Part shown: one piece after another, positions 1 to 57,626 of the stretch
How the letters are laid out: each line of letters begins with the position of its first letter
Position numbering within the stretch: position 1 is the first letter of the stretch
DNA from: a virus
Virus record (IMG/VR): IMGVR_UViG_3300045988_064576
Reading direction: 5' to 3' (one strand)
Length of the DNA stretch: 57,626 bases
Made by a program: the position numbers and the translations under genes
The notes under the pieces: model-generated
What the model saw: the letters and a program-made list of their open reading frames with translations, nothing else
Databases searched by the model: none
Told to the model about the DNA's origin: nothing

Positions 1-119
1 AAGAAAAGAAGTTGAAAAAATGACGGATGAACAGTTAGAAAAATTTATTGATTAGCCGAAACGCTCCGACCTTGGAGCGTCAGCCGTGGGATGGTCTCCC
101 GGCTCTGATGATGGCAGAC
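1..119. repeat. Terminal direct repeat: assembly overlap of a circular (or terminally redundant) genome with a 57,507-bp unit
   Basis: Bases 1-119 read identically to 57508-57626. Confidence 0.95.
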
Positions 120-125
120 TAAAAA
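46..125 (+). ncRNA. Candidate hammerhead self-cleaving ribozyme, type II topology (second partial copy at 57553-57626 is the assembly overlap)
   Basis: GAAAC (58-62); 7-bp hairpin ACGCTCC/GGAGCGT (61-80); GUC with predicted cleavage after C81; stem I hairpin AGCCG..CGGCT (82-104); CUGAUGA (105-111). Stem II (46-57 with 113-122) is imperfect and has an extra U after A9. Confidence 0.65.
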
Positions 126-154
126 AGGCGGCACGCCTACCAAGCATAGCCGCC
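120..154 (-). terminator. Rho-independent terminator candidate for minus-strand transcripts
   Basis: GGCGGC (127-132) / GCCGCC (149-154) hairpin, followed on the minus strand by T6 (plus-strand A-run 121-126). Confidence 0.5.
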
Positions 155-233
155 ACCAATCAAAAAAAGAAAGGTAGCTATATTATAGCACAGGTGAAAA
201 GAAATGAGAAGAACAAACAGCAAGGGAGATTTT

Positions 234-292
234 AGCAAGTAAATAATTGGCAAGGTTGGCACGCTTCCGGGGTTCGATTCCCCGGCTTGCTT
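234..292 (+). ncRNA. tRNA-like acceptor/T-arm mimic (not a full tRNA)
   Basis: 7-bp acceptor-like helix AGCAAGT (234-240) / GCTTGCT (285-291). Canonical T arm CGGGG-TTCGATT-CCCCG (268-284). Only 27 nt lie where the D and anticodon arms should be. Confidence 0.4.
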
Positions 293-332
293 TTACCCGG
301 AAGGGAATAAATAAAAGAGAGGTAAAAACATT

Positions 333-506
333 ATGAACAGATTAGAAGAAGCGAAAAAGGCATTTTTAGAAGTTAGAAGCATTTTGACAGAAAAACATGA
401 AGACTTTGCGCTTGCAAAAGCATATAAAAAGCCTTGGAAGTGGTACAGGGAACACACAACACAAGAAGCTATTGAGATTTTAAGAGCAGAAGTAAAAGCA
501 AATTAA
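333..506 (+). CDS. Hypothetical small protein (57 aa)
   Basis: ATG preceded by AGAGAGG; MNRLEEAKKAF...AEVKAN; followed directly by a strong terminator. Confidence 0.55.
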   Translation: MNRLEEAKKAFLEVRSILTEKHEDFALAKAYKKPWKWYREHTTQEAIEILRAEVKAN

Positions 507-551
507 CCGCCGCAGAGGATGCACGCCGGAGCGATACCGGCGGCGGTTTTT
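507..551 (+). terminator. Rho-independent terminator
   Basis: CCGCCGC (507-513) / GCGGCGG (540-546) stem followed by a T-run. Confidence 0.7.
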
Positions 552-595
552 CGCTCTTTTTGGGCGTATTATATTAAGATAAAGGGGGCTTTATT

Positions 596-763
596 ATGAA
601 ATGCGATAAATTGCTACAGGAAGCAAACAAGCAATACAAGGATATTATAGCATCCTTGGATGCTTTGAAACGCGGAGAAATAAGCGGAAGCAAAGCAAAC
701 GCGGACATCATGCGCGCATTTGATCGGGTTGATGAATCAATAAAAGAATATGAAAAGCAATAG
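596..763 (+). CDS. Hypothetical small helical protein (55 aa)
   Basis: RBS AAAGGGGG upstream of ATG 596; MKCDKLLQEANKQ...EYEKQ; terminator follows. Confidence 0.55.
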   Translation: MKCDKLLQEANKQYKDIIASLDALKRGEISGSKANADIMRAFDRVDESIKEYEKQ

Positions 764-786
764 CCGGGATTTTTTCGGCTTCTTTT
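762..786 (+). terminator. Rho-independent terminator
   Basis: AGCCG (762-766) / CGGCT (776-780) hairpin followed by TCTTTT. Confidence 0.65.
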
Positions 787-968
787 CGTACCTTGACAAT
801 TTGACGATATAGGCATATTATAGCCTTAATTATATCCATAAGTGTATTTATATGCCTTGTATGGTTCGCGTGGCTCTGTGGGCGTTCTACGCGTTCACAG
901 GTGCAAATATTCGCTTGTTATAGCCTTTAATTTGTGCGCTTTGAAATTCTGCAACCACGCCCGGACAA

Positions 969-1176
969 GATCAGCAAGACAGACACCCGGAGAAGTGCGC
1001 CCGGATTCCATCGCCGGAGCATGTCGGAAGATCAGGACACCCAAACCGGCGCAGCGGTATATCTGGAATTTTTGCAATATGCCAGCGATCCGCAAAAGAT
1101 CAGCGCAAACGATCAGCACGAGCCCGGACAGGCCCCGGAATAAATCGCCCAAGATCAGCCGACCGGTGGAGATCAA
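969..1176 (+). repeat. Iteron-like cluster (aAGATCAGC) in a locally GC-rich island
   Basis: GATCAG at 969, 1030, 1098, 1111 and 1153, each in an (A)AGATCAG(C/G) context; extra GATC at 1087 and 1171. Confidence 0.6.
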
Positions 1177-1260
1177 AAAACAGGCATTGAAATTGTGAAA
1201 TCGTGAAATTTCCGACCAAAATCTGTGAAAAAATTTTTTGATGGTCGTGGGAATATTTAA

Positions 1261-1375
1261 GAAACATAGGGGCGTTCAAATTCTGCCAGGGTAAAATTTA
1301 GAAAATCAAAAATTTTTTGAAAAAATTCTGAAAATTATTTTTCTTTAGTCACTGTAATTTCAAGAAACATAGGGG
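1261..1375 (+). repeat. Two direct copies of AAGAAACATAGGGG 101 bp apart, in an AT-rich tract
   Basis: Copies at 1261-1274 and 1362-1375, each followed by AAATTCT. GAAAAAATTTTTTGA-type palindromes lie between them. Confidence 0.6.
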
Positions 1376-1379
1376 GATA

Positions 1380-1535
1380 TTAAATTCTCGTAGACCCATC
1401 TGACACATTTTGAAATCCAAATATCAAAGATTTTGCAGAATAATCGCATTTCCCCAACTCTTCTATCAACTTATCGCGTGTCATTTCCGGGTTTGTTCGG
1501 CGAACATATTTAAGCATTTCATCTATTTTATCCAT
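1380..1535 (-). CDS. Hypothetical protein (51 aa)
   Basis: ATG 1535 overlaps the stop of the upstream gene by 8 nt; MDKIDEMLKYVRR... Confidence 0.45.
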   Translation of the reverse strand: MDKIDEMLKYVRRTNPEMTRDKLIEELGKCDYSAKSLIFGFQNVSDGSTRI

Positions 1536-1854
1536 ATCTTTTCTCCAATACGTTTTGTAAAATATCATCGGCAAGGTATATAATATCTCTACCATAAAGC
1601 GACATAAAATCAGCGATTATCTCTTCTGTCGGCATATCAATATGGCAATCATAAGAAAACGAATAGCAATGCACTAATTCATGGCATAGTACCTTGTTTG
1701 TCATATAATCAGACATACCTCTTGCAATGCTAACCGTCTTGGCATTGTTGTCGGTAACGCCTAACGTATATACGCCATCCGACCGGCGCAATTCTTCACT
1801 ATTTGGACGCACAAATTGCAATATCCAATTTTCTTCATTGATTGTAAATACCAT
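1528..1854 (-). CDS. Putative zinc metallopeptidase (HExxH)
   Basis: ORF track 108 aa; motif LCHELVHC, resembling ImmA/IrrE- or SprT-type small peptidases (from memory). Confidence 0.55.
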   Translation of the reverse strand: MVFTINEENWILQFVRPNSEELRRSDGVYTLGVTDNNAKTVSIARGMSDYMTNKVLCHELVHCYSFSYDCHIDMPTEEIIADFMSLYGRDIIYLADDILQNVLEKRYG

Positions 1855-1907
1855 GTTTATACCTCAAATAAGGCTATGAGCGTTGCACCCATAGCCTGTT
1901 GTGTAAA

Positions 1908-2555
1908 TTACATCTTGCTTACAAGTGTCGTAAGTTTTGACTTCGCCATGTTCATTTCTTCTTGCGACATACCGGACATCAAATCTGTAATGTCTGCCGA
2001 AAGCTCCTTCATGTACTTTTCAAGTTCACGCATCTTTGCTTCCTTGTCCTGTGGTGTATTTGCACGGTGAATTTCCTTTGTTTCCGTGTAATTACGCTTT
2101 GCACGGTCGTAATTGCTTTCGTTCATTTTTGCATCGTGCATACCGGTCCCACGACCATCAATACCTGTTTCGGTAAAGTACATACGATCTCTCGTGTATC
2201 TATCCATATCTCGATACATCTCTGGTGTCATGTGGTAATAAGGTTCACTATATCCACGCTGATACGTTCCGTGTCCTTTTGGCGCAAATCTGCCATCGGC
2301 ATATCTATAGTGATCATAGAATCTGCGTTCCGGATAATCTTCGTACTGTTCAAGCATACGCATAATATCCTCATTATCTTCCGACTTCTTCATTGCTTCA
2401 ACAATTTTGTAGTCTTTGTCATAGCAGACAATGTTCTTTGCAATCTCCGTCCAATCCTTTAAGTCGTCAAGGCTTTGACCGCTGAAATTGTCAAGACCGA
2501 TAGATTCAGCGTTCGTTTTTACGCATTCCATAATTTTCTTTGCAAACTCATGCAT
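1908..2555 (-). CDS. Hypothetical protein, Y/R/D-rich centre
   Basis: ORF track 218 aa. Start moved to ATG 2555 (MHEFAKK), 8 nt after GGAGGTG. Confidence 0.55.
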   Translation of the reverse strand: MHEFAKKIMECVKTNAESIGLDNFSGQSLDDLKDWTEIAKNIVCYDKDYKIVEAMKKSEDNEDIMRMLEQYEDYPERRFYDHYRYADGRFAPKGHGTYQRGYSEPYYHMTPEMYRDMDRYTRDRMYFTETGIDGRGTGMHDAKMNESNYDRAKRNYTETKEIHRANTPQDKEAKMRELEKYMKELSADITDLMSGMSQEEMNMAKSKLTTLVSKM

Positions 2556-2567
2556 ACAGATCACCTC

Positions 2568-2990
2568 CTACGCTTCACGAACAACAATCAAATTACTGTT
2601 CTGAACCTCAATAGCCTGTGTAGATGTATTTTGCACCGCTACTGTACTGCAACATCCGCAAGGTACGTCGATATATGCTTGCGCTGATACGTTGAACAGA
2701 TTTTCAACCGCTGCCGGTGTTACAACCATTCTTGTTGATTGTAAAGGCTCGCCATCTACCGCAAGTGCAAGCGAAATAGCTTCTACCGTACCGCCTGTTG
2801 GGATTTGAATGTTTCCGGAATACGATGCAAGGAATCTTGCTCTGCATTGATTTGTGATTCCTCTCAACTTGACAATACCACTTCCCTGTCTGTGAACAAT
2901 GCACTTGCTACCACATACAGGTGTTTCTGTCAAAGCGACATCTTCTCCGGCTGCAACAGTTTGTAATGCAATTCCTGTAAATTCTGCCAT
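2568..2990 (-). CDS. Putative C1q/TNF-like (BclA C-terminal-like) beta-sandwich protein
   Basis: 140 aa; alternating beta pattern ...GSGIVKLRG...ISLALAVDGEPL...VAVQNTS..IEVQNSNLIVV and a CGCC motif. Fold assigned by resemblance only. Confidence 0.45.
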   Translation of the reverse strand: MAEFTGIALQTVAAGEDVALTETPVCGSKCIVHRQGSGIVKLRGITNQCRARFLASYSGNIQIPTGGTVEAISLALAVDGEPLQSTRMVVTPAAVENLFNVSAQAYIDVPCGCCSTVAVQNTSTQAIEVQNSNLIVVREA

Positions 2991-3004
2991 AATAATATTC
3001 CTCC

Positions 3005-3217
3005 TTACTTCAATTCGCTTATTGATTTTGGAACGTTGGTTTCAGAATCACCCTTACCTGATTTAAGGGTTTCAACCAAGGTTTCCATATAGTCTTTTTT
3101 TGAAAGCTTATCCATCGTTTCTGTGATTTCAGAAACAGTTTTAAGCTCATTTACACTAAGTTTCTCGAAATCAATCTTCTTGATTGCTTCGATAAATTTC
3201 TCTTTGATTTCGTCCAT
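3005..3217 (-). CDS. Hypothetical small acidic protein (70 aa)
   Basis: Start set to ATG 3217 (MDEIKEKF) after GGAAGG. Confidence 0.5.
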   Translation of the reverse strand: MDEIKEKFIEAIKKIDFEKLSVNELKTVSEITETMDKLSKKDYMETLVETLKSGKGDSETNVPKSISELK

Positions 3218-3344
3218 GTTGTTATACCTTCCTATCCATAAAATAAGGGCAAACATTATAGTCTGCCCTTGGGTTATAAGTAATACTGCATAGCAGACAT
3301 AATCGAATTAAACTCAATTAAGATACTCAATTATTTTGTTGTGA

Positions 3345-4124
3345 TTAGCATCCGCAACTCTGATTACATCCGCATCCATAAGCGTAAGCATTTGGATTTG
3401 GAACGACATATGCCGGGACTGCAGTCGGATTTACAGAATTGACGATCTGCTGTGTCTGTGCCGTCATTGCAGTAGTCAGAAGTGCATTCTGTCTGTCCTG
3501 TGAAGCAGAAAGTTCAAGCTTCTGTACCTTATCTCTCAAATCCGCATTTTCTTTTGCACATAAGTAGTCAAGAATTGCTCTTGTTCCTGCTTGCTGGCTG
3601 TCGATGATGTCTCTTGTGTTGCTATTTATTGTGTTCTGCAATGCGCAAGTGTTGGTTGCCATATTGTAGTTAACGCCCTGAATAGCTTCACGAGTTTCAC
3701 AGCAGCAGTTTGCAAGCTGTGCCTGCAATGCATTTGTGTTCTGCATATTTGCGATTGTGTCAGCGTTAATTGCCTGCTGGATGCCATAGCCTGTCTGCAT
3801 GATATTGGTGTTGATTCCGTTAAATCCTGTAAGCATACTGTTGTTTACAGCGTAGAATCCATCACACAGACCGTTTGTGATACCGTCAAGTTTGCTGATA
3901 ACAGCCTGATTGTCGAATCCACGCTGAATTGCGCTGTCTGTATAAGCGGCGGCTGTAGAACCCATTCCATTTCCATTTCCCCATCCGTTGTTGCCAAAAC
4001 CGCCCCAACCGAAGATAAGAAGAATGACAATCCACCATGCGCCATTGCCCCACATACCATCATTGTCTCTGTTGTTGCCTGTTACTGCCGCAATGTCGGC
4101 AAGGCTTACTCCGTTACTAAACAT
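3345..4124 (-). CDS. Membrane-anchored G/N/W-rich, Cys-rich protein of unknown function
   Basis: 259 aa; GNGAWWIVILLIFGWGGFGNNGWGNGNG transmembrane/low-complexity N-terminus; CCC motif; C-terminal YGCGCNQSCGC; RBS GGAGG. Confidence 0.6.
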   Translation of the reverse strand: MFSNGVSLADIAAVTGNNRDNDGMWGNGAWWIVILLIFGWGGFGNNGWGNGNGMGSTAAAYTDSAIQRGFDNQAVISKLDGITNGLCDGFYAVNNSMLTGFNGINTNIMQTGYGIQQAINADTIANMQNTNALQAQLANCCCETREAIQGVNYNMATNTCALQNTINSNTRDIIDSQQAGTRAILDYLCAKENADLRDKVQKLELSASQDRQNALLTTAMTAQTQQIVNSVNPTAVPAYVVPNPNAYAYGCGCNQSCGC

Positions 4125-4177
4125 ATTAGTTTACCTCCATTTGTTTATTTACAAATAGGGAACCTTGGTTTTTACTC

Positions 4178-4187
4178 TGTCCGGACA
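4178..4187. promoter_or_regulatory. Palindrome TGTCCGGACA, copy 1 of 3, in a gene leader
   Basis: Minus-sense context GGGTTTTGTCCGGACAGAGTAAAAACCAAGGTTCCC, about 55 nt upstream of ATG 4124. Confidence 0.5.
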
Positions 4188-4208
4188 AAACCCTAATATG
4201 TACTAGAT

Positions 4209-4439
4209 TTATCTAAACATTTGATTTATGTCGTTCATGCTGATTCCATTTTCGCCCATAAAGTTATTAAGCGTTTGCTCCACTCCAGCCATATTGCCGG
4301 ATTGAATATTTTGCAAAATGCTACTTGCCATCTGGTTTCCTTGACTTGCCGCATTTTGAAGGCTTTGCATAGCCGCCTGTTGCGGATTTTTGATTGCTTT
4401 TAATTTATTTATTGCCTGCATAATTCCTTGATTCATCAT
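4209..4439 (-). CDS. Hypothetical Q/N-rich helical protein
   Basis: ORF track 76 aa, tightly packed in the operon. Confidence 0.5.
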   Translation of the reverse strand: MMNQGIMQAINKLKAIKNPQQAAMQSLQNAASQGNQMASSILQNIQSGNMAGVEQTLNNFMGENGISMNDINQMFR

Positions 4440-4489
4440 AAAACCACCATCCTATTACTTTTTATGACTAATCTATGACTAAACTTGGA

Positions 4490-4975
4490 CTAATCTTGAC
4501 TAACTTTTGTTCTTGCATTAGTCTTAGTCAAAGATTTCTCGTCAATTTTCTTTTCAAGTTCTTCCATCTTCGAAAACAATGTGTCAAAGTGCTTGTTAAA
4601 TATCTCTGTGGCTTCGTCTGATAGCCCTATTTTCAATTTTTCTGTATCTTGTGATAACTTGTTAGGGTTATCATTTTGAATCGGTTTAAAAACCATTGTA
4701 GAGATTGTTCCATCTGCGCTCCATTGCTTCGCGTAAATCTCCGACAAGTCACTCTTTGGGAAAAATGCAACGCTTCCATTCATCGGAACATCATTGGCAA
4801 CGATAGAATCTTGTGACTGCACGACTTTACCGAATATTCCCTGTTGAATCTGCTCCGGCTGTTGCTGTTGCTGGAATCTCTGAATGTTCTGCATAGGGTT
4901 ATACGCCTGTTGATATTGTTGATACTGTGGCGCATAACTATTCACCTGTGGCATCTGATACGGATTCATCTGCAT
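4490..4975 (-). CDS. Hypothetical protein with Q/Y/P-rich low-complexity N-terminus
   Basis: 161 aa; MQMNPYQMPQVNSYAPQYQQYQQAYNPMQNIQRFQQQQQPEQ, then a globular part. Confidence 0.55.
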   Translation of the reverse strand: MQMNPYQMPQVNSYAPQYQQYQQAYNPMQNIQRFQQQQQPEQIQQGIFGKVVQSQDSIVANDVPMNGSVAFFPKSDLSEIYAKQWSADGTISTMVFKPIQNDNPNKLSQDTEKLKIGLSDEATEIFNKHFDTLFSKMEELEKKIDEKSLTKTNARTKVSQD

Positions 4976-5099
4976 TTTGCTTTTCCTCCTCGTCCATAAT
5001 GTTTTCGATCGCGTGAACGACCGCCGATTGTGTATTTAAGTCCAGCGTCATAATTGCTGGATGCGAAAATATTTTGGTTAAAATCTCGTCTGTAAACAT
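4938..5099 (-). CDS. Hypothetical protein (53 aa)
   Basis: ATG 5099 after AAGGAG; MFTDEILTKIFSHPAIM...; overlaps the next gene start in another frame. Confidence 0.35.
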   Translation of the reverse strand: MFTDEILTKIFSHPAIMTLDLNTQSAVVHAIENIMDEEEKQNADESVSDATGE

Positions 5100-5264
5100 A
5101 AAGCCTCACTCCTTTATGATTTAATTTTTGCATAAAAAAAGACGCTTAAAGCGACAAATATATGACACTTTAGCGACATCGAAATAAATTATTATATTAA
5201 AAAGTGTAGTAAATACGGCGTATCAGAACGTACTATATGCCATACCCACGGCGTATAGTAGGTG

Positions 5265-6629
5265 CTAAAAATTCTTTAATTGAATTTCCACATTTCCGTT
5301 GACTATAATTATCTTGTCTATTATAGTCTTTAATATCTTGTTTTTAGCTGGCTTGTCGATGTCGTCCCAAACATCGGCAAGTTTTTTAATATTCTCGTAA
5401 ACAAATTGCTTTTTCGGATTGTTGTCTCCGGACTTTTGTTCTTCCTTGATTGAATCGTCGAGGTTTTTTACTTTTGATTCCTGATCTTTTATCATATCTA
5501 AGACTGTATCGTTTCCGTCGGCGTATAATTCATACAGCCGTTTCAATTTTGATTTTTCCTTATCTAACTGCGACTGCATTATGTCTATCTTGTTTTCTTT
5601 TTCTTTTGGCTTATATTTTGACAGATTTACAGATATTTTCAGCATTTCCGATTCAACAATATTCTCGATATTATCCGCCCATTCTATAGAGTTATCGCAA
5701 TCGTTGTTAAAGTTCGGAAGATAGTACAAATCCTTATTCCGTGAGCAGCAATAAATCTTTCTAACTCCATTCGTCCATTTTTGATAACGCATCTTGCAAC
5801 CGCAAACTCCACAATAGCACAGACCTGTAAGCATATTGGGAGTAAGGTTTTGGCAATAAGATTTTTTGCTTCTTCTTGATTTTCTTATTTGCTGTGCCAT
5901 CTCAAACTTATCTTTATCAAAAATAGGTTCGTGAAGTCCTTGGTATATGTTCCCTTTATACGGAATCATCCCTATGTTTACAACACCTGTCAATATGCTT
6001 CTTACAACCAATTCGCTTGTATATCCTAAAATTCTTTGAATCGCTACATCGGAATTTCCGGCGATAAACAAATCAATAGCCTTGTTCGCTTGTTCTGCTC
6101 GTTCCGGAATTGGTATCAATATGCCTTTTTCTTTGCTGTATGTATAACAATAAGGCGTATTCCCTCCACCCATCCAATACCCTTGTTTGACACGTTCCAG
6201 CATTCCTCCACGCATACGAAGCATCATAGTATTCTTATCAAGCTGTGCAAATACAGCCATCATTTGAGTATATGCCTGCTCCATCGGACTGTCATAAGAT
6301 ATTGAATCGTGAACGCACTTAAATTGCACGTTGTTGGGTTGAAAAACTCTTTCAATCATGTATATTCCGTCAACCATACTTCTTGACAATCTATCAAGTT
6401 TGAATGCGACAACACATTTCACACGTTTTCTGCCGCAATCGTTTATTAGCCTTTGCAACTCCGGTCTATTCATATTAGCACCGGTATATCCGTCATCAAT
6501 GTACCAATCAGAAATAATCAATTCGTTTTTTCTACAATACAATTCTATGTCTCGCTTTTGGCTTTCAAGTCCGTTTCCTTCTTCTGCCTGTTTTTCTGTC
6601 GAGACACGCATGTATGCAACACATTCCAT
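5265..6629 (-). CDS. Large serine recombinase (integrase)
   Basis: 454 aa; N-terminal resolvase motif YMRVSTEKQ and DRLSRS; Cys-rich zinc-ribbon CYCGVCGCKM..IYCCS; coiled-coil C-terminus. Confidence 0.9.
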   Translation of the reverse strand: MECVAYMRVSTEKQAEEGNGLESQKRDIELYCRKNELIISDWYIDDGYTGANMNRPELQRLINDCGRKRVKCVVAFKLDRLSRSMVDGIYMIERVFQPNNVQFKCVHDSISYDSPMEQAYTQMMAVFAQLDKNTMMLRMRGGMLERVKQGYWMGGGNTPYCYTYSKEKGILIPIPERAEQANKAIDLFIAGNSDVAIQRILGYTSELVVRSILTGVVNIGMIPYKGNIYQGLHEPIFDKDKFEMAQQIRKSRRSKKSYCQNLTPNMLTGLCYCGVCGCKMRYQKWTNGVRKIYCCSRNKDLYYLPNFNNDCDNSIEWADNIENIVESEMLKISVNLSKYKPKEKENKIDIMQSQLDKEKSKLKRLYELYADGNDTVLDMIKDQESKVKNLDDSIKEEQKSGDNNPKKQFVYENIKKLADVWDDIDKPAKNKILKTIIDKIIIVNGNVEIQLKNF

Positions 6630-6693
6630 TTTTTATACCTCCTATCAAAAATGTGCCGCATTACTACACTTGCGACACATTTTAGTTCATTCT

Positions 6694-6795
6694 TTATTTA
6701 CTGTCAATCGCTTCTGCAATCATCCTTAACACTTCATCTGGCAATTCAATATTTTCAACATCAATCTCCTTACCCTCGATGGTTACTATAACCAT
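6694..6795 (-). CDS. Hypothetical peptide (33 aa)
   Basis: ATG overlaps the TAG of the upstream gene; MVIVTIEGKEIDVENIELPDEV... Confidence 0.3.
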   Translation of the reverse strand: MVIVTIEGKEIDVENIELPDEVLRMIAEAIDSK

Positions 6796-7007
6796 TTATC
6801 ACCATCTCCTTCAACACGAGATATCTTGTCTCGTATGCAACTAATTTTCCTGTTTACTGTCCTGTCGCATATAGACATCCTATATGCTATTTCCGATATT
6901 GTGCTTCCCCGGCACAGCATTCTAAAAATCTGTTCTTCTTCATCCGTAAAGTTTGCTTTAGCAAGAATCCCCTCAATTTCTGGCTTAGTAAGTCTTGAAA
7001 ACTTCAT
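6786..7007 (-). CDS. Small sigma-70 region-4 / LuxR-type HTH regulator
   Basis: Start set to ATG 7007 after AAGGAGA; EEQIFRMLCRGSTISEIAYRMSICDRTVNRKISCIRDKI. Confidence 0.6.
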   Translation of the reverse strand: MKFSRLTKPEIEGILAKANFTDEEEQIFRMLCRGSTISEIAYRMSICDRTVNRKISCIRDKISRVEGDGDKWL

Positions 7008-7023
7008 AAGCCATTTCTCCTTT

Positions 7024-7608
7024 TTATTTGATAAACAATCTGTTATTGCTCTTAGACATTTTTTCTCTGTTCGTTTTCTTTGCTTTTTCACAATTCATCT
7101 GATAGTGCTTCTCGCAAACCTTGTACCCCGGCTTTACAGGAACCCCACACCAATAGCACAATCCCATTTTCACTCGATCTTTTCCATTTTCTGAAACCGG
7201 CGTTCCTGTTCTGTTTTTTTCTAGGCAACTCTCACATGCACTAGTGTTTTTCGTCATTTTTCTACCACATCTAGGGCAAACTCCGGCGCTTTGTTTGACT
7301 TTATACCTTATTCTTGCATATTCGTTTCTTTTGTCTTTATCTTCCTGCGTTTCTCGTTCTCTTTCTCTTGCCTTTGATTCTGCGTCCTTTGCCCTACATT
7401 CAACGCATGTTTTTTCTTGCCCCATGAGCTTATTTTTTTTACATCGAGGGCAATATCCATGATTTCTATACCAATTTCGTGTCTCCGTTTGATTTATAAC
7501 GTCTTTTTTCGCACATTCAGAACACGTAGATTTTCCCGTCCGATCATTGATTTTGCCACATTGACCGCATCTTCCCTCTGCAATATTTTTGTGATATGTA
7601 CTACTCAT
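7024..7608 (-). CDS. Protein with four CxxC..CxxC zinc-ribbon repeats
   Basis: CGQC..CSEC, CPRC..CVEC, CPRC..CESC, CYWC..CEKH. Start uncertain: ATG 7608, TTG 7626, or ATT 7650 placed 7 nt after GGAGG. Confidence 0.6.
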   Translation of the reverse strand: MSSTYHKNIAEGRCGQCGKINDRTGKSTCSECAKKDVINQTETRNWYRNHGYCPRCKKNKLMGQEKTCVECRAKDAESKARERERETQEDKDKRNEYARIRYKVKQSAGVCPRCGRKMTKNTSACESCLEKNRTGTPVSENGKDRVKMGLCYWCGVPVKPGYKVCEKHYQMNCEKAKKTNREKMSKSNNRLFIK

Positions 7609-7637
7609 AGTTTTAAAGGATAGCAAATCGCGATTTA

Positions 7638-7647
7638 TGTCCGGACA
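7638..7647. promoter_or_regulatory. Palindrome TGTCCGGACA, copy 2 of 3
   Basis: Minus-sense context GGAGGCAGATAGATTTGTCCGGACATAAATCGCG, immediately upstream of the zinc-ribbon gene. Confidence 0.5.
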
Positions 7648-7675
7648 AATCTATCTGCCTCCTTTCTCTGAATTT

Positions 7676-7912
7676 TTACTCTTTCTTCCGCATAACCAAT
7701 TCATAATCGGAATCCGGGTATGTGATTGAATACTCTGTGCGCTTTCCGTGTTCATTTTCCATGTTACCAATAAACCATTCATATACAGCAGCTATAACAT
7801 CATCTGTAACATCTGTTTTATCGCCAACCCACATCTGTTTTTCTGTGTCTTGCGTTCCATAAAAAATTTTGTTTGTGATTGGGCTTACTCCAAATCCTTT
7901 TTTTCTCGCCAT
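7676..7912 (-). CDS. Hypothetical protein
   Basis: Start set to ATG 7912 (MARKKGFG). Confidence 0.5.
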   Translation of the reverse strand: MARKKGFGVSPITNKIFYGTQDTEKQMWVGDKTDVTDDVIAAVYEWFIGNMENEHGKRTEYSITYPDSDYELVMRKKE

Positions 7913-7942
7913 CTTCAAACCTTCTTTCTTCATCCATAAATA

Positions 7943-8695
7943 CTACCTCAATCTGTAATTGCCACTTTCTTTGAACTCGACCACATAACCCTTAGACATC
8001 TCAATGATTCTGCTCCCAAGAGCTTCATCAACCGAAAGCAAATCCTTCGGATATTTCTCTGTTGAAACGATCATAGGCAACCGCTTCAAGTATCTGTGAT
8101 TGATAAGCTCGTACATAATGTTGATATCGCTTTCTGTGATTTTTCCCTTGAACAGATCGTCAATAAACAGAACGCTCACATTCTTCATGCGGTTTATCTC
8201 TTCTGAATACTCCACATTGTCTGTAATATTCTGTTTCAAGCGTGTAATTGCATCCCGGTAACTTACATACTGAACAGGTGTGCCATTCTTGATAAGCTGG
8301 TTAGCAACGCAAAAGCCTAACATTGTCTTACCCCTTCCCGGAAGTCCTGTAAGTAATAAACTGTTATTTTTCTGATATCGTTGCATCGGTAAATCCTTGC
8401 AATACTTAGCAGCGGTTGCTTTCGCAATCTGTAATTCCGGTTCACTAAACGTCTGGAAATCATTAAATCGAACATTCACATCTTCCGCATCAATGCCACT
8501 TGCTTTCATCAATCTGCGATATACTGTTTGCGCCATGCAATCACAATCTCTTGCTACCGACCTACCATCTGCATCCTTAACGATTACAATGTGTGTGTCT
8601 TTGCATATGGGGCATTTATAATCCGGCTTGAAATTCCTGTTTGCGCTTTCTACTCGCATCCTTCGTAGTTCATCAACCATTCCCATCTGATTCAC
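7943..8695 (-). CDS. DnaC/IstB-like AAA+ helicase loader
   Basis: Walker A GLPGRGKT; Walker B VLFIDDL; N-terminal CPICKD..CDC zinc motif. Confidence 0.8.
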   Translation of the reverse strand: MNQMGMVDELRRMRVESANRNFKPDYKCPICKDTHIVIVKDADGRSVARDCDCMAQTVYRRLMKASGIDAEDVNVRFNDFQTFSEPELQIAKATAAKYCKDLPMQRYQKNNSLLLTGLPGRGKTMLGFCVANQLIKNGTPVQYVSYRDAITRLKQNITDNVEYSEEINRMKNVSVLFIDDLFKGKITESDINIMYELINHRYLKRLPMIVSTEKYPKDLLSVDEALGSRIIEMSKGYVVEFKESGNYRLR

Positions 8696-8993
8696 ACTCC
8701 CTTATAATTTCTACCGCCCTGATGAGTCCATCAGAAAATGTATTTTCATTTTTGCAAATGGCGTGTTCGTCGGCGTATTTGTCGAAGTTTTCACAAGATG
8801 CATCTGATTCTTCGTTAAGTCGGTCAATTAAGCGGTCCGTATTAAATGCAGTAGGTACTTTATGTGCCATTATATCCTGCAAATCTGCGTTATATTCAAG
8901 TATTGACCACTCGCTAGGTGCTCCCTTGTCAATCTGTTTTTTGAAATATTCTCTGATAGCCTTTTCAACGTCTCCAATATCAACTAATCTCAT
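8673..8993 (-). CDS. Hypothetical protein, paralogue of the next gene
   Basis: MRLVDIGDVEKAIREYF compared with MRLIDVADLEKFIREN in 8990-9259. Confidence 0.5.
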   Translation of the reverse strand: MRLVDIGDVEKAIREYFKKQIDKGAPSEWSILEYNADLQDIMAHKVPTAFNTDRLIDRLNEESDASCENFDKYADEHAICKNENTFSDGLIRAVEIIRECESDGNG

Positions 8994-9259
8994 TCTTTAC
9001 CACCACCCTTTATGATCTCGATTGCATCATCCAAATTAACTACAAGCTCTCCGCCCATGCCGTCATTCCCGAACCGTTCGTATGATACTTTCTTTAAACG
9101 CTCTACAACCTTATCTACGTCATAGGAGGTCTTTACGAGCGGTAATGCTTCGTGCCACCTACCGTCATTCCCTGCGACTAACAATAAATGGTCATCTCCT
9201 ATGACACATACATTCTCGCGTATGAATTTTTCAAGGTCTGCTACATCAATCAATCTCAT
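8990..9259 (-). CDS. Hypothetical protein, paralogue of the previous gene
   Basis: ORF track 89 aa; ATGA-type overlap with neighbours. Confidence 0.5.
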   Translation of the reverse strand: MRLIDVADLEKFIRENVCVIGDDHLLLVAGNDGRWHEALPLVKTSYDVDKVVERLKKVSYERFGNDGMGGELVVNLDDAIEIIKGGGKE

Positions 9260-9534
9260 TCTTCATCACTCCAATCTAACTTCTGTCCGCACTGGTGGCA
9301 GTACTTTAAATCGCTTCTAACTATTCTTCTTTCGCATACTGGGCATAACCATAATGCTGTACAACCTAAATTTGCAATATATAGCGGTTTCTTAGGAATT
9401 TGCTTTTCAAGTGCTTGTATTGCCATTCCATAAGCATTTTCAAAAGAACATCCCCATGAAGTATCACAAGGGATTGCCTTACCAAGTTCATTGCAGTCAT
9501 ATTTTAGTTCTTCGATAGCTTCACTCTCTGTCAT
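9256..9534 (-). CDS. Hypothetical protein with C-terminal zinc ribbon
   Basis: Start ATG 9534 (MTESEAIEEL); CPVC..CHQC. Confidence 0.5.
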   Translation of the reverse strand: MTESEAIEELKYDCNELGKAIPCDTSWGCSFENAYGMAIQALEKQIPKKPLYIANLGCTALWLCPVCERRIVRSDLKYCHQCGQKLDWSDEE

Positions 9535-9535
9535 A

Positions 9536-9700
9536 TTATCCCTCACTTTCTTCTTCTTCCGCATTGCCTACTGCAAGTGCTAAAAATTCGTCAAATTCAT
9601 CTGTTGTAATATCCCAACTGTCGCACCAATCGTACAAGGATATTCTTTGGCACTCTTTTTTAAGTGCATATGCTATTGTTTCTGCTGTTGATTTCTTCAT
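9536..9700 (-). CDS. Hypothetical protein (54 aa)
   Basis: Unlisted ORF MKKSTAETIAYALKKECQ..., abutting both neighbours. Confidence 0.4.
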   Translation of the reverse strand: MKKSTAETIAYALKKECQRISLYDWCDSWDITTDEFDEFLALAVGNAEEEESEG

Positions 9701-9889
9701 CTAATTTTCCTCGCTTTCTTCAATACAAAAATTCCAAAACCACTGAAATGCTTTAAGAATTTGTTCTTTAGTCGTTCCATTGTGTGTTGGCATTTCTAAG
9801 AACATTTTTAATGCTTCAATTTTTTCATCTTCTGAATATTTTTCAGAATTTATGTTATGAACTATTGCACAAGCAACTCCTATATTCAT
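9701..9889 (-). CDS. Hypothetical protein
   Basis: ORF track 62 aa. Confidence 0.4.
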   Translation of the reverse strand: MNIGVACAIVHNINSEKYSEDEKIEALKMFLEMPTHNGTTKEQILKAFQWFWNFCIEESEEN

Positions 9890-9951
9890 TTAATTTCCCT
9901 CACTTTCTGGTTTATCACACACCTCAAACTTGATAACCCATACCCACGGAT

Positions 9952-10386
9952 TTATTCAATACTCCTCTCTAATAACTCCATATTATCAAATGTATTTCCA
10001 ATAATCTCCATACAATCCACATAATCGTAAATGTGTTCTTCTTCGTAAGTTCCATCTTCGAGTAACACGTTAAAATAAAATCCTGCTTCATCTTCATTCC
10101 AACCAATGTAGCCACAGCATTCTTCAGCCAGACAATTTACAATATCATTTTCCCATATCAGCTTGCCGTTCTTATCCTTCAAGCCTGTGCATTGGCAGAT
10201 TGTGGATGGGTCTATTTCGCTCCACCCGTCTGTTTCGCTACTAGAATAAAATATCGTGGTAGGTTCAAATATTAGATGAACTTCTTTGCCGTACATATCT
10301 AAACCTTTTACATACTGTCCTGTAACCCATTCTCCATTGTCAATTCTCTTCGCTTTAAATAAATATCTATCTTCCATTTTCTTCAC
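9952..10386 (-). CDS. YopX-family protein
   Basis: ICQCTGLKDKNGKLIWENDIV, a motif typical of YopX (from memory). Confidence 0.65.
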   Translation of the reverse strand: MKKMEDRYLFKAKRIDNGEWVTGQYVKGLDMYGKEVHLIFEPTTIFYSSSETDGWSEIDPSTICQCTGLKDKNGKLIWENDIVNCLAEECCGYIGWNEDEAGFYFNVLLEDGTYEEEHIYDYVDCMEIIGNTFDNMELLERSIE

Positions 10387-10774
10387 CTCTCAATTCTTTC
10401 AGTTTTGCTTCTGCTTCGGATTTTGTAAGGAATACTGTTTTACCAATATTCTCTAGAAAATAACAACTCTCACCCATGTCATCATCATTGATAGCATCAA
10501 TTCTTATGACTGTTCTGTCTTTATGAAGCTGCTTAATATATAGCTGCAAAACACGCATCATAATAACCGGCTTTTTTGCTCCTTTATTTACCCGGTACAA
10601 AGTATCTCCCACTTTACAAGGTAGAATAACAAGTCTGCACTGTTCCTCCAAGTCCTCATATTCGCCCAATTTATCTATCAGCAAATTCTTATAGTCGTAA
10701 CTGTTTTCTCCACACGGTAAACTATCAAAAGCACCATGTGTTCCATCTGAATAAGTCTTGGTTAATCTACTCAT
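10367..10774 (-). CDS. Hypothetical protein
   Basis: ORF track 135 aa. Confidence 0.5.
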   Translation of the reverse strand: MSRLTKTYSDGTHGAFDSLPCGENSYDYKNLLIDKLGEYEDLEEQCRLVILPCKVGDTLYRVNKGAKKPVIMMRVLQLYIKQLHKDRTVIRIDAINDDDMGESCYFLENIGKTVFLTKSEAEAKLKELRGEENGR

Positions 10775-10786
10775 TTTTTTCTCCTT

Positions 10787-11590
10787 TCACTCTCCAAACA
10801 TTTTATTTATTTCTTCGTCGCTCATAATTGGCACGCTCTGTCTCTGCCGTTCTGCAAGCGAATCTAACTGCATATCGGTTACGGATTTAGGCTTTGCATC
10901 TTCGGATATATGTCTGCTTCCATAATCATTTTTAAGTCCATATACATCCGACCAGCAATGATCTACCGACTGATTCAAAATCTTAATTGCCAACTTAGTA
11001 TCTCCACCAGACAATCTTTCAATCTTATTTTTCATACGTGTAAGTGCCTGCTTCGTAGCAATCGGCTTTTTAATCTTCTTGCGCATATCCAAAAATTCAG
11101 CGAATGCAGAATTAAGATCGGGATCATCATAATGTTTCGTTTTTGCCCCTATATTATTCTTATATTCTTTACTTCTTTTATTCTTTACTTCTTTTATAAT
11201 AGGAAGGTTCGTTATCTGTTCGTTATCTGATTGCATTTTGATTGCATCGGTGCTTGTGATTTCATCGCATTTTTGCTTGTTATCTGATTGATACAAATTG
11301 TAGTTTTTTATAGTAAATACGCTATATTTACTATGTGATTTGCTTGTGATTTCGCCTGTGCTTTTAAGGTGCTTTAGCGCGTTGCGAACTTCATTGTCTG
11401 TTAAGCCTGTTTCAGATGCCAATTTTGATATGGAAGATGGAAAAGAACCACGCTCGATCAGTTCGCCTTTGTAGTACCCATCTTTCCAATATGCAGACAC
11501 AAGCATGAAGAAAAACAATCTAAATGTGTTGAAATCATCCCACCATTCCCATTCAAGAATCTTCCGATCTATCTTTACAAAGTTTCCCAT
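10787..11590 (-). CDS. Phage replisome organiser / DnaD-like replication protein
   Basis: Start ATG 11590 after GAGGAG; MGNFVKIDRKILEWEWWDD..FRLFFFML N-terminal winged-helix-type motif; C-terminal DnaD-like region. Confidence 0.65.
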   Translation of the reverse strand: MGNFVKIDRKILEWEWWDDFNTFRLFFFMLVSAYWKDGYYKGELIERGSFPSSISKLASETGLTDNEVRNALKHLKSTGEITSKSHSKYSVFTIKNYNLYQSDNKQKCDEITSTDAIKMQSDNEQITNLPIIKEVKNKRSKEYKNNIGAKTKHYDDPDLNSAFAEFLDMRKKIKKPIATKQALTRMKNKIERLSGGDTKLAIKILNQSVDHCWSDVYGLKNDYGSRHISEDAKPKSVTDMQLDSLAERQRQSVPIMSDEEINKMFGE

Positions 11591-11597
11591 AAAATCA

Positions 11598-11903
11598 TCA
11601 CTCCTCAAAGATTGCAATTCCATGTTTCAATGCGTAAAGGTGTTCTTCACATGCACAGGGGCTATTCTGCCATCCCTTTAACATGTAAATAGCAAAGCAC
11701 ATAGACAACATGCATATAGACATCTTCATATATTCTTCATGCGTCGTATCTTCCGGCATATTAGAATTTACTTTTGCTGGGTTGATTACACTGTATTCTG
11801 CATTTGCTCCATTTAAGCGTTTCTCAGCTTCTTCAAAGCGTTCCATGTAGTCTGTAGTTCCCGTGATCGGACCGCTAATATAAATCCTAATTTTCTTAAC
11901 CAT
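11598..11903 (-). CDS. DUF4406 / nucleoside 2-deoxyribosyltransferase-like protein
   Basis: IYISGPITG...NP...GWQNS pattern. Confidence 0.55.
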   Translation of the reverse strand: MVKKIRIYISGPITGTTDYMERFEEAEKRLNGANAEYSVINPAKVNSNMPEDTTHEEYMKMSICMLSMCFAIYMLKGWQNSPCACEEHLYALKHGIAIFEE

Positions 11904-12213
11904 TGTCTTTCAACTCCTTTGCAATTTTGAGAAGATCATCGCGCGTAAGATTCTTACATTCTCCAGCGTAATATCCACATTGTTTATCTACCGCTTTGAT
12001 AAAATCATCAATCGCTTTATCGTAAATATCTTCAACAGTATTTACGTCGTATGCATCACATAATGCCTGATGCTGTTCTCTGTATGCTTTTAATTCTTCC
12101 AGCCATTCTGCAAGCTGTTCATTCTTCTTAGCAAATTCTAAATCCAAATCGACACGATTGTTCTCTGCATCGTCTTTAAAATCTTTTATCGCTTCATCAA
12201 TTGTCATTATCAT
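11896..12213 (-). CDS. Hypothetical acidic protein
   Basis: ORF track 105 aa. Confidence 0.5.
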   Translation of the reverse strand: MIMTIDEAIKDFKDDAENNRVDLDLEFAKKNEQLAEWLEELKAYREQHQALCDAYDVNTVEDIYDKAIDDFIKAVDKQCGYYAGECKNLTRDDLLKIAKELKDNG

Positions 12214-12216
12214 TGA

Positions 12217-12453
12217 CTATATACCTCCTTCCCACGCTTTAAGCATTGATTTCTTGCTATCTATCGAATTCTCGTTGTAATAGCATCCAAGTTCCCAATA
12301 ATACTGATTCTCCGGCGTGTAAATCGTAACCTGTGACATATAATCACGTATCATAGCCATAGCCTTATCTTTCCGCTTCTTGTCAAGGAAGATAATCGGT
12401 CGTATTCCGTAACGCTTCTTATATGATTTTTTCCACTTTCTGTGATTCATCAC
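12217..12453 (-). CDS. Hypothetical basic protein
   Basis: ORF track 78 aa. Confidence 0.4.
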   Translation of the reverse strand: MMNHRKWKKSYKKRYGIRPIIFLDKKRKDKAMAMIRDYMSQVTIYTPENQYYWELGCYYNENSIDSKKSMLKAWEGGI

Positions 12454-12718
12454 TCTTCATCCTTTCAATACATCTATTCTGTTTCTGACATACATAATTC
12501 TGAATCTCACTATCGGATACTTCGTAAACCTGTTTCAGAATATCCATGCAAATCATAACGTCAGCCATCTCTTCAATTAGATTGTTTCTGTTGTCCTTGC
12601 CACGCTTCATTTTGCTAATTGCCTGTATAAGCTCCGAACACTCTTCCACAGTAGTCAGCAAATCGAAGCCATAATGTTTAATGCTATTCTGCACTACATT
12701 TGAATCAATAATAATCAC
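12419..12718 (-). CDS. MazG-like nucleotide pyrophosphohydrolase
   Basis: EECSELIQAISK...EEMADVMICMDIL. Start reassigned to GTG 12718, which overlaps the upstream TGA (GTGA). Confidence 0.55.
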   Translation of the reverse strand: MIIIDSNVVQNSIKHYGFDLLTTVEECSELIQAISKMKRGKDNRNNLIEEMADVMICMDILKQVYEVSDSEIQNYVCQKQNRCIERMKSDESQKVEKII

Positions 12719-13119
12719 TTTAATCTCACATCCTTTTTGTTCATGCGGATTGAATACTCCAATCCGCACTCTTCCTTCAATATTGATATCTGATCGTTCC
12801 AATCGGTATAGTTTTCTCCGATGCATTCCGCCTTGAAATTAAACCGCTTCTTAAATCGGTTTAAACGCTCTCTACCAAATCCAAATTCATCATGCAGTGT
12901 TACAGATGCAAGGATCAGAATCGTGTCAAGCATCATGTTCTTGGCGTTGTCTGTAAACTCCTGCAATGCCTTATCATCAATCCGTACAGGTATGTTATAT
13001 GCTCCACGCTTTTTTAAATCGGATTCTAAGGCATCTAAGCCATGTTCCCTTGCGTATCTAAGTGCATAGGACATTCCCTCACGTCTCGCTTGCTCTTCTT
13101 TGCTTTTGCTCATTTTCAA
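12715..13119 (-). CDS. Hypothetical protein
   Basis: ORF track 134 aa. Confidence 0.5.
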   Translation of the reverse strand: MKMSKSKEEQARREGMSYALRYAREHGLDALESDLKKRGAYNIPVRIDDKALQEFTDNAKNMMLDTILILASVTLHDEFGFGRERLNRFKKRFNFKAECIGENYTDWNDQISILKEECGLEYSIRMNKKDVRLK

Positions 13120-13127
13120 TCACACTC

Positions 13128-13349
13128 CTAATTTTCTTTGTGACGATTTCTCTTGTACCGCTCATATTGTTCCTTATGCATATCTTTTATAGAATTATGC
13201 ACAAACTTCTGCTGTCGAATACTATCTTTAAGTTCCTCATGTGCATCTGTATATGCCTTATATCTGTCACATATACCATGGCAACCAATATGCCTATCAG
13301 AACAACCCATGCACGGTGCTGTTGGTTTTACCATATACAATCTCCTCAT
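13128..13349 (-). CDS. Hypothetical Cys/His-rich protein
   Basis: Start ATG 13349 (ATGA overlap with the methyltransferase stop); CMGCSDRHIGCHGICDRY. Confidence 0.45.
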   Translation of the reverse strand: MRRLYMVKPTAPCMGCSDRHIGCHGICDRYKAYTDAHEELKDSIRQQKFVHNSIKDMHKEQYERYKRNRHKEN

Positions 13350-14884
13350 GCAAATTTCATTTGTCCTGTTTCTTCCTGTTGCATCCTCATGTTTGGCATA
13401 CGCTTCGATATGCATAAATCGGGCAAATTAGCCTTTACAAGTGCAGCCGGTATCGGTGGGCATACTGCATTACCGCATCTTCTCACCTGTTCGCTTCGTG
13501 GATATGTCTTGCCGGTGTAATCATGGTCGATAATATAATCTTCCGGGAAGCCTTGACATCCATATAACTCTCGTGGCTCCAACATTCGAAGTCCAATATC
13601 CACAATTTGGTAATCAACACCCTCAATCGTTACAAGGCCAAATCTATCCTTTGTGGTAACCGTGTCTAATGGTTGTTCAATGTCCTGTCCGGTAGCATCA
13701 CCATAGTATTTGATCAGAAATGCCCGGACTTCTCCAAAATGCCCATCGCCAGCTGTAATTGTAGGAATCGGCTCGCTTACATCTCTTCCATCGCAATGAT
13801 TGTTCATCTGAATAAGGTTTACTGCACACATAGCGTTTCTTTCAAGCGTGGTGATCGTGTGCAATGGTTCTTTAATATCTGAACCGTTTCCTTGATAATT
13901 CCCTCCGTAATATTTTTGGATAAACGATGTAACCAATCCATATCTGTTAGAACCATCCACCGTCATTATAGGGTCTTTAATCGTTTGCCCGCGGACTTCG
14001 TCCTTAGAAGTTTCTGAATGGTACTGAATCAAAGTAGGGCTAATCAAATATTTACTAGCAATATTCTGCCCGACAATGAATGGCTTTGGGTTATCCAATA
14101 CAAATTTCTTTAGCCCTCTTGCAATCCGTTCCATCGTTTTTGGTTTCAATGGTCGTACCGCCCTGATACCATACTTTTCCTTTATTTCTTCGGAAGTATC
14201 GAAAATGCTGGGGCAAGGTCTACCGAAATCAATTTGCGTGTATGCTCCGACATAAGGTTTAAGCAATCCAGCCTTTACTTCCTTGCTGTCCGCCGGCGCA
14301 TGTGTGGGTTCCGGCCATATGATTGATTTTCCATCGCATCTTGCAATCATAAAAAATCTTTTTCGCATAGTCGGTGCCCCATAGTCAGCTGCAACAAGTT
14401 CTTTGAATTGTACTTCATACCCTAACTCTTCAAGCTGTCTTACAAACCGTTCAAAGGTCTTGCCCTGCTTGTCCTTGATTGGGTGGTGACCTCTATTTAA
14501 TGGCCCCCAAGTTTTAAACTCTTCTACATTTTCAAGCATGATTACCCTTGGTCGAACAAGTCCAGCCCATCTACACGCAACCCATGCCAAACCGCGAATA
14601 AACTTGTCCTTGGGTTTGCCACCCTTTGCCTTGCTGAAATGTTTGCAGTCCGGAGAAAACCAGGCAAGTCCTACCGGATGTCCTTTGCATGCTTCTACAG
14701 GGTCAACTTGCCACACATCCTCACAATAATGTTTTGTTCTTGGATGATTTGCTTTGTGCATTTTTATAGCTTCCGGGTCGTGATTGATTGCAATGTCTAC
14801 GCTATACCCCGTCGCCATTTCTATTCCGGTGGAAGCTCCGCCACCGCCAGCAAAATTATCTACAATCAGTTCTCCGTTTATCAT
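13346..14884 (-). CDS. DNA cytosine-C5 methyltransferase with enlarged, internally repeated target-recognition region
   Basis: Motifs FAGGGG, SPDCKHFS, ENV, RKRFFMIA and GNAVCPP. Start ATG 14884 after AGGAGG. Confidence 0.9.
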   Translation of the reverse strand: MINGELIVDNFAGGGGASTGIEMATGYSVDIAINHDPEAIKMHKANHPRTKHYCEDVWQVDPVEACKGHPVGLAWFSPDCKHFSKAKGGKPKDKFIRGLAWVACRWAGLVRPRVIMLENVEEFKTWGPLNRGHHPIKDKQGKTFERFVRQLEELGYEVQFKELVAADYGAPTMRKRFFMIARCDGKSIIWPEPTHAPADSKEVKAGLLKPYVGAYTQIDFGRPCPSIFDTSEEIKEKYGIRAVRPLKPKTMERIARGLKKFVLDNPKPFIVGQNIASKYLISPTLIQYHSETSKDEVRGQTIKDPIMTVDGSNRYGLVTSFIQKYYGGNYQGNGSDIKEPLHTITTLERNAMCAVNLIQMNNHCDGRDVSEPIPTITAGDGHFGEVRAFLIKYYGDATGQDIEQPLDTVTTKDRFGLVTIEGVDYQIVDIGLRMLEPRELYGCQGFPEDYIIDHDYTGKTYPRSEQVRRCGNAVCPPIPAALVKANLPDLCISKRMPNMRMQQEETGQMKFA

Positions 14885-14894
14885 TTTGTGCCTC

Positions 14895-15740
14895 CTAATA
14901 CATAAAATCATCAATGCTCATCTGCGTTTCAGCCGGAAAAGCAAGCATCTCATTCTTTGCTCGTTCATAAAAGTTTCTGTTAATCTCAAATCCGTAAGCA
15001 CTTCTACCAAGTTCTGCGGCGGCTCTAAGCGTGCTACCACTTCCACAACAAGGGTCGATAACCACGTCGCCCTCATCCGTAAAAATCTCAATCAGTTTCT
15101 TAATGACTGCAACAGGTTTTTGTGTTGGGTGAATCTTCGGTATGTCTTTACCGTCTTTCTCCCATGTGAACCAATTAAATACCATGCGACCCGTCCCTCT
15201 GATATTCTTTCCGTTTTCGTCCTGCTTGCAACCATTTCTGAATTTTGGAAGTTTATCACGATAAAGCACAAGTGCATATTCCGTAGCCCCTACGATACGC
15301 ATATTTGCTTTTAGTACCTGTGGACTGTAATTCTTAACAAACACTAAAGGTATGTAATTTACAAATCCGTGCTTCTTTGCCGCCGCAATCAATGTCTGCA
15401 ACTGCTCAAATGAGCAAAACACGATCATGCACGGGCTATTACTACTTCTTCCTCTTGAAATCGGCTTAGAATCTTCTTTTTTCAACATCTTTGAACAGAA
15501 ATGGAAGTATTCATAAAGGTTGAAGTTAAAATCAGAATTAAAAGCCGCCTTTTTCGCAAGTTTGCTCTCTCCGTTCTTGTTGTCTCCGCCGTTATACCAC
15601 ATAGGGTTACTTCCATAGAAGTTAGTTCCTACATTGTAAGGGACATCAGCTATGATAAGTTGTGCTGGAGGTATTGCGTATTTCTTGTAATTCTGCATAG
15701 AATCACGATATATCTCACATTTAATCTTCTTTTTATACAT
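14895..15740 (-). CDS. N6-adenine/N4-cytosine DNA methyltransferase (beta class)
   Basis: IADVPYNV (DPPY-type) N-terminal to VIDPCCGSGSTLRAA (AdoMet motif). Confidence 0.85.
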   Translation of the reverse strand: MYKKKIKCEIYRDSMQNYKKYAIPPAQLIIADVPYNVGTNFYGSNPMWYNGGDNKNGESKLAKKAAFNSDFNFNLYEYFHFCSKMLKKEDSKPISRGRSSNSPCMIVFCSFEQLQTLIAAAKKHGFVNYIPLVFVKNYSPQVLKANMRIVGATEYALVLYRDKLPKFRNGCKQDENGKNIRGTGRMVFNWFTWEKDGKDIPKIHPTQKPVAVIKKLIEIFTDEGDVVIDPCCGSGSTLRAAAELGRSAYGFEINRNFYERAKNEMLAFPAETQMSIDDFMY

Positions 15741-15772
15741 TCTAAATCTACCAAAAGGAAACCTAGGTTTTA

Positions 15773-15782
15773 TGTCCGGACA
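15773..15782. promoter_or_regulatory. Palindrome TGTCCGGACA, copy 3 of 3
   Basis: Minus-sense context AAGGTTGTCCGGACATAAAACCTAGGTTTCC, about 35 nt upstream of ATG 15740. Confidence 0.5.
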
Positions 15783-15808
15783 ACCTTATTCTTTTCTTTG
15801 ATTTTTAG

Positions 15809-16045
15809 TTAGTGCATACCCATACTTCCAAAATCATTTAATGGGTAATCGTGTTTGTGGTCGTTTGCAAATACTTTAATTAAGCACTCTCCCGATTCTT
15901 GACAAAACTCGCATTCTTTACATCTGAATATCAAATCTTTCTGCCTGTCGGTCTCTGCGCAATTCATGCACCAATTTTTAGTAAAAATATCAAGTCCGTG
16001 TATCGCTTCTGTTATGTTATCTTCGTTTTCTCTTGTTAAATTCAC
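15809..16045 (-). CDS. Hypothetical Cys-rich protein
   Basis: ORF track 78 aa; CMNC..CKECEFC. Confidence 0.45.
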   Translation of the reverse strand: MNLTRENEDNITEAIHGLDIFTKNWCMNCAETDRQKDLIFRCKECEFCQESGECLIKVFANDHKHDYPLNDFGSMGMH

Positions 16046-16638
16046 TCTGAATCACCCGCTTTCAATAAATCCATAAACTTCTCATACTGCTTCTGCGATA
16101 CCTTGTTATGCTCTTTTTCTGGCTTTAATCGGATTATAAGGTGTTTTTCTGCAATGTTGGATAATTCCCTTGCAAGGTTCTTTTTACCTTGCTGTATGCC
16201 TTGCATATAGCCCTTAGGTGCCTTTCTATCGCCTATTGAACCGCTGGCACGATTTTCTCCTTGACCGCCTAAACTGACATTTCTAAGCTGATAACCTTTA
16301 TCGGCGTATAATCGTATATACTTCTTTTCTGCTTCGTCAAGCTGTGAAGTCGGAAGATTCATAAATTCAACTCGCCAACCATAAGGGTTCTTCTCTGCAT
16401 CGTACAATCCATGCGATCTGATGCTTAAATCTATGTGTTGCTGATAACCAGATAAATGGCTTGCCAATCTACTGATTATGTGTACCGCCTGTCCGATGTA
16501 AGCAAACTTGAATCCGTTTTCATCCTCTCTAAGTAGGAAATATATACCACTCTTGTCATTCAACTTAGGATTTACTTTGAGAAGTCGTTCTTTGTTCTTC
16601 TTCTCAATCGCATACACCTGTCTTAAATTCGTAGCCAC
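16042..16638 (-). CDS. GIY-YIG domain nuclease
   Basis: GIYFLL...FAYIGQA near the N-terminus. Confidence 0.6.
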   Translation of the reverse strand: MATNLRQVYAIEKKNKERLLKVNPKLNDKSGIYFLLREDENGFKFAYIGQAVHIISRLASHLSGYQQHIDLSIRSHGLYDAEKNPYGWRVEFMNLPTSQLDEAEKKYIRLYADKGYQLRNVSLGGQGENRASGSIGDRKAPKGYMQGIQQGKKNLARELSNIAEKHLIIRLKPEKEHNKVSQKQYEKFMDLLKAGDSE

Positions 16639-16977
16639 CTATGCATCACACTCCTTTAAGTCGCTTGCTATCTGGTCTAAATCAGATACAATCTGCGCGA
16701 AGCAATCTGTTGGATTCTCACTCACAAGGTCTTTAATCGCCTGTACAACGTCGTCAACGCCTTGATTGTACTGATTCTGTTCGTCAGTATTTGCAATCTC
16801 GCTTTCTTCTCGATATCTAATAATGTAGTCACAGGTGCCATCCGTATACATTCTCATGGGTTTTACATCGCAAAACTTTTTAATTTCTCTAAATGATTCA
16901 AAAGAAAAGATTCCTCGATATATAAAACTTGACGGATATACGGCTTTTGCGCCTGCAATAATTCCATCTGAAATCAT
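16639..16977 (-). CDS. Hypothetical protein
   Basis: ORF track 112 aa. Confidence 0.45.
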   Translation of the reverse strand: MISDGIIAGAKAVYPSSFIYRGIFSFESFREIKKFCDVKPMRMYTDGTCDYIIRYREESEIANTDEQNQYNQGVDDVVQAIKDLVSENPTDCFAQIVSDLDQIASDLKECDA

Positions 16978-17020
16978 TTTTCACTCTCCTTTATCCCTAC
17001 CGCCCACCACTTATCAACTC

Positions 17021-17467
17021 CTACTTAAATGGAAGGTCATTACCTGTCAACCCTGTCGGGATATCCATAAATACGCCTGCGCTTGCATTACCAGGCATAG
17101 GAACAGGTTCATCCTGTGTGTTTCCACCTTGCGATGATCTACTCTCGCAAAATTCGTGTTCCTCGACAACAACCTCTGTTGTATAAACCTTGTTGCCATC
17201 TTTATTTGTGCAGCTGCCTGTCTGAATACGACCTGTAATCGCAATCTTTGTACCCTGCTTCAAATACTTTTCAGCAAATTCTCCGTTCTTTCCAAATGCA
17301 ACACAGTTTATAAAGTCTGCCGTCTGCTCATTTCCAGAATTGTCTCTTCTCTGAAATCTACGATCAACTGCAAGTGTATATCTTGCGATTGCCAACGGTT
17401 CTGATGCCTGTGTGTATCTGATTTCCGGGTCACGGGTCAATCGACCCATCAAAATTACTTTGTTCAT
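17021..17467 (-). CDS. ssb: Single-stranded DNA-binding protein
   Basis: MNKVILMGRLTRDPEIRYT OB-fold start; acidic C-terminal tip NDLPF; start ATG 17467 after GGAGGT. Confidence 0.9.
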   Translation of the reverse strand: MNKVILMGRLTRDPEIRYTQASEPLAIARYTLAVDRRFQRRDNSGNEQTADFINCVAFGKNGEFAEKYLKQGTKIAITGRIQTGSCTNKDGNKVYTTEVVVEEHEFCESRSSQGGNTQDEPVPMPGNASAGVFMDIPTGLTGNDLPFK

Positions 17468-17484
17468 GTTTAATACCTCCATCT

Positions 17485-18081
17485 CTAATATGTTAAATCA
17501 TCATATTTATTGCCCTTGACAATGAAATCTTCGGAATAAGACATCTCATACGATATGCCTGTCTCTTTGCACTTGAACTCGAAACACGCTGCACTTGCAA
17601 TCCACCGGCACACATACCGCTTTCCGTTCTTGTCCTCGCAAACATCATGCTCATAGATAAGTTCTCCATCTGCATCTCTGCATCCGGTACACCGACAGAT
17701 TGTGTCTTTGTCAACAATGTGTGCCATATCCATGAGAAGCTCTCTCGCAGATCGCATACATGCTCCCTCTGATTTCTCGATAATGAATACAAAATTGTCT
17801 TTCCAATCCTGTATCACAATGCCACCATATACCCATTCTTTAGTGTCTGCATCAATGGCTTTGCACTGCATAGCATCCTGTTTCATTCCCATTTCATACA
17901 TCCTTTCACACCAACAATCTTGGCAATAATCTTCATCACCATCATGTATAAACTCCTTTGTATCGGTTGTTGTATCTCCGCATCTGTCACACTCAAATAC
18001 GTAATAGTCATTCTGCCTACCGCAGTTAATGCATCCTTGCGGGCATCCAACGCAATCATTTCCTTTCCATCTGCTCATCAT
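17485..18081 (-). CDS. YopX-like protein with N-terminal Cys-rich region
   Basis: ICRCTGCRDADGELIYEHDV plus several CxxC motifs. Confidence 0.55.
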   Translation of the reverse strand: MMSRWKGNDCVGCPQGCINCGRQNDYYVFECDRCGDTTTDTKEFIHDGDEDYCQDCWCERMYEMGMKQDAMQCKAIDADTKEWVYGGIVIQDWKDNFVFIIEKSEGACMRSARELLMDMAHIVDKDTICRCTGCRDADGELIYEHDVCEDKNGKRYVCRWIASAACFEFKCKETGISYEMSYSEDFIVKGNKYDDLTY

Positions 18082-18449
18082 TCCACCGCCTTGTCCTGAA
18101 TAATCTTGCCCGGCTTAATGCGTGTAAGAAGTCCAAGCTCCAATCCGTTGTGCGGTCTCCACAGATGCAAACAATTTTCAAGCATGTTGACGTACTCGCT
18201 CTTTTTCGGCATGATCTGATATGCTTCCTCTTCATCGTTGAAAAACGCATCCTTCAACTCGCACATTGCATACCAATCCGGCAATCGACCGTTATACGTG
18301 CAGAAACTTACGTGTTCATAACCTCTCTCATTGTTAGAAAAAACAACGCTGCCCCTATACTTCCCGACCACAATTTCTGAGCTGTATGTGTTGATGTCAA
18401 TTTTTTTCACGAAAGAAAGCGTTTTCTTAATCTCTTCAATATCTTTCAT
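18078..18449 (-). CDS. Hypothetical protein
   Basis: Start ATG 18449 (MKDIEEIKK) after AAAGGAG. Confidence 0.5.
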   Translation of the reverse strand: MKDIEEIKKTLSFVKKIDINTYSSEIVVGKYRGSVVFSNNERGYEHVSFCTYNGRLPDWYAMCELKDAFFNDEEEAYQIMPKKSEYVNMLENCLHLWRPHNGLELGLLTRIKPGKIIQDKAVE

Positions 18450-18465
18450 GCTGTCACTCCTTTTC

Positions 18466-19202
18466 TTAAAACGGACACTCATTTGGGTTCCGAAGCAACC
18501 ATTCCTTGCCCGGCTCTGCAACATCCACATTTGCCCCATAAGCAACTTTTTCCATTTTCTCGATAAAGCTATCGCTATCAGAATTTTCACTTGATAGATG
18601 GCACATTATGACGTTCTGCAAACTATCTGAATAGTTTGCCTTAACAAAATCACAAGCCGTGTCAATGCTTAAGTGACCTCTGAAAACGTGATTAGCTTTA
18701 CTTGTGCCTCTGTCGATTAAATCCTTGTCATAATTCACACCCAAGAGAATGTGGTTTATGCCTTTGAATCGCCATTTTATCAATTCTGTGTCGGTCGCAT
18801 AAATCATTCTTCCCATCTCTGGGTGAGTTATCAAAAATCCATAGCAAGGGCATTCACTACCATCTGCATTTGTGTGTGTCCAGCTATTGTCTGTTGTTGT
18901 CAATGGGAAATCTTTAACCTCAAATTCTCCGTATATTTTTGTGTGAAAATGCGGTTCAAATTTTTCGTATGGTGCAAATACAGGTATTCCCATTGAATTA
19001 AAATCGTTTAATGACTTGCTATGGTCTAGAGGTGGGTGTGACTTATAATCACACCCTTTACCCCCCTTATGTCCCAATTCAAACCTTTCTTAATCTCCTT
19101 AATCGGTATTCCACAATCAAGAATAAGTGTTTCTCCGTTGTTTGAAGTTAATGTGTAGCAGTTCCCGGAACTTCCTGTTGCGATACATTTAAGTTTCATC
19201 AT
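18466..19202 (-). pseudogene. MBL-fold hydrolase/nuclease gene interrupted by a frameshift
   Basis: N-terminal ORF 19202-19026 (MMKLKCIATGSSGNCY..GVIISHTHL*). The rest is in another frame (..LDHSKS..). Removing 2 nt from CTCT (19028-19031) restores HTHLDH = HxHxDH. Confidence 0.65.
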
Positions 19203-19552
19203 TTCACACCTACTGTCATAATCGCTGGATTTACAACTCCGTCTCCGTCATAGTCATACTCTTTGTTATGCCACTTTCTCAAATACTCTCCGTATTCCCA
19301 GCACTGTGAAAGAATACTAACTGCGCATCCGTACATAAATCCTGTTATGCCCTCTGTGTCTGCTTCATGGCTCAATCTGTCTGCATTATCAACAAAGCAC
19401 TTCGTAACATCATTGCTCTTGCCAATTTCTGCTTCTAACAGTTCAGCCCACCTTTCAGCATAATTAAAGCAAGCTCTGCTGTATTCGTCACTATTCTTGT
19501 CGTACCAATCCTTGTATTCTTTCTCTTTACCTTTAATAATTTTCATACTCAC
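19199..19552 (-). CDS. Hypothetical protein
   Basis: ORF track 117 aa. Confidence 0.5.
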   Translation of the reverse strand: MSMKIIKGKEKEYKDWYDKNSDEYSRACFNYAERWAELLEAEIGKSNDVTKCFVDNADRLSHEADTEGITGFMYGCAVSILSQCWEYGEYLRKWHNKEYDYDGDGVVNPAIMTVGVK

Positions 19553-19881
19553 ACCTCGATTTCATCATCCTGCGGAAAGCGAAAATACTCGCTTGTTACC
19601 TCTTTGATTTTTTCGTTGCTTAAAAGACCAATACTTTCTTGAAATGTATTTGTAGTGGCTGTACAATGATAAAACTCATTATTGTTATATGCTTCTCTAA
19701 GCATTTCCATAGCCTTAACCGCTTTTTCCTCGGTGGAATATTCCGCTACAATGTCAATCTCCGTGTCTCCACATAATTGTATTTCTACGCAAGTATTCCC
19801 TTTTATGCAGCTTTCATGCAGAAAAACCAAACTGTTATCGTACGGAAAATCCATTGTTCCGTTCTGCGAAATTACTCTCAT
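19549..19881 (-). CDS. Hypothetical protein
   Basis: ORF track 110 aa. Confidence 0.5.
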   Translation of the reverse strand: MRVISQNGTMDFPYDNSLVFLHESCIKGNTCVEIQLCGDTEIDIVAEYSTEEKAVKAMEMLREAYNNNEFYHCTATTNTFQESIGLLSNEKIKEVTSEYFRFPQDDEIEV

Positions 19882-19883
19882 CC

Positions 19884-20933
19884 TTACTCTCCCTTCATAA
19901 ACTCCGGCTCTGCCGATTCTTCGCTCACGATTTCTGAATCTACAACATCCTCGTCGAAGTCAACGGAATTGGCGTTTTCTTCAATCTCGTTTTTTGAAAT
20001 CTGATATACCTCATCCATTTCCATCTGTGCCTGTCGCGCCATAGGATCGTAATTCTTTGGGTATTTTTTCGTCGCATTGTTGCACATCTTACGGACGATC
20101 ATGCTTTCCGGCGTATCAAGCCATGCGCCGCTGATATATGGTCTTGCAATCTCGCATTTAAGCATTTCATCAACCGTTTTGCATGATCTAAGGGCATTAA
20201 GAATCTCTTCTTTTTTTGCCTTAATCTCCGCTTTCTGCTTTTCGGTTGCTTTATATCTGTCAGCACAAATTCCGAAAGTAACATTCATCAAGTTTTGCTT
20301 AACATGCGCCATAAGGTTGATTTTTACGCTGTCACGGTCTGCCGAAAGATATGTGATATTCCCATCATTCAACTTCACAGGATATACAACCCTTACAGCC
20401 TTATCTGACAAGAATTTTTCTTCCCATTCCGGTTCTGTAACTGTAAGTCCTTTGTGTTTTGGTGGGATATATACATCTCCTTCCTTAATTACCCAATATG
20501 GATATACCTGTTTTACATCCTTGCCATAATTAGCAAGCAATGAATCGTAACCGCTACCCTCGATTCCCATTTCTACCTGTTTCTGCCATACGTCTTTGTT
20601 CGTCTGTGGGTCTATTCCGACTTTTACACTGCGAAGTTGAAAATAACACTCTCTCGGATATGCGCTTGCGTTCAATTTAAGCGATGCACAACGCTTTACA
20701 ATCCCTCTTAAATTGCTTGTATCAAGGGTTCCCATACCGCTAACCTTTGGGTCGTTTTTGACAAGGTTGTAAATACTTGTCATTGCTTCCATAGCACACT
20801 CTTTCGAGTAATCATCCATCTTCATACCGCAAGATTTATAATCTTCAATAATCAATCCTGTCATTGCATTGCTCCACTCACTTAACGAAGTGGTAAATTC
20901 TTTCTTCTCTGCTACCTGTGTATTCTCTGCCAT
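19884..20933 (-). CDS. Putative single-strand annealing recombinase (RecT-like)
   Basis: 349 aa; sits between the ATPase and the nuclease/SSB genes; acidic C-terminal tail DFDEDVVDSEIVSEESAEPEF. Family not verified. Confidence 0.4.
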   Translation of the reverse strand: MAENTQVAEKKEFTTSLSEWSNAMTGLIIEDYKSCGMKMDDYSKECAMEAMTSIYNLVKNDPKVSGMGTLDTSNLRGIVKRCASLKLNASAYPRECYFQLRSVKVGIDPQTNKDVWQKQVEMGIEGSGYDSLLANYGKDVKQVYPYWVIKEGDVYIPPKHKGLTVTEPEWEEKFLSDKAVRVVYPVKLNDGNITYLSADRDSVKINLMAHVKQNLMNVTFGICADRYKATEKQKAEIKAKKEEILNALRSCKTVDEMLKCEIARPYISGAWLDTPESMIVRKMCNNATKKYPKNYDPMARQAQMEMDEVYQISKNEIEENANSVDFDEDVVDSEIVSEESAEPEFMKGE

Positions 20934-20934
20934 A

Positions 20935-22884
20935 TTACTTTTCCTCCATATCTTTAATAATCAGTTCCTTGTCGTCCGTTCTACGAATAACAATCAACTG
21001 TGTGTCAATCTCCGGGATTCTCCATGCATCCAAGGACTCCGTATCGTCAATTATGATTGGCATTTCCACATCATTCTTACGCTGGAATGCACGACAAATG
21101 TCTATTTCCGTAAGCAGCTTTGCACCGTGATTCATATTCCGGTTATATGGTTCTCCCCTATATATAAACTCGCAACACTCTTCTGTATCTCCGTTGATAA
21201 GCGGTCTGAATAACCGCACTTTGCAGAACTCCAAATACTGATTTACGCTTTCTGAAAGAATCTCATTTTTCTTTCGGTCAAGTTTCTTCAATAGGTCAAG
21301 TACCGATTCCTGATCGGCGATCTTCTGTTGTGTCTCTCTCTGTTGTTCACGAAGCTGTGATATCTGATTGTCAATATAATCATTGACCGATGCCTTGCCA
21401 ATTTTCTCCGTCACATCCAACAGATCATGTTGCAGTTTTTTAAGTTCCTCTTTCAAAGAATCGGTCAAATTTGAACCAATCGCTTCCTTATTATAAAGAG
21501 CTTCTTTTTCGTCCAATTCTGATTTAACTTTCTTGTAGTCGGAAGTGTTCGTAATATCAACGCAAACCGGCATACCGTCAATTCTGTTATTCAGTGAATC
21601 ATATTCGGTCTGTAACTCTGATACCTTCTTGCCCTGTTCCTGTATTTGCTTCTCTGTCTGTTCAATCTCTGCCTTGTAGCGGTCAAGTTCCGATTTTTCA
21701 AAATTTCCACTTGCAACAATGTTGTCAAGTCTCTGTTTCTTTGTCTCTTCGTACCTCTCTCGGATTTCGTCGGCATTCTCCAACTCTCTGTGGCAAGCAG
21801 GACAGATCGTGTCATTCTCTCCGATTGTCTCTGCGTTGGTTCGCTTCCACTCTTCTGCATATTGCTCACGAAGGGAAACGTGGCGCTTAAATTCTGCTTC
21901 AAGGCTCTCTTTCTTACGCAACAGATCATTCTGAATGTTCTTCTGTGCAATCAGTTCCTTATTAGCATCAAACGACTTCTGTGTAAGTTCCGCTCTTGTC
22001 TTGTCAAGGCTCTCATTTGCCTTATTCTGCAAGCCGGAAATTTCAAATTTAAGGTTCAAAATCTCCTGTCCTAATGCATCATGTTCCGCCGATGCATCCT
22101 TGATTTTTCCGTTTACGGCTTCGATTTTGGATTCAATGTCTGACTTCATCGACTGCAACTGCGACACGTCAACATTCGTCTTTTGCTTTGTCAATTCGTC
22201 GATTCTAGGTGCATATTCATCTGCGATCTGCCGAAGTCCTTTAGACGATGATTTTCCGCGCGAACCATTCAGAGTACGATTGCAACGCTCCTTTAATTCC
22301 TTGATTGTTCCATCCGCAAGCATCGGCACTATAGATGCAAACCGTTCATCTTCCTGTGCAATGTCTAATGTCGTTTTATCTCCGAACGTCTTTTCCAGCA
22401 CTGTCCTCTGATCTGCTGGGGACTTTTTCAACAGTGATTGTGCATTCAAGCAATACTGTAGCTTGTCAGCATCCAAAAAACCATCTTCAAGGAACTCTGC
22501 GTAGTCCTTGACTTTCTTTGGAACATCATTGATGTACGAATCTGTAATGTTTCCGATGAAGTCTCCGTTCTTGTTGATGCTTTCACGAAAAACCTTTTTC
22601 ATTTCTTTCTCTGTGCCATCTAGCTCAAACGTAACTGCACACGTTGTCTCGATTCCCGAATAATCATTTCCGGATTCATCGTGCGGTCGGATTCCTGTGA
22701 TTTCCTTGCCATTATCATCCCTGCAATTAAGCACATACTGCACAGCACGCTTAATTGTTGTCTTTCCGCATTCATTCACACCGCAAATCTCTGTTCTGTC
22801 GGAAATGTCTGCATCAACAGTATTCGCACCAAAGAATTTACCGAAATTCTGCAAAAAAATATGCTTAATTCTTATCTTTTTCAT
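20935..22884 (-). CDS. SMC/Rad50/SbcC-like ATPase with zinc hook
   Basis: Walker A GVNECGKTT; long coiled coil with central CPAC hook; C-terminal PIIIDDTESLD. Confidence 0.8.
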   Translation of the reverse strand: MKKIRIKHIFLQNFGKFFGANTVDADISDRTEICGVNECGKTTIKRAVQYVLNCRDDNGKEITGIRPHDESGNDYSGIETTCAVTFELDGTEKEMKKVFRESINKNGDFIGNITDSYINDVPKKVKDYAEFLEDGFLDADKLQYCLNAQSLLKKSPADQRTVLEKTFGDKTTLDIAQEDERFASIVPMLADGTIKELKERCNRTLNGSRGKSSSKGLRQIADEYAPRIDELTKQKTNVDVSQLQSMKSDIESKIEAVNGKIKDASAEHDALGQEILNLKFEISGLQNKANESLDKTRAELTQKSFDANKELIAQKNIQNDLLRKKESLEAEFKRHVSLREQYAEEWKRTNAETIGENDTICPACHRELENADEIRERYEETKKQRLDNIVASGNFEKSELDRYKAEIEQTEKQIQEQGKKVSELQTEYDSLNNRIDGMPVCVDITNTSDYKKVKSELDEKEALYNKEAIGSNLTDSLKEELKKLQHDLLDVTEKIGKASVNDYIDNQISQLREQQRETQQKIADQESVLDLLKKLDRKKNEILSESVNQYLEFCKVRLFRPLINGDTEECCEFIYRGEPYNRNMNHGAKLLTEIDICRAFQRKNDVEMPIIIDDTESLDAWRIPEIDTQLIVIRRTDDKELIIKDMEEK

Positions 22885-23224
22885 GTTGAATCTCCTTTCT
22901 CATAAGTTCGTCAATTCTGCTATACGTAAGGGTGTGTGAAACCTTGTCCAGCCGATCTCTGAATTTCTCGTCTATAATAGACTGTCCAAGAATCATCGAC
23001 CCGATCAATCTTGTTGTAGTCTCGACATTTGCACCACCTCTTACCGCTCCGGCATAAAGTTTAAACATTGGGAAATCCTTAAATTCCTCTGCCAAGGTAT
23101 CAACAGATGCGTTCTTCGTGTTCTTGACGTACTCAGCAAGTCCTTCCTCAAAAGATACATCCTCGTTTAGTTCATCTTCTAAGTGCAGTTTGTTCAAATC
23201 GAACATATTCTTTACTTCTCCCAT
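22865..23224 (-). CDS. Hypothetical protein
   Basis: ORF track 119 aa. Confidence 0.45.
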   Translation of the reverse strand: MGEVKNMFDLNKLHLEDELNEDVSFEEGLAEYVKNTKNASVDTLAEEFKDFPMFKLYAGAVRGGANVETTTRLIGSMILGQSIIDEKFRDRLDKVSHTLTYSRIDELMRKEIQHEKDKN

Positions 23225-23426
23225 TTCTTTTATTTCTCCCTTCCATTTTTCTATAAATTCTTAATGCTTTGTCGATTTTGTCATAGTTCCAATATCCATA
23301 GATCATAAGTACCATTCCGATAATTAAGATAATCTTCGGAACCAACTGAAACTCATCCGAAATCGAATATGCGCCTGTGAGTGCCATAATGCTTCCGGCA
23401 ACCACGTATGGGTTGAATCTTCTCAT
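23172..23426 (-). CDS. Small membrane protein
   Basis: Two hydrophobic helices (VVAGSIMALTGAY, IILIIGMVLMIYGYW). Confidence 0.5.
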   Translation of the reverse strand: MRRFNPYVVAGSIMALTGAYSISDEFQLVPKIILIIGMVLMIYGYWNYDKIDKALRIYRKMEGRNKRNGRSKEYVRFEQTALRR

Positions 23427-23596
23427 CTTCTTGCCCTCCGAATATAATTATCAATTGTCACTCTTCTTCCTGTTTGCTTGTGAACCAGGAATAAATGAAA
23501 AGAAGTTTCTCTCCGAACCATCCATTCATCTACGTTGTACCCTTGCGAATGTACGATTTCTTTCTGCGTTCTCGTAAGTTTCTTGGGTTGCTTCAT
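23423..23596 (-). CDS. Hypothetical protein (57 aa)
   Basis: Unlisted ORF MKQPKKLTRTQKEIVHSQGYNVDEW...; TAATG and ATGA overlaps with neighbours. Confidence 0.5.
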   Translation of the reverse strand: MKQPKKLTRTQKEIVHSQGYNVDEWMVRRETSFHLFLVHKQTGRRVTIDNYIRRARR

Positions 23597-24465
23597 TACT
23601 CGCGCACCTCCACAATCTCACCATTTACCATAGTGTAAAATGTGTTTTCTTTAATCTTCTCTCCGTCGACGCGCACCATCTTGGCACCTTTAAGCGACCA
23701 TCTATCCTGCTTCCAGTAATTGCGTTCGTCGCCTTCCCAGTCAGCCAACACAAGATAAGAGCCTAACACTCCCTTTGCCTTTCCGTGATATCCCCACGCT
23801 ACAGCAATACTGTCTTTATCTTCTGCCGATGAAGCACCTTTATATCCGGTAGCCGATGAAGCACCGCAATTCCCGGTAGCCGATGAAGCACCGTAATCTC
23901 CGGTAGCCGATGAAGCACCTTTATATCCGGTAGCCGATGAAGCACCGCAATATCCGGTAGCCGATGAAGCACCGTAATCTCCGGTAGCCGATGAAGCACC
24001 GTAATCTCCGGTAGCCGATGAAGCACCGCAATTCCCGGTAGCCGATGAAGCACCGTAATCTCCGATAGCCGATGAAGCACCTTTATATCCGGTAGCCGAT
24101 GAAGCACCTTTTCTTGAATCACTATCAGATTCTTTTTTCGCTCTGCTTGATGTATATTCAATAGCCGCCTGTACGATTCCGGCAATACTCAACTTCGCTC
24201 CAATTTTGATTTTTGTAGATGCTATTTCCGTATCTTCACCCTTTTTACTGCTTATCTCTCCACTCTGTTCAACTTCGTGATATACGCTTTCTGACGGGCT
24301 GTAATAACTAAAACAATCAAGCGGATATTCGCAAGCATGAAAACCTTTCTCACATACTTCCGCTTTGTCAGTTTCGTACTCTTTTCCTTCTTCATACTGA
24401 AATTCACGGCACGTCATATCTTTGTTAAATCCCTTATAGCCTTTAATCGTTTCTCCCATTTTCAA
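23596..24465 (-). CDS. Protein with Cys/His N-terminal domain and 11 nonapeptide GASSATGxx repeats
   Basis: KGFNKDMTCREFQY..GFHACEYPLD, then GASSATG(YK/DY/NC/YC) x11. Confidence 0.7.
   Translation of the reverse strand: MKMGETIKGYKGFNKDMTCREFQYEEGKEYETDKAEVCEKGFHACEYPLDCFSYYSPSESVYHEVEQSGEISSKKGEDTEIASTKIKIGAKLSIAGIVQAAIEYTSSRAKKESDSDSRKGASSATGYKGASSAIGDYGASSATGNCGASSATGDYGASSATGDYGASSATGYCGASSATGYKGASSATGDYGASSATGNCGASSATGYKGASSAEDKDSIAVAWGYHGKAKGVLGSYLVLADWEGDERNYWKQDRWSLKGAKMVRVDGEKIKENTFYTMVNGEIVEVRE
23825..24121. repeat. 27-bp tandem repeat x11 (in-frame, coding)
   Basis: GCCGATGAAGCACC recurs every 27 bp from 23825 to 24095. About 20 constant nt alternate with about 7 variable nt. Confidence 0.95.
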
Positions 24466-25228
24466 TCTCCCTTCCTAAAAATTTATTCACAAAATACAGC
24501 TGCCCTTTGCCAGTAATCTTAGTTGTGCGTGTAATTCTTACGCTTCCATCAGGGTTCTGCACGTTGCTTTCTTTCACTTCAAACAATCCCTGTTCGACAT
24601 ATCTCTGCATCGGCATGTTACGTGATGAACCACTCTTACACAGATATCCATTGTTCCGAAGCCACTCAAACAACCGCTTCTGCCCAATCTGATAACCATT
24701 CTGACAAATCAATTTTGCCAAATCTCCGATCAGAATAGATGTCCGACTTGTTGCCACTGCATCTGCAAATATCGCTTTCGGTTTCATCTGTTCAATTCTT
24801 GCCTGTTTCTGCTCGATAATCTTGTCTCTTTCAGCGATCTTGTTATGTGCCACAAGCAACGCCTTTGAAAGCAATTCATCGTCAGATAGTGTTTCTTGCC
24901 CGGCTATATAACCTCCATTTTTACGAATTGAAGGAAGAACCTCTGATGTTACCCAATCTGTAAAACGTTCTGCGGATTCTTTCCTGCTTTGAAAGATTGT
25001 CTTGTAAAGGTTTGCTTCACTGATAAATGTCATTTTCTGCATTCCACCCTTTGTAGGGGTATCCGCAGTATGGATACCCTTTTCGGATAACCTCTGCTTA
25101 ACATTTCCTACATTAGATATTTCTAATGCTTTGCACACATCAGACAGGCAAAACATAGGTTCATTATTCGCTACTACTGTTCGAATTTCTCCAAATTCTT
25201 CGTTGTTAAAAATCTGTAATTCGTTCAT
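24443..25228 (-). CDS. Antirepressor (Bro-N + KilAC domains)
   Basis: Start ATG 25228 after AAGGAG; MNELQIFNNEEFGEIRTV..FCLSDVCKAL (Bro-N); ..LIGDLAKLICQNGYQIGQKRLFEWLR (KilAC-like). Confidence 0.85.
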   Translation of the reverse strand: MNELQIFNNEEFGEIRTVVANNEPMFCLSDVCKALEISNVGNVKQRLSEKGIHTADTPTKGGMQKMTFISEANLYKTIFQSRKESAERFTDWVTSEVLPSIRKNGGYIAGQETLSDDELLSKALLVAHNKIAERDKIIEQKQARIEQMKPKAIFADAVATSRTSILIGDLAKLICQNGYQIGQKRLFEWLRNNGYLCKSGSSRNMPMQRYVEQGLFEVKESNVQNPDGSVRITRTTKITGKGQLYFVNKFLGREIENGRND

Positions 25229-25281
25229 TTCTACTCCTTTCTGTGTTATACTCTCCTTATAAAACGAAGGGAGGTGTTGCC

Positions 25282-25446
25282 ATGGATATTGATTTAACAA
25301 AAGTTACAGAGGTAAGGCTTGTTCGAGTGGAAGAAACCTGCAACAATTTGATAAAAGATGGTTGGAAACTAATAAATGTGTGCAGTTATTCGGACCCATT
25401 CGAAAAAGAATCCGGCACGGAATTTACCCTTGCTCGGTTTCAATAA
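25282..25446 (+). CDS. Hypothetical small protein with DGW motif
   Basis: RBS GAAGGGAGG before ATG 25282. Its 3' end overlaps the convergent paralogue. Confidence 0.4.
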   Translation: MDIDLTKVTEVRLVRVEETCNNLIKDGWKLINVCSYSDPFEKESGTEFTLARFQ

Positions 25447-25570
25447 CCTTTGCCATAATGTAGATTGTTGGTGTGGTGGATGTGTTCATGTTGAGATATG
25501 TCCACCCATCATCAAGCAACTTGTTTGCTTCATCCACGGTTACTTCTTTAATTGCTTCGATTTTTCTCAT
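25424..25570 (-). CDS. Hypothetical small protein with DGW motif (48 aa)
   Basis: TAATG coupling to the Cro-like gene; MRKIEAIKEVTVDEANKLLDDGWTYL. Confidence 0.45.
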   Translation of the reverse strand: MRKIEAIKEVTVDEANKLLDDGWTYLNMNTSTTPTIYIMAKVIETEQG

Positions 25571-25800
25571 TATTCCACCTCGCTTTCTAAATCTGAAAAA
25601 TCTGTAACCGGCATAGACAAATAATTCGCAATTAAAATCATTGTGTCTAACTTTGGCTTGCTTTTATCATTTTTCCAATCTGATAAAAGCATTGGCGAAA
25701 TATTAAGATCTGTTGCTACTCTGTAAGGGGTAATTCCTTTTTCAGATAATTTCTTCTCGAATTTTGAATATGATTGACCATATTTTCTGATTTTCGACAT
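25570..25800 (-). CDS. Cro-like XRE-family HTH regulator
   Basis: ITPYRVATDLNISPMLLSDWKNDKSKP HTH; first gene of the leftward early operon. Confidence 0.8.
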   Translation of the reverse strand: MSKIRKYGQSYSKFEKKLSEKGITPYRVATDLNISPMLLSDWKNDKSKPKLDTMILIANYLSMPVTDFSDLESEVE

Positions 25801-25827
25801 AAAACTTCTCCTTTCCTTAAAAATTCA

Positions 25828-25856
25828 TTGCAATTATTAAGGAAATCCGTTATAAT
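25828..25856 (+). promoter_or_regulatory. Sigma-70-type promoter, rightward (towards the CI-like gene)
   Basis: TTGCAA (25828-33), 17 nt, TATAAT (25851-56). Operator O1 lies in the spacer. Confidence 0.5.
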
Positions 25857-25972
25857 GAAATCGTCGAATAACAATATAACAAAACAGCCTAGGTTTTAAG
25901 GATTTCCTTAATCTAGGTCTAGTATATTATGGTTTTCTTTAATTGTCAATAGAAAATTAAAGATTTCCTTAA
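25837..25972. promoter_or_regulatory. Three operator palindromes, TTAAGGA-NN-TCCTTAA
   Basis: 25837-52 ttaaggaaatccgtta; 25896-911 ttaaggatttccttaa; 25957-72 ttaaagatttccttaa. Confidence 0.65.
25921..25949 (-). promoter_or_regulatory. Sigma-70-type promoter, leftward (towards the Cro-like gene)
   Basis: Minus sense: TTGACA (25949-44), 17 nt, TATACT (25926-21). Confidence 0.5.
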
Positions 25973-25993
25973 TATTTTGGAGGTGCGCGTAAA

Positions 25994-26302
25994 ATGTACG
26001 AAATATACCAAAAATTACTAGACATGAATGGAGTAAAAAGTGCAGATGTTGCAAGAGCTACAGGAATATCTAATATGACGTTTTCGGATTGGAAAAAAGG
26101 AAAGTCTACGCCTAAGATGGATAAAATTGAGAAAATTGCAAAATATTTCGGCGTTACGACAGATTATATGATGGGAAAGAAGTCGGAAGTACCATCTTTG
26201 TCAATGGCGGACGAACATTTTGAACTAATCAAATTATACTCTTCACTTTCAGAAGCAGATCAAAAGGCTATTATGCAAATAATGCGCAGCATGAATAAAT
26301 GA
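25994..26302 (+). CDS. CI-like XRE-family repressor
   Basis: VKSADVARATGISNMTFSDWKKGKSTP HTH; RBS GGAGGTG. Confidence 0.8.
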   Translation: MYEIYQKLLDMNGVKSADVARATGISNMTFSDWKKGKSTPKMDKIEKIAKYFGVTTDYMMGKKSEVPSLSMADEHFELIKLYSSLSEADQKAIMQIMRSMNK

Positions 26303-26318
26303 TAAAGGGGGATTTTAT

Positions 26319-26684
26319 ATGGATAATCAGCAATCTAATAATTATATGATATGTCCTAGGTGCAATCAATATATTCCTTATGGATCTGCTTTCTGCATTT
26401 ATTGCGGATTACAGTTTCAACCTCAAAGAAATATTCAAATTGATACAAAACAAAAAAAGAAAACTGAAAGCCCATTGAGCGCATTATCTGGAATAATCAG
26501 TCTTGTTGGTTTTTTCACTTTTGGATTTTTGATTATTGTAGGATTTATTATTTCTGTGATAGATTTGGCAATCGGACAATCTAAAAAATATGATAATCAC
26601 ATTCACGCTTGCTCTTGGTTTTCGGTTGTATTGTTTATAATTTTAATAATTTTAATGATTTTTGGCTTGTATAGAATAATATAA
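26319..26684 (+). CDS. Zinc-ribbon membrane protein co-transcribed with the repressor (possible exclusion or moron function)
   Basis: CPRC..CIYCG, then two long hydrophobic helices. Confidence 0.6.
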   Translation: MDNQQSNNYMICPRCNQYIPYGSAFCIYCGLQFQPQRNIQIDTKQKKKTESPLSALSGIISLVGFFTFGFLIIVGFIISVIDLAIGQSKKYDNHIHACSWFSVVLFIILIILMIFGLYRII

Positions 26685-26690
26685 AAATAA

Positions 26691-26718
26691 AGGCAGAGAT
26701 TTTTTCTCTGCCTTTTCT
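26691..26718. terminator. Bidirectional Rho-independent terminator
   Basis: AGGCAGAGA / TCTCTGCCT hairpin with A-run and T-run flanks. Confidence 0.75.
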
Positions 26719-26939
26719 CAGTTCCACTCTTTGATGGCTAACTCAATAAACCTAATCAAGTAGTCCATCAATTTCTCATTTGTAATGCGCGCGATCATGT
26801 CGCACAACTTCTGCCTCTTCTCTTCCACGTCGTAACCCCCTAACACATAAATTCGCAAATCCATATGCCTATTATAGAACATACGTTCTTTTGTGTCAAT
26901 ATTTAAGGGGAGAATGTGATAAATATAGGGCGATAGCAC
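26718..26939 (-). CDS. Hypothetical protein downstream of the endolysin
   Basis: ORF track 73 aa; start unclear. Confidence 0.3.
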   Translation of the reverse strand: MLSPYIYHILPLNIDTKERMFYNRHMDLRIYVLGGYDVEEKRQKLCDMIARITNEKLMDYLIRFIELAIKEWN

Positions 26940-27065
26940 TTGTCTACCGCCCCGACCAGAATATTGAGGGGGATTCTGGTGTTCCTATTGGGAACATATT
27001 TATAATAGCACTATAACTTTGATATTTCTATCGAAATCGTGCGTCAAAGTTCGACATCTATTGAC

Positions 27066-27950
27066 TTAGTGAATAAGAGACATAAATGTGTTATATCCAA
27101 CAATTCCATCAACCGTAAGCTGATAGTCTCTCTGATACTGTTTTACAGCAGATTCAAGGTTAGAACCGAATATACCCGGACATTCAAGTTGACAAACATA
27201 TCCTTTAAGCATCAACAGTATTTGTACCGCAGTGACCATATATTGTTTCTCTCCACGCTTGACATAATGACTTCCAAGAGCTGTCTTAGAACCATTACCC
27301 CAGATGCCATCAACAGCAATTCCTTTCTTGTAATCAAGATTGATTGCTGTCTGCAAAACCTTAATTCCGGCTTTGATTGTGTTGACTCCTCGGATTCCAT
27401 CAACAGAAATTTTGACACCAGCAAAATTATTTGCGTGTGTCTGTCCGTTTCTCACGATTGCATCTTTTCCCGGCACATTTGGAACTGGATTATTTTCCGG
27501 CTTGCTGACGTCAGCAGAAACAGAACCATTTGTAATATAGTCAAACGGATAATTCTTTCCCGGACACGCTGTCGAACCGACATCTCTGTGTCTAACAACT
27601 GTTGTGATTTTATATTTGTTCTTTAAGTAAGCGATAAGCTCCTTAATTGCATTTTTCTGTGCATCCGACATTGTTTCATTCTCGAAGTTTCCTTCTGCAC
27701 AAATTCCGATTGAATTGTAGTTAGAACCAGAAGCGTGTGCGCCGATTGCGTATTCAGGACGCCCACGATAAATTGAACCATCCTTGCGAACATAAAAGTG
27801 ATATCCGATTCCAGACCATCCTTTAGCTTTGTGTACGTTGTGAACAGCTTCAACAGAGCCATTCATTGCTGCATGGTGAAGAATAATTCTCTTTGTGCTT
27901 GATCTCTTTGATAAAGTTCCGAATTTTAAGTTTGTTTCAATAATGTTCAT
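27066..27950 (-). CDS. Endolysin: N-acetylmuramoyl-L-alanine amidase with two peptidoglycan-binding repeats
   Basis: IILHHAA..GIGYHFYV..AIGAHA (Amidase_2/PGRP); C-terminal ..AVDGIWGNGSKTAL.. and ..TVDGIVGYNTFMSL. Confidence 0.9.
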   Translation of the reverse strand: MNIIETNLKFGTLSKRSSTKRIILHHAAMNGSVEAVHNVHKAKGWSGIGYHFYVRKDGSIYRGRPEYAIGAHASGSNYNSIGICAEGNFENETMSDAQKNAIKELIAYLKNKYKITTVVRHRDVGSTACPGKNYPFDYITNGSVSADVSKPENNPVPNVPGKDAIVRNGQTHANNFAGVKISVDGIRGVNTIKAGIKVLQTAINLDYKKGIAVDGIWGNGSKTALGSHYVKRGEKQYMVTAVQILLMLKGYVCQLECPGIFGSNLESAVKQYQRDYQLTVDGIVGYNTFMSLIH

Positions 27951-27974
27951 GGTTATTTACCTCCTAAAAATAAA

Positions 27975-28008
27975 CATCAAAACAAGACCTACATGTTTCA
28001 TTAGGTCT
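27975..28008 (-). terminator. Terminator-like hairpin between the fibre locus and the endolysin
   Basis: AGACCTA (27985-91) / TAGGTCT (28002-08), followed in minus sense by TGTTTTG. Confidence 0.4.
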
Positions 28009-28146
28009 AAAAAATTATATAAAGCCGTTAGGCGATATATCGTTATGCTACTCCTTTATGTTCGATACTAGAACCTTGTAAAATTCTCCTAAAAAGTTTT
28101 TTAGGAATTATTATACGCCTGCTTGTCAAGCCCCGGTCAAAATAAA

Positions 28147-28160
28147 CTAAACTCGAATAT
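28147..28160 (+). repeat. Left inverted repeat CTAAACTCGAATAT
   Basis: Perfect reverse complement of 28843-28856. Confidence 0.95.
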
Positions 28161-28506
28161 GAATCACTTCATAGCAGAAGATATTTCATTTACAGAAAAT
28201 GTTAAAATTGGAACGATTTACGCACATAAAAACGGGAATTGCGTAACAATCACATCATGGTCGCAAGCAAGTCAAGATTTAGGAACATCAAGTAGTTATG
28301 CAACTGTTGGAGTTCTGCCACAACAATATATACCCAATTATTCGTTATTGTCGTATTGTTGTATTAACAACGATATATTGTGTCAGCTCATTATTGGAAA
28401 TGATGGTCTAATTAAAATTGGATATTCGCTTTCGCTTACCAACAACTCAAGTTGTGACATTCATAAGGGTATAGCAATTTATTTTACAATCACTTATGTA
28501 ATTTAA
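28161..28506 (+). CDS. Silent alternative tail-fibre C-terminal cassette (115 codons)
   Basis: Open frame continuous with the left repeat; no SD or promoter of its own; MNHFIAEDISFTENVKIG...FTITYVI. Confidence 0.55.
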
Positions 28507-28535
28507 TCAGTAGTATTCGTTCTATACGATTTGCT

Positions 28536-30359
28536 TTATGCTCTAATTTGAGTTATTTGCATAAGATCCGCATTCCATCCAGCACAGTCTACTGCTGTAT
28601 AAAACAATCGCCCTGTTAAATTGTCGAACATTAAATAACCTGTTATATAATACGATGGATTTTTAAATACAACAAATCCAGATGACATACCAGAATAACA
28701 TTTTATTGTTCTAGTTAATTCTGCATTGGTAGTTGTTGGATTTATAGATACAATGATTTCTCCTTTATCCATTAGTAAATTATTTTCGTATATTTGCATG
28801 TTGGAAGAAAAATTCAGTGCAGTTGATATTATTTGCTTGTAGATATTCGAGTTTAGGGTACTTAACGCTCCTGTCACAGTTCCATCTCCAATCGTTGATA
28901 TATCTGTTGTTCCCATCTTTGATAGCAACCATCTTACATTTTTGAAGATAGTAGAAACTTTGCTAAAAATCGAAGCATGTGTTTCTCCACTTGTCAGCAA
29001 TGCTGGTGCCGTAGAATCGCCTGTTGTTGAATCGTTCGATGTGAATGTGACAGTGTTATCTTGGCTATTTCCATCGGTCGCTAAAGCTCCGATATTTGCG
29101 CATGTGATATTTACATTACCGCGCCTGAAAGTTGTTTCATTTGCTCCCTTAACACCTGTTACAGGACTTCCGGCTAAGACATCCCATTTACCGGCTTCTG
29201 TCTTGTAAACATTGCTTCCTGCCGGTTCTGTGATTCCTGCACCCTCAACAAAATCAGAAGTTGTAACAAATTCATCGGATATATTGTACATATCACCGGC
29301 ACTCGCAGAACTAACAGACGGTAAATTTGCAAAAGTGACAGTTCCCATTGGTCGCAATGCTCCGCTGAACGATTCAGAGATGGCTTTTGCCTGTTCATAA
29401 TACTTCTTTGCGTTGGCTTCGGAAGTAGCGGCGTTAGATGCACTTGTGGATGCCGCCGCCGCTTTGGATGTTGCTGTGGATGCACTATTGGCTGCCGCTG
29501 TTGCACTTTGGGCTGCTTCACTCGCCTTTGTGCTTGCCGTTGACATGCTTTCAGCTGCGGATGATGCACTCTTGCTTGCATTGCTCTCTGACGTTGCAGA
29601 TTTGGTTGCAGATGCACTTGCTGATGATGCACTTGATGCCGCTTCACTCGCCTTAGTGCTTGCCGTTGATGCAGAATTAGCAGATGCAGTCGCACTCTTG
29701 CTTGCCTGTTCACTGTAATACTTTGAGTTATCGGTATCTTCTCCGTCACGAACGCCTGCGCCACCAATAGCGTATGATTGTGATAACTTGGCATTGTCGT
29801 ATGCAGAATTACTACTTGTCGTCGCTGAATTTGCCATAGATTCCGCTTTTGTAGCCTGTGCAGTTATCTTGGCAAGATAGCCTGTCTCCAACATTGCATC
29901 AGTAATCGAACCATTCTTAACAGATGCAGATATCTTACCTGTCGAATCGACAGAGAATGCAATCGTCGTGGAATCCTTGAACTCATATTGCGTGATAAGT
30001 GCAGACATGTCGACATATTGTTTAGAACCGTCTGATAACGTAAGCACAAGTCTCTGCGTCAAATAATCATAAGTGAAATTCGTTGCAATCTTCTCTAAAT
30101 TCGTGTCATAAGTCTTAGTAGAACCATTCTTATATGTTACTGTAATTACACCATCTGCATCGTTGACAGATATATCAGCGACCATGCCATTGACGACTTG
30201 TGCGTCTGCTTTCAAGACATCTAATTGCACAATTCTATCATCCAACGCATCAATGCCTGATTCTATGTGGTTCATATCCGATGCATTTAACGGTGTGTCT
30301 GTCGATGGTCGATTCTTCCAAAATAATCGTTCAAATGCTTTTTTCCATCCTTGTGACAT
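28536..30359 (-). CDS. Tail fibre / receptor-binding protein (expressed orientation)
   Basis: 607 aa; N-terminal WKKAFERLFWKNRPSTDTPLNASDMNHIE; long S/A/T-rich repeats; last structural gene before lysis. Confidence 0.8.
   Translation of the reverse strand: MSQGWKKAFERLFWKNRPSTDTPLNASDMNHIESGIDALDDRIVQLDVLKADAQVVNGMVADISVNDADGVITVTYKNGSTKTYDTNLEKIATNFTYDYLTQRLVLTLSDGSKQYVDMSALITQYEFKDSTTIAFSVDSTGKISASVKNGSITDAMLETGYLAKITAQATKAESMANSATTSSNSAYDNAKLSQSYAIGGAGVRDGEDTDNSKYYSEQASKSATASANSASTASTKASEAASSASSASASATKSATSESNASKSASSAAESMSTASTKASEAAQSATAAANSASTATSKAAAASTSASNAATSEANAKKYYEQAKAISESFSGALRPMGTVTFANLPSVSSASAGDMYNISDEFVTTSDFVEGAGITEPAGSNVYKTEAGKWDVLAGSPVTGVKGANETTFRRGNVNITCANIGALATDGNSQDNTVTFTSNDSTTGDSTAPALLTSGETHASIFSKVSTIFKNVRWLLSKMGTTDISTIGDGTVTGALSTLNSNIYKQIISTALNFSSNMQIYENNLLMDKGEIIVSINPTTTNAELTRTIKCYSGMSSGFVVFKNPSYYITGYLMFDNLTGRLFYTAVDCAGWNADLMQITQIRA
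28843..28856 (-). repeat. Right inverted repeat (codons 502-505 of the fibre gene)
   Basis: ATATTCGAGTTTAG on the plus strand = reverse complement of the left repeat. Confidence 0.95.
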
Positions 30360-30361
30360 AG

Positions 30362-32470
30362 CTATTTACCTCCCAACTTCTTCTCTAATACTAAAATTCT
30401 TTCATTCTGCGATTGCACCGTTGCTACAAGGTCAGCAATCAATTCCTCATATCGAATTGCCTTACCTCCATTTTCCCCGGTGTCAATATTTGCGTCGCAG
30501 TAAACTCCCCAATCGCTCTGCATAGAATCGTGAAGCTCCTGTGCGATAAATCCATGATGCAAGCGATCGGATGTGCCATCTTTATACTTGTATTCAACAG
30601 GATTCAAGGCATAAATAAAGTCACTAGATTTGTGTGTGTCTAGTGACTGAATATTTATCTTGATGCTTTTGTCTGAGGAAATAACCGGCGAAGATCCCAA
30701 ATATGCAGTTCCGTTCGTAAAGAAACCAGCCGTTTCCACTTTAGCATAATCTCCGGTTTTTGGGTATCCATCTTCATATACTCCAACGCTCGTCGGTGTA
30801 ATTATCGTGTGCCTTAATTTTGCTCCAAGAATAGATATTAGCTCCTGCATAATTAAATAACCGACATTATCTTCATATGCTTCTGCTGACAATCTCATTT
30901 CTGAATACTTTTGTCCATTGTAATAAAATTCACTCTTAAATGTTTTTGCATTGATGTCGCCTTCGATGTTTGCGTCATTGCAAGTCATTTTTCCTTCTTT
31001 AGTCACGCTAAAATTGTCAGAGGTTATAGCAATATTCTTGCCTGTAAGATTTATTATTCCGCCGGACAGAAGATTGATTACGTCGCTTGCAGACAGATTT
31101 ATATTATCTGCGTCAACCTTAAATTCCGTTCCGCTACCTGTATCTCCAATCAGTGATACTTGAACAATTTTGTCCGTTGCAGAATTCACGCGAAGCACAA
31201 TCTGCTGTTCAGTTTGTTCAATTCGTGTAGACAGTTCGTTTTCTGCGTCCGTTGCACGCTTAACTTCCGATTCCAAACCTTTCTCTGTGACTTGTACGGA
31301 TGTTTTAACTCTTTCGGTTGTTTTATTAAGTCGTTGAAGTTGTGCGGTTACACCGTTCATATCTTTTTCAAGAATTTCTTTACCTTTGCAGATATAAGAA
31401 TCTCGAAGTGCCTTAATTCCGGTTAAATCACGTTGAAAAACATATGTTTCAAATCCATATCCGTTTACTTCACCGCTGATAAAATCTCCACATTCAACGT
31501 ATGGTTGTCCCTTTATCTTTGATGAATTGATTGGTCGGTAAGATATAGACGAAATCTTACTCAACAGCGTATTCGCAAGTGCTGTAATCGTTTCGTGTGT
31601 CTGCCCCATAATCACGAAGTTATCTTGCACGTAATATGGATTTTGGTTATTCTCTGTGATTACCTGTGCGCCATCTGAATCCACGATTATTACACCATCA
31701 ATATTTGAAGTAAAGAAATCTTCAACCAATGGATGATCATACATAAGTGACGTAGGAATATTGAATGAATTTTCGCTGCTTCCACTTCCGGCAGATGGGT
31801 ATAAGTCGTTTGCTGGGAATAAATCATCAGCTGGCAACAACATAGAAGATTCAAGTGACAAATAATCAAGCTTGCCATATCTATCCATCCGACCAAACAC
31901 ACCGCTGATTTCGCATATCTGTTTCATTAACGAAAGTCCGTTGATTCCGTTTGACGAATCAAGCTCTTTGGTAAGCATTACATTATCTGCAATCAGCGTG
32001 ACATCGTTCTGCTCCACTCCGACATAATTGCAAAGGCTATCCCTAAAATTCTTAACGCTGATAGGAAATGTAAGGCTGTCATACCAATCTTTAACATCAA
32101 CATCGAAATACCGCATTTTATCGTATGCGGTCAGTTTCTTATAGTCTTTGCCAGCATATTTCTCAATCGTTTCCACGTAGAACACGCCCAACGGAATCTC
32201 TGTTTTTTTGGTGATAAGTACCGGCTCGATTTCATATCCTTTAATTCCGCTATTCAAATTGAATACTGTCAATTCAAAGCTGGATGCATTACAACCGCCA
32301 AATTTCAACTGTTCTTCTTCACAAATTGATTCGTGCAATGTCATTTGCTCTGAAAGCACGTCCGAACCTTTAATCGTTGGAAATGCATTATCCTTAAATT
32401 TCACTTCTAATTCGATTGGCGTTCCATCTTTGATATATAATTTTTTAATATCTTCCGAAATCTTAATCAT
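30362..32470 (-). CDS. Tail-associated (Tal-like) protein with C-terminal Peptidase_S74 intramolecular chaperone domain
   Basis: SSDKSIKINIQSL...HHGFIAQEL...YEELIADLV; start ATG 32470 (ATGA overlap). Confidence 0.7.
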   Translation of the reverse strand: MIKISEDIKKLYIKDGTPIELEVKFKDNAFPTIKGSDVLSEQMTLHESICEEEQLKFGGCNASSFELTVFNLNSGIKGYEIEPVLITKKTEIPLGVFYVETIEKYAGKDYKKLTAYDKMRYFDVDVKDWYDSLTFPISVKNFRDSLCNYVGVEQNDVTLIADNVMLTKELDSSNGINGLSLMKQICEISGVFGRMDRYGKLDYLSLESSMLLPADDLFPANDLYPSAGSGSSENSFNIPTSLMYDHPLVEDFFTSNIDGVIIVDSDGAQVITENNQNPYYVQDNFVIMGQTHETITALANTLLSKISSISYRPINSSKIKGQPYVECGDFISGEVNGYGFETYVFQRDLTGIKALRDSYICKGKEILEKDMNGVTAQLQRLNKTTERVKTSVQVTEKGLESEVKRATDAENELSTRIEQTEQQIVLRVNSATDKIVQVSLIGDTGSGTEFKVDADNINLSASDVINLLSGGIINLTGKNIAITSDNFSVTKEGKMTCNDANIEGDINAKTFKSEFYYNGQKYSEMRLSAEAYEDNVGYLIMQELISILGAKLRHTIITPTSVGVYEDGYPKTGDYAKVETAGFFTNGTAYLGSSPVISSDKSIKINIQSLDTHKSSDFIYALNPVEYKYKDGTSDRLHHGFIAQELHDSMQSDWGVYCDANIDTGENGGKAIRYEELIADLVATVQSQNERILVLEKKLGGK

Positions 32471-32886
32471 ACTGTTTTTACTCCATAAGAAATCCATGCC
32501 ATTCTTGTTGATAGATACTTGATTTCCTTTTCATCAGCAAAGTACATAGTCGGTTCAAAATCAGCCATGTACATATCACTTGTCACATACTTATTTAATT
32601 CAGGCACATATACTTCAACACTTGCTTTTTTCTCAACTGCATTTGTATAGTTGGCTTGAATATTCGCAAAAATGCTTGACACCTGCGTATTATCAAGCAT
32701 ATTTCGTGTCTCAAATTCAACTTTCGGTGCAGTATTTTCCAAAGCCGTTCTATGTAAAATTCCATTTACATCACGTGTTGAATCCAAGTCTTGTCCGTAA
32801 TTCGTTGCCTTGTAGCTTTCTGCCTTAATCATCGAAAGCGGAAATATGTAATTGCCAATCTTAATTAAATAGCCTTTATATGCCAT
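32467..32886 (-). CDS. Distal tail protein-like (assigned by position)
   Basis: 139 aa, immediately after the tape measure gene. Confidence 0.4.
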   Translation of the reverse strand: MAYKGYLIKIGNYIFPLSMIKAESYKATNYGQDLDSTRDVNGILHRTALENTAPKVEFETRNMLDNTQVSSIFANIQANYTNAVEKKASVEVYVPELNKYVTSDMYMADFEPTMYFADEKEIKYLSTRMAWISYGVKTV

Positions 32887-32941
32887 CTAACCACCTCACA
32901 TAAAAAGGGCAGACACATTTACGTGCCTACCCTATAAATTC

Positions 32942-35900
32942 TTAATATAACAATGGATTTGTACCTGTCCGGTTGTACGCTTGTCTGTTTGACCGCTTCA
33001 CGCTCTCGAATATATCGTTTGATGATATACCTGTATCTTTCGCAAGCAACTGTCTAAGTAATTCGTTCTGTTCTCGTAATAATCGGTTTTGATCTGCCTG
33101 TGACATTGACATTCCATCTACAATTCCGCTTGCAATGTCTGTTGACATCCGACCGGTATCAATAACTGTCGACGTGCTTGTTGCCACATCTGTATTGATT
33201 GATGATGCAATATCCGCTGACATATCCGCCAAGTCTTGCAATGGGTCTGTAAACTGCAATGATGTGTTGAATGCAGATGTCAAATCCGTAGCCATTCCGC
33301 TTGCATCACTTAACAACTTAGGCATGGCACTTTCCATACCCAAACCGATGCCGGGTGGCAAGAATTGACCGATTTCTTTATTCCACAATCTTGACGGAGA
33401 GTGAATACCAAACGCACGTTTTAATGCGGATGTCAATCCTCTTGCAAGAGACACGATACCGCCGACAAGTCCGGCTGGGCCTGTGCTATTCCATTTGTTT
33501 GTTAAGCCGATCCTAAGTCCGTTGACAAGGTTCGCTCCGATCGGATTCCAATTCTCACGTTGAATTATTCCGCTCGTATTCTTTGTATGTTTTCTTGTAT
33601 CGGATTCAACACCGCCCCATTGATTATTTGCTCCGCCACGAAGTCCGCCTAAAGCGCCAACAAATGCGTTAGTAACATTCTTACCACCGCTTGATGAATC
33701 TACTTTCATCTTGGCAAATTTCTGTGCCATATCGGTTGCCATGCCATTAAGAGTTGTGCCAGAACTGTTCTTCATTCCTGTTAAAGCATTAATCACAGAC
33801 AACGACATACCATTAGCTGAGCTTGTAGCATTTTTAGTCATAACAGAAAAATTGTTTGTAGAATTTCCTGCCATTCCTTGAATACTTGTTACAACCGACC
33901 CAGCCATTCCTTGTACGCTTGATGTCGTATTCTGTGACATATTTTTGACACTGTTAGATGTGCTGTTGTTCATGTTATTGTAATCGGAAACTACACTATT
34001 TTTAGTCTGCTTAACAAGCGACGTTATTTGATTTTTCCCATTTGCAACAGAAGCTCCAACATTGGCTAATCCGTTTTTAGTCTTTCCATCGACATCTTTC
34101 CCCGTTTGTTCCACATATCCAGGAATCAATTTTAAAAATCCGCTGAATTTTTCAGTCATTTTCCATGAAGCATTTTCGATTGCTTCACTAAGCACACCAA
34201 AAGAAGATCTTCCTGTTTTTCCTATGCTTTTTAATGGTTTTTCACCCATTGCAACGGATTTCCATACTTTTTGTACCTGCGGTGGCAGATCTGATATTTT
34301 TTGCTCCATAATTTTTATGTTGCTTATTTGTTCTGCTACCTGTTCTCCTATGCTAGTATGTCCTTCTTTGATTGTTTCTACCAATCCTTTGATAGCTTTG
34401 AATGGCGTATCGTATTCTCTATAATACGATGCCAATTCGCTGTCTCCCTGTGATTCTGCAAGAGATGCAAGACCTGTATTTACTTGTTTTCCGATCAATT
34501 CTCCAAGTCCAAGACCTGCAGCAATGGCAATCCCTATTTGTCCCAAAGAAGCGGTTGCGGCGCTTGTCTTAAAGTAAGCCGCCATTCCACTAAGCAAACC
34601 TCCTCCTGCCGCATTTCCTACGGAAGAAGATGCAAAATGAGTAACTATTGCATTTGTGATTGCGTTTTTTGCAGCCGATGTTAGTTGCACAGCCGTAATC
34701 ACAACGCCAAGAGAAGCAATCGTAAGGCTAATAGCCTTTGCAATGTTTACATTCCCCTCTTTGTCTACAAGCCACTTTGCAACTACATCTGCAAACTTAC
34801 TGAACGGTGTATTTTCGTACAGCCAATTTCCAACCTTGAATCCAATTACCGCTGTTGTAATTGAGATAGAAATTGCTTTGCTAATAGGAATGGTTTTATC
34901 GCCAATTCCTGTTGATATTTCCTTTGCAAGCAAATTCTTTAACACGCCTGTGGCAATCTCTTTACCGCCATGCATCCATTTAAAAGCACCGATGGCAATT
35001 ACAACCGTATCAAGGTCTAATTCGGTAAGGAAGTCAACACCACCCTTTAATACATCCGACCAAGATATATTTTTAAGTGCTGTGAATACTGTATCTTCGA
35101 TTCCGTCTACCCAACCATTGATAGCTTTTGCAAACTTCTTAAAATCAAAGTTTTGGAAAAATCCGTTTATTCCGGATGCAATAGACAACCCAAGATCGTC
35201 AAAATCAAAGTTGTCTGTAAAACTAAGCGATGCAGTAATTGCAGTATTTAATGAATTTGCAATAGTTTTTCCTGTTGCGTAGAAAAGCTGTGGAGATATA
35301 AGACCTGTTAAAAAGTCTGCCAATCCTTTTCCAAAATTCTCCGCACCCTTGTAAGCACTATCCCAATCAATGCTTTCAAGTTCTTTCGTCAGATTTATTC
35401 CGATGTATTCTCCGAGTCCTCTAAGGTTAGAAATGGCACTCTTGTAAAGTCCGTCTGTCTCTGTGACGTTAAACTTCATTCCACCACTTGAACCACCGGA
35501 AGATGCACCGCCACTACCACCAGAACCACCACTACCACCGGAACTATCGTTAGGCGTATTCAGTACATTCAGTTCGTCGAAGCCTTGTAATTGTTGCTTC
35601 AACTTTTTTGCATTATCAGCCGCTTTTCCTGTTCCGGATGCGAGGTCGTCTGCACCTGTTGCGGCATCTTCGAAATCATCCGCAAGTTCGCCACGTTGGA
35701 TTTCCAATTTCCAACCGAATATTGCTCCTAAAGCATTAACGATATTCTCCGAAAAATTGATAACTGCATCCAAGCCCTTGTTAAGTGCTTGAAGCAAAGG
35801 CTTTAACATGTTGATGCCGGCATTACCCCATATAGCACCAAGTCGCGTGAAATTCTCTCCAAGTAATCGCACTTGGTTGTTCCATGTATCAGCGGTTCTT

Positions 35901-37420
35901 GCAAAATCGCCTTGCGCCATGGTTGTCTGCGACATAACGTACTGATAACGAAGCATTGTCTTTTCAGCCTGTGACATGCTATCAATATTAGCATTCATGC
36001 CATTATTCAACGCCCATTGCTTCAAAGTTGCTTGTGTAAGGTCAAGACCATATTTACGAAGCGGAACGACCATGCCGGTATATACCGCTTGCAAATCTTC
36101 CGCAACGTCTGCTTGCGACTTATCATAGAACGATGCAATATCTCCGGCTAACTTAGTAAGATTCAGAGACACATCTGCCATATCGTCGGATGCTTGCACA
36201 TATCCATTTGTGGATTTTGCAAGGAAGTTGTTCGCATCTCCGACCTGTTTTGCGGTGATACCCATAGCAAGGCCCATTGATTGATATGTTGACGCATATT
36301 TCTTAAATGACAATTCGGACATTCCAAGTGTATAAATCGCATTCTTAGCCTGTTCTTCGACTTTATCCATAGACGGTCCAAAACTGTGACTTACAACATT
36401 TTGAACTTCTGTCAATGCACCGCTTATATCTATTGCTTTACGAAATACACCAAGCGCACGGAACAACATCCAATATGTCGCATACACTTTACCGATTGCA
36501 GATGCAAGGTTAAATGAGTGCTTTGATGCTTTCTTTGCAGAATTTCCCCAGCTATTAAGCGAAGATGTAAGTCCGCGTGTCACTCCACCGACGCGATTAC
36601 CGTTCGATGCAAGTTGTCCGATTGCTTGCGTCATTTGGATAATGTTTGCATTAACTGTCGGTGCGGTTGACATTGTTTGCATAAACCGTTTCAACGCTTC
36701 CGCAAGCGCATCAAGGTTTGCAGCTGTTTGTGCAGTTCTGTTTCCAGCAGATGCAAGAAGTCCTAACGCCGATGCAAACTGTATTGTATTCTCTGATACA
36801 ACGCCAGCTTTTGACAATGAATTTATCAGGCGTTTAAGGTTTGCCCCTAATAGTGGTAATGCTGTGCTTGTTGCCTGTGCATTTGCTCCGGCACTTGCCA
36901 ATCTCGACACCGCATTTACGACTTGAATGGTATTGCTTGCAACAGTTTTCGAGCTGTTTAACGCCGATGTAAGTTGGTTTATGTTTGCGCTCAACTGTGC
37001 AAAATTCACGGAATTAAGACCGCTCACATTTGAATTTGACAATCTTGTAATCGAATTTATAAAATTCACAAGACCTTTGTTGTCAAAATTCAAGCCACTA
37101 AGCGTAGCAATTCCACTTGCAAGCGGTGTCAACGTGCTTGATAACTGCGATAGCTTTGTTCCGTCCACCGCTTCAAATTTCTGTATTCCCTTGGAAATTC
37201 GTGTAAAATCGGACAGTTTAACACCTTGGAAACTCTGCATTGCGCCACTAAGGATATTCACGCCGCTTGCCAGCTTTTGAAGTCCTTTAGTATCTACGCC
37301 GCCCAATGACTTAGACAGAACACCCAATTTATTTATGAGTTTGTCAATATCGTTATACGCTTTCTGCGCTTCCGCTCCGATTTTAAGTTGAAGGCTATCA
37401 ATTTCCGTTGCCACGATCAC
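32942..37420 (-). CDS. Tape measure protein
   Basis: 1492 aa; helical/repetitive; GGSGGSGGSGG linker; follows the chaperone pair. Confidence 0.9.
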   Translation of the reverse strand: MIVATEIDSLQLKIGAEAQKAYNDIDKLINKLGVLSKSLGGVDTKGLQKLASGVNILSGAMQSFQGVKLSDFTRISKGIQKFEAVDGTKLSQLSSTLTPLASGIATLSGLNFDNKGLVNFINSITRLSNSNVSGLNSVNFAQLSANINQLTSALNSSKTVASNTIQVVNAVSRLASAGANAQATSTALPLLGANLKRLINSLSKAGVVSENTIQFASALGLLASAGNRTAQTAANLDALAEALKRFMQTMSTAPTVNANIIQMTQAIGQLASNGNRVGGVTRGLTSSLNSWGNSAKKASKHSFNLASAIGKVYATYWMLFRALGVFRKAIDISGALTEVQNVVSHSFGPSMDKVEEQAKNAIYTLGMSELSFKKYASTYQSMGLAMGITAKQVGDANNFLAKSTNGYVQASDDMADVSLNLTKLAGDIASFYDKSQADVAEDLQAVYTGMVVPLRKYGLDLTQATLKQWALNNGMNANIDSMSQAEKTMLRYQYVMSQTTMAQGDFARTADTWNNQVRLLGENFTRLGAIWGNAGINMLKPLLQALNKGLDAVINFSENIVNALGAIFGWKLEIQRGELADDFEDAATGADDLASGTGKAADNAKKLKQQLQGFDELNVLNTPNDSSGGSGGSGGSGGASSGGSSGGMKFNVTETDGLYKSAISNLRGLGEYIGINLTKELESIDWDSAYKGAENFGKGLADFLTGLISPQLFYATGKTIANSLNTAITASLSFTDNFDFDDLGLSIASGINGFFQNFDFKKFAKAINGWVDGIEDTVFTALKNISWSDVLKGGVDFLTELDLDTVVIAIGAFKWMHGGKEIATGVLKNLLAKEISTGIGDKTIPISKAISISITTAVIGFKVGNWLYENTPFSKFADVVAKWLVDKEGNVNIAKAISLTIASLGVVITAVQLTSAAKNAITNAIVTHFASSSVGNAAGGGLLSGMAAYFKTSAATASLGQIGIAIAAGLGLGELIGKQVNTGLASLAESQGDSELASYYREYDTPFKAIKGLVETIKEGHTSIGEQVAEQISNIKIMEQKISDLPPQVQKVWKSVAMGEKPLKSIGKTGRSSFGVLSEAIENASWKMTEKFSGFLKLIPGYVEQTGKDVDGKTKNGLANVGASVANGKNQITSLVKQTKNSVVSDYNNMNNSTSNSVKNMSQNTTSSVQGMAGSVVTSIQGMAGNSTNNFSVMTKNATSSANGMSLSVINALTGMKNSSGTTLNGMATDMAQKFAKMKVDSSSGGKNVTNAFVGALGGLRGGANNQWGGVESDTRKHTKNTSGIIQRENWNPIGANLVNGLRIGLTNKWNSTGPAGLVGGIVSLARGLTSALKRAFGIHSPSRLWNKEIGQFLPPGIGLGMESAMPKLLSDASGMATDLTSAFNTSLQFTDPLQDLADMSADIASSINTDVATSTSTVIDTGRMSTDIASGIVDGMSMSQADQNRLLREQNELLRQLLAKDTGISSNDIFESVKRSNRQAYNRTGTNPLLY

Positions 37421-37459
37421 ACCAACTTTCTGTCACATAGTAAAAAAGACGGCACAAAC

Positions 37460-37792
37460 CTATGTTGTACCGTCTGTATTGTTCTTATTTTTTGGATGCT
37501 CCAATTCATAATTTGCCTGCATAGCAAGAAGTCCAGCCAGAAACGCTTCGCGTTGCTTTTGCAAATCTTCTTCTCGCGTTTCCATAGCCAAGATAACAGG
37601 TTTTTTCATATATTTTCCTTTTGGATTTTTTGCGAAGTTTGCTTCGATTGCAACCGCAACTGCGGACATAGTATACTGACCGTTCATCCAATTAAGAGCA
37701 TCTATCTGTTTGATTTTTTGCTTATATCCGTCTCTTACATATTCCAGCTTACGCGGATTCATATGCTTAAATTCTTCATACGAAATTCCCAT
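37460..37792 (-). CDS. Tail assembly chaperone, -1 frame extension (gpT-like part)
   Basis: In the -1 frame relative to 37825-38310; that frame is open from the slippery site onwards. Confidence 0.55.
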   Translation of the reverse strand: MGISYEEFKHMNPRKLEYVRDGYKQKIKQIDALNWMNGQYTMSAVAVAIEANFAKNPKGKYMKKPVILAMETREEDLQKQREAFLAGLLAMQANYELEHPKNKNNTDGTT

Positions 37793-37824
37793 AGAATATG
37801 CCGAAGGAAAGAAACCCTTCCATA

Positions 37825-38310
37825 TTACTTCGCGGACGCTTTGGAACTCTTCTTGTGGTCTTGTGGCACTACCTTCTGTGTCTGTTCCGCATTCTCTTCC
37901 TGCTCCATTGCCTGATTCATGGTCTCGATCATTTTCTCGATTCCACTCATCACGAAAAAACCATCATCCTCCATGCATGGCATCAACACTTCGTTGTACA
38001 CGTCCGTGCAAGATTTCTTTTCCTGCTTCATATATTTCTTTAACAGAGCTTTTGCTTCATCCATAGAAACCGGGTTATGTTCCAAGCATCCTGCATAAAT
38101 AGCAAGCACGCAAATCTTAGGAATTGTGGCAAGCATCTCACTTGTTCCATCAAGCATTGCCACCGCAATATTGTTTCCTGCCTGTGCCGACCGTGCAACA
38201 TAAAGACCGGATTTAACCTCAAACATTTTCTGCACAAGGTCACCCAATTCTACTGCATCGAAACCAAACTCTAACTTATATTCTTTTCCATCAACTGTAA
38301 TTGTTTTCAT
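37825..38310 (-). CDS. Tail assembly chaperone (gpG-like)
   Basis: Start ATG 38310 (MKTITVDGKEYKLEF); lies between the major tail and tape measure genes. Confidence 0.6.
   Translation of the reverse strand: MKTITVDGKEYKLEFGFDAVELGDLVQKMFEVKSGLYVARSAQAGNNIAVAMLDGTSEMLATIPKICVLAIYAGCLEHNPVSMDEAKALLKKYMKQEKKSCTDVYNEVLMPCMEDDGFFVMSGIEKMIETMNQAMEQEENAEQTQKVVPQDHKKSSKASAK
37954..37960 (-). promoter_or_regulatory. Programmed -1 ribosomal frameshift heptamer U UUU UUC
   Basis: Minus sense GGT TTT TTC in frame 0. The -1 frame has no stop from here into 37460-37792. Confidence 0.6.
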
Positions 38311-38484
38311 AATTAAATACCTTTTACCTTTCCTCCTATGTCTTTCACATAGGAAAGGGGCAGACCGAAGTCCGCCCTTTCTGTGCAATGTTTAATTATT
38401 CATCAACATACGATGAATAGCTGTTTACCGCATTCGATTCTTCGTCACTCATCACTGCGGTATCAGAATCTAACGAGTGACTAA

Positions 38485-38961
38485 CTATTCCCCCGGTGTA
38501 AATGCCACGGATTCGTCCATTCCCTTATACTCTTCAATCGTAAGATTCATCTCGATTGTAAGCAATTCGTTCTGTCCGATTTCCGGCTGTGGAATCTGCT
38601 CCGGTGGCTGTGCTACAACAAAGAACGACTTCTCAATTCCCGGAATGATCGTCTCAAACCACATTCTCTTTCCACCAGACAATGCCTTGTACTCTGTGAT
38701 AAGAGCCTGCCATTCTGCGATTGTCTCCGCCGTAAAGTTTACTGTTACAGGGAATGAACCACCTGTGTCAGCACGTCCTTTAACGTATCTTGTTGTTGTA
38801 TCTTCCAACGCAGATGCATCAATCTGTTCCGGGTCGATCGTGATTCCACCCAATGCGTTGATACGTGTCAACTGCTTAAAGGATGTTGGTTTTGTTCCAG
38901 CGGTTGCTTCTGTACCATAGCCGAATGTAATTTCAAGTGTTGAAATACCTGCTGCTGCCAT
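38485..38961 (-). CDS. Major tail protein
   Basis: 158 aa; MAAAGISTLEITFGYGTEATAGTKPTSFKQL; position upstream of the chaperones. Confidence 0.65.
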   Translation of the reverse strand: MAAAGISTLEITFGYGTEATAGTKPTSFKQLTRINALGGITIDPEQIDASALEDTTTRYVKGRADTGGSFPVTVNFTAETIAEWQALITEYKALSGGKRMWFETIIPGIEKSFFVVAQPPEQIPQPEIGQNELLTIEMNLTIEEYKGMDESVAFTPGE

Positions 38962-39019
38962 CTTCTTTTACCTCCTTAAAAATATGCATAAAAAAAGAAC
39001 CCGAAAACAGGTTCTTAAA

Positions 39020-39457
39020 TTATTTATCCATCAATCTATCATTTGCTCCGAGTATTCTTCTAAATCTCGCAACGCTTCTGTATACTGTTCCGTCAGACTT
39101 AAATTCCGGCATTGACGTTACTTCAAACCTCATTGTCTTAAATACGTCTGCGACTATTGCAAGCATAAGCTTCGCATCATACTGTGATGTGTTCGTGAAC
39201 GTTTGAACCTCAAACGTGGTTAAAACACCATTGATATTTTGACCGTCTAGCGTCCGACCTTGCTCTGTTCCTGGCAATTCGTGAACGTATATAGTCGGAA
39301 ATGTTGGTTTTGACAATCTGCTTTCGAGATTGGTGATCGTAACACCTTGTTGCCACTTCATACTTGGAAATTTCTTTCTTAAATTCGGGATAGCGTATGA
39401 GTTGAGAATACCTAAAACTTTTGTTTCATTTTCGTACGCCCATGTATTATCAACCAT
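39020..39457 (-). CDS. Tail completion/terminator-like protein (assigned by position)
   Basis: ORF track 145 aa. Confidence 0.4.
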   Translation of the reverse strand: MVDNTWAYENETKVLGILNSYAIPNLRKKFPSMKWQQGVTITNLESRLSKPTFPTIYVHELPGTEQGRTLDGQNINGVLTTFEVQTFTNTSQYDAKLMLAIVADVFKTMRFEVTSMPEFKSDGTVYRSVARFRRILGANDRLMDK

Positions 39458-40025
39458 TCTTGAATACCTCTTTTACAGTTTTCTCAACCAATTTCATAAG
39501 TTGAAGCGATGTGTAATACATAAAAGGTCTGCTTGGCATACCCTTTGTGATATGCAGTTTCCCATCATCGCCGATATAAGTCCAATAATATTCCCCAGCC
39601 TTAACAAACGTATCTCCATTTATAGATATGTCTTGCGTAGCCTGTCTAATTGTCTTACCACTTGCATAGTCCCACGTTACGCCGTCCGGAAATTCTCCCG
39701 GATAAGGATGCTCTTGACCAACAATTCCGGTTCCGAACTCAACCATCAACGCATGATCCGTACCAGCCACAACCGCCCATACACCGCCACCCTTGACACT
39801 TCTAACATATTCAGAGTGAATGCTTTTAATCAAATCTTGATTAAATATCGCATCAAGGTCTGCAATCTGTACTCTCGCAATCTCTACGCCTTTTTCAGCC
39901 AACTTTTGAGCCACCATCTGACATTTATACGTCAAACTATTTTGGTAGTCTCTAAGCTGTTTTATAGCGTTCTGAATGCTTGATTGAGACAGACAATTCA
40001 TACTGATTGTCTTTTTACGTGCCAT
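39450..40025 (-). CDS. HK97 gp10-like tail-component protein
   Basis: 191 aa; resemblance and position only. Confidence 0.45.
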   Translation of the reverse strand: MARKKTISMNCLSQSSIQNAIKQLRDYQNSLTYKCQMVAQKLAEKGVEIARVQIADLDAIFNQDLIKSIHSEYVRSVKGGGVWAVVAGTDHALMVEFGTGIVGQEHPYPGEFPDGVTWDYASGKTIRQATQDISINGDTFVKAGEYYWTYIGDDGKLHITKGMPSRPFMYYTSLQLMKLVEKTVKEVFKNG

Positions 40026-40033
40026 GCCATCAC

Positions 40034-40516
40034 CTACTCTGCGTTCTTCACATTCTTACGGAGCAAATAAAGGTCAACTGTCAATCCTTCATCTGCCACG
40101 CCCTTTACGATGTAATCTGCCGACGTGGAATCAATGATCGTCTTGTCGTTTTCCTTATAGCCAACTTCCGACCGCTTCCATATCAATGAACCTTCCACAA
40201 GTGGAAATGCGTTTTTGTCTGTAACTAACTGTGCATAATTGGTTGAATCATCTATTCCAAACTCTTTAGCTGTTGCTTCGCTTAGCTTGTTACTTATGGA
40301 TGAATAAAAAATAACAGGCTCCGTATATGCTTCAATCGGTTCTCCTGTTACTTCTGGTATCTTATTGCCATCTTCATCCAAATATGGAATAAACGTGCCA
40401 TCATCGTCTGTATATCCGGTATATATGATATTCCCATCATCGTCACGTCTGTACTGCGGTTGCAATCCAAGGCTAAGTGAATACATCATCTTTTGCTTGT
40501 TGATTTCCAACGACAT
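40034..40516 (-). CDS. Head-tail joining protein (assigned by position)
   Basis: ORF track 160 aa. Confidence 0.4.
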   Translation of the reverse strand: MSLEINKQKMMYSLSLGLQPQYRRDDDGNIIYTGYTDDDGTFIPYLDEDGNKIPEVTGEPIEAYTEPVIFYSSISNKLSEATAKEFGIDDSTNYAQLVTDKNAFPLVEGSLIWKRSEVGYKENDKTIIDSTSADYIVKGVADEGLTVDLYLLRKNVKNAE

Positions 40517-40828
40517 TTACTTCACATCCTTACCGAAACGTTTCCATAATTCAGATAGCTTTTCCCATCCGAACATGGCAACAAAGGCCACAATAAATCC
40601 TGCAATTACGGATGCAACGATCATATACCATAGCATTTCAGCTTTGATATACTGCATATAAGCGATGAACGCTGTTACAGTAAGAGCGATTGAAAGCACA
40701 AATACAACCAAGTCTGTTGGTACACTCTTAAATATGCCTTTAATTACCTGTGTAATTACAGACACAGTAAATGCTAAACCTCCAACTACAGCAAGTAAAA
40801 TAGTTGCGTTGCTTAATAATTCCTGCAT
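40517..40828 (-). CDS. Holin-like protein with three transmembrane helices
   Basis: 103 aa; helices ILLAVVGGLAFTVSVI, LVVFVLSIALTVTAFIAY and MIVASVIAGFIVAFVAMF; charged C-terminus. Confidence 0.55.
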   Translation of the reverse strand: MQELLSNATILLAVVGGLAFTVSVITQVIKGIFKSVPTDLVVFVLSIALTVTAFIAYMQYIKAEMLWYMIVASVIAGFIVAFVAMFGWEKLSELWKRFGKDVK

Positions 40829-41133
40829 TATTCTTTACCTCCGTTCTTTAAGTGTATTTGCTTAATTTCCTCATACATTTTTGTTATCATTCCGTTTCCG
40901 CCAAGAGCGTGATAAGCGTCGTACATTTCAGAGAAATTCTGATATGCGTAAGATGGTATCTCTCCCAGCGAAACGTATTTATCGTGGTACTCTATAAGCT
41001 GCACACGCAAAAGTAACATTGTTCCTTTGCTGTTTGCATCCTTATCTTTCTTTTGTTGCTTTAGAAGCCAGACAATATATCCGAGCATTATCGGAAGAAC
41101 GACTGTATATGTCTGTAACAAAAACTCTTTCAT
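40828..41133 (-). CDS. Single-pass membrane protein
   Basis: Start ATG 41133 after TAGGAG; YTVVLPIMLGYIVWLL transmembrane helix, then a basic stretch. Confidence 0.5.
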   Translation of the reverse strand: MKEFLLQTYTVVLPIMLGYIVWLLKQQKKDKDANSKGTMLLLRVQLIEYHDKYVSLGEIPSYAYQNFSEMYDAYHALGGNGMITKMYEEIKQIHLKNGGKE

Positions 41134-41238
41134 TCTGTAGCTCCTATTTTCTTTTAGTTGATGTGCCGCCCACCACCCTTGATGCACACCGCCTGCTACC
41201 GCATCTGCACTGCAAACACAATAACGCACAATCTTCTT

Positions 41239-41610
41239 TTATAATGCCTTTACAAACGGATATACACCCACAAACAAGCTGTCTCTGTCTTTCCAGCTAC
41301 GGCTTACGCCGTTTTCTGAATAACTTGCCATATAGGCTTCTCCTGCCTGTGAATGGTCGTACACGGCTAAATTGACGATTACATCTTCAAACTGTTTCAA
41401 GTCTTCGGATATTTTTTCATCCGTGTAGCTTTCCGGGTAATTCCGCTTGCTTACCACTTCATTTCTTGCCTGCTTGATAAGCTGTTCGATGTAAGGGTTA
41501 TCTTCTTTCTTGTCGAACACAACAACATCAGAAGTAACACCATCTTCATCCGTAACGGTTTCAATATGAAATTGTTTCAATCGAATTTTGACTTGTTCTA
41601 ATGTTGTCAT
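41239..41610 (-). CDS. Head-tail connector (gp6-like)
   Basis: MTTLEQVKIRLKQ..., typical of phage gp6-like connectors (from memory); position. Confidence 0.5.
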   Translation of the reverse strand: MTTLEQVKIRLKQFHIETVTDEDGVTSDVVVFDKKEDNPYIEQLIKQARNEVVSKRNYPESYTDEKISEDLKQFEDVIVNLAVYDHSQAGEAYMASYSENGVSRSWKDRDSLFVGVYPFVKAL

Positions 41611-41620
41611 ATTTATTCTC

Positions 41621-41881
41621 CTATAAGCCCAAAACGCTAATCAAACAATCTTTCAGCTCTTCGCCTGTTTTTTCTTCTGCATCTTCAATTCCGTATTCAG
41701 AAGCAAGTTCTCTAAGATTTCCAACAGGCATACGCTTAATTTCTGTCTTTGTAAAATTTTTTGACGGCGGCGTCATAAAGTCAGAAGTATCAGAGGAAGT
41801 GTTTTTATCCACTTCCTCTTCAATCTCATCTCCAGCTTGATACCACACGCCATTATATTTAATGCCGTATTCAGCGATCAT
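41621..41881 (-). CDS. Small protein with Rho_N/SAP-like helix-hairpin
   Basis: MPVGNLRELASEYGIEDAEEKTGEELKDCL. Confidence 0.45.
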   Translation of the reverse strand: MIAEYGIKYNGVWYQAGDEIEEEVDKNTSSDTSDFMTPPSKNFTKTEIKRMPVGNLRELASEYGIEDAEEKTGEELKDCLISVLGL

Positions 41882-41884
41882 AGG

Positions 41885-42973
41885 CTACTCCTTAACCTTC
41901 ATTACAAGCACGCTATCCATTCCCTCAAATGTAGGCAGACCAATCATAGATACTACGCAATGAGTATTGATTGGATGATTTGTTGCGTATGTGTAAACAG
42001 ATACACCTGTCTCGACAATAGACAGATTTCCGTCCGTGAGACTTCCGCTTCTCTCTTCTGGTGTCTTACCAAATACATAATCGCCAAGGAAAACGCCTGC
42101 TGTCTGTGCAGATACAATTCCTGTTGGCACAAAATACTTGGTTGTTCCGGTTTCATCAATATACAGTTTGTCGTATACCTCAATCTCGATTCCGTATCCA
42201 CGAAGATACTCTGTAACCTGTGCCTGCTGCAATCTGATACCGCCATTATAAGCTGTGATACCAAGCACCTGTTTCTTTGTGTCCTCTGCCTTGAGTACCA
42301 TCTCCCATGTCTCGGTGTTCATGGTGAATCTTGTCAGAGAATAGCCTGTAGCCTTTGCGAAATCTCTACGTGCTGTAATCAGATCATCAAGAGGTGCCGC
42401 TGTTGAAGGCTTATCCCATGTGCTTGTTCCTGTAATAGCCTTGAAGTGATTTTGTTTATGTTCTGCTCCTTCATCCGATGTATAATCAACATAATATGGC
42501 TTGTTGTCGATAACGACCTTTACTCTTGGAATACCATCTTCCGGTGCAAGCAACTGCCAAATCTGTCTCTCTGGTACAACAAGCGCGCCCTCGATGAGGT
42601 TCATAGGTTTCTTGCTGATTTCTCTAAGGACATCATTTGCAAGGCTTGAATTTTCTGCGCTTCTGTAGTTGTCGTAATCCTGCTCTTCTCTCTCGGTAAC
42701 CATATATGATTCCCGGTAAAAAGGCATTTCATTTTGAATGTCAGAGAAACCTCCAACATCTCTCAACTCTGCCTGTGCATCAAAGTTAGATGCCTTTAAT
42801 GAAACCGGAAGTCCGTTCTTTCCCTTAATGAATCTAAGAGAAAGAGAACTCTGCTTTCTCGTTCCGAACTTTTGTCTGCCTAAGTAAGGGGCAGAACCTA
42901 ATGTTTTTTGATAGTTATCCCACATCACGCCAAGGCTTCTCGCTGTGAATGCTTCTGATAATGGTAATGCCAT
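41885..42973 (-). CDS. Major capsid protein (protein E-like family)
   Basis: 362 aa; follows the scaffold and decoration genes; N-terminal MALPLSEAFTARSLGVMWDNY. Confidence 0.8.
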   Translation of the reverse strand: MALPLSEAFTARSLGVMWDNYQKTLGSAPYLGRQKFGTRKQSSLSLRFIKGKNGLPVSLKASNFDAQAELRDVGGFSDIQNEMPFYRESYMVTEREEQDYDNYRSAENSSLANDVLREISKKPMNLIEGALVVPERQIWQLLAPEDGIPRVKVVIDNKPYYVDYTSDEGAEHKQNHFKAITGTSTWDKPSTAAPLDDLITARRDFAKATGYSLTRFTMNTETWEMVLKAEDTKKQVLGITAYNGGIRLQQAQVTEYLRGYGIEIEVYDKLYIDETGTTKYFVPTGIVSAQTAGVFLGDYVFGKTPEERSGSLTDGNLSIVETGVSVYTYATNHPINTHCVVSMIGLPTFEGMDSVLVMKVKE

Positions 42974-42986
42974 GTTCTTCTACCTC

Positions 42987-43343
42987 CTAAACACTTTCTG
43001 TTGTAGCTTTAATTGCCGGCGCACCATAGAATGTTACTCTTGGTGTTGCCGATCTTGCCTTGTCTGTAATTGAAAGTCCTGTAACCTTAGTCCAATCAAT
43101 CGTTCCTTGATATACATATGTTCCCGGAGCATCTCCCTGTGTCACATCAACGTCGTGGAGTAAATATCCAACGCAGTTTTCGTCGTTGCTTGGGAACGGC
43201 GTGCCAGCTTTTACAATTTTTCTTCCGTTTTCGTCCGGGCTTGATACGGATGCCTGTGTTACAAGGCACGCTGCGCCTTCATACGGAAAAAACTTCAAAA
43301 TTCCTTTTTCCTGAGAAAAATCTCTTACGATTGGTTTTCCCAT
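42987..43343 (-). CDS. Head decoration-like protein (assigned by position)
   Basis: ORF track 118 aa, between scaffold and capsid. Confidence 0.4.
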   Translation of the reverse strand: MGKPIVRDFSQEKGILKFFPYEGAACLVTQASVSSPDENGRKIVKAGTPFPSNDENCVGYLLHDVDVTQGDAPGTYVYQGTIDWTKVTGLSITDKARSATPRVTFYGAPAIKATTESV

Positions 43344-43358
43344 CGTCTCTACCTCCTG

Positions 43359-43910
43359 TTAAATCACATAACTGTTTTTTGCTTCTGAATTAGATGCTGG
43401 ATTGCCAAATGTTATTTTTTCTGCATTTTCAACATCTGCTGTCTTATCTTTATCTTTGCCACCAGCACTTCCACCGCCCGGTACATCTTGATTCTTAGCA
43501 ATCTCTTGTTCCTTTGCTTGTGCAGCGGCTGTCTCTTTGTCGGACATAATCTTTCCAAGAGATTCATAATCAAGGCTTCCATCGTCCTTGACTACTGTCT
43601 TTGCCTGCTCAGCCGTAATCTTGAAGTTAGTCATTGCGGCTTCTCTCTGATCTCTAATTGCATTGTCCTTCTGTAACTTTGCGATCTGTTCATTTGCCGC
43701 TTCCAAAGCTTTATTTGCTTTCTCAACTTCCGTCAGCTGACCGGCTTCTAATTCGTCAAGCTTTTTCTGCAATTCATCAGCCGTTCCAGCCTTTGCTTTA
43801 TACTCATTAGCTTTAGCATTTGCTTTCTGAATTGAGCTTCCATAATCTGCCATGATCTTGTCTGCGTTTTCGTCACTAACTCCCATAGCGATCAATTCTT
43901 CTCTTGTCAT
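43359..43910 (-). CDS. Scaffolding protein (GP20-like)
   Basis: Start ATG 43910 after GGAGGT; helical, K/E/A-rich. Confidence 0.65.
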   Translation of the reverse strand: MTREELIAMGVSDENADKIMADYGSSIQKANAKANEYKAKAGTADELQKKLDELEAGQLTEVEKANKALEAANEQIAKLQKDNAIRDQREAAMTNFKITAEQAKTVVKDDGSLDYESLGKIMSDKETAAAQAKEQEIAKNQDVPGGGSAGGKDKDKTADVENAEKITFGNPASNSEAKNSYVI

Positions 43911-44023
43911 AATTACCTCCGACATGTCATACGAATTTTTATACGGTGCAACGACACCGAGTGACATTGCTGTTTTATACGCTCACAGCTTTGCGAATTT
44001 ATAAAAATAAAAGCAACTACCGA

Positions 44024-45460
44024 TTATTCAGTAATTGCTTTATCTTTCTTATTCATTTGATCTACTATTTCTTGTGCCTTTGCTTTTTGCGCTTCTGCAT
44101 CATCAATAGTCTTATACAGATTTTCGAGATACGGTTTCGACAAGTTAAATGTCTTTTCTGCGTCTCCCCACAATCCAACTGTTGCTATCGCAATAAGCGG
44201 ATGTATTCCGGCTTGAAGCAATACTGTAAGTGTTTGTGCCTTGGTGTACATATTATCCTGTGGACTATGATTGATCTGCACGTCAAAATCTCTTATTGAC
44301 AACTTTAGATCCTTATCATTTACTCTAAGGATATTTAACACGACATTTGCAAGCCGTTTTTCTGCCGATTTAACAATAGGGTCTTTCAGTTTTGCTCTTG
44401 TCTTAGAGAAGTCCCAGCCATTACGAAGTTCTACGGCTCCTTGTGTATCTCCGCCGGTATTCCCTTGTTTGTTTGGTATTGCCAAAATAGATAGTGTATT
44501 ATCCCATATATCATCTTTTGCAACTTGGCATTGTGTTTGGTTCAATTCCTGTGTCATAATATCGACGTCGGATTTATTATCTCCATTGTTTGACTTTACT
44601 ACCAAAGCATGGCTTTTCTTCATTTTCTCGAACTCTGTCTCGTCGATTTGGCAATTCACGAATTTTATCCAATATTGTACAAACTGTTCAACGCCATCCA
44701 TTCTATTGGACTGCATATTGTTTATCGCATCCAGCATACCAATAACAAGCTCGATATCGGAAATTCTTTCGTGATTGTTAGGGAACTCAACAATCGGTAT
44801 TCCGCCGTATGTGTGAAGTTTGCTCTCAATCAATTTTCCGTCTTGAATCTTATAAGATGTCGTATCGGAAAATGCTAATTTATACCAATTTCCGTTTTCG
44901 TCTTTCAACTCCTGAACGGAAAGCATCGGCTCTTCTGTGCTATCGTTATAGATTGTGAAAGTATTCATCGGTGTTGGTGCCACAATTAAAAATGGAACAT
45001 CTGAATTTGCTTTAGGTCTTGCCGCCTTAAATGATGTTCCTGTTGCGGATTGCCACTCTCCAGCTTTGATGTCTTTTTCTTGCTTGTTTGCATCTGCCAT
45101 AAAATCATTGAGCATATCCACAGCCTTGTTGACTGCTTCATCATCTTTTCGGCTAATAAATTGAATCGGCTCGCCGTAGGTCTGCCCCACTTTGAACTGA
45201 ACAATTTCGTATGCATGATTTTCCACGATTCTGTTTGTGATATCTTCATTTGTTAACTTCTGTCGATACAAAATCGGTTGATCTCCCTTGTAATAATTCC
45301 AAAGATATCGGATAACAGATTTGTTGTAGTAAAATGTTCCAATGCATTCTCCAATAACTTTGACAACATTATCTGCGGTTATCTTATCTACGCTTGTATA
45401 TGCAATTTTTCTTCCATATCGACCTTGAACAAGGTCTTGGAGATACATTCTATTGTTCAT
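44024..45460 (-). CDS. Portal protein (SPP1 gp6-like)
   Basis: 478 aa; YLWNYYKGDQPIL; position. Confidence 0.85.
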   Translation of the reverse strand: MNNRMYLQDLVQGRYGRKIAYTSVDKITADNVVKVIGECIGTFYYNKSVIRYLWNYYKGDQPILYRQKLTNEDITNRIVENHAYEIVQFKVGQTYGEPIQFISRKDDEAVNKAVDMLNDFMADANKQEKDIKAGEWQSATGTSFKAARPKANSDVPFLIVAPTPMNTFTIYNDSTEEPMLSVQELKDENGNWYKLAFSDTTSYKIQDGKLIESKLHTYGGIPIVEFPNNHERISDIELVIGMLDAINNMQSNRMDGVEQFVQYWIKFVNCQIDETEFEKMKKSHALVVKSNNGDNKSDVDIMTQELNQTQCQVAKDDIWDNTLSILAIPNKQGNTGGDTQGAVELRNGWDFSKTRAKLKDPIVKSAEKRLANVVLNILRVNDKDLKLSIRDFDVQINHSPQDNMYTKAQTLTVLLQAGIHPLIAIATVGLWGDAEKTFNLSKPYLENLYKTIDDAEAQKAKAQEIVDQMNKKDKAITE

Positions 45461-45469
45461 CTGCTACAC

Positions 45470-45661
45470 CTAAATAATCGTTACTCCGCTTGATACTTCT
45501 CTCTGCGGTCTGTCTTTTATCTTTATCTCATTATCTGCCGGATTGAAAGAAATTCTTTTTCCGCATTTCCGGCAACTATATGTCATTATGAATGATGACC
45601 GCCCATCATAGATGCCAACCTTACGTTTGCATCTCGGACAGTAAATTGTTTTACTTTTCAT
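45470..45661 (-). CDS. Com-like zinc-ribbon protein
   Basis: CPRCKRKV...CRKCGKRI. Confidence 0.45.
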   Translation of the reverse strand: MKSKTIYCPRCKRKVGIYDGRSSFIMTYSCRKCGKRISFNPADNEIKIKDRPQREVSSGVTII

Positions 45662-45803
45662 CCTATGCTCCTAAAAAATTGCATTAAAAAAGCACCGCGA
45701 TAACGTCACGATGCTTTTCCAAGGATTTTTCTGTGAAAGAAATTGAAATGTCTTTAGACAACATTTGCAGTTTAACTATACTATATGTGCGGTAGCGAAA
45801 CAA

Positions 45804-45851
45804 TATGCAAACATACGCAAAATAACGCAAATGTACGCAAACTTACGCATA
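45804..45851 (-). repeat. Five TTTGCRTA repeats with exact 10-bp phasing
   Basis: Plus-strand TAYGCAAA units start at 45804, 45814, 45824, 45834 and 45844. Confidence 0.85.
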
Positions 45852-46268
45852 ATATAATTTTCCAAACATTTTTTCGAATGTTTTCATTGCTTTTGATTTA
45901 AGTAAATCAACTTTTCTCGTGCTACAATTCTTAAACTTTGCACACTCTTTTATGTTATATCCATCAACAAAGTATAAATGCAGTATCTCATACTGTTCCA
46001 TATCTTCCATCTGGTCGATCTGCTTAATAATTTCTTGCTTCTTTGCCACGTAAATATCAATCAAATGGTCGATTTCTTTTTCCGTGTCAATAATCTTTGC
46101 AACGGTATCTCCCAACTTGTCACGCTTAATAGAAGTTTGCACTCGCTCGCCATCACCGGTACCACCTGTAGATGTCGCAATTTCACGTAGCCGATTTTTT
46201 TCTGCAATCTTCCTGTCAATCTTAATATCAAATTCTTTGATTTGCGATAAGTATTTTGCTGTTGTCAT
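45843..46268 (-). CDS. Sigma-70 region-4-like late regulator (DUF1492-like)
   Basis: C-terminal YEILHLYFVDGYNIKECAKFKNCSTRKVDLLKSKAMKTF. Confidence 0.5.
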   Translation of the reverse strand: MTTAKYLSQIKEFDIKIDRKIAEKNRLREIATSTGGTGDGERVQTSIKRDKLGDTVAKIIDTEKEIDHLIDIYVAKKQEIIKQIDQMEDMEQYEILHLYFVDGYNIKECAKFKNCSTRKVDLLKSKAMKTFEKMFGKLYYA

Positions 46269-48062
46269 TTAATAGCCTCCTGTCCTAAACGGATTTGCCG
46301 TTGCTGTTGCCGTTGCAAGATTATTTGGATTTTCTATAAACATTTCAAGCTGTGTAAGTCCATCGGCAGCATCATCATGTTTGTTCTCTCCAATTGATAC
46401 AAACATAGTCAATTCATCCATAGCCGCTTGATATTCGTCGTTTCTTCGATATCGAACAACGCCTAATTCTGCATCTTTCTGTAACTGATCTTGTGTAACC
46501 TTCTTTGATTCAAGAAAAATAAATTTTCTTTTTATATCGCCAGAATATGCTATGATTTTTGATAGCTTTTCAACTTTGTTTGGTGCCTTCCTGCTTGTAC
46601 ACGAACATTTATATTTCTGGTCTTGTAACCGTTCATCAACATATTGGCAATATAAATCTCCGCCTGTGTTTCCCTCGAATCGTGTTTGCCTTATTCCGTT
46701 TCCTATAATTCTTCCCACCACTAAAGGCAACGTGACCTCTTTTGCTCCTTTATTAAATACCCAATCATAGATATATACATCTCCGTTATCATATTCTGCA
46801 CCAATCGGCATTGATAAACTATCTCCGCCGCCCCATGCAACATCCACAACTCCAATACGGCGAAAATCTCCATCCGGCAATATTCCGTTGAAATATCTTA
46901 ATTCGTCCGTAGGGAAAAGCAATCCTTCACGCACAAATGGTCGCTGCATAAATTTAGCTTCCCACTCTGCCTTATCGAGTTTCTCTCTCATATCTCTGTA
47001 ATATTCCGTAGAAAAACCATTTATTTCATAATCAAAATTACTTTCGTCATTTTCGTCAAGCGCCGGTATTCTCCTAAACCTATACTCTGGATTTCCGTCA
47101 TAAGATTTACGCAATCGTTCCAACGGGTCAAGAACGTTCCATAATGTACCGACCATCAATTCCCTTGCTCCGTCATTTTTACGGTCAACCATCTTATTCA
47201 GATATTCTTGATACGTATTTTCCATTCGAGTAGGGCTAAGGGAATGTTCACGATCTCTTACCAAGTCATCTACGTACAAATATCCGTCTTTTGATACATC
47301 GACCGCTCCTGTCCATGTTCCGTCAATGCCTCGGCAAGTAACTGTTGCAAATCTATCTGGATCTCCTAATGTAATAGTAAACTCATCTGCACTTTTGTCT
47401 GTTACAAGAGATTTATTTGCATATTCTGGATTCCAAAAGAAAAATAATTCATCAAATGCATATTCTTCTGTCGAAAACAAATTCATAAGTTCCTTATAAA
47501 ATCCTTTTGCAAGGATTCCAGAGTGTCCGCCCATTGCAGAGTGGCTATTTGGTCTACGCATTGCAACCCAGGCAAGGAAGAATATACATATTGTTGATTT
47601 TCCGACACGGGATGGCATTGACAAGCCGTAAAATTTGATCTTTCTGTTTTCCAAATCTTCAAGGTCATTTACAACAACCTTCAAAGTCTTTCTTCTTGGA
47701 TAATAAAACCGCTTACTCCAATTACGTTTACGCTCCATGTAATACATAAAGCTCTCAAAATTGTAATAGCTTTCCAATTTTAGAAGTTCATAATATTTGT
47801 CTATTAGGTCATATGGCGTATTATGTTCTTGTGCATATTTCTCTAAATCCCATATAGTTCCGCCTGTTTGTTTCATGCAGAATTGCTCTATAATACCCTT
47901 AGACCGCTTTGTAAGTTGTAACCCATACTCAATATCTTTTTCGCCGTTTATAGCCACCTTACAGGCTTCCACGTAAGCAGATATTACGGATTCATCGACA
48001 AGATGTGTCTTTATAAAATTGTCATATTGATTTACTGTGTTGATTAACTCTTTAGATGCCAT
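46269..48062 (-). CDS. terL: Terminase large subunit
   Basis: SMPSRVGKST ATPase motif; C-terminal nuclease motif NKHDDAADGLTQL; start ATG 48062. Confidence 0.9.
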   Translation of the reverse strand: MASKELINTVNQYDNFIKTHLVDESVISAYVEACKVAINGEKDIEYGLQLTKRSKGIIEQFCMKQTGGTIWDLEKYAQEHNTPYDLIDKYYELLKLESYYNFESFMYYMERKRNWSKRFYYPRRKTLKVVVNDLEDLENRKIKFYGLSMPSRVGKSTICIFFLAWVAMRRPNSHSAMGGHSGILAKGFYKELMNLFSTEEYAFDELFFFWNPEYANKSLVTDKSADEFTITLGDPDRFATVTCRGIDGTWTGAVDVSKDGYLYVDDLVRDREHSLSPTRMENTYQEYLNKMVDRKNDGARELMVGTLWNVLDPLERLRKSYDGNPEYRFRRIPALDENDESNFDYEINGFSTEYYRDMREKLDKAEWEAKFMQRPFVREGLLFPTDELRYFNGILPDGDFRRIGVVDVAWGGGDSLSMPIGAEYDNGDVYIYDWVFNKGAKEVTLPLVVGRIIGNGIRQTRFEGNTGGDLYCQYVDERLQDQKYKCSCTSRKAPNKVEKLSKIIAYSGDIKRKFIFLESKKVTQDQLQKDAELGVVRYRRNDEYQAAMDELTMFVSIGENKHDDAADGLTQLEMFIENPNNLATATATANPFRTGGY

Positions 48063-48170
48063 AAAGAAAAGCACCTCCGCTCATTCAAGCAGAGATGCCG
48101 AAAAGAAATCTCTGCCTATAATTGTTTAAGGTTAGCGACTACAATCAATCTGTGGTCGGTAATGTTTTTA

Positions 48171-48554
48171 TTAAAATTGCATTGTTCCATTGCAATACGG
48201 ATGTAATTTATTCAGAAGCGCATTATAATCATCAATTACATATCTTACCGGAATTGCGTATGCTTTAATGTCATATTTTTCTGCTGTTTCTCTTTCGATC
48301 TGACATCCGCTCCAATCGTAACTCTCATGTATTCCAATAAATACATCAGCCTGCGCCAGCTTCTTAAGGCTTTCACCTAAATACCATACAGCTTCTTTGC
48401 TGTTTTTAGGTTGGTTATCCTCAATGTAGCTGTCGATAAGCTATAATTCCTCACCCTCATATATTTCAGCAATCTTTTTCATCTTCTGAATACTTGCTTT
48501 GATTTCTTCCTCTGTTCTGCCTTTCATTGGCACGCTTACAAATAATTTTTTCAT
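48171..48554 (-). pseudogene. DUF4406/deoxyribosyltransferase-like gene with an in-frame amber codon
   Basis: MKKLFVSVPMKGRTEEEI..GEEL-TAG (48443-48441)-LIDSYIEDN..WSGCQIERETAEKYDIKAY, all in one frame; RBS AAGGAGA. Confidence 0.7.
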
Positions 48555-48572
48555 AGTTTTCTATATCTCCTT

Positions 48573-48803
48573 TCACTTTATACATAACACCTTTTCAGAA
48601 ACTTCAATACATTCTTTTCTCTTCTCATCATTGGTGCATTTACCATTTGCATTGTATCGGCAAGAACTCAGATTGCATTTTTTATTTTCATAAGCATTAT
48701 TTATATTATCAATCCATTCACGAAACGGAACATTATTGATTGTGGCATTGTCTAATGCTTCATCAGACGCTTTTTGCACTATTTTTTGTATTGATATTTT
48801 CAT
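48573..48803 (-). CDS. Hypothetical protein
   Basis: ORF track 76 aa. Confidence 0.4.
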   Translation of the reverse strand: MKISIQKIVQKASDEALDNATINNVPFREWIDNINNAYENKKCNLSSCRYNANGKCTNDEKRKECIEVSEKVLCIK

Positions 48804-49035
48804 TCCTCATAAACCTCTTAAATTCTTTCCTGCACTTAGGGCATAAATCATATTCGCATTTTTTCTCCCATATCCTCATAGGAAATGTTTGTTGTGCCAA
48901 ATCCTTTGCAGTATATATGTTGTTTTCGTTCAAAGGATTGATTTCTTGTGTCTTTACATTTGCATAAAATTCGTCGTATCGTATTATTTCTTTGCCGCAT
49001 CTATCGCAAGTGTGCCATTCTTTTTCATGTTTCAT
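48763..49035 (-). CDS. Zinc-ribbon protein
   Basis: Start ATG 49035 after GAGGGA; CDRCGKE..CPKC. Confidence 0.5.
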   Translation of the reverse strand: MKHEKEWHTCDRCGKEIIRYDEFYANVKTQEINPLNENNIYTAKDLAQQTFPMRIWEKKCEYDLCPKCRKEFKRFMRNENINTKNSAKSV

Positions 49036-49048
49036 ATAATTCCCTCGC

Positions 49049-49249
49049 TTATAAATCAAGTTTATTCAAATAATCTGTTCCGCTATTTTTGAGTGCCTTG
49101 CTGATGCCGTTAATCATATTAGCTATTGTCTGTTCGACTTCCTTTATCTTTTCAACGTCTCCACCGCATTGTAATGATAAATATCTTTTCTGCCAAACGC
49201 TTGCATTTACAACTATATTATTGTGGACATCTTTCTGTGTAACCATCAT
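49049..49249 (-). CDS. Hypothetical protein
   Basis: Start set to ATG 49249 (MMVTQKD). Confidence 0.4.
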   Translation of the reverse strand: MMVTQKDVHNNIVVNASVWQKRYLSLQCGGDVEKIKEVEQTIANMINGISKALKNSGTDYLNKLDL

Positions 49250-49260
49250 TCCACCGCCTT

Positions 49261-49608
49261 TTAAATCAACCCTAGCATCCATAAAATATCAAATACTGAT
49301 ATTTCCTCCGCACCCTCTCTTGTGTGCATAAGAATATCTTTAAGTTTTTCATTTTCTGCATTGCTGTATTTATCTTTGTTATACGCTTCTGAAAAACAAT
49401 AATATTTGCAATATCCATAGCCTACCCCAAGTCTGTTGCCGTAAATGCTCTTCCCGACAATATCGTAATATTTTGGCACTTTTAAAATATTGTGTTTTTC
49501 ATCTAGGGTACATTCCTTTTGTTCTGATTCTAGTTTTGATTGAAGATTTTTCAGAAAACTTCGTATATTCTGTTCTGATTTTGAAATATATAAAATAGTT
49601 TCATTCAT
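49261..49608 (-). CDS. Hypothetical protein
   Basis: ORF track 115 aa. Confidence 0.45.
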   Translation of the reverse strand: MNETILYISKSEQNIRSFLKNLQSKLESEQKECTLDEKHNILKVPKYYDIVGKSIYGNRLGVGYGYCKYYCFSEAYNKDKYSNAENEKLKDILMHTREGAEEISVFDILWMLGLI

Positions 49609-49832
49609 TCTTTCACCAACTTTCTACCGCATATCGGGCAATAATTGATATCCACGTTTCCGTAATATGCATCATCCTCATAATGATATTTATTGAACCC
49701 ATAAAAGCAAAGTTTATCGTCGATATAGCATAAAATAATTTTTTCTCTCGCAAAACCTATTTCTGTACACTCTATCTCTTCACCGTATGATATTCTTTTT
49801 ATATCTTTGCAAAAATCACACATATCCCTCAC
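49605..49832 (-). CDS. Hypothetical Cys-rich protein
   Basis: ORF track 75 aa; CDFC..CPICG. Confidence 0.45.
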   Translation of the reverse strand: MRDMCDFCKDIKRISYGEEIECTEIGFAREKIILCYIDDKLCFYGFNKYHYEDDAYYGNVDINYCPICGRKLVKE

Positions 49833-49834
49833 TC

Positions 49835-50683
49835 TTATATCCGTTTCATGTAAATATTCTCTCTGATCTTCCCGGAAAAGAAATGCTGCAAGCTCTTAGA
49901 CACGAGCCTGCCATTCATCTTGTAGTCGGTTGCGAAGTAATCATCAATCATCCACATATAATCTTCTGCTTCACAATCAACTACTTTACCGGTCGGATGG
50001 AAATATGCATCGACGATACTCTTAATTGCGCTGTCTGATACGTCTATATGCCTTATATCCGATTCTTCTTCGTATCTGCTGATAAAATATTGAATAATGT
50101 TTCTAAGTTCGATTATACGGCTTCCTGGCGTGTTCGGTTCTGTATATTTACTAACAAGGTTCGGAACATCATCAATTCGATATTTAACATTGCTTTGCCC
50201 AACCGCCTTTTCGGGAGAAAAGCATGAACTACCTTTTCCTTTAGGAAAAGCATAAGATGTATCAGTATTTTGTTTTTTAGTATTTAATTCATTAGTATTT
50301 ATTTGTACTTGATTCTCTACCCCTAGAAATTCAGTAGGTAGATTTTCTGTGGGTTGTTTTTTACCATTCTGTATTTCGTTATCTCGAGGGGTCTCATATA
50401 CTTCATAATTATATTTTATTCTACCTCCATTCATTTTTGTTGGGTTTTCTTTTTTGACAATAATATATCCAAAATCTTTTAATTCATTGATCGAAGATTT
50501 TATTGCAGTTTCGTTTTCTTTACATATCTTGCATAAACCAGCAATCGAATATTCCCAATCATCCGGTAAAGAAAGCATCATAGACAATAAACCTTTTGAT
50601 TTCAAGCTAAGGTTTTTGTCTCTAAGATGCACATTGCTCATTACTGTAAAATTCTTACTTTTATGTACTCTTATTACTGACAT
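49835..50683 (-). CDS. Winged-helix DNA-binding protein (replication-initiator-like N-terminus)
   Basis: Start ATG 50683 after GGAGGTG; FTVMSNVHLRDKNLSLKSKGLLSMMLSLPDDWEYS. Confidence 0.55.
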   Translation of the reverse strand: MSVIRVHKSKNFTVMSNVHLRDKNLSLKSKGLLSMMLSLPDDWEYSIAGLCKICKENETAIKSSINELKDFGYIIVKKENPTKMNGGRIKYNYEVYETPRDNEIQNGKKQPTENLPTEFLGVENQVQINTNELNTKKQNTDTSYAFPKGKGSSCFSPEKAVGQSNVKYRIDDVPNLVSKYTEPNTPGSRIIELRNIIQYFISRYEEESDIRHIDVSDSAIKSIVDAYFHPTGKVVDCEAEDYMWMIDDYFATDYKMNGRLVSKSLQHFFSGKIRENIYMKRI

Positions 50684-50699
50684 ACAAATACACCTCCAT

Positions 50700-51473
50700 T
50701 CACATAACAATATCGTGAAACTTCTTGTGGCAATCGGAACAAAGAACTATTAAATCTTTATCTGCAACACTTCTTATGTGTTCTTCCCCGTGTCGATCGT
50801 ATTTTTTATGGTGTACTTGAAGAATTATTCCTTTTTTAGAACATAACTCACATGAATAATTGGACTTTTTTAATTTGTAATTCCTTACTCCTTCCCAATA
50901 AGGAGTTTCCAGGAAGTCGCTATATTTCAATTCTTTTACGCTTTTCTCAACCATATTATCGTCGAGCCAATATTTATCCCAAAATCCATTTTTCATTATG
51001 ATTGATATCTTTTGATTAGCTTTAAGCCCTTTTAGAAACTCTCTGTTTGGGTTTACGTAATAATTTATATATTTCATTGTTTCTGATCTATATTGAGCTT
51101 TACAATCTTCTGTATATTTGTCGCGTTCTTCTTTTTCCTTACGCTTTATTTCATCTTTGCATTTTTCGCAAAAAGAAATGTTTTTATTAACAGATCCGTC
51201 TCTTACAGATCTTACAATTTCAACAACTCTTGTTTTTGAGGCATTCTCGCTGTATTCGCATCCACATTTTTTGCAATGCAGTTTGACTATATAAAACGAT
51301 TCTTCCTTTTTTGGATTTTTATCATATTTGTAAAATGCATTCAACATGTCATTTGTTTTTGCCTTTGCTAATAAATCCAATAATTCTGAATCAATACAAT
51401 CTCCTCGCATTATCAACCTTTTATCTTTCCCATTGTTAGGGAAAATTATTGATTTTATAAACTCTATATCCAT
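50700..51473 (-). CDS. HNH endonuclease
   Basis: C-terminal CELC..VHHKKY..CSDCHKKFH; start ATG 51473. Confidence 0.8.
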   Translation of the reverse strand: MDIEFIKSIIFPNNGKDKRLIMRGDCIDSELLDLLAKAKTNDMLNAFYKYDKNPKKEESFYIVKLHCKKCGCEYSENASKTRVVEIVRSVRDGSVNKNISFCEKCKDEIKRKEKEERDKYTEDCKAQYRSETMKYINYYVNPNREFLKGLKANQKISIIMKNGFWDKYWLDDNMVEKSVKELKYSDFLETPYWEGVRNYKLKKSNYSCELCSKKGIILQVHHKKYDRHGEEHIRSVADKDLIVLCSDCHKKFHDIVM

Positions 51474-51573
51474 AATCAATACCTCCGCTTGATATTATTC
51501 CGCTAAAACAATAAATCCAGCAAACAGGCACAGCGGAAGTGCTTTTCGGTAGCTAACCTAGTTTGCTGTTAAA

Positions 51574-51663
51574 TGGAGAAGATAGGAATTGAACCTATAA
51601 TGTTTACCGCGTGGGAACAGATTTACAGTCTGCCGCAACACCACCAATCGTTGCCGCTTCTCC
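51574..51663 (-). tRNA. tRNA-Tyr (GTA), class II
   Basis: Acceptor GGAGAAG/CTTCTCC; anticodon arm GCAGA-CTGTAAA-TCTGT; long variable region; T arm ATAGG-TTCAATT-CCTAT. Confidence 0.7.
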
Positions 51664-52052
51664 ATGTGCGGTTTCCGATGCAGACATTGTAACCGGTGTG
51701 GTATGCCATGCATCGACATTTTTAATTTCGGCAGGGAATACCGCAACGCCTGCCTATCCGGTTGCGAACCGGACTCTTGATGCGGTGTGGATTTGCACCA
51801 CACATGAAATTCCGTTAGTTAGTCTGCACCTACGAATAGGGAAAAATGGATTTTTATTTTCTAACGGATTTATTGGTGTAATTGCTTACAGCTTTTTACC
51901 AGACTTGTTAATAGCAATTCTTGTCGCACACCTTTTTCTTAACCATTGATTAGCGTTTACCTATTTCGCCACGCATCAACTCACATACAGGTTGGTTTTA
52001 GGATAATACAGATAACCAACAACTATATTTCCATTTCACTTGTATGTGAGAA

Positions 52053-52137
52053 CGCCGACATCGTGAATCGAACACGAACAACATTTATATGTTGGATAGC
52101 TTAGCAAGCTATTGGAATACCATTATCCCATATCGGC
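52053..52137 (-). tRNA. tRNA-Ser (GCT), class II
   Basis: Acceptor GCCGATA/TGTCGGC; anticodon arm ATAGC-TTGCTAA-GCTAT; variable arm CAACAT-ATAA-ATGTTG; T arm TCGTG-TTCGATT-CACGA. Confidence 0.85.
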
Positions 52138-52204
52138 AAAACACCGCCTGTTACGGTATGCACATCCGAAAATGTGCATGGTTGGATTCCACAACATTGG
52201 GAGA

Positions 52205-52228
52205 ACAAAAAATGCCCCTTTGCAAGGG
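52205..52228 (-). terminator. Terminator inside the tRNA array
   Basis: Minus sense CCCTT-GCA-AAGGG, followed by GCATTTTTTG. Confidence 0.5.
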
Positions 52229-52229
52229 A

Positions 52230-52303
52230 ATCGACACGGAAGACTCGAACTCCACCTATATCGCAATATGCGAATTATGCTAGCCAATTACACTACATGT
52301 CGA
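52230..52303 (-). ncRNA. Aberrant tRNA-like element (no canonical anticodon arm)
   Basis: Acceptor TCGACAT/GTGTCGA and T loop TTCGAGT fit a 74-nt tRNA. The centre only folds as TCGC-ATATT-GCGA. Confidence 0.4.
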
Positions 52304-52495
52304 AGCGACTTTTTTCGCCGCGGGTTAGTCGAAATTGTGTGGCGCACGCGTGAACACCACGCAAAATCCAAGACTGTTCGTTAGTCAATTATCGCGAATC
52401 AGTGACATAGAATCAGACAAGATATTACATTCACAACCCGATAAAAAATAGTTTGTTGCGTCAAAACGTATTCCTGGGTATGCAGGTTGTGAAAT

Positions 52496-52579
52496 ACGAA
52501 GCACCCGGAATCGAACCGGAATTTACGGGAAAACGTGGGGTGTGTAAAACCGTATGATCTGCCATTGATCTATACTTCG
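52496..52579 (-). ncRNA. tRNA-like element with a 21-nt anticodon loop
   Basis: Acceptor CGAAGTA/TGCTTCG; D arm GATC-AATGGCA-GATC; T arm TCCGG-TTCGATT-CCGGG. Stem TACGG/CCGTA encloses TTTTACACACCCCACGTTTTC. Confidence 0.4.
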
Positions 52580-52769
52580 TGTGCGCATCCTTCTTGTGGA
52601 GGGAAAATGCGCAAAGGAGAAATGTGTGTTCCCCATGGGATAAATGGGTTTATACGTGCCGGCATTCAACCGGCAAAACCCACCGAGCCTTGTGACGGCT
52701 CTTTAATCAGCATTCCGCTAGTGGGTTACGAAAGGAGGATTCCAAAATGAAAAACATTAAGAATCCAAA

Positions 52770-52841
52770 CTGCCCTAGTTGGATTCGAACCAACAAATGC
52801 AGGAGTCAAAGTCCTGTGCCTTACCCTTTGGCGATAGAGCA
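52770..52841 (-). tRNA. tRNA-Gln (TTG)
   Basis: U1:A72 acceptor TGCTCTA/TAGGGCA; anticodon arm CAGGA-CTTTGAC-TCCTG; T arm GTTGG-TTCGAAT-CCAAC. Confidence 0.85.
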
Positions 52842-52850
52842 TAAAAACGC

Positions 52851-53444
52851 TTATGCAGCGTATTCTGACAAAATCCTGTCTAAAGTCGGTCGTGATACAC
52901 CGATATTCTTCGCAAATGCAGACTTTGTGATCTTACCGGACCGGTAAAGAATCAAATTGCTATCAAGCAATTCACTATCTACAGTTTTCTTTGTGCCACC
53001 CTTGTATTTTCCTTCTTTCTTTGCGATGGCAATTCCTTCTGCCTGTCTCTCTCTGATATGTTCTCGTTCAAGATTCGCAACATAAGAAAGAATCTGCAAT
53101 ACCAGATCAGCGATAAATGTATCTGTCAAGTCTCCGGTTCTTCCGATAGTCGTGTCAAGCAACGGCATATCGAGGACCTTAATATCTGCTTTAATCGTCT
53201 TAGTAATTCTTCGCCATTCATCCATGATTTCATCATAGTTTCTACCGAGCCGGTCGATAGACAGAACAATCAAAACATCATCGCTTGTTAAGTTGGCAAT
53301 CATAGTCTGATAATCAGGTCTTTCAAAGTCCTTACCAGATAACTTGTCAGTGTAAATCTTTTCACATCCAGCATTTGTAAGTGCTTCTAACTGTCTTGCA
53401 AGGTTCTGTTCCTTGGTTGACACTCTCGCATAACCTATAATCAT
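52851..53444 (-). CDS. Small serine recombinase (resolvase/invertase family)
   Basis: MIIGYARVSTKEQ..DRLGRN..C-terminal HTH. Start ATG 53444 after AAGGGG; the ORF-track N-terminal extension runs into the repeats. Confidence 0.85.
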   Translation of the reverse strand: MIIGYARVSTKEQNLARQLEALTNAGCEKIYTDKLSGKDFERPDYQTMIANLTSDDVLIVLSIDRLGRNYDEIMDEWRRITKTIKADIKVLDMPLLDTTIGRTGDLTDTFIADLVLQILSYVANLEREHIRERQAEGIAIAKKEGKYKGGTKKTVDSELLDSNLILYRSGKITKSAFAKNIGVSRPTLDRILSEYAA

Positions 53445-53486
53445 AAATACACACCCCTTATCTTTAATTGATATGGGTATTATATC

Positions 53487-53561
53487 ATATGTTGTATTGA
53501 TTTTCAATACATTTCAATACATTTCAATACATTTCAATACATTGTATCGACTTTCAATACA
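53487..53561. repeat. TCAATACA operator array: one inverted copy plus five direct copies (four in 10-bp tandem)
   Basis: tgtattga (53487-94), then ttcaatacat x4 (53501-41) and a fifth copy at 53552-61. Overlaps the -35 of the recombinase promoter TTGAAA-17-TATAAT. Confidence 0.9.
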
Positions 53562-53617
53562 ATTTTGTTTGATTTTTCATTGTCTGTATGTTATCATCAA
53601 TGCAGGAGGTGCATATT

Positions 53618-53764
53618 ATGCCGAATGATATAAAATATAGTCCGTTTGCAATAAGGCTTCCGTCCGATCTTCGCAAAGAGCTTGAAGATAAAGCAAACGC
53701 CGAAAGCAGATCGCTATCTAACCTTATCGTAAGAATCTTGGAAGAGTGGGTTCAGAATAATTAA
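53618..53764 (+). CDS. Ribbon-helix-helix (CopG/Arc-like) regulator, divergent from the recombinase
   Basis: RBS AGGAGG; MPNDIKYSPFAIRLPSDLRKELEDKANAESRSLSNLIVRILEEWV. Confidence 0.65.
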   Translation: MPNDIKYSPFAIRLPSDLRKELEDKANAESRSLSNLIVRILEEWVQNN

Positions 53765-53784
53765 GTCGCAAATCAGCGGCTTTT

Positions 53785-54039
53785 TTATTTTTCCGACAAC
53801 TCGATATATTTATCCAGATACCACTTTGCTTTTTTGATGTCTTCAACGCCATTTTTGTTATTGTGACGGTAGATGTACTTAAAAGCATTGCACACGCAGA
53901 AGTCCATAACAGCTTCTTTTCCTTGTGTTTCTATCATAACGTCGATGCACTCAAAGTCCCCTGTCTCATAATGCGACGGATGATTGACATTATCTGTTAC
54001 AGTTCTTGTTATTACTCCACATTCGTTCATCATATCCAC
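53785..54039 (-). CDS. DUF3310-family protein
   Basis: HPSHY..ECIDV..NAFKYIYR..KAKWYL. Confidence 0.6.
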   Translation of the reverse strand: MDMMNECGVITRTVTDNVNHPSHYETGDFECIDVMIETQGKEAVMDFCVCNAFKYIYRHNNKNGVEDIKKAKWYLDKYIELSEK

Positions 54040-54215
54040 CTCTTAACTATCCGTATTGCGTATACGTGAGATAAAATCCACTTTGCAATCGTTGACACCG
54101 GGTTTCCGTCATATTCCTGCCTCGAATACAGAGAAACAAGGTAAATCCGGTCTGTGATTCTGCAAACCTTATATCCTGTAGAACGGAGCCGGTGTATGTC
54201 TCGATACGTTATCAT
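54030..54215 (-). CDS. Hypothetical protein
   Basis: Start ATG 54215 (ATGA overlap). Confidence 0.3.
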   Translation of the reverse strand: MITYRDIHRLRSTGYKVCRITDRIYLVSLYSRQEYDGNPVSTIAKWILSHVYAIRIVKRWI

Positions 54216-54598
54216 GCTTCTTCTACCTCGTCTCCCCACAGCTCCAGATACTTCTGAACATCATGCTCACCGATTGTCATCTTTGCATAATCTTCATTTA
54301 CATGAATAATATTTGAATATTTAACATTCGTCTGACAAATATATTTATTGGAATCCAAGCTGAACCATGTGTTATTGTCAATATCTCTATTGCACCGAAA
54401 CCATCTTCCGTTTTTAGTCCTGAACAATGCAAAACCATCAGAATATGAATCTTGCCAACTAATAATCTGTTCGGAATCCTTTGTGCTATATCGGAGGCCC
54501 TTAGAAATAATCTCTGCGTGTGTAACGTCTGTTTGAGATTCAAACTCTCTGCGAATTACAGGTGTTTCTTTTTCTTTCTTCTTCCTTAAAAACCACAT
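54212..54598 (-). CDS. Hypothetical protein
   Basis: ORF track 128 aa. Confidence 0.5.
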   Translation of the reverse strand: MWFLRKKKEKETPVIRREFESQTDVTHAEIISKGLRYSTKDSEQIISWQDSYSDGFALFRTKNGRWFRCNRDIDNNTWFSLDSNKYICQTNVKYSNIIHVNEDYAKMTIGEHDVQKYLELWGDEVEEA

Positions 54599-54962
54599 GT
54601 TTAATCTCCTTCTATTCGATCACGCCTTTTTTTATTTTTTGAAAAATTTTTAGAAATTAAAATTCTATTTATCTAAAATCTATATATCCGTTACCTGTAA
54701 AACCCTTATATATAACAATCATATATGTATTAAGCCTATATAATTTAATTATTTATTATATGTGTATGTGTAATGGTTATATATATTTATATTATATATA
54801 ATAGGGCTTTTTGTTTTGAAAAATGTTTGGGGTGCTTAGTAGGGACGTTTTTTGGGCCCTGTCCAACCCCCACCCCCTGCCAGCTGATCTGTTGGAGCTG
54901 ATCCGCTGCCGTTTTTGCTCCGTCATTTTGCACAAATAAAACCGGAATTAACACTGTAAAAA

Positions 54963-55625
54963 CTAAGTACACTCTGTTTTTACACTATCAACAACTATAT
55001 CTTGTGGTTTTAGCTCTATCTGTGCTATATCCTGTGGTTGTGTGTCTAATCTTGGAAGCTGTGCAGCTGTAAGCGGTTGCTGTTGCCGGTTGGCGTCGCT
55101 CGTATATGGAGAAGCCCAGCCGAATTGTCTATTGAGTACAGCTATCACGCCGACAGGATTCTTGTTACCTGTTACAAGCTTATTAGAAAGCGATTCCTCG
55201 CGATTTTCGCAAAGTTTTTTGTATATCCTCATACCCGTTGAGCTTAGCCGATCCGGTTTGTTCCATGTGGTCACTGTATCGTTGTCTATGCCTGTAAGAT
55301 TACTAAAACCCATAATAGATACTTCTTTATCATATAACATAGACATATATATATAATAATCACATATATCATTTAATAGATCATAGTTATATCTGTTATA
55401 ATTACTCATAATATTATTATTTATATTATATATATTGCTTTTATCTCTTAATATATCCTTGTCTCTAAATACATGGCGTTGGATATATCTAAGGCATGCG
55501 TTATATACAGACTGAGAAGCGGCGCGCATGTCCTCAATCTCTTGTTCTTCGCAAAAGATACGCAAATACATAGCTATATCATTTTCAAAGGTTTCTATGC
55601 CCTGTACCTGTTCGACCTGTTCCAT
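54963..55625 (-). CDS. Candidate terminase small subunit (P22 gp3-like)
   Basis: Start ATG 55625 after GGAAGGAAGG; ..FSNLTGIDNDTVTTWNK..NKLVTGNKNPVGVIAVLNRQFGW resembles gp3-type TerS C-terminal regions (from memory). Confidence 0.45.
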   Translation of the reverse strand: MEQVEQVQGIETFENDIAMYLRIFCEEQEIEDMRAASQSVYNACLRYIQRHVFRDKDILRDKSNIYNINNNIMSNYNRYNYDLLNDICDYYIYMSMLYDKEVSIMGFSNLTGIDNDTVTTWNKPDRLSSTGMRIYKKLCENREESLSNKLVTGNKNPVGVIAVLNRQFGWASPYTSDANRQQQPLTAAQLPRLDTQPQDIAQIELKPQDIVVDSVKTECT

Positions 55626-56154
55626 GTTCGCGCCTTCCTTCCTGATCTTTGGCAAATAAAAAAGCCGGCTAGACTGATCTAACCGGCGAAAGTTCATATA
55701 TAGCGCCCTCTTGCCTTGGCTTGTTTGTTATCTGCTCCGGGCGCATCTGCATATAACAACTATATACAAGCTTTATAAATTGGCTATACTATACCACTAT
55801 ATCTTGAATATGTCAATAATCTATGTGTGTATAGGCTCTATATCTTGTATATTTGTCTTTTATATGTCTATCAGGCATATAATTATATATAAACAAAAAA
55901 GCGACTATGAAAGCCGCTTTCCTGTCGTTGTAACATACCAAGAATAATATAAAAGGGAACTATAACCCTTTAATATAAAACATGTATATTATAGTGCTAT
56001 ATAATATATATTGTCAATATAATATATTATAATTTAATCATTGACATATAAATAATATAAGTGTATATTATAAACACGATATAACCATATTGGAATGTCA
56101 AATAAATCATTTACATTTATTTGCACAATTTAACCACATTGGAGCCGGCGCCTA

Positions 56155-56469
56155 TTAATAGGCGCCGGTTATTCTTTCATACATAAAATTTGTTAGCCTA
56201 TTGTCGAATTCTCCGCCGTTTATCATGTCGCACGCTTCCGCCTGCGTTCCAAAATGTCCAATAACTGTGCCGTCTCCACTGCATCCCATGATGCATTTTT
56301 CCCCGTCCGCGTTGATATATGTATGTGCATAACACCACAGCGCATACCTTGCACCTGGGAAAGTCATTTGCTGCATCCCTCCATCAACATAGTCATAGTC
56401 CTTTATAGCTAGCCTTGAGCCTGTTCTCTGCTCTAAATCCTTTACCGCTTTTTCTAATCTTTTAATCAT
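56155..56469 (-). CDS. Hypothetical protein
   Basis: ORF track 104 aa. Its stop lies inside the perfect palindrome CCGGCGCCTATTAATAGGCGCCGG. Confidence 0.5.
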   Translation of the reverse strand: MIKRLEKAVKDLEQRTGSRLAIKDYDYVDGGMQQMTFPGARYALWCYAHTYINADGEKCIMGCSGDGTVIGHFGTQAEACDMINGGEFDNRLTNFMYERITGAY

Positions 56470-56484
56470 AAATACCGCCCCTTT

Positions 56485-56718
56485 CTAATCTTCACAATAA
56501 CTTTTTACAACTTCTTCCACTTCTTCAGAAGTGAAGCAACCACCGAATACATCCGCCATATTATTGATATCTGTCTGACTGATCTGCTCGCGTGCTTTGT
56601 CGCTTAATTTCAACCCGTCCAGATAATCAGCAACCGCTTTGTTGAGTTTCCGGAGCTGATCGCCGCCCCTTCTCGTGATCTCGTCGATCTGGTCCATCGT
56701 CATTTCTTCGTATTTCAT
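56485..56718 (-). CDS. Hypothetical protein
   Basis: Start ATG 56718 after GGAGGGTGG. Confidence 0.5.
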   Translation of the reverse strand: MKYEEMTMDQIDEITRRGGDQLRKLNKAVADYLDGLKLSDKAREQISQTDINNMADVFGGCFTSEEVEEVVKSYCED

Positions 56719-56767
56719 AATTACCACCCTCCAGCCGTTCGGCTGCCTTTCGTTTTTGTTTGATCTT

Positions 56768-56796
56768 ATTATAACGCTATCGTTATATTATGTCAA
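56768..56796 (-). promoter_or_regulatory. Promoter with an RHH-type operator in the spacer (leftward, P2)
   Basis: Minus sense TTGACA-TAATATAACGATAGCGT-TATAAT. Confidence 0.55.
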
Positions 56797-56813
56797 TAGT
56801 TTTTCCAACTTTT

Positions 56814-57044
56814 TCAATCCATAAACGGACATTTACCCGAATCGCCTTGATCCGCTTGATCTTCTGTGATTTTTTGCTGATCTTCTAAGTGATCAAGCAC
56901 ACATTTAACTATAAATCCGTTTAGGCTTTCTCCTGCTGCCGCTCTGATCCGCTCCTCATCTTCTTTTTTGAATCTTACAAGAGCCTTGAAATATGCGTTT
57001 TTTTCATATTTAGCGGTTGCTTTTGCTTGCGCCTTTGTTGCCAT
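56814..57044 (-). CDS. Ribbon-helix-helix-like regulator
   Basis: 76 aa; ..YFKALVRFKKEDEERIRAAAGESLNGFIVKCVLDHL; flanked by ATAACG-N4-CGTTAT palindromes. Confidence 0.55.
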   Translation of the reverse strand: MATKAQAKATAKYEKNAYFKALVRFKKEDEERIRAAAGESLNGFIVKCVLDHLEDQQKITEDQADQGDSGKCPFMD

Positions 57045-57077
57045 AATAACGCCACCTTCCTATATAATGATAGCGTT

Positions 57078-57106
57078 ATTATAACGCTACTATATATATA
57101 TGTCAA
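57078..57106 (-). promoter_or_regulatory. Promoter with operator (leftward, P1, drives the RHH gene)
   Basis: Minus sense TTGACA-17 nt-TATAAT, overlapping the palindrome TAGCGTTAT-T-ATAACGCTA (57072-57090). Confidence 0.55.
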
Positions 57107-57239
57107 TGCTTTTATAAAGATATCGTTATTATAACGCTACTATATAATATAGAAGGAAAGCAACATATAAAGCTAGCTTTATACATATTGCACAATGAAT
57201 ATATAATGATAGCGTTATATATTTATGCATTATTCCATC

Positions 57240-57268
57240 TTGTAATAATATAACGATAGCGTTATACT
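57240..57268 (+). promoter_or_regulatory. Promoter with operator (rightward, drives the small plus-strand operon containing the ribozyme)
   Basis: TTGTAA-TAATATAACGATAGCGT-TATACT; the 17-nt spacer is identical to that of P2. Confidence 0.5.
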
Positions 57269-57316
57269 ATAACCAAGTTAAGAAACCAAGCACCAAACGA
57301 AAGGAATGAATCAAAT

Positions 57317-57430
57317 ATGAAAAATTACAAGATCACAGACAAGGCAACGCAGGCAATAATTGGAGTTGTAGCAATGACACTAGATCAGGCGCGGAAGGTT
57401 GAAAAGGATTTCATAGTTAAGGAGGCATAA
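57317..57430 (+). CDS. Hypothetical peptide (37 aa)
   Basis: MKNYKITDKATQAIIGVVAMTLDQARKVEKDFIVKEA. Confidence 0.35.
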   Translation: MKNYKITDKATQAIIGVVAMTLDQARKVEKDFIVKEA

Positions 57431-57433
57431 GAC

Positions 57434-57562
57434 ATGGAAAGATCTATTTTAGAAAATATGGTATTTGCTTTCATGGTCGGAGAATTAGGAATTGAACCGA
57501 TCACAGCAAGAAAAGAAGTTGAAAAAATGACGGATGAACAGTTAGAAAAATTTATTGATTAG
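57434..57562 (+). CDS. Hypothetical peptide (42 aa); its stop abuts the hammerhead
   Basis: RBS AAGGAGG; MERSILENMVFAFMVGELGIEPITARKEVEKMTDEQLEKFID. Confidence 0.45.
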   Translation: MERSILENMVFAFMVGELGIEPITARKEVEKMTDEQLEKFID

Positions 57563-57626
57563 CCGAAACGCTCCGACCTTGGAGCGTCAGCCGTGGGATG
57601 GTCTCCCGGCTCTGATGATGGCAGAC
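57508..57626. repeat. Second copy of the terminal overlap
   Basis: Identical to 1-119. Confidence 0.95.

Follow-up and report, generated by a model that had tools for sequence, protein, structure and literature searches.

Does the stretch of phage DNA that follows the stop codon of a very small gene encode a self-cleaving RNA, and if so, what would be gained by cutting the message at that point? The window considered here, a viral contig of 57,626 nucleotides, raises both questions within its first 125 positions, where an earlier note, made from the letters alone, had proposed a type II hammerhead ribozyme in a rightward transcript. We followed up this proposal by covariance-model search, comparison with related viral contigs and analysis of the surrounding genes.

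A type II hammerhead ribozyme overlaps the stop codon of a small gene

A covariance-model search, the check named in the earlier note, identified RF02276 (Hammerhead_II, Rfam) at positions 54-123 of the + strand, with alignment to the complete model (1-66 of 66) and a score of 64.6 bits against a gathering score of 37. The E-value was 3.6e-11 for the whole window and 1.3e-12 when positions 1-2000 were searched alone. The segment exhibits a score above the curated threshold, the conserved core, covarying helices and the type II topology that characterize RF02276; loops cap stems I and III, and the strand ends lie in stem II. Moreover, the minimum free energy (MFE) fold of the isolated segment is the expected three-way junction.

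All core nucleotides and the A15.1-U16.1 pair were found within 54-123. From the 5′ end, G55, C56 and C57 form the 5′ strand of stem II in the MFE fold (55-57; partners C115, G114 and G113), and G12, A13 and A14 of the core correspond to G58, A59 and A60 in the Rfam alignment (58-60). Stem III (61-80), supported by the sequence, the MFE fold and covariation, is a hairpin with the loop GACCUU in which A61-C67 pairs with G74-U80; A61-U80 represents the A15.1-U16.1 pair and is joined by six further pairs. The Rfam alignment equates C81 with C17 of the GUC triplet and, together with established hammerhead chemistry, predicts cleavage between C81 and A82 (81-82), the very position given in the earlier note. 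Stem I is a hairpin of eight pairs (82-104), supported by covariation in 30 relatives of the same length, and its loop contains one strand of a pseudoknot, U92 G93 G94 U95 C96 (92-96), which was recognized by covariation. The core segment C3 U4 G5 A6 U7 G8 A9 (CUGAUGA) occupies C105 U106 G107 A108 U109 G110 A111 in the Rfam alignment (105-111), where the extra U112 between A9 and G10.1 appears as an insert state. The 3′ strand of stem II, G113 G114 C115 (113-115), is supported by the MFE fold and the relatives, and the second pseudoknot strand, G117 A118 C119 U120 A121 (117-121), likewise recognized by covariation, lies in the 3′ tail. The core, stem III, C17, stem I and CUGAUGA had all been correctly placed in the earlier note.

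The window represents a circular contig of 57,507 bp, to which a 119-bp terminal overlap is added. Because of this overlap, the upstream 42-aa open reading frame (ORF), located at 57434-57562, ends at the TAG at 53-55 (+), which covers the first two positions of the hammerhead; the element does begin at this stop codon, as had been claimed. An apparent second hammerhead at 57561-57626 was rejected, given that the window begins and ends with the same 119 bases. Judged by its sequence, the segment 54-123 is a genuine type II hammerhead of the pseudoknot-stabilized subclass of bacteria and phages, and it adds one member to a class known since its description in 2011 (PMC3088659).

Stem II is short and loop I pairs with the 3′ tail

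The earlier note had drawn stem II as a long helix with mismatches. We collected relatives from viral contigs with the subtype pattern GCCGAAAC...GTC...CTGAYGATGG; the matches listed include at least 120 viral contigs, with about 111-116 distinct variants. Among the matches listed for this pattern, which ends in ...CTGAYGATGG, the U112 insertion is common to at least 120 covarying viral contigs. Stem II consists of three pairs only, G55-C115, C56-G114 and C57-G113, which are fixed by the search pattern and hence uninformative on covariation. The partner of G55 is paired in 97% of 116 relatives, and there is no conserved pairing further out. A 10-bp stem II (48-57/113-122) was rejected, since outside GCC/GGC its pairing in the 116 relatives equals the shuffled expectation (fractions of 0.07-0.50 observed versus 0.07-0.52 shuffled). 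In place of the long, mismatched helix, the 116 relatives and the covariation indicate a 3-bp stem II, the extra U112 and a pseudoknot between loop I and the 3′ tail.

In the window, this pseudoknot comprises U92-A121, G93.U120, G94-C119, U95-A118 and C96-G117, the G.U pair G93.U120 being G-C in most relatives. The two strands vary together, with examples including UGGUC/GACCA, UGACC/GGUCA, UAGCC/GGCUA and UUGCC/GGCAA, and 109 of 111 variants can form four or more contiguous pairs between them. Covariation of stem I and the five-pair pseudoknot was quantified in a gapless alignment of the 30 relatives of equal stem I length. In this alignment, 82.6% of cells were paired compared with 65.3% after shuffling, and the covariation score was 0.482 compared with 0.181, a value that none of 500 shuffles reached. 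Sliding the 3′ partner by 1-3 columns as a control left 33-47% paired. For stem I alone, 87.5% of cells were paired and seven of the eight pairs had changed on both sides, and the pseudoknot helix showed both-side changes at three of its five pairs (30 relatives each). Furthermore, pairing is kept among the distinct hairpins of stem III (84) and stem I (87), with many pair types per position.

Conservation is also confined to this element: between the window and two otherwise unrelated phage records, the ~80-nt ribozyme alone is conserved, at about 80% identity. The exact core 30-mer CGAAAC...CAGCCG recurs in eight independent viral contigs, most of them with the same Rfam score.

The same architecture, in which stem II is very short and loop I pairs as a pseudoknot with the 3′ tail, was reported for natural type II hammerheads (Perreault et al. 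2011, PMC3088659), where mutation and rescue revealed that fast cleavage depends on the pseudoknot (PMC3088659). The extra U after A9 in the core and the three-pair stem II were counted against activity; an extra stem II base pair lowered the activity of one different construct with a 1-bp stem II (PMC3088659). Once the pseudoknot is taken into account, the weak stem II noted earlier no longer poses a problem for the structure.

The ribozyme lies in a small + strand operon of a temperate phage

Searches against PHROGs identified a terminase large subunit, a portal, a major head protein, a tape measure protein, RecT, an SbcC-like protein, a DNA methyltransferase, a large serine integrase (5265-6629) and a small invertase, a gene set that indicates a temperate siphovirus-like phage. 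Its host probably belongs to the Lachnospiraceae. Among genomes, the ribozyme sequence matched a single contig, which belongs to an uncultured Lachnospiraceae MAG, and the phage records that carry a similar ribozyme derive from faecal samples of primates and humans.

Nearly all genes of the phage are on the - strand, and the ribozyme lies within a small + strand island. This island starts in a region that contains an 18-bp palindromic motif in six copies together with several promoter-like sites, with the promoter region of the + strand operon at ~57180-57270, and continues with ORFs of 37 and 42 aa, the ribozyme, and ORFs of 57 and 55 aa accompanied by terminator-like hairpins. The rightward transcript proposed in the earlier note is supported, with the ribozyme on the strand of this short operon downstream of operator-like palindromes and promoter-like sites. 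Pfam and PHROGs searches with the window's small + strand ORFs and with the relatives' cassette genes returned no match. The earlier note had assumed control by a ribbon-helix-helix (RHH) regulator, for which the candidate would be the divergent 76-aa protein (56814-57044, -). This protein had no Pfam match at E<=10 and no sequence relative in the PDB, and its single-sequence AlphaFold model was unreliable (pLDDT 54.6, helices only). A separate ORF at 53588-53764 (+), 3.5 kb away, encodes an RHH_5 protein (E 5e-7). In a permissive search of the window, with matches up to E 0.05, no other ribozyme or known RNA was detected near the hammerhead.

The region at 120-330 had been described as one structured region. 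Structured parts are indeed present, although they do not form a single structure: we distinguish a small RNA (sRNA) candidate at 121-190 (-), a remnant ORF at 204-242 and a tRNA-like element at 247-297. The remnant, a 12-codon ORF on the + strand, was recognized by comparison with a related contig (L004, 5879-6211); a deletion of ~290 nt left this remnant and removed two small genes that the relatives have. With the downstream gene deleted here, the ribozyme may be under relaxed selection.

Position and predicted cleavage suggest uncoupling of neighboring cistrons

To place the ribozyme relative to genes, we counted contexts in those 98 distinct relatives whose flanks were long enough. In 61 of the 98, a stop codon ending at 0/+1 relative to the G of GCCGAAAC closed an ORF of 30 or more codons on the same strand, so that the overlap between upstream stop and ribozyme seen here is the arrangement in about 60% of relatives. 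A Shine-Dalgarno (SD) sequence and start codon lay 10-40 nt past the core in 64 of 98, and the flanking ORFs and the ribozyme share the same orientation. Moreover, no + strand terminator was found within 100 nt downstream of the ribozyme in any of 131 relatives. The fit to stop codon and SD sequence and the lack of downstream terminators together characterize the ribozyme as a tightly fitted intercistronic spacer.

From these features, a course of events can be proposed. The nascent RNA would fold co-transcriptionally into stem III (61-80), stem I (82-104) and stem II (55-57/113-115), and pairing of loop I (92-96) with the 3′ tail (117-121) would hold stems I and II parallel. As expected from its class and from known hammerhead chemistry, the RNA should then cut itself after C81. 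The upstream mRNA would retain an intact stop codon and a 26-nt tail with the stem III hairpin, ending in a 2′,3′-cyclic phosphate at C81, and the downstream RNA would start with a 5′-OH at A82 and the stem I hairpin. In typical relatives, this hairpin would place itself just ahead of the ribosome-binding site of the downstream message. In the present phage, the ribozyme would instead precede a leader complementary to a candidate antisense sRNA, followed by the tRNA-like element and two small ORFs. The cut would uncouple the stability and translation of the flanking cistrons and thus punctuate a polycistronic early transcript, a benefit that we infer from genomic context.

Collectively, the findings make it very probable that 54-123 is a genuine pseudoknotted type II hammerhead that would cut itself after C81 and thereby separate the fates of the flanking operon cistrons. 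Intercistronic mRNA cleavage is a likely role and one already put forward in the literature: processing of phage transcripts into gene-length mRNAs has been proposed for such ribozymes (PMC3088659, PMC6765202), and the biological role of phage hammerheads is still called unproven, a suggestion in need of work (PMC6765202).

A candidate antisense RNA lies directly behind the hammerhead

In the window and in about 20 related contigs, the ribozyme is followed not by a direct ribosome-binding site but by an A-run and a hairpin, GGCGGC...GCCGCC (127-155). On the - strand, this hairpin forms 12 pairs including G.U (-22.5 kcal/mol, z -3.4) and is followed by a U-tract, whereas the + strand allows 6+2 pairs only. 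A + strand structure or terminator was rejected for this hairpin, as there is no + strand U-tract and the 12 pairs form only on the - strand. The hairpin directly follows the hammerhead in 15 of 15 exact-match contigs and in 18 of 20 looser matches, and the A-run, which is the U-tract on the - strand, precedes it in all copies.

Furthermore, the - strand carries an extended -10 element, TGCTATAAT (182-190), with the conserved form TGnTATAAT; 19 of 20 copies, in four otherwise unrelated flanks, have it precisely 6 nt ahead of ACCTTTC (-). These signals delimit a candidate gene at 121-175 (-) for a cis-antisense sRNA of ~55 nt, with a predicted start at ~175, a terminator hairpin at 155-127 and a U-tract at 126-121; its product would be complementary to the leader exposed by the cut. 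When the phage was searched for trans targets of the 5′ region of the sRNA, the sRNA locus itself was the sole match, and the sRNA region had no meaningful match in Rfam 15.

The arrangement of stop codon, ribozyme and candidate sRNA raises the alternative that cleavage is a regulated switch rather than a constitutive event, in which either a terminating ribosome would unfold the ribozyme or the antisense sRNA would tune cutting of the leader or degradation of the duplex. The stop codon overlaps stem II here and abuts the ribozyme in the 61 of 98 relatives, the sRNA would pair with 121-175 next to the pseudoknot strand, and it has a conserved extended -10 element and a terminator specific to its strand, with 18 of 20 copies directly behind the hammerhead. 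Nevertheless, most members of the subfamily lack the sRNA module and have a ribosome-binding site directly after the pseudoknot instead, the distance from pseudoknot to hairpin ranges between 6 and 14 nt, which argues against precise structural coupling, and tight gene packing alone could account for the stop-codon overlap. We therefore consider a regulated switch unlikely.

Considerably less probable still is a role at the level of DNA, in which the ribozyme block would serve as a recombination site for phage cassettes and RNA cleavage would be incidental. Near-identical hammerhead and hairpin blocks do occur with at least four alternative upstream and at least four downstream cassettes in varied combinations, so that the block also marks a mosaic joint, and similarity stops exactly at the ribozyme 5′ end. 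Sequence homology at the DNA level would not, however, cause stems I and III and the pseudoknot to change in a compensatory manner around an invariant catalytic core, and the mosaic joints more plausibly result from the conservation of functional RNA elements at the borders of genes. Least probable of all is that this genome carries an inactive relic or a match due to chance, a reading for which the deletion of the adjacent downstream gene and the extra U in the core could be cited, but against which stand the E-value of the match, the intact core with its exact 30-mer in eight independent contigs and a U insertion shared by at least 120 covarying relatives. A self-cutting hammerhead between cistrons thus remains the preferred reading.

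A covarying tRNA-like element occupies neighboring junctions

The third structured part downstream of the ribozyme, at 247-297 (+), reads GGCAAG-GUUGGCACGCUU-CCGGGG-UUCGAUU-CCCCGG-CUUGCU-UUUA. It consists of an acceptor-like stem (249-254/286-291) on a perfect T arm (267-285, loop UUCGAUU), followed by UUUUA, with a 12-nt GG-containing linker and without an anticodon arm. Only these 12 nt separate the acceptor 5′ strand from the T arm, and the element accordingly lacks a tRNA cloverleaf; neither ARAGORN nor Rfam, including the Rfam tRNA model, called it, and the region had no meaningful match in Rfam 15. By sequence and predicted pairing, its architecture matches that of a tRNA-like minihelix or t-element, with an acceptor stem stacked coaxially on a T arm over about 12 bp and a T loop of the tRNA type.

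The T-loop motif GGTTCGANTCC occurs in 64 copies outside called tRNAs in 1.2 Mb, a sample made up of loci fetched solely for carrying a hammerhead, compared with about 2 expected by chance, and most copies share the same architecture with different but complementary stems. A dedicated covariance model (R1) built from 15 copies detected the window copy with 73 bits (E 4e-20) and 37 copies at E<0.001. In the alignment of these 37 copies, which was itself fitted to R1, 98.3% of cells were paired versus 85.9% after shuffling, and the covariation score was 0.326 versus 0.102, with 0 of 500 shuffles as high. Both-side changes were observed at 7 of the 12 positions of the 6+6 pairs, and the G-C pair closing the T loop was invariant in 35 of 35 distinct copies. 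In a model-free test, an acceptor helix of at least 6 bp was present in 75% of copies compared with 23% with swapped 3′ flanks. RNAalifold on the same alignment predicted the T arm alone, so that the acceptor helix rests on the pair counts, the model-free test and the single-sequence MFE fold.

The copies occupy a recurrent genomic position. In 26 of the 37, the distance between the preceding stop codon and the start of the element is -3 to +2 nt, and where a downstream gene could be recognized, a strong ribosome-binding site lies 20-50 nt past most copies. Moreover, 33 of the 37 lie 200-1100 nt downstream of a hammerhead on the same strand. This association was reproduced in an independent sample of at least 120 contigs chosen by the tRNA-like sequence only: among 79 loci with enough upstream DNA, a hammerhead was located upstream on the same strand in 35, downstream in 2 and on the opposite strand in 0. 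An Rfam search of 20 tRNA-like loci negative for the hammerhead regular expression added two more upstream Hammerhead_II matches and no other ribozyme class.

Two other readings of the element were weighed. An attP remnant of a host tRNA was rejected, since the integrase, encoded 5 kb away, belongs to the large serine recombinases and the element includes the 5′ acceptor strand; in addition, an operon may contain as many as two copies, each copy follows a stop codon, and the element covaries. A mere intrinsic terminator keeps some probability for type A, the form followed by UUUUA; several tRNA-like subtypes without a U-tract, and the gene with a strong SD sequence 20-50 nt on, count against that reading. 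A possible diverged second tRNA-like or terminator element is situated at 506-550 (+), directly after the 57-aa ORF (333-506). Compared with type B copies (in L001 and L003), it keeps the stems and has a T loop altered to AGCGAUA; it was flagged as terminator-like, and R1 does not detect it.

By analogy, the tRNA-like element may be processed by RNase P and/or RNase Z, and an attractive hypothesis is that such elements are the cellular-enzyme counterparts of the hammerhead at other junctions. We tentatively extend this to the idea, which we rate somewhat below even chances, that hammerheads and ~44-nt tRNA-like elements cut by RNase P/Z are interchangeable punctuation of small early phage operons, each abutting a stop codon and preceding the next ribosome-binding site, in the manner of the tRNA punctuation of mitochondria and of plant t-elements. 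One subclade would then have a candidate cis-antisense sRNA of ~55 nt wedged directly behind the hammerhead. If true, phages would employ two chemically unrelated ways of cutting at equivalent positions, and this would be the clearest comparative evidence so far for intercistronic cleavage as a selected function of phage hammerheads.

The fit of stop codon, ribozyme and ribosome-binding site across about 100 variants yields testable predictions on why phages keep self-cleaving RNAs, as does the oriented association with a covarying tRNA-like element at neighboring junctions. This context of stop and ribosome-binding site, sRNA candidate and tRNA-like family adds somewhat to the value of the hammerhead. 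The tRNA-like element and the antisense sRNA candidate are more interesting than the ordinary hammerhead itself, and the former is apparently undescribed: our literature searches returned no description of phage tRNA-like elements adjoining hammerheads. Such an element would also be a compact candidate tool, serving as a natural insulator between cistrons.

Comparison with known systems

The closest parallels of the hammerhead are the RF02276 ribozymes of bacteria and prophages, which share the core, topology, short stem II and loop I/3′ tail pseudoknot and are likewise intergenic in prophage operons that have an integrase gene within a few kb (PMC3088659). The ribozyme of the window differs from those ribozymes in being a single copy rather than one of a pair flanking a gene (PMC3088659), and from the Rfam consensus in its extra U after A9 and one more stem II pair. 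The tandem hammerheads of Clostridium scindens, Azorhizobium and Agrobacterium prophage operons are similarly positioned between cistrons and cleave during in vitro transcription (PMC3088659), whereas cleavage of the ribozyme of the window is a prediction. A relative of the present ribozyme (L024) carries seven hammerheads in 8.5 kb, compared with one in the window. The subclade of the window is further distinguished from other RF02276 ribozymes by the candidate antisense sRNA module between the ribozyme and the next gene.

The viroid and satellite hammerheads of CChMVd and sArMV tolerate one extra residue between A9 and G10.1, the same core position as U112. They are type III hammerheads of circular RNA replicons with loop-loop tertiary contacts, unlike the type II ribozyme of the window. 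In the engineered insulator RiboJ, a hammerhead removes the upstream RNA and leaves a 5′ hairpin before the ribosome-binding site, and it resembles the typical relatives, in which the core is followed by an SD sequence and ATG at a distance of 10-40 nt.

The tRNA-like element at 247-297 is most closely paralleled by the t-elements of plant mitochondrial mRNAs, tRNA-like structures whose processing by RNase P and RNase Z generates mRNA ends (PMC1920247). Both these and mascRNA-type 3′ modules place tRNA-like structures beside coding regions, as is the case here; in contrast to them, the element of the window lacks an anticodon arm, measures about 44 nt and is located between cistrons of a bacterial-type operon. 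The HDV-like theta ribozymes of gut phages, which lie directly 3′ of real tRNAs, similarly represent a small self-cleaving ribozyme that acts together with tRNA-type structures in RNA processing (PMC10879173). In the present phage, however, the ribozyme is of another class, and the hammerhead and the tRNA-like element occupy different junctions with a gene between them.

Conserved ribozyme block and flanking cassettes

The window sequence surrounding the type II hammerhead ribozyme (54-123, plus strand) and the hairpin that follows it (127-155) was compared with loci from other viral contigs, designated by L-numbers. Across phages, this hammerhead-plus-hairpin block is 97-98% identical (window 53-228 versus L001-L008, L042, L080, L098 and L131-L136), and unrelated cassettes alternate directly before its 5′ edge and beyond position ~228 on its 3′ side. 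It thus marks a joint of mosaic recombination. An extreme case of successive genes flanked by ribozymes is L024, with seven hammerheads of the same subtype packed into 8.5 kb (588-8205 of IMGVR_UViG_3300033112_000310, a viral contig of 112 kb).

Within the block, a small RNA of ~55 nt is predicted on the minus strand, antisense to the leader 3′ of the hammerhead and occupying 121-190 together with its promoter. Read along the minus strand, this candidate has an extended −10 element at 182-190 (TGCTATAAT) and a start predicted around position 175; residues 155-127 would form a 12-bp terminator hairpin, followed by a U6 tract (126-121). It was located immediately 3′ of the hammerhead in 18 of the 20 copies seen. 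Its −10 element falls within an inverted repeat at 177-189 whose sequence is variant-specific; together with the corresponding sites of L001, L042 and one further variant, four forms are seen: GCTATA/TATAGC, GGGAATT/AATTCCC, GACTGT/ACAGTC and GCCGAT/ATCGGC. The repeat covaries even where the downstream gene is identical, and it may represent an operator or a 5′-UTR hairpin.

Further downstream, a 12-codon plus-strand ORF (204-242) was identified as a fusion, in which 7 codons from the start of one small gene run into the 5 final codons of its downstream neighbour. The two parent genes are whole in L004 (5879-6211), indicating a deletion of ~290 nt in the window phage.

tRNA-like elements without an anticodon arm

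Downstream of this remnant lies a covarying tRNA-like element of ~44 nt (247-297, plus strand), in which a GG linker connects an acceptor stem to a T arm and the anticodon arm is lacking. It is absent from Rfam, and ARAGORN made no call on it. The element is present in more than 120 viral contigs; further copies were located at L004 6212-6260, L056 11054-11102 and ~35 other loci. A stop codon directly precedes the element and the next ribosome-binding site follows 20-50 nt further on, while a hammerhead is usually found 200-1100 nt upstream on the same strand.

A second element of this design was observed at 506-550 (plus strand), immediately 3′ of the ORF at 333-506. Both stems are retained (ACCGC/GCGGU and CGCCGG/CCGGCG), the T loop reads AGCGAUA and a U5 run follows; L001 and L003 keep an intact UUCGAUU loop in the homologous element. 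The 506-550 element may be a decayed tRNA-like copy serving as a terminator.

Genome circularity and candidate control regions

Positions 1-119 are identical to 57508-57626, and this exact 119-bp terminal overlap shows that the assembly is circular, with a length of 57,507 bp; scanners consequently count features near either window end twice.

A ~600-bp stretch (~790-1400) contains no convincing ORF, is 89-94% conserved among relatives and yielded no match in Rfam. It carries a near-consensus plus-strand promoter (793-821), four copies of CGCAAAAGATCAGC (962-1159) and an AT-rich part with inverted repeats (1217-1330) and a repeated AAGAAACATAGGGG. The stretch resembles a replication origin equipped with iterons or, alternatively, a long non-coding RNA.

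Furthermore, an 18-bp palindromic motif resembling TATAACGnTAnCGTTATA occurs six times at 56769-57265. Since these copies overlap promoters of both strands, namely two perfect minus-strand promoters (57106-57078 and 56796-56768) and candidate plus-strand promoters, they probably constitute an array of operators for the phage switch region.

An int-alpA RNA beside tRNA genes

Among known RNA families, an int-alpA RNA (RF02996) was detected at 51501-51568 (minus strand), adjoining the tRNA-Tyr gene at 51573-51664 (minus strand), and the same family was found at L140 6183-6247 and L234 4902-4968. In these three independent phage loci, the int-alpA RNA is placed at the end of a tRNA cluster, in the same orientation as the adjacent tRNA gene and 3-5 nt beyond that gene's 3′ end.

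Follow-up and report, generated by a model that had tools for sequence, protein, structure and literature searches.

The window, that is the whole stretch of DNA that was analysed (57,626 nt), is a complete circular genome of 57.5 kb that closes on a 119-bp terminal overlap. The locus described here comprises a fibre gene, a reading frame on the opposite strand and a pair of short inverted repeats. Its features, together with those of two serine recombinase genes found elsewhere in the genome, are as follows.

5265..6629, minus strand: large serine recombinase, 454 aa, a probable phage integrase (phrog_95, E = 1.6e-99), outside the putative switch
27066..27950, minus strand: endolysin (Amidase_2 + PG_binding_1), the conserved outer neighbour of the module
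28147..28160, plus strand: putative crossover site 2, the inverted CTAAACTCGAATAT core directly before the silent tip and the outer boundary of the module
28159..28506, plus strand: tip H (MNHFIAEDISF...ITYVI), 115 aa and stop, silent in the window
28161..28842, no strand assigned: putative invertible segment, 682 bp, with two tail-to-tail tip cassettes
28536..28842, minus strand: tip G (IYKQIISTALNF...), 102 aa and stop, the C-terminal tip expressed in the present orientation
28536-30359, minus strand: fibre ORF, 607 aa
28843..28856, minus strand: putative crossover site 1, the CTAAACTCGAATAT core as codons 502-505 (L-N-S-N), where trunk and tip of the expressed fibre meet
28857..30359, minus strand: constant trunk of the fibre (codons 1-501), including a repeat region rich in Ala and Ser, outside the segment
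52851-53507, minus strand: small serine recombinase, Resolvase (PF00239) and HTH_7 domains, matching the 'DNA invertase' phrog_125 (E = 2.9e-57)

There is one exact copy of the 14-mer CTAAACTCGAATAT per strand, 28147-28160 on the plus and 28843-28856 on the minus strand; no further copy with up to one mismatch was found in the 57,626-nt window. An earlier note on this DNA had reported this inverted pair and had stated that both copies are read in the same phase, as L-N-S-N; both statements were borne out. When the pair is extended beyond 14 nt, 21 nt match at 86%. The note had also considered such a pair very unlikely to arise by chance, and this part of the argument failed: in first-order Markov shuffles of the window, exact 14-mer inverted pairs no more than 1 kb apart average 0.4, at least one pair is present in 25% of the shuffles, and the real window has four. 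The significance of the repeat therefore comes from its position, its reading frame and its conservation between genomes, and not from the repeat alone.

The layout of the two tips was as had been described. In the 607-aa fibre ORF, codons 502-505 are followed by a 102-aa C-terminus; on the plus strand the repeat runs into a frame of 115 codons (MNHF...ITYVI) that ends at 28506, the first codon of which includes the final two bases of the core; and the tail-to-tail stops are separated by exactly 29 bp (28507-28535). The claim that the plus-strand cassette lacks a Shine-Dalgarno sequence and promoter of its own also stood: a promoter scan gave no site upstream of it above the shuffled background, and no GGAGG-type ribosome-binding site was seen by eye before the tip H ATG. 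A terminator scan between the two cassettes likewise gave nothing above shuffled background. The 682-bp segment holds no ORF beyond the two tips, and so no fibre-assembly gene, and no sequence similarity between tip G and tip H was detectable.

Database searches with the region gave little. Neither Pfam nor PHROGs has a family for tip H, the fibre is also without one in Pfam, a blastn search of the region against GenBank phages gave no match, and the tip H junction pattern was not matched in IMG/VR. An AlphaFold2 model of tip H, built from a 12-sequence alignment, had a mean pLDDT of 34 and was therefore unusable.

Comparison with related phages was more informative. The earlier note had suggested that relatives be checked for the same repeat and cassettes, and the same core was found in several phage lineages, along with silent inverted cassettes. 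Its 12-14 bp are invariant in 48 distinct contexts (27 left and 25 right flanks) and across 25 distinct trunk junctions (59 loci); information content drops sharply on either side of these 12-14 nt and the flanks vary freely. The core always lies at a trunk/tip junction or before a silent inverted tip cassette; a short asymmetric repeat stands directly upstream of every cassette and is inverted for the silent ones. Binding arms could not be delimited for this site. The LNSN codons show zero synonymous variation, and the adjacent conserved residues use two to four codons each. By this measure of codon usage, the core is conserved at the DNA level, beyond the requirement of the protein. Breakpoints are reused exactly at the core, one left flank being followed by different tips and one tip being preceded by different flanks; within a single protein cluster at 90% identity, the window trunk itself continues after LNSN into no fewer than 10 different tips. 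A scan of GTDB genomes gave a single match, in an uncultured Lachnospiraceae MAG, whose locus ends just past the site with the following tip unread.

The central claim of the note was that inversion would fuse the trunk in frame to an unrelated tip. This fusion was found in L147, a related 54-kb phage contig, in which the 682-bp segment is 99.6% identical to that of the window (3 mismatches) and is inverted relative to flanks that are only 78-95% identical. In L147, LNSN leads from the trunk into tip H, tip G is silent, and the identity with the window jumps at the 28147-28160 site. The homology of the window to L001, L004, L006, L007 and L010 also begins exactly at 28147. A second precise inversion distinguishes L112 from L119, where the two copies of a 562-bp segment show 94% identity with one of them inverted and 55% in direct comparison, between flanks that are collinear at 92% and 98%. 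The two orientations were seen between related genomes (window and L147, L112 and L119), and the L147, L112 and L119 loci examined cover part of each contig, so that a distant recombinase is possible there. As these recombinase-less relatives differ in orientation, some enzyme has been at work in them or in forebears of recent date; from its co-occurrence with the cassettes in other genomes, that enzyme was presumably a tyrosine recombinase.

In other lineages, fibres of 431 aa end in tip H as their expressed C-terminus, and it was found expressed as a fibre C-terminus in P0008-P0010, L131, L132, L146 and L147. L010 and L132 have an identical tip H cassette, which is silent in the former and expressed in the latter. 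The dN/dS ratio of tip H is 0.12-0.26 and, on this estimate, the silent tip is under purifying selection.

The earlier note had stated that the only invertase-sized recombinase lies 24 kb away from the repeats. This is correct, but the second recombinase, the 454-aa large serine integrase, had been missed. No tyrosine recombinase was found by tblastn in the closed window genome. In other genomes, however, a tyrosine recombinase adjoins the cassettes (L001, L002, L006, L007, L010, L131, L132 and L144; 63-100% identical to one another). Within the window's own family a 284-aa form is present in L121 and L122, and fragments of the gene are present in L108, L114, L115, L117, L125, L127, L111 and L106. 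Complete arrays have three to five copies of the core, several silent cassettes and an Xer-like tyrosine recombinase of about 330 aa (284 in some), whose gene is beside or between the cassettes. The relatives' enzyme combines a PF00589 catalytic domain with a SAM-like core-binding domain (Pfam) and scores 213-224 bits against the NCBIfam XerA model, for which the cut-off is 220; no Rci-specific model matched it. The R-K-H-R-H-Y motifs are readable in its sequence (TGCRVSE, GKGNKER, HPHRFRRTF, LGHQS and MRYC).

In Clostridium phage phiCp-D, for which no inverted cassettes are annotated, an Xer-like 'integrase' lies between the tail and lysis genes.

Two other candidates were considered and rejected. 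For a diversity-generating retroelement, no template/variable direct repeat was evident and there was no reverse transcriptase match among the scanned ORFs. Inverted repeats near the small serine recombinase might have been its inversion substrate, but the motif at 56760-57276 is a repeated palindrome, operator- or iteron-like in character.

The repeats are probably the crossover sites of a site-specific inversion module that swaps the fibre tip, and the window an orphan member of a tyrosine-invertase shufflon. Strand exchange inside the core (TAAACTCGAATA, encoding Leu-Asn-Ser-Asn) would flip the 682-bp segment, and the 501-aa trunk with LNSN would then be read into either tip G, as in the present state, or tip H. 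The family to which the module would belong is a shufflon of gut phages and prophages of Lachnospiraceae type, siphovirus-like in character, and of its components the window has only two sites and two cassettes, with no tyrosine recombinase. As the window genome is complete, circular and free of a tyrosine recombinase, flipping would need a recombinase in trans. Either inversion or wholesale exchange of the cassette pair would depend on the enzyme of a co-resident or co-infecting relative, and absent such an enzyme the phage would be locked with tip G on. We infer that the catalyst is a tyrosine recombinase, that it acts in trans and that host range is affected. It is possible, although on balance doubtful, that through the invariant 14-bp core the tyrosine invertase of a co-resident prophage from another lineage can both flip the orphan segment and swap the whole cassette pair between unrelated phages.

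The lack of a tyrosine recombinase in the window could also mean that the module, once taken over from a phage with a recombinase, is now frozen as a relic, permanently locked with tip G on and past all recombination; the differences in orientation among relatives would then come from enzyme-bearing ancestors or from separate acquisitions. The exact 607-aa window fibre, the tip G form, was found on 23-25 contigs, whereas a collection of some 15 billion proteins lacked the exact 620-aa inverted product, which fits a locked state. A protein search also gave no fusion of a window-type trunk to tip H (the fusion was found in the L147 locus), and the window family forms a decay series, with recombinase fragments and degenerate sites that carry 12-aa remnants. 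Against this, both sites in the window are perfect, and its tip H is intact and identical in nucleotide sequence to the copy in L006. Moreover, L147 has window-type trunk and flanks and carries the segment inverted, with identity breaking exactly at the sites, which argues for a recent site-specific event on a window-type backbone. A permanently locked module is thus considered unlikely.

It is improbable, too, that the small serine recombinase is the invertase, acting over 24 kb in a system of the Gin/Cin type with a displaced gene. The protein belongs to the resolvase/invertase family, as its domains and phrog_125 match indicate, and is the only recombinase of invertase size in the closed genome; in addition, recombinase-less relatives have flipped and the gene is present in all members of the window family. 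The earlier note had hinted at this catalyst. However, the gene does not track the cassettes: its identity is 95-99% whether a contig has two cassettes, one cassette or degenerate ones. As a core gene of the phage family, kept irrespective of cassette state, it is an unlikely catalyst. No homologue was found in the examined site-bearing loci of other lineages, where a tyrosine recombinase is present instead, and the site does not have the dyad symmetry over 26 bp that is seen in serine-invertase sites, conservation being confined to 12-14 asymmetric nt.

A third explanation dispenses with a dedicated recombinase: LNSN would be a conserved linker, and the tips would be shuffled from phage to phage by homologous or microhomology-mediated recombination. 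The distal trunk is indeed conserved across lineages, and the tract of high identity between the window and L006 continues beyond the trunk site for about 200 bp, as far as 29057; therefore homologous exchange also occurs. As the whole explanation it is very improbable indeed, for RecA-type exchange is not efficient over as little as 14 bp, many independent combinations break exactly at the core, silent cassettes always bear the core inverted, the core DNA is conserved past the need of the protein, and a recombinase gene is embedded in the complete arrays. Finally, a chance repeat beside an ordinary small plus-strand gene would agree with the 0.4 pairs expected per window and with the gene callers, which list the tip H ORF as a separate protein of 115-133 aa, but is ruled out by the fusion of this ORF to fibre trunks, the 48 invariant contexts and the inversion in L147.

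For a tyrosine-invertase module of this kind the closest known system, likened by its architecture, is the Rin shufflon of Bifidobacterium breve/longum prophages (Mavrich et al. 2018, Sci Rep 8:12772, PMC6109161), which is also reported for prophages of Eggerthella lenta (PMC8778435). The core of the Rin site (rix) is the 11-bp TTCCCTAACCC (PMC6109161). As in Rin, the receptor-binding protein has a constant N-terminal part that is combined with alternative C-terminal cassettes, each directly preceded by a short asymmetric repeat; the cassettes share little sequence similarity, and the inversions are seen by comparison of prophages. A tyrosine-family invertase lies beside the cassettes in Rin and, here, in relatives (L001, L006, L010, L131, L132 and L144). 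The systems differ in host, which is of Clostridia/Lachnospiraceae type here and belongs to the Actinobacteria for Rin, and in the site, the 14-bp CTAAACTCGAATAT being longer than, and unrelated to, the 11-bp TTCCCTAACCC. The sites of complete relatives also flank the recombinase and endolysin genes (L132), and the copy in the window has two cassettes only and no invertase gene.

Mu G/Gin, P1 C/Cin, e14 P/Pin and p15B Min resemble the locus in that the C-terminus is exchanged in frame by inverting opposed exons, with the constant part of the fibre and the promoter outside the segment. These systems have an adjacent small serine invertase, imperfectly dyad-symmetric sites of about 26 bp around a central core of 2 bp, a Fis-bound enhancer and a co-inverted fibre-assembly gene, whereas here the site is asymmetric and of 12-14 bp, the segment contains no accessory gene, the relatives' enzyme is a tyrosine recombinase and the only small serine recombinase is 24 kb off. 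The invertases of the Gin/Cin/Pin/Min group can complement one another in trans, which is a precedent for an orphan segment flipped by a foreign enzyme. In the R64/IncI1 shufflon (Rci, sfx sites, PilV tips), inversion of multiple cassettes swaps C-terminal adhesin tips; the enzyme is a tyrosine recombinase and the repeats are asymmetric, 19 bp long, with only the spacer and one arm conserved. The R64/IncI1 cassettes encode the adhesin of a plasmid pilus, whereas those described here encode the tip of a phage fibre and the recombinase is Xer-like.

Inversion of the tip would let a temperate phage hedge on host receptors, and it is among the few programmed host-range mechanisms known. The published tyrosine-invertase version was found in the literature for Bifidobacterium and Eggerthella prophages only; the present case would extend this fibre switch from Actinobacteria to abundant gut Clostridia phages. 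It defines a compact invariant site of 14 bp with dozens of natural cassette combinations, and it includes one cassette pair on diverged backbones whose identity breaks exactly at the sites, also in genomes without the enzyme. This raises the testable questions of whether gut phages share receptor-binding tips via a trans-acting recombinase, and whether metagenomic phage 'strains' that differ only in their fibre tips are phase variants. If such sharing takes place, recombinase-less phages would be free-riders on a communal pool of tips, in a natural form of recombinase-mediated cassette exchange, and receptor-binding tips would spread horizontally from one backbone to another, each break falling exactly at a site. 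Engineering of phage host range could also profit from the short site and the small recombinase.

The 14-mer CTAAACTCGAATAT occurs in two exact copies in the window, at 28147-28160 (+) and 28843-28856 (-), and no third copy was found there at up to one mismatch. Ungapped extension of the pair gives 21 nt at 86% identity. The repeat lies in the fibre gene, one of the following features of the genome.

5265-6629 (-): large serine recombinase, 454 aa; phrog_95 'integrase', E = 1.6e-99
28159-28506 (+): tip H, silent cassette
28161-28842: invertible segment between the two sites, 682 bp
28536-28842 (-): tip G, expressed C-terminus
28536-30359 (-): fibre gene, 607 aa
3' of the fibre gene: endolysin, Amidase_2/PG_binding_1
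52851-53507: serine recombinase of resolvase/invertase type, 218 aa
Also encoded: terminase, portal and major head protein; tape measure protein, 1,492 aa; distal tail protein, 711 aa, with a Peptidase_S74 domain; CI-like repressor, anti-repressor and RecT

In the fibre gene the repeat encodes L-N-S-N (codons 502-505), which joins the constant trunk to the 102-aa tip G. On the (+) strand it is read in the same phase and leads into the 115-codon frame of tip H (MNHFIAEDISF...ITYVI, ending at 28506), with 29 bp between the two stops. Scans found neither a promoter-like site upstream of tip H nor a terminator in the interval from one cassette to the other. No ribosome-binding site can be seen 5' of the tip H ATG, and no sequence similarity between the two tips was detectable. 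The earlier note, which had proposed that inversion would exchange the fibre tip, was correct in all its coordinates, but its argument that such a pair is very unlikely by chance fails. In first-order Markov shuffles, exact inverted pairs of 14-mers within 1 kb average 0.4 per window and a quarter of the shuffles have at least one; the real window has four. By itself the inverted repeat proves nothing. The fibre trunk also contains an Ala/Ser/Thr-rich repeat tract (SASTASTKASEAA...) at 29400-29730 (-), with direct DNA repeats of 25-51 nt.

A natural counterpart in the inverted state supports the proposed invertible tip switch: L147, a 54-kb ENA contig in which trunk, flank and endolysin are all of the window type. 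Its 682-bp segment has 3 mismatches relative to the window (99.6% identity) and is inverted relative to the flanks, with tip H fused to the trunk at LNSN and tip G silent, precisely the product that had been predicted. Identity between the two is only 78-95% in the 100-bp blocks next to the sites. L112 and L119, members of the window's family with another tip pair, have flanks collinear at 92% and 98%, and their 562-bp internal segments are 94% identical when one is reverse-complemented and 55% in direct comparison.

The 431-aa fibres of another lineage (P0008-P0010; L131, L132) carry tip H as their expressed C-terminus, and the silent copy of the cassette in L010 is nucleotide-identical to the expressed copy in L132. 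dN/dS, taken over both silent and expressed copies, is 0.12-0.26; purifying selection therefore acts on the 'silent' cassette, which must come to expression regularly in the course of evolution. Tip H is also found joined to a short, fibre-like N-terminus (165-193 aa) that is unrelated (P0007, P0144, P0145; L008 3428-3925), the junction being (L/I)NSN or similar; the fusion gene belongs to a different phage and lies between endolysin and portal genes.

Gene calls gave every homologue of tip H as a short ORF on its own, and at each of these loci the exact 14-mer is present, in up to five copies. The window's phage family was collected as 26 IMG/VR contigs with distal tail proteins 91-99% identical; with loci added from searches by protein and by DNA, 48 different contexts of the site were obtained. 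Throughout, 12 central nt (TAAACTCGAATA) are invariant, the edge positions are Y and W, and the information content drops sharply at once on either side of the core. The LNSN codons show zero synonymous variation in 25 distinct trunk junctions (59 loci), Ser always being TCG, whereas the residues immediately before them (G, T, V, G, A, L, S, T), which are as well conserved, are each encoded by 2-4 codons. This implies a constraint on the DNA and not on the protein. The 48 contexts combine 27 left flanks with 25 right flanks: one left flank occurs with various tips and one tip with various flanks, and the same 501-aa trunk with LNSN is joined to at least ten tips (one 90%-identity protein cluster). 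Combinations of this kind are the mark of DNA that has been broken and rejoined repeatedly, precisely at the core. The same repeat with the G/H cassette pair is present in related phages, e.g. L144 and L147, as the earlier note had thought worth checking.

In complete arrays a tyrosine recombinase of about 330 aa lies beside or between the cassettes. It has a PF00589 and a SAM-like N-terminal domain and conserved catalytic-type motifs, and is Xer-like from its score of 213-224 bits with the NCBIfam XerA model. The recombinases are 63-76% identical between lineages (L001, L006/L131/L132, L144) with the site unchanged. In L144, which has a 504-aa trunk and the G/H pair as in the window (97.6% over 765 bp), an intact 329-aa recombinase adjoins silent tip H. 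L132 has five sites spread across the recombinase and the endolysin gene (6937-11207), bracketing both as in complete arrays, so some inversions would flip the lysis gene relative to its promoter. A cassette of 64-67 aa (KQDKNCYIYN...MEFLSMQNRSEIKW...) lies 3' of the site variant CTAAACTCGAATAA in L108 (9856-10059, -) and L131 (6986-7192, +), adjoins the tyrosine recombinase and is fused to the trunk in P0136, giving a 569-aa fibre; it may be either a tip of very small size or a small gene caught up in the array. L001, a 306-kb bacterial contig, has the cassette pair INNIIL.../MITKN... twice (8241-8899 and 11703-12361), flanking endolysin, tip H and recombinase, either by true duplication or by an assembly merging two shufflon states. 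The cultured C. perfringens phage phiCp-D (MW478291; L148) has a Xer-like 'integrase' (4941-5918), sharing 31.6% identity with the shufflon recombinase, between its tail and holin/endolysin genes, the same position as in the studied loci; no inverted cassettes are annotated in phiCp-D.

Within the window's family, L121 and L122 have a 284-aa recombinase, a length conserved in many other contigs, and there are fragments in L108, L114, L115, L117, L125 and L127 and smaller remnants in L111 and L106. Nothing of it was found in the fibre-to-endolysin region of the window, L105, L112 or L119, and tblastn with four queries from related loci found no tyrosine recombinase in the window at all.

The small serine recombinase, the catalyst implied by the earlier note, is probably the wrong enzyme. 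Its identity is 95-99% among family members, whether they have two cassettes, one, or a degenerate second site, and the loci fetched from the other lineages yielded no homologue of it; the site altogether lacks the 26-bp dyad symmetry that serine-invertase sites typically have. As its conservation is blind to cassette state, the symmetry is missing and the tyrosine recombinase co-occurs with the sites, they are assigned to the tyrosine recombinase, which this co-occurrence suggests is their enzyme. The window's module is regarded as an orphan.

It is doubtful that the window genome can switch autonomously. A locked state is favoured by the absence of the cognate enzyme from the genome, by the contrast between the exact 607-aa fibre, on 25 contigs, and its exact 620-aa inverted counterpart, which is not among about 15 billion proteins, and by the lack of any fusion of a window-type trunk to tip H in the protein search. 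Continuing activity, or at least recent site-specific events on recombinase-less backbones, is favoured by both window sites being perfect, by an intact tip H identical to the L006 copy, by identity with L147 that breaks exactly at the sites and by a G/H pair 96.6-99.6% identical on diverged backbones (window, L006, L007, L144, L147). In the simplest model a co-resident relative would supply the recombinase in trans, which would flip the segment or exchange the whole cassette pair; exchange via two inverted sites could insert the pair in either orientation. In addition, homologous exchange takes place within the conserved distal trunk, as the high-identity tract shared by the window and L006 reaches about 200 bp beyond the trunk site.

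The window module is a tyrosine-invertase RBP shufflon. Mu G/Gin, P1 C/Cin and p15B Min share the principle of in-frame exchange of a fibre C-terminus by inversion, but the module here has neither of their defining features, a serine invertase next to the segment and symmetric sites of 26 bp. The nearest described system is the Rin shufflon of Bifidobacterium prophages and, later, Eggerthella lenta, which has a tyrosine invertase, a constant N-terminal part and an 11-bp asymmetric repeat before each variable cassette (PMC6109161, PMC8778435). The likeness is one of architecture; the phages here are Clostridia-type and the 14-bp site is unrelated to that of Rin. Full-text literature searches found no description of the window's particular site or family. 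In a systematic survey of gene-altering inversions (PMC9881135) the enriched categories include tail fibres and tyrosine recombinases, so tyrosine-recombinase fibre inversion is expected as a category; what is noteworthy is that the window module has lost its recombinase and that the cassette pair seems to be transferred from one backbone to another at the sites.

The window phage is siphovirus-like and temperate. Nucleotides 1-119 are identical to 57508-57626, and the window is therefore a closed circular assembly of 57,507 bp. The 454-aa large serine recombinase, omitted from the earlier note, is probably the integrase. Among species-representative genomes the trunk/site junction has only one carrier, an uncultured Lachnospiraceae MAG, and a fibre cluster mate is annotated to 'Siphoviridae sp. 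ct7EW56'.

The window has more inverted-repeat pairs than expected by chance. Two further pairs with arms less than 1 kb apart lie at 1238-1252/2147-2161 and 50981-50999/51836-51854; one measures 15 nt, the other 14 nt with an extension to 19 nt. Four or more copies of the palindromic motif TATAACGCTATCGTTATA lie in 500 bp (56760-57276), in both orientations; the motif was rejected as an inversion substrate and looks like an operator or iteron array. Directly downstream of the small serine recombinase, 51501-52841 (-) contains four clustered tRNA genes (Tyr-GTA, Ser-GCT, Val-TAC, Gln-TTG) and an int-alpA-like sRNA match (40.8 bits). A type II hammerhead ribozyme (RF02276; 64.6 bits, gathering score 37) was found at 54-123 (+), directly past a small ORF at the assembly junction, with a second match at 57561-57626 that corresponds to the terminal overlap.
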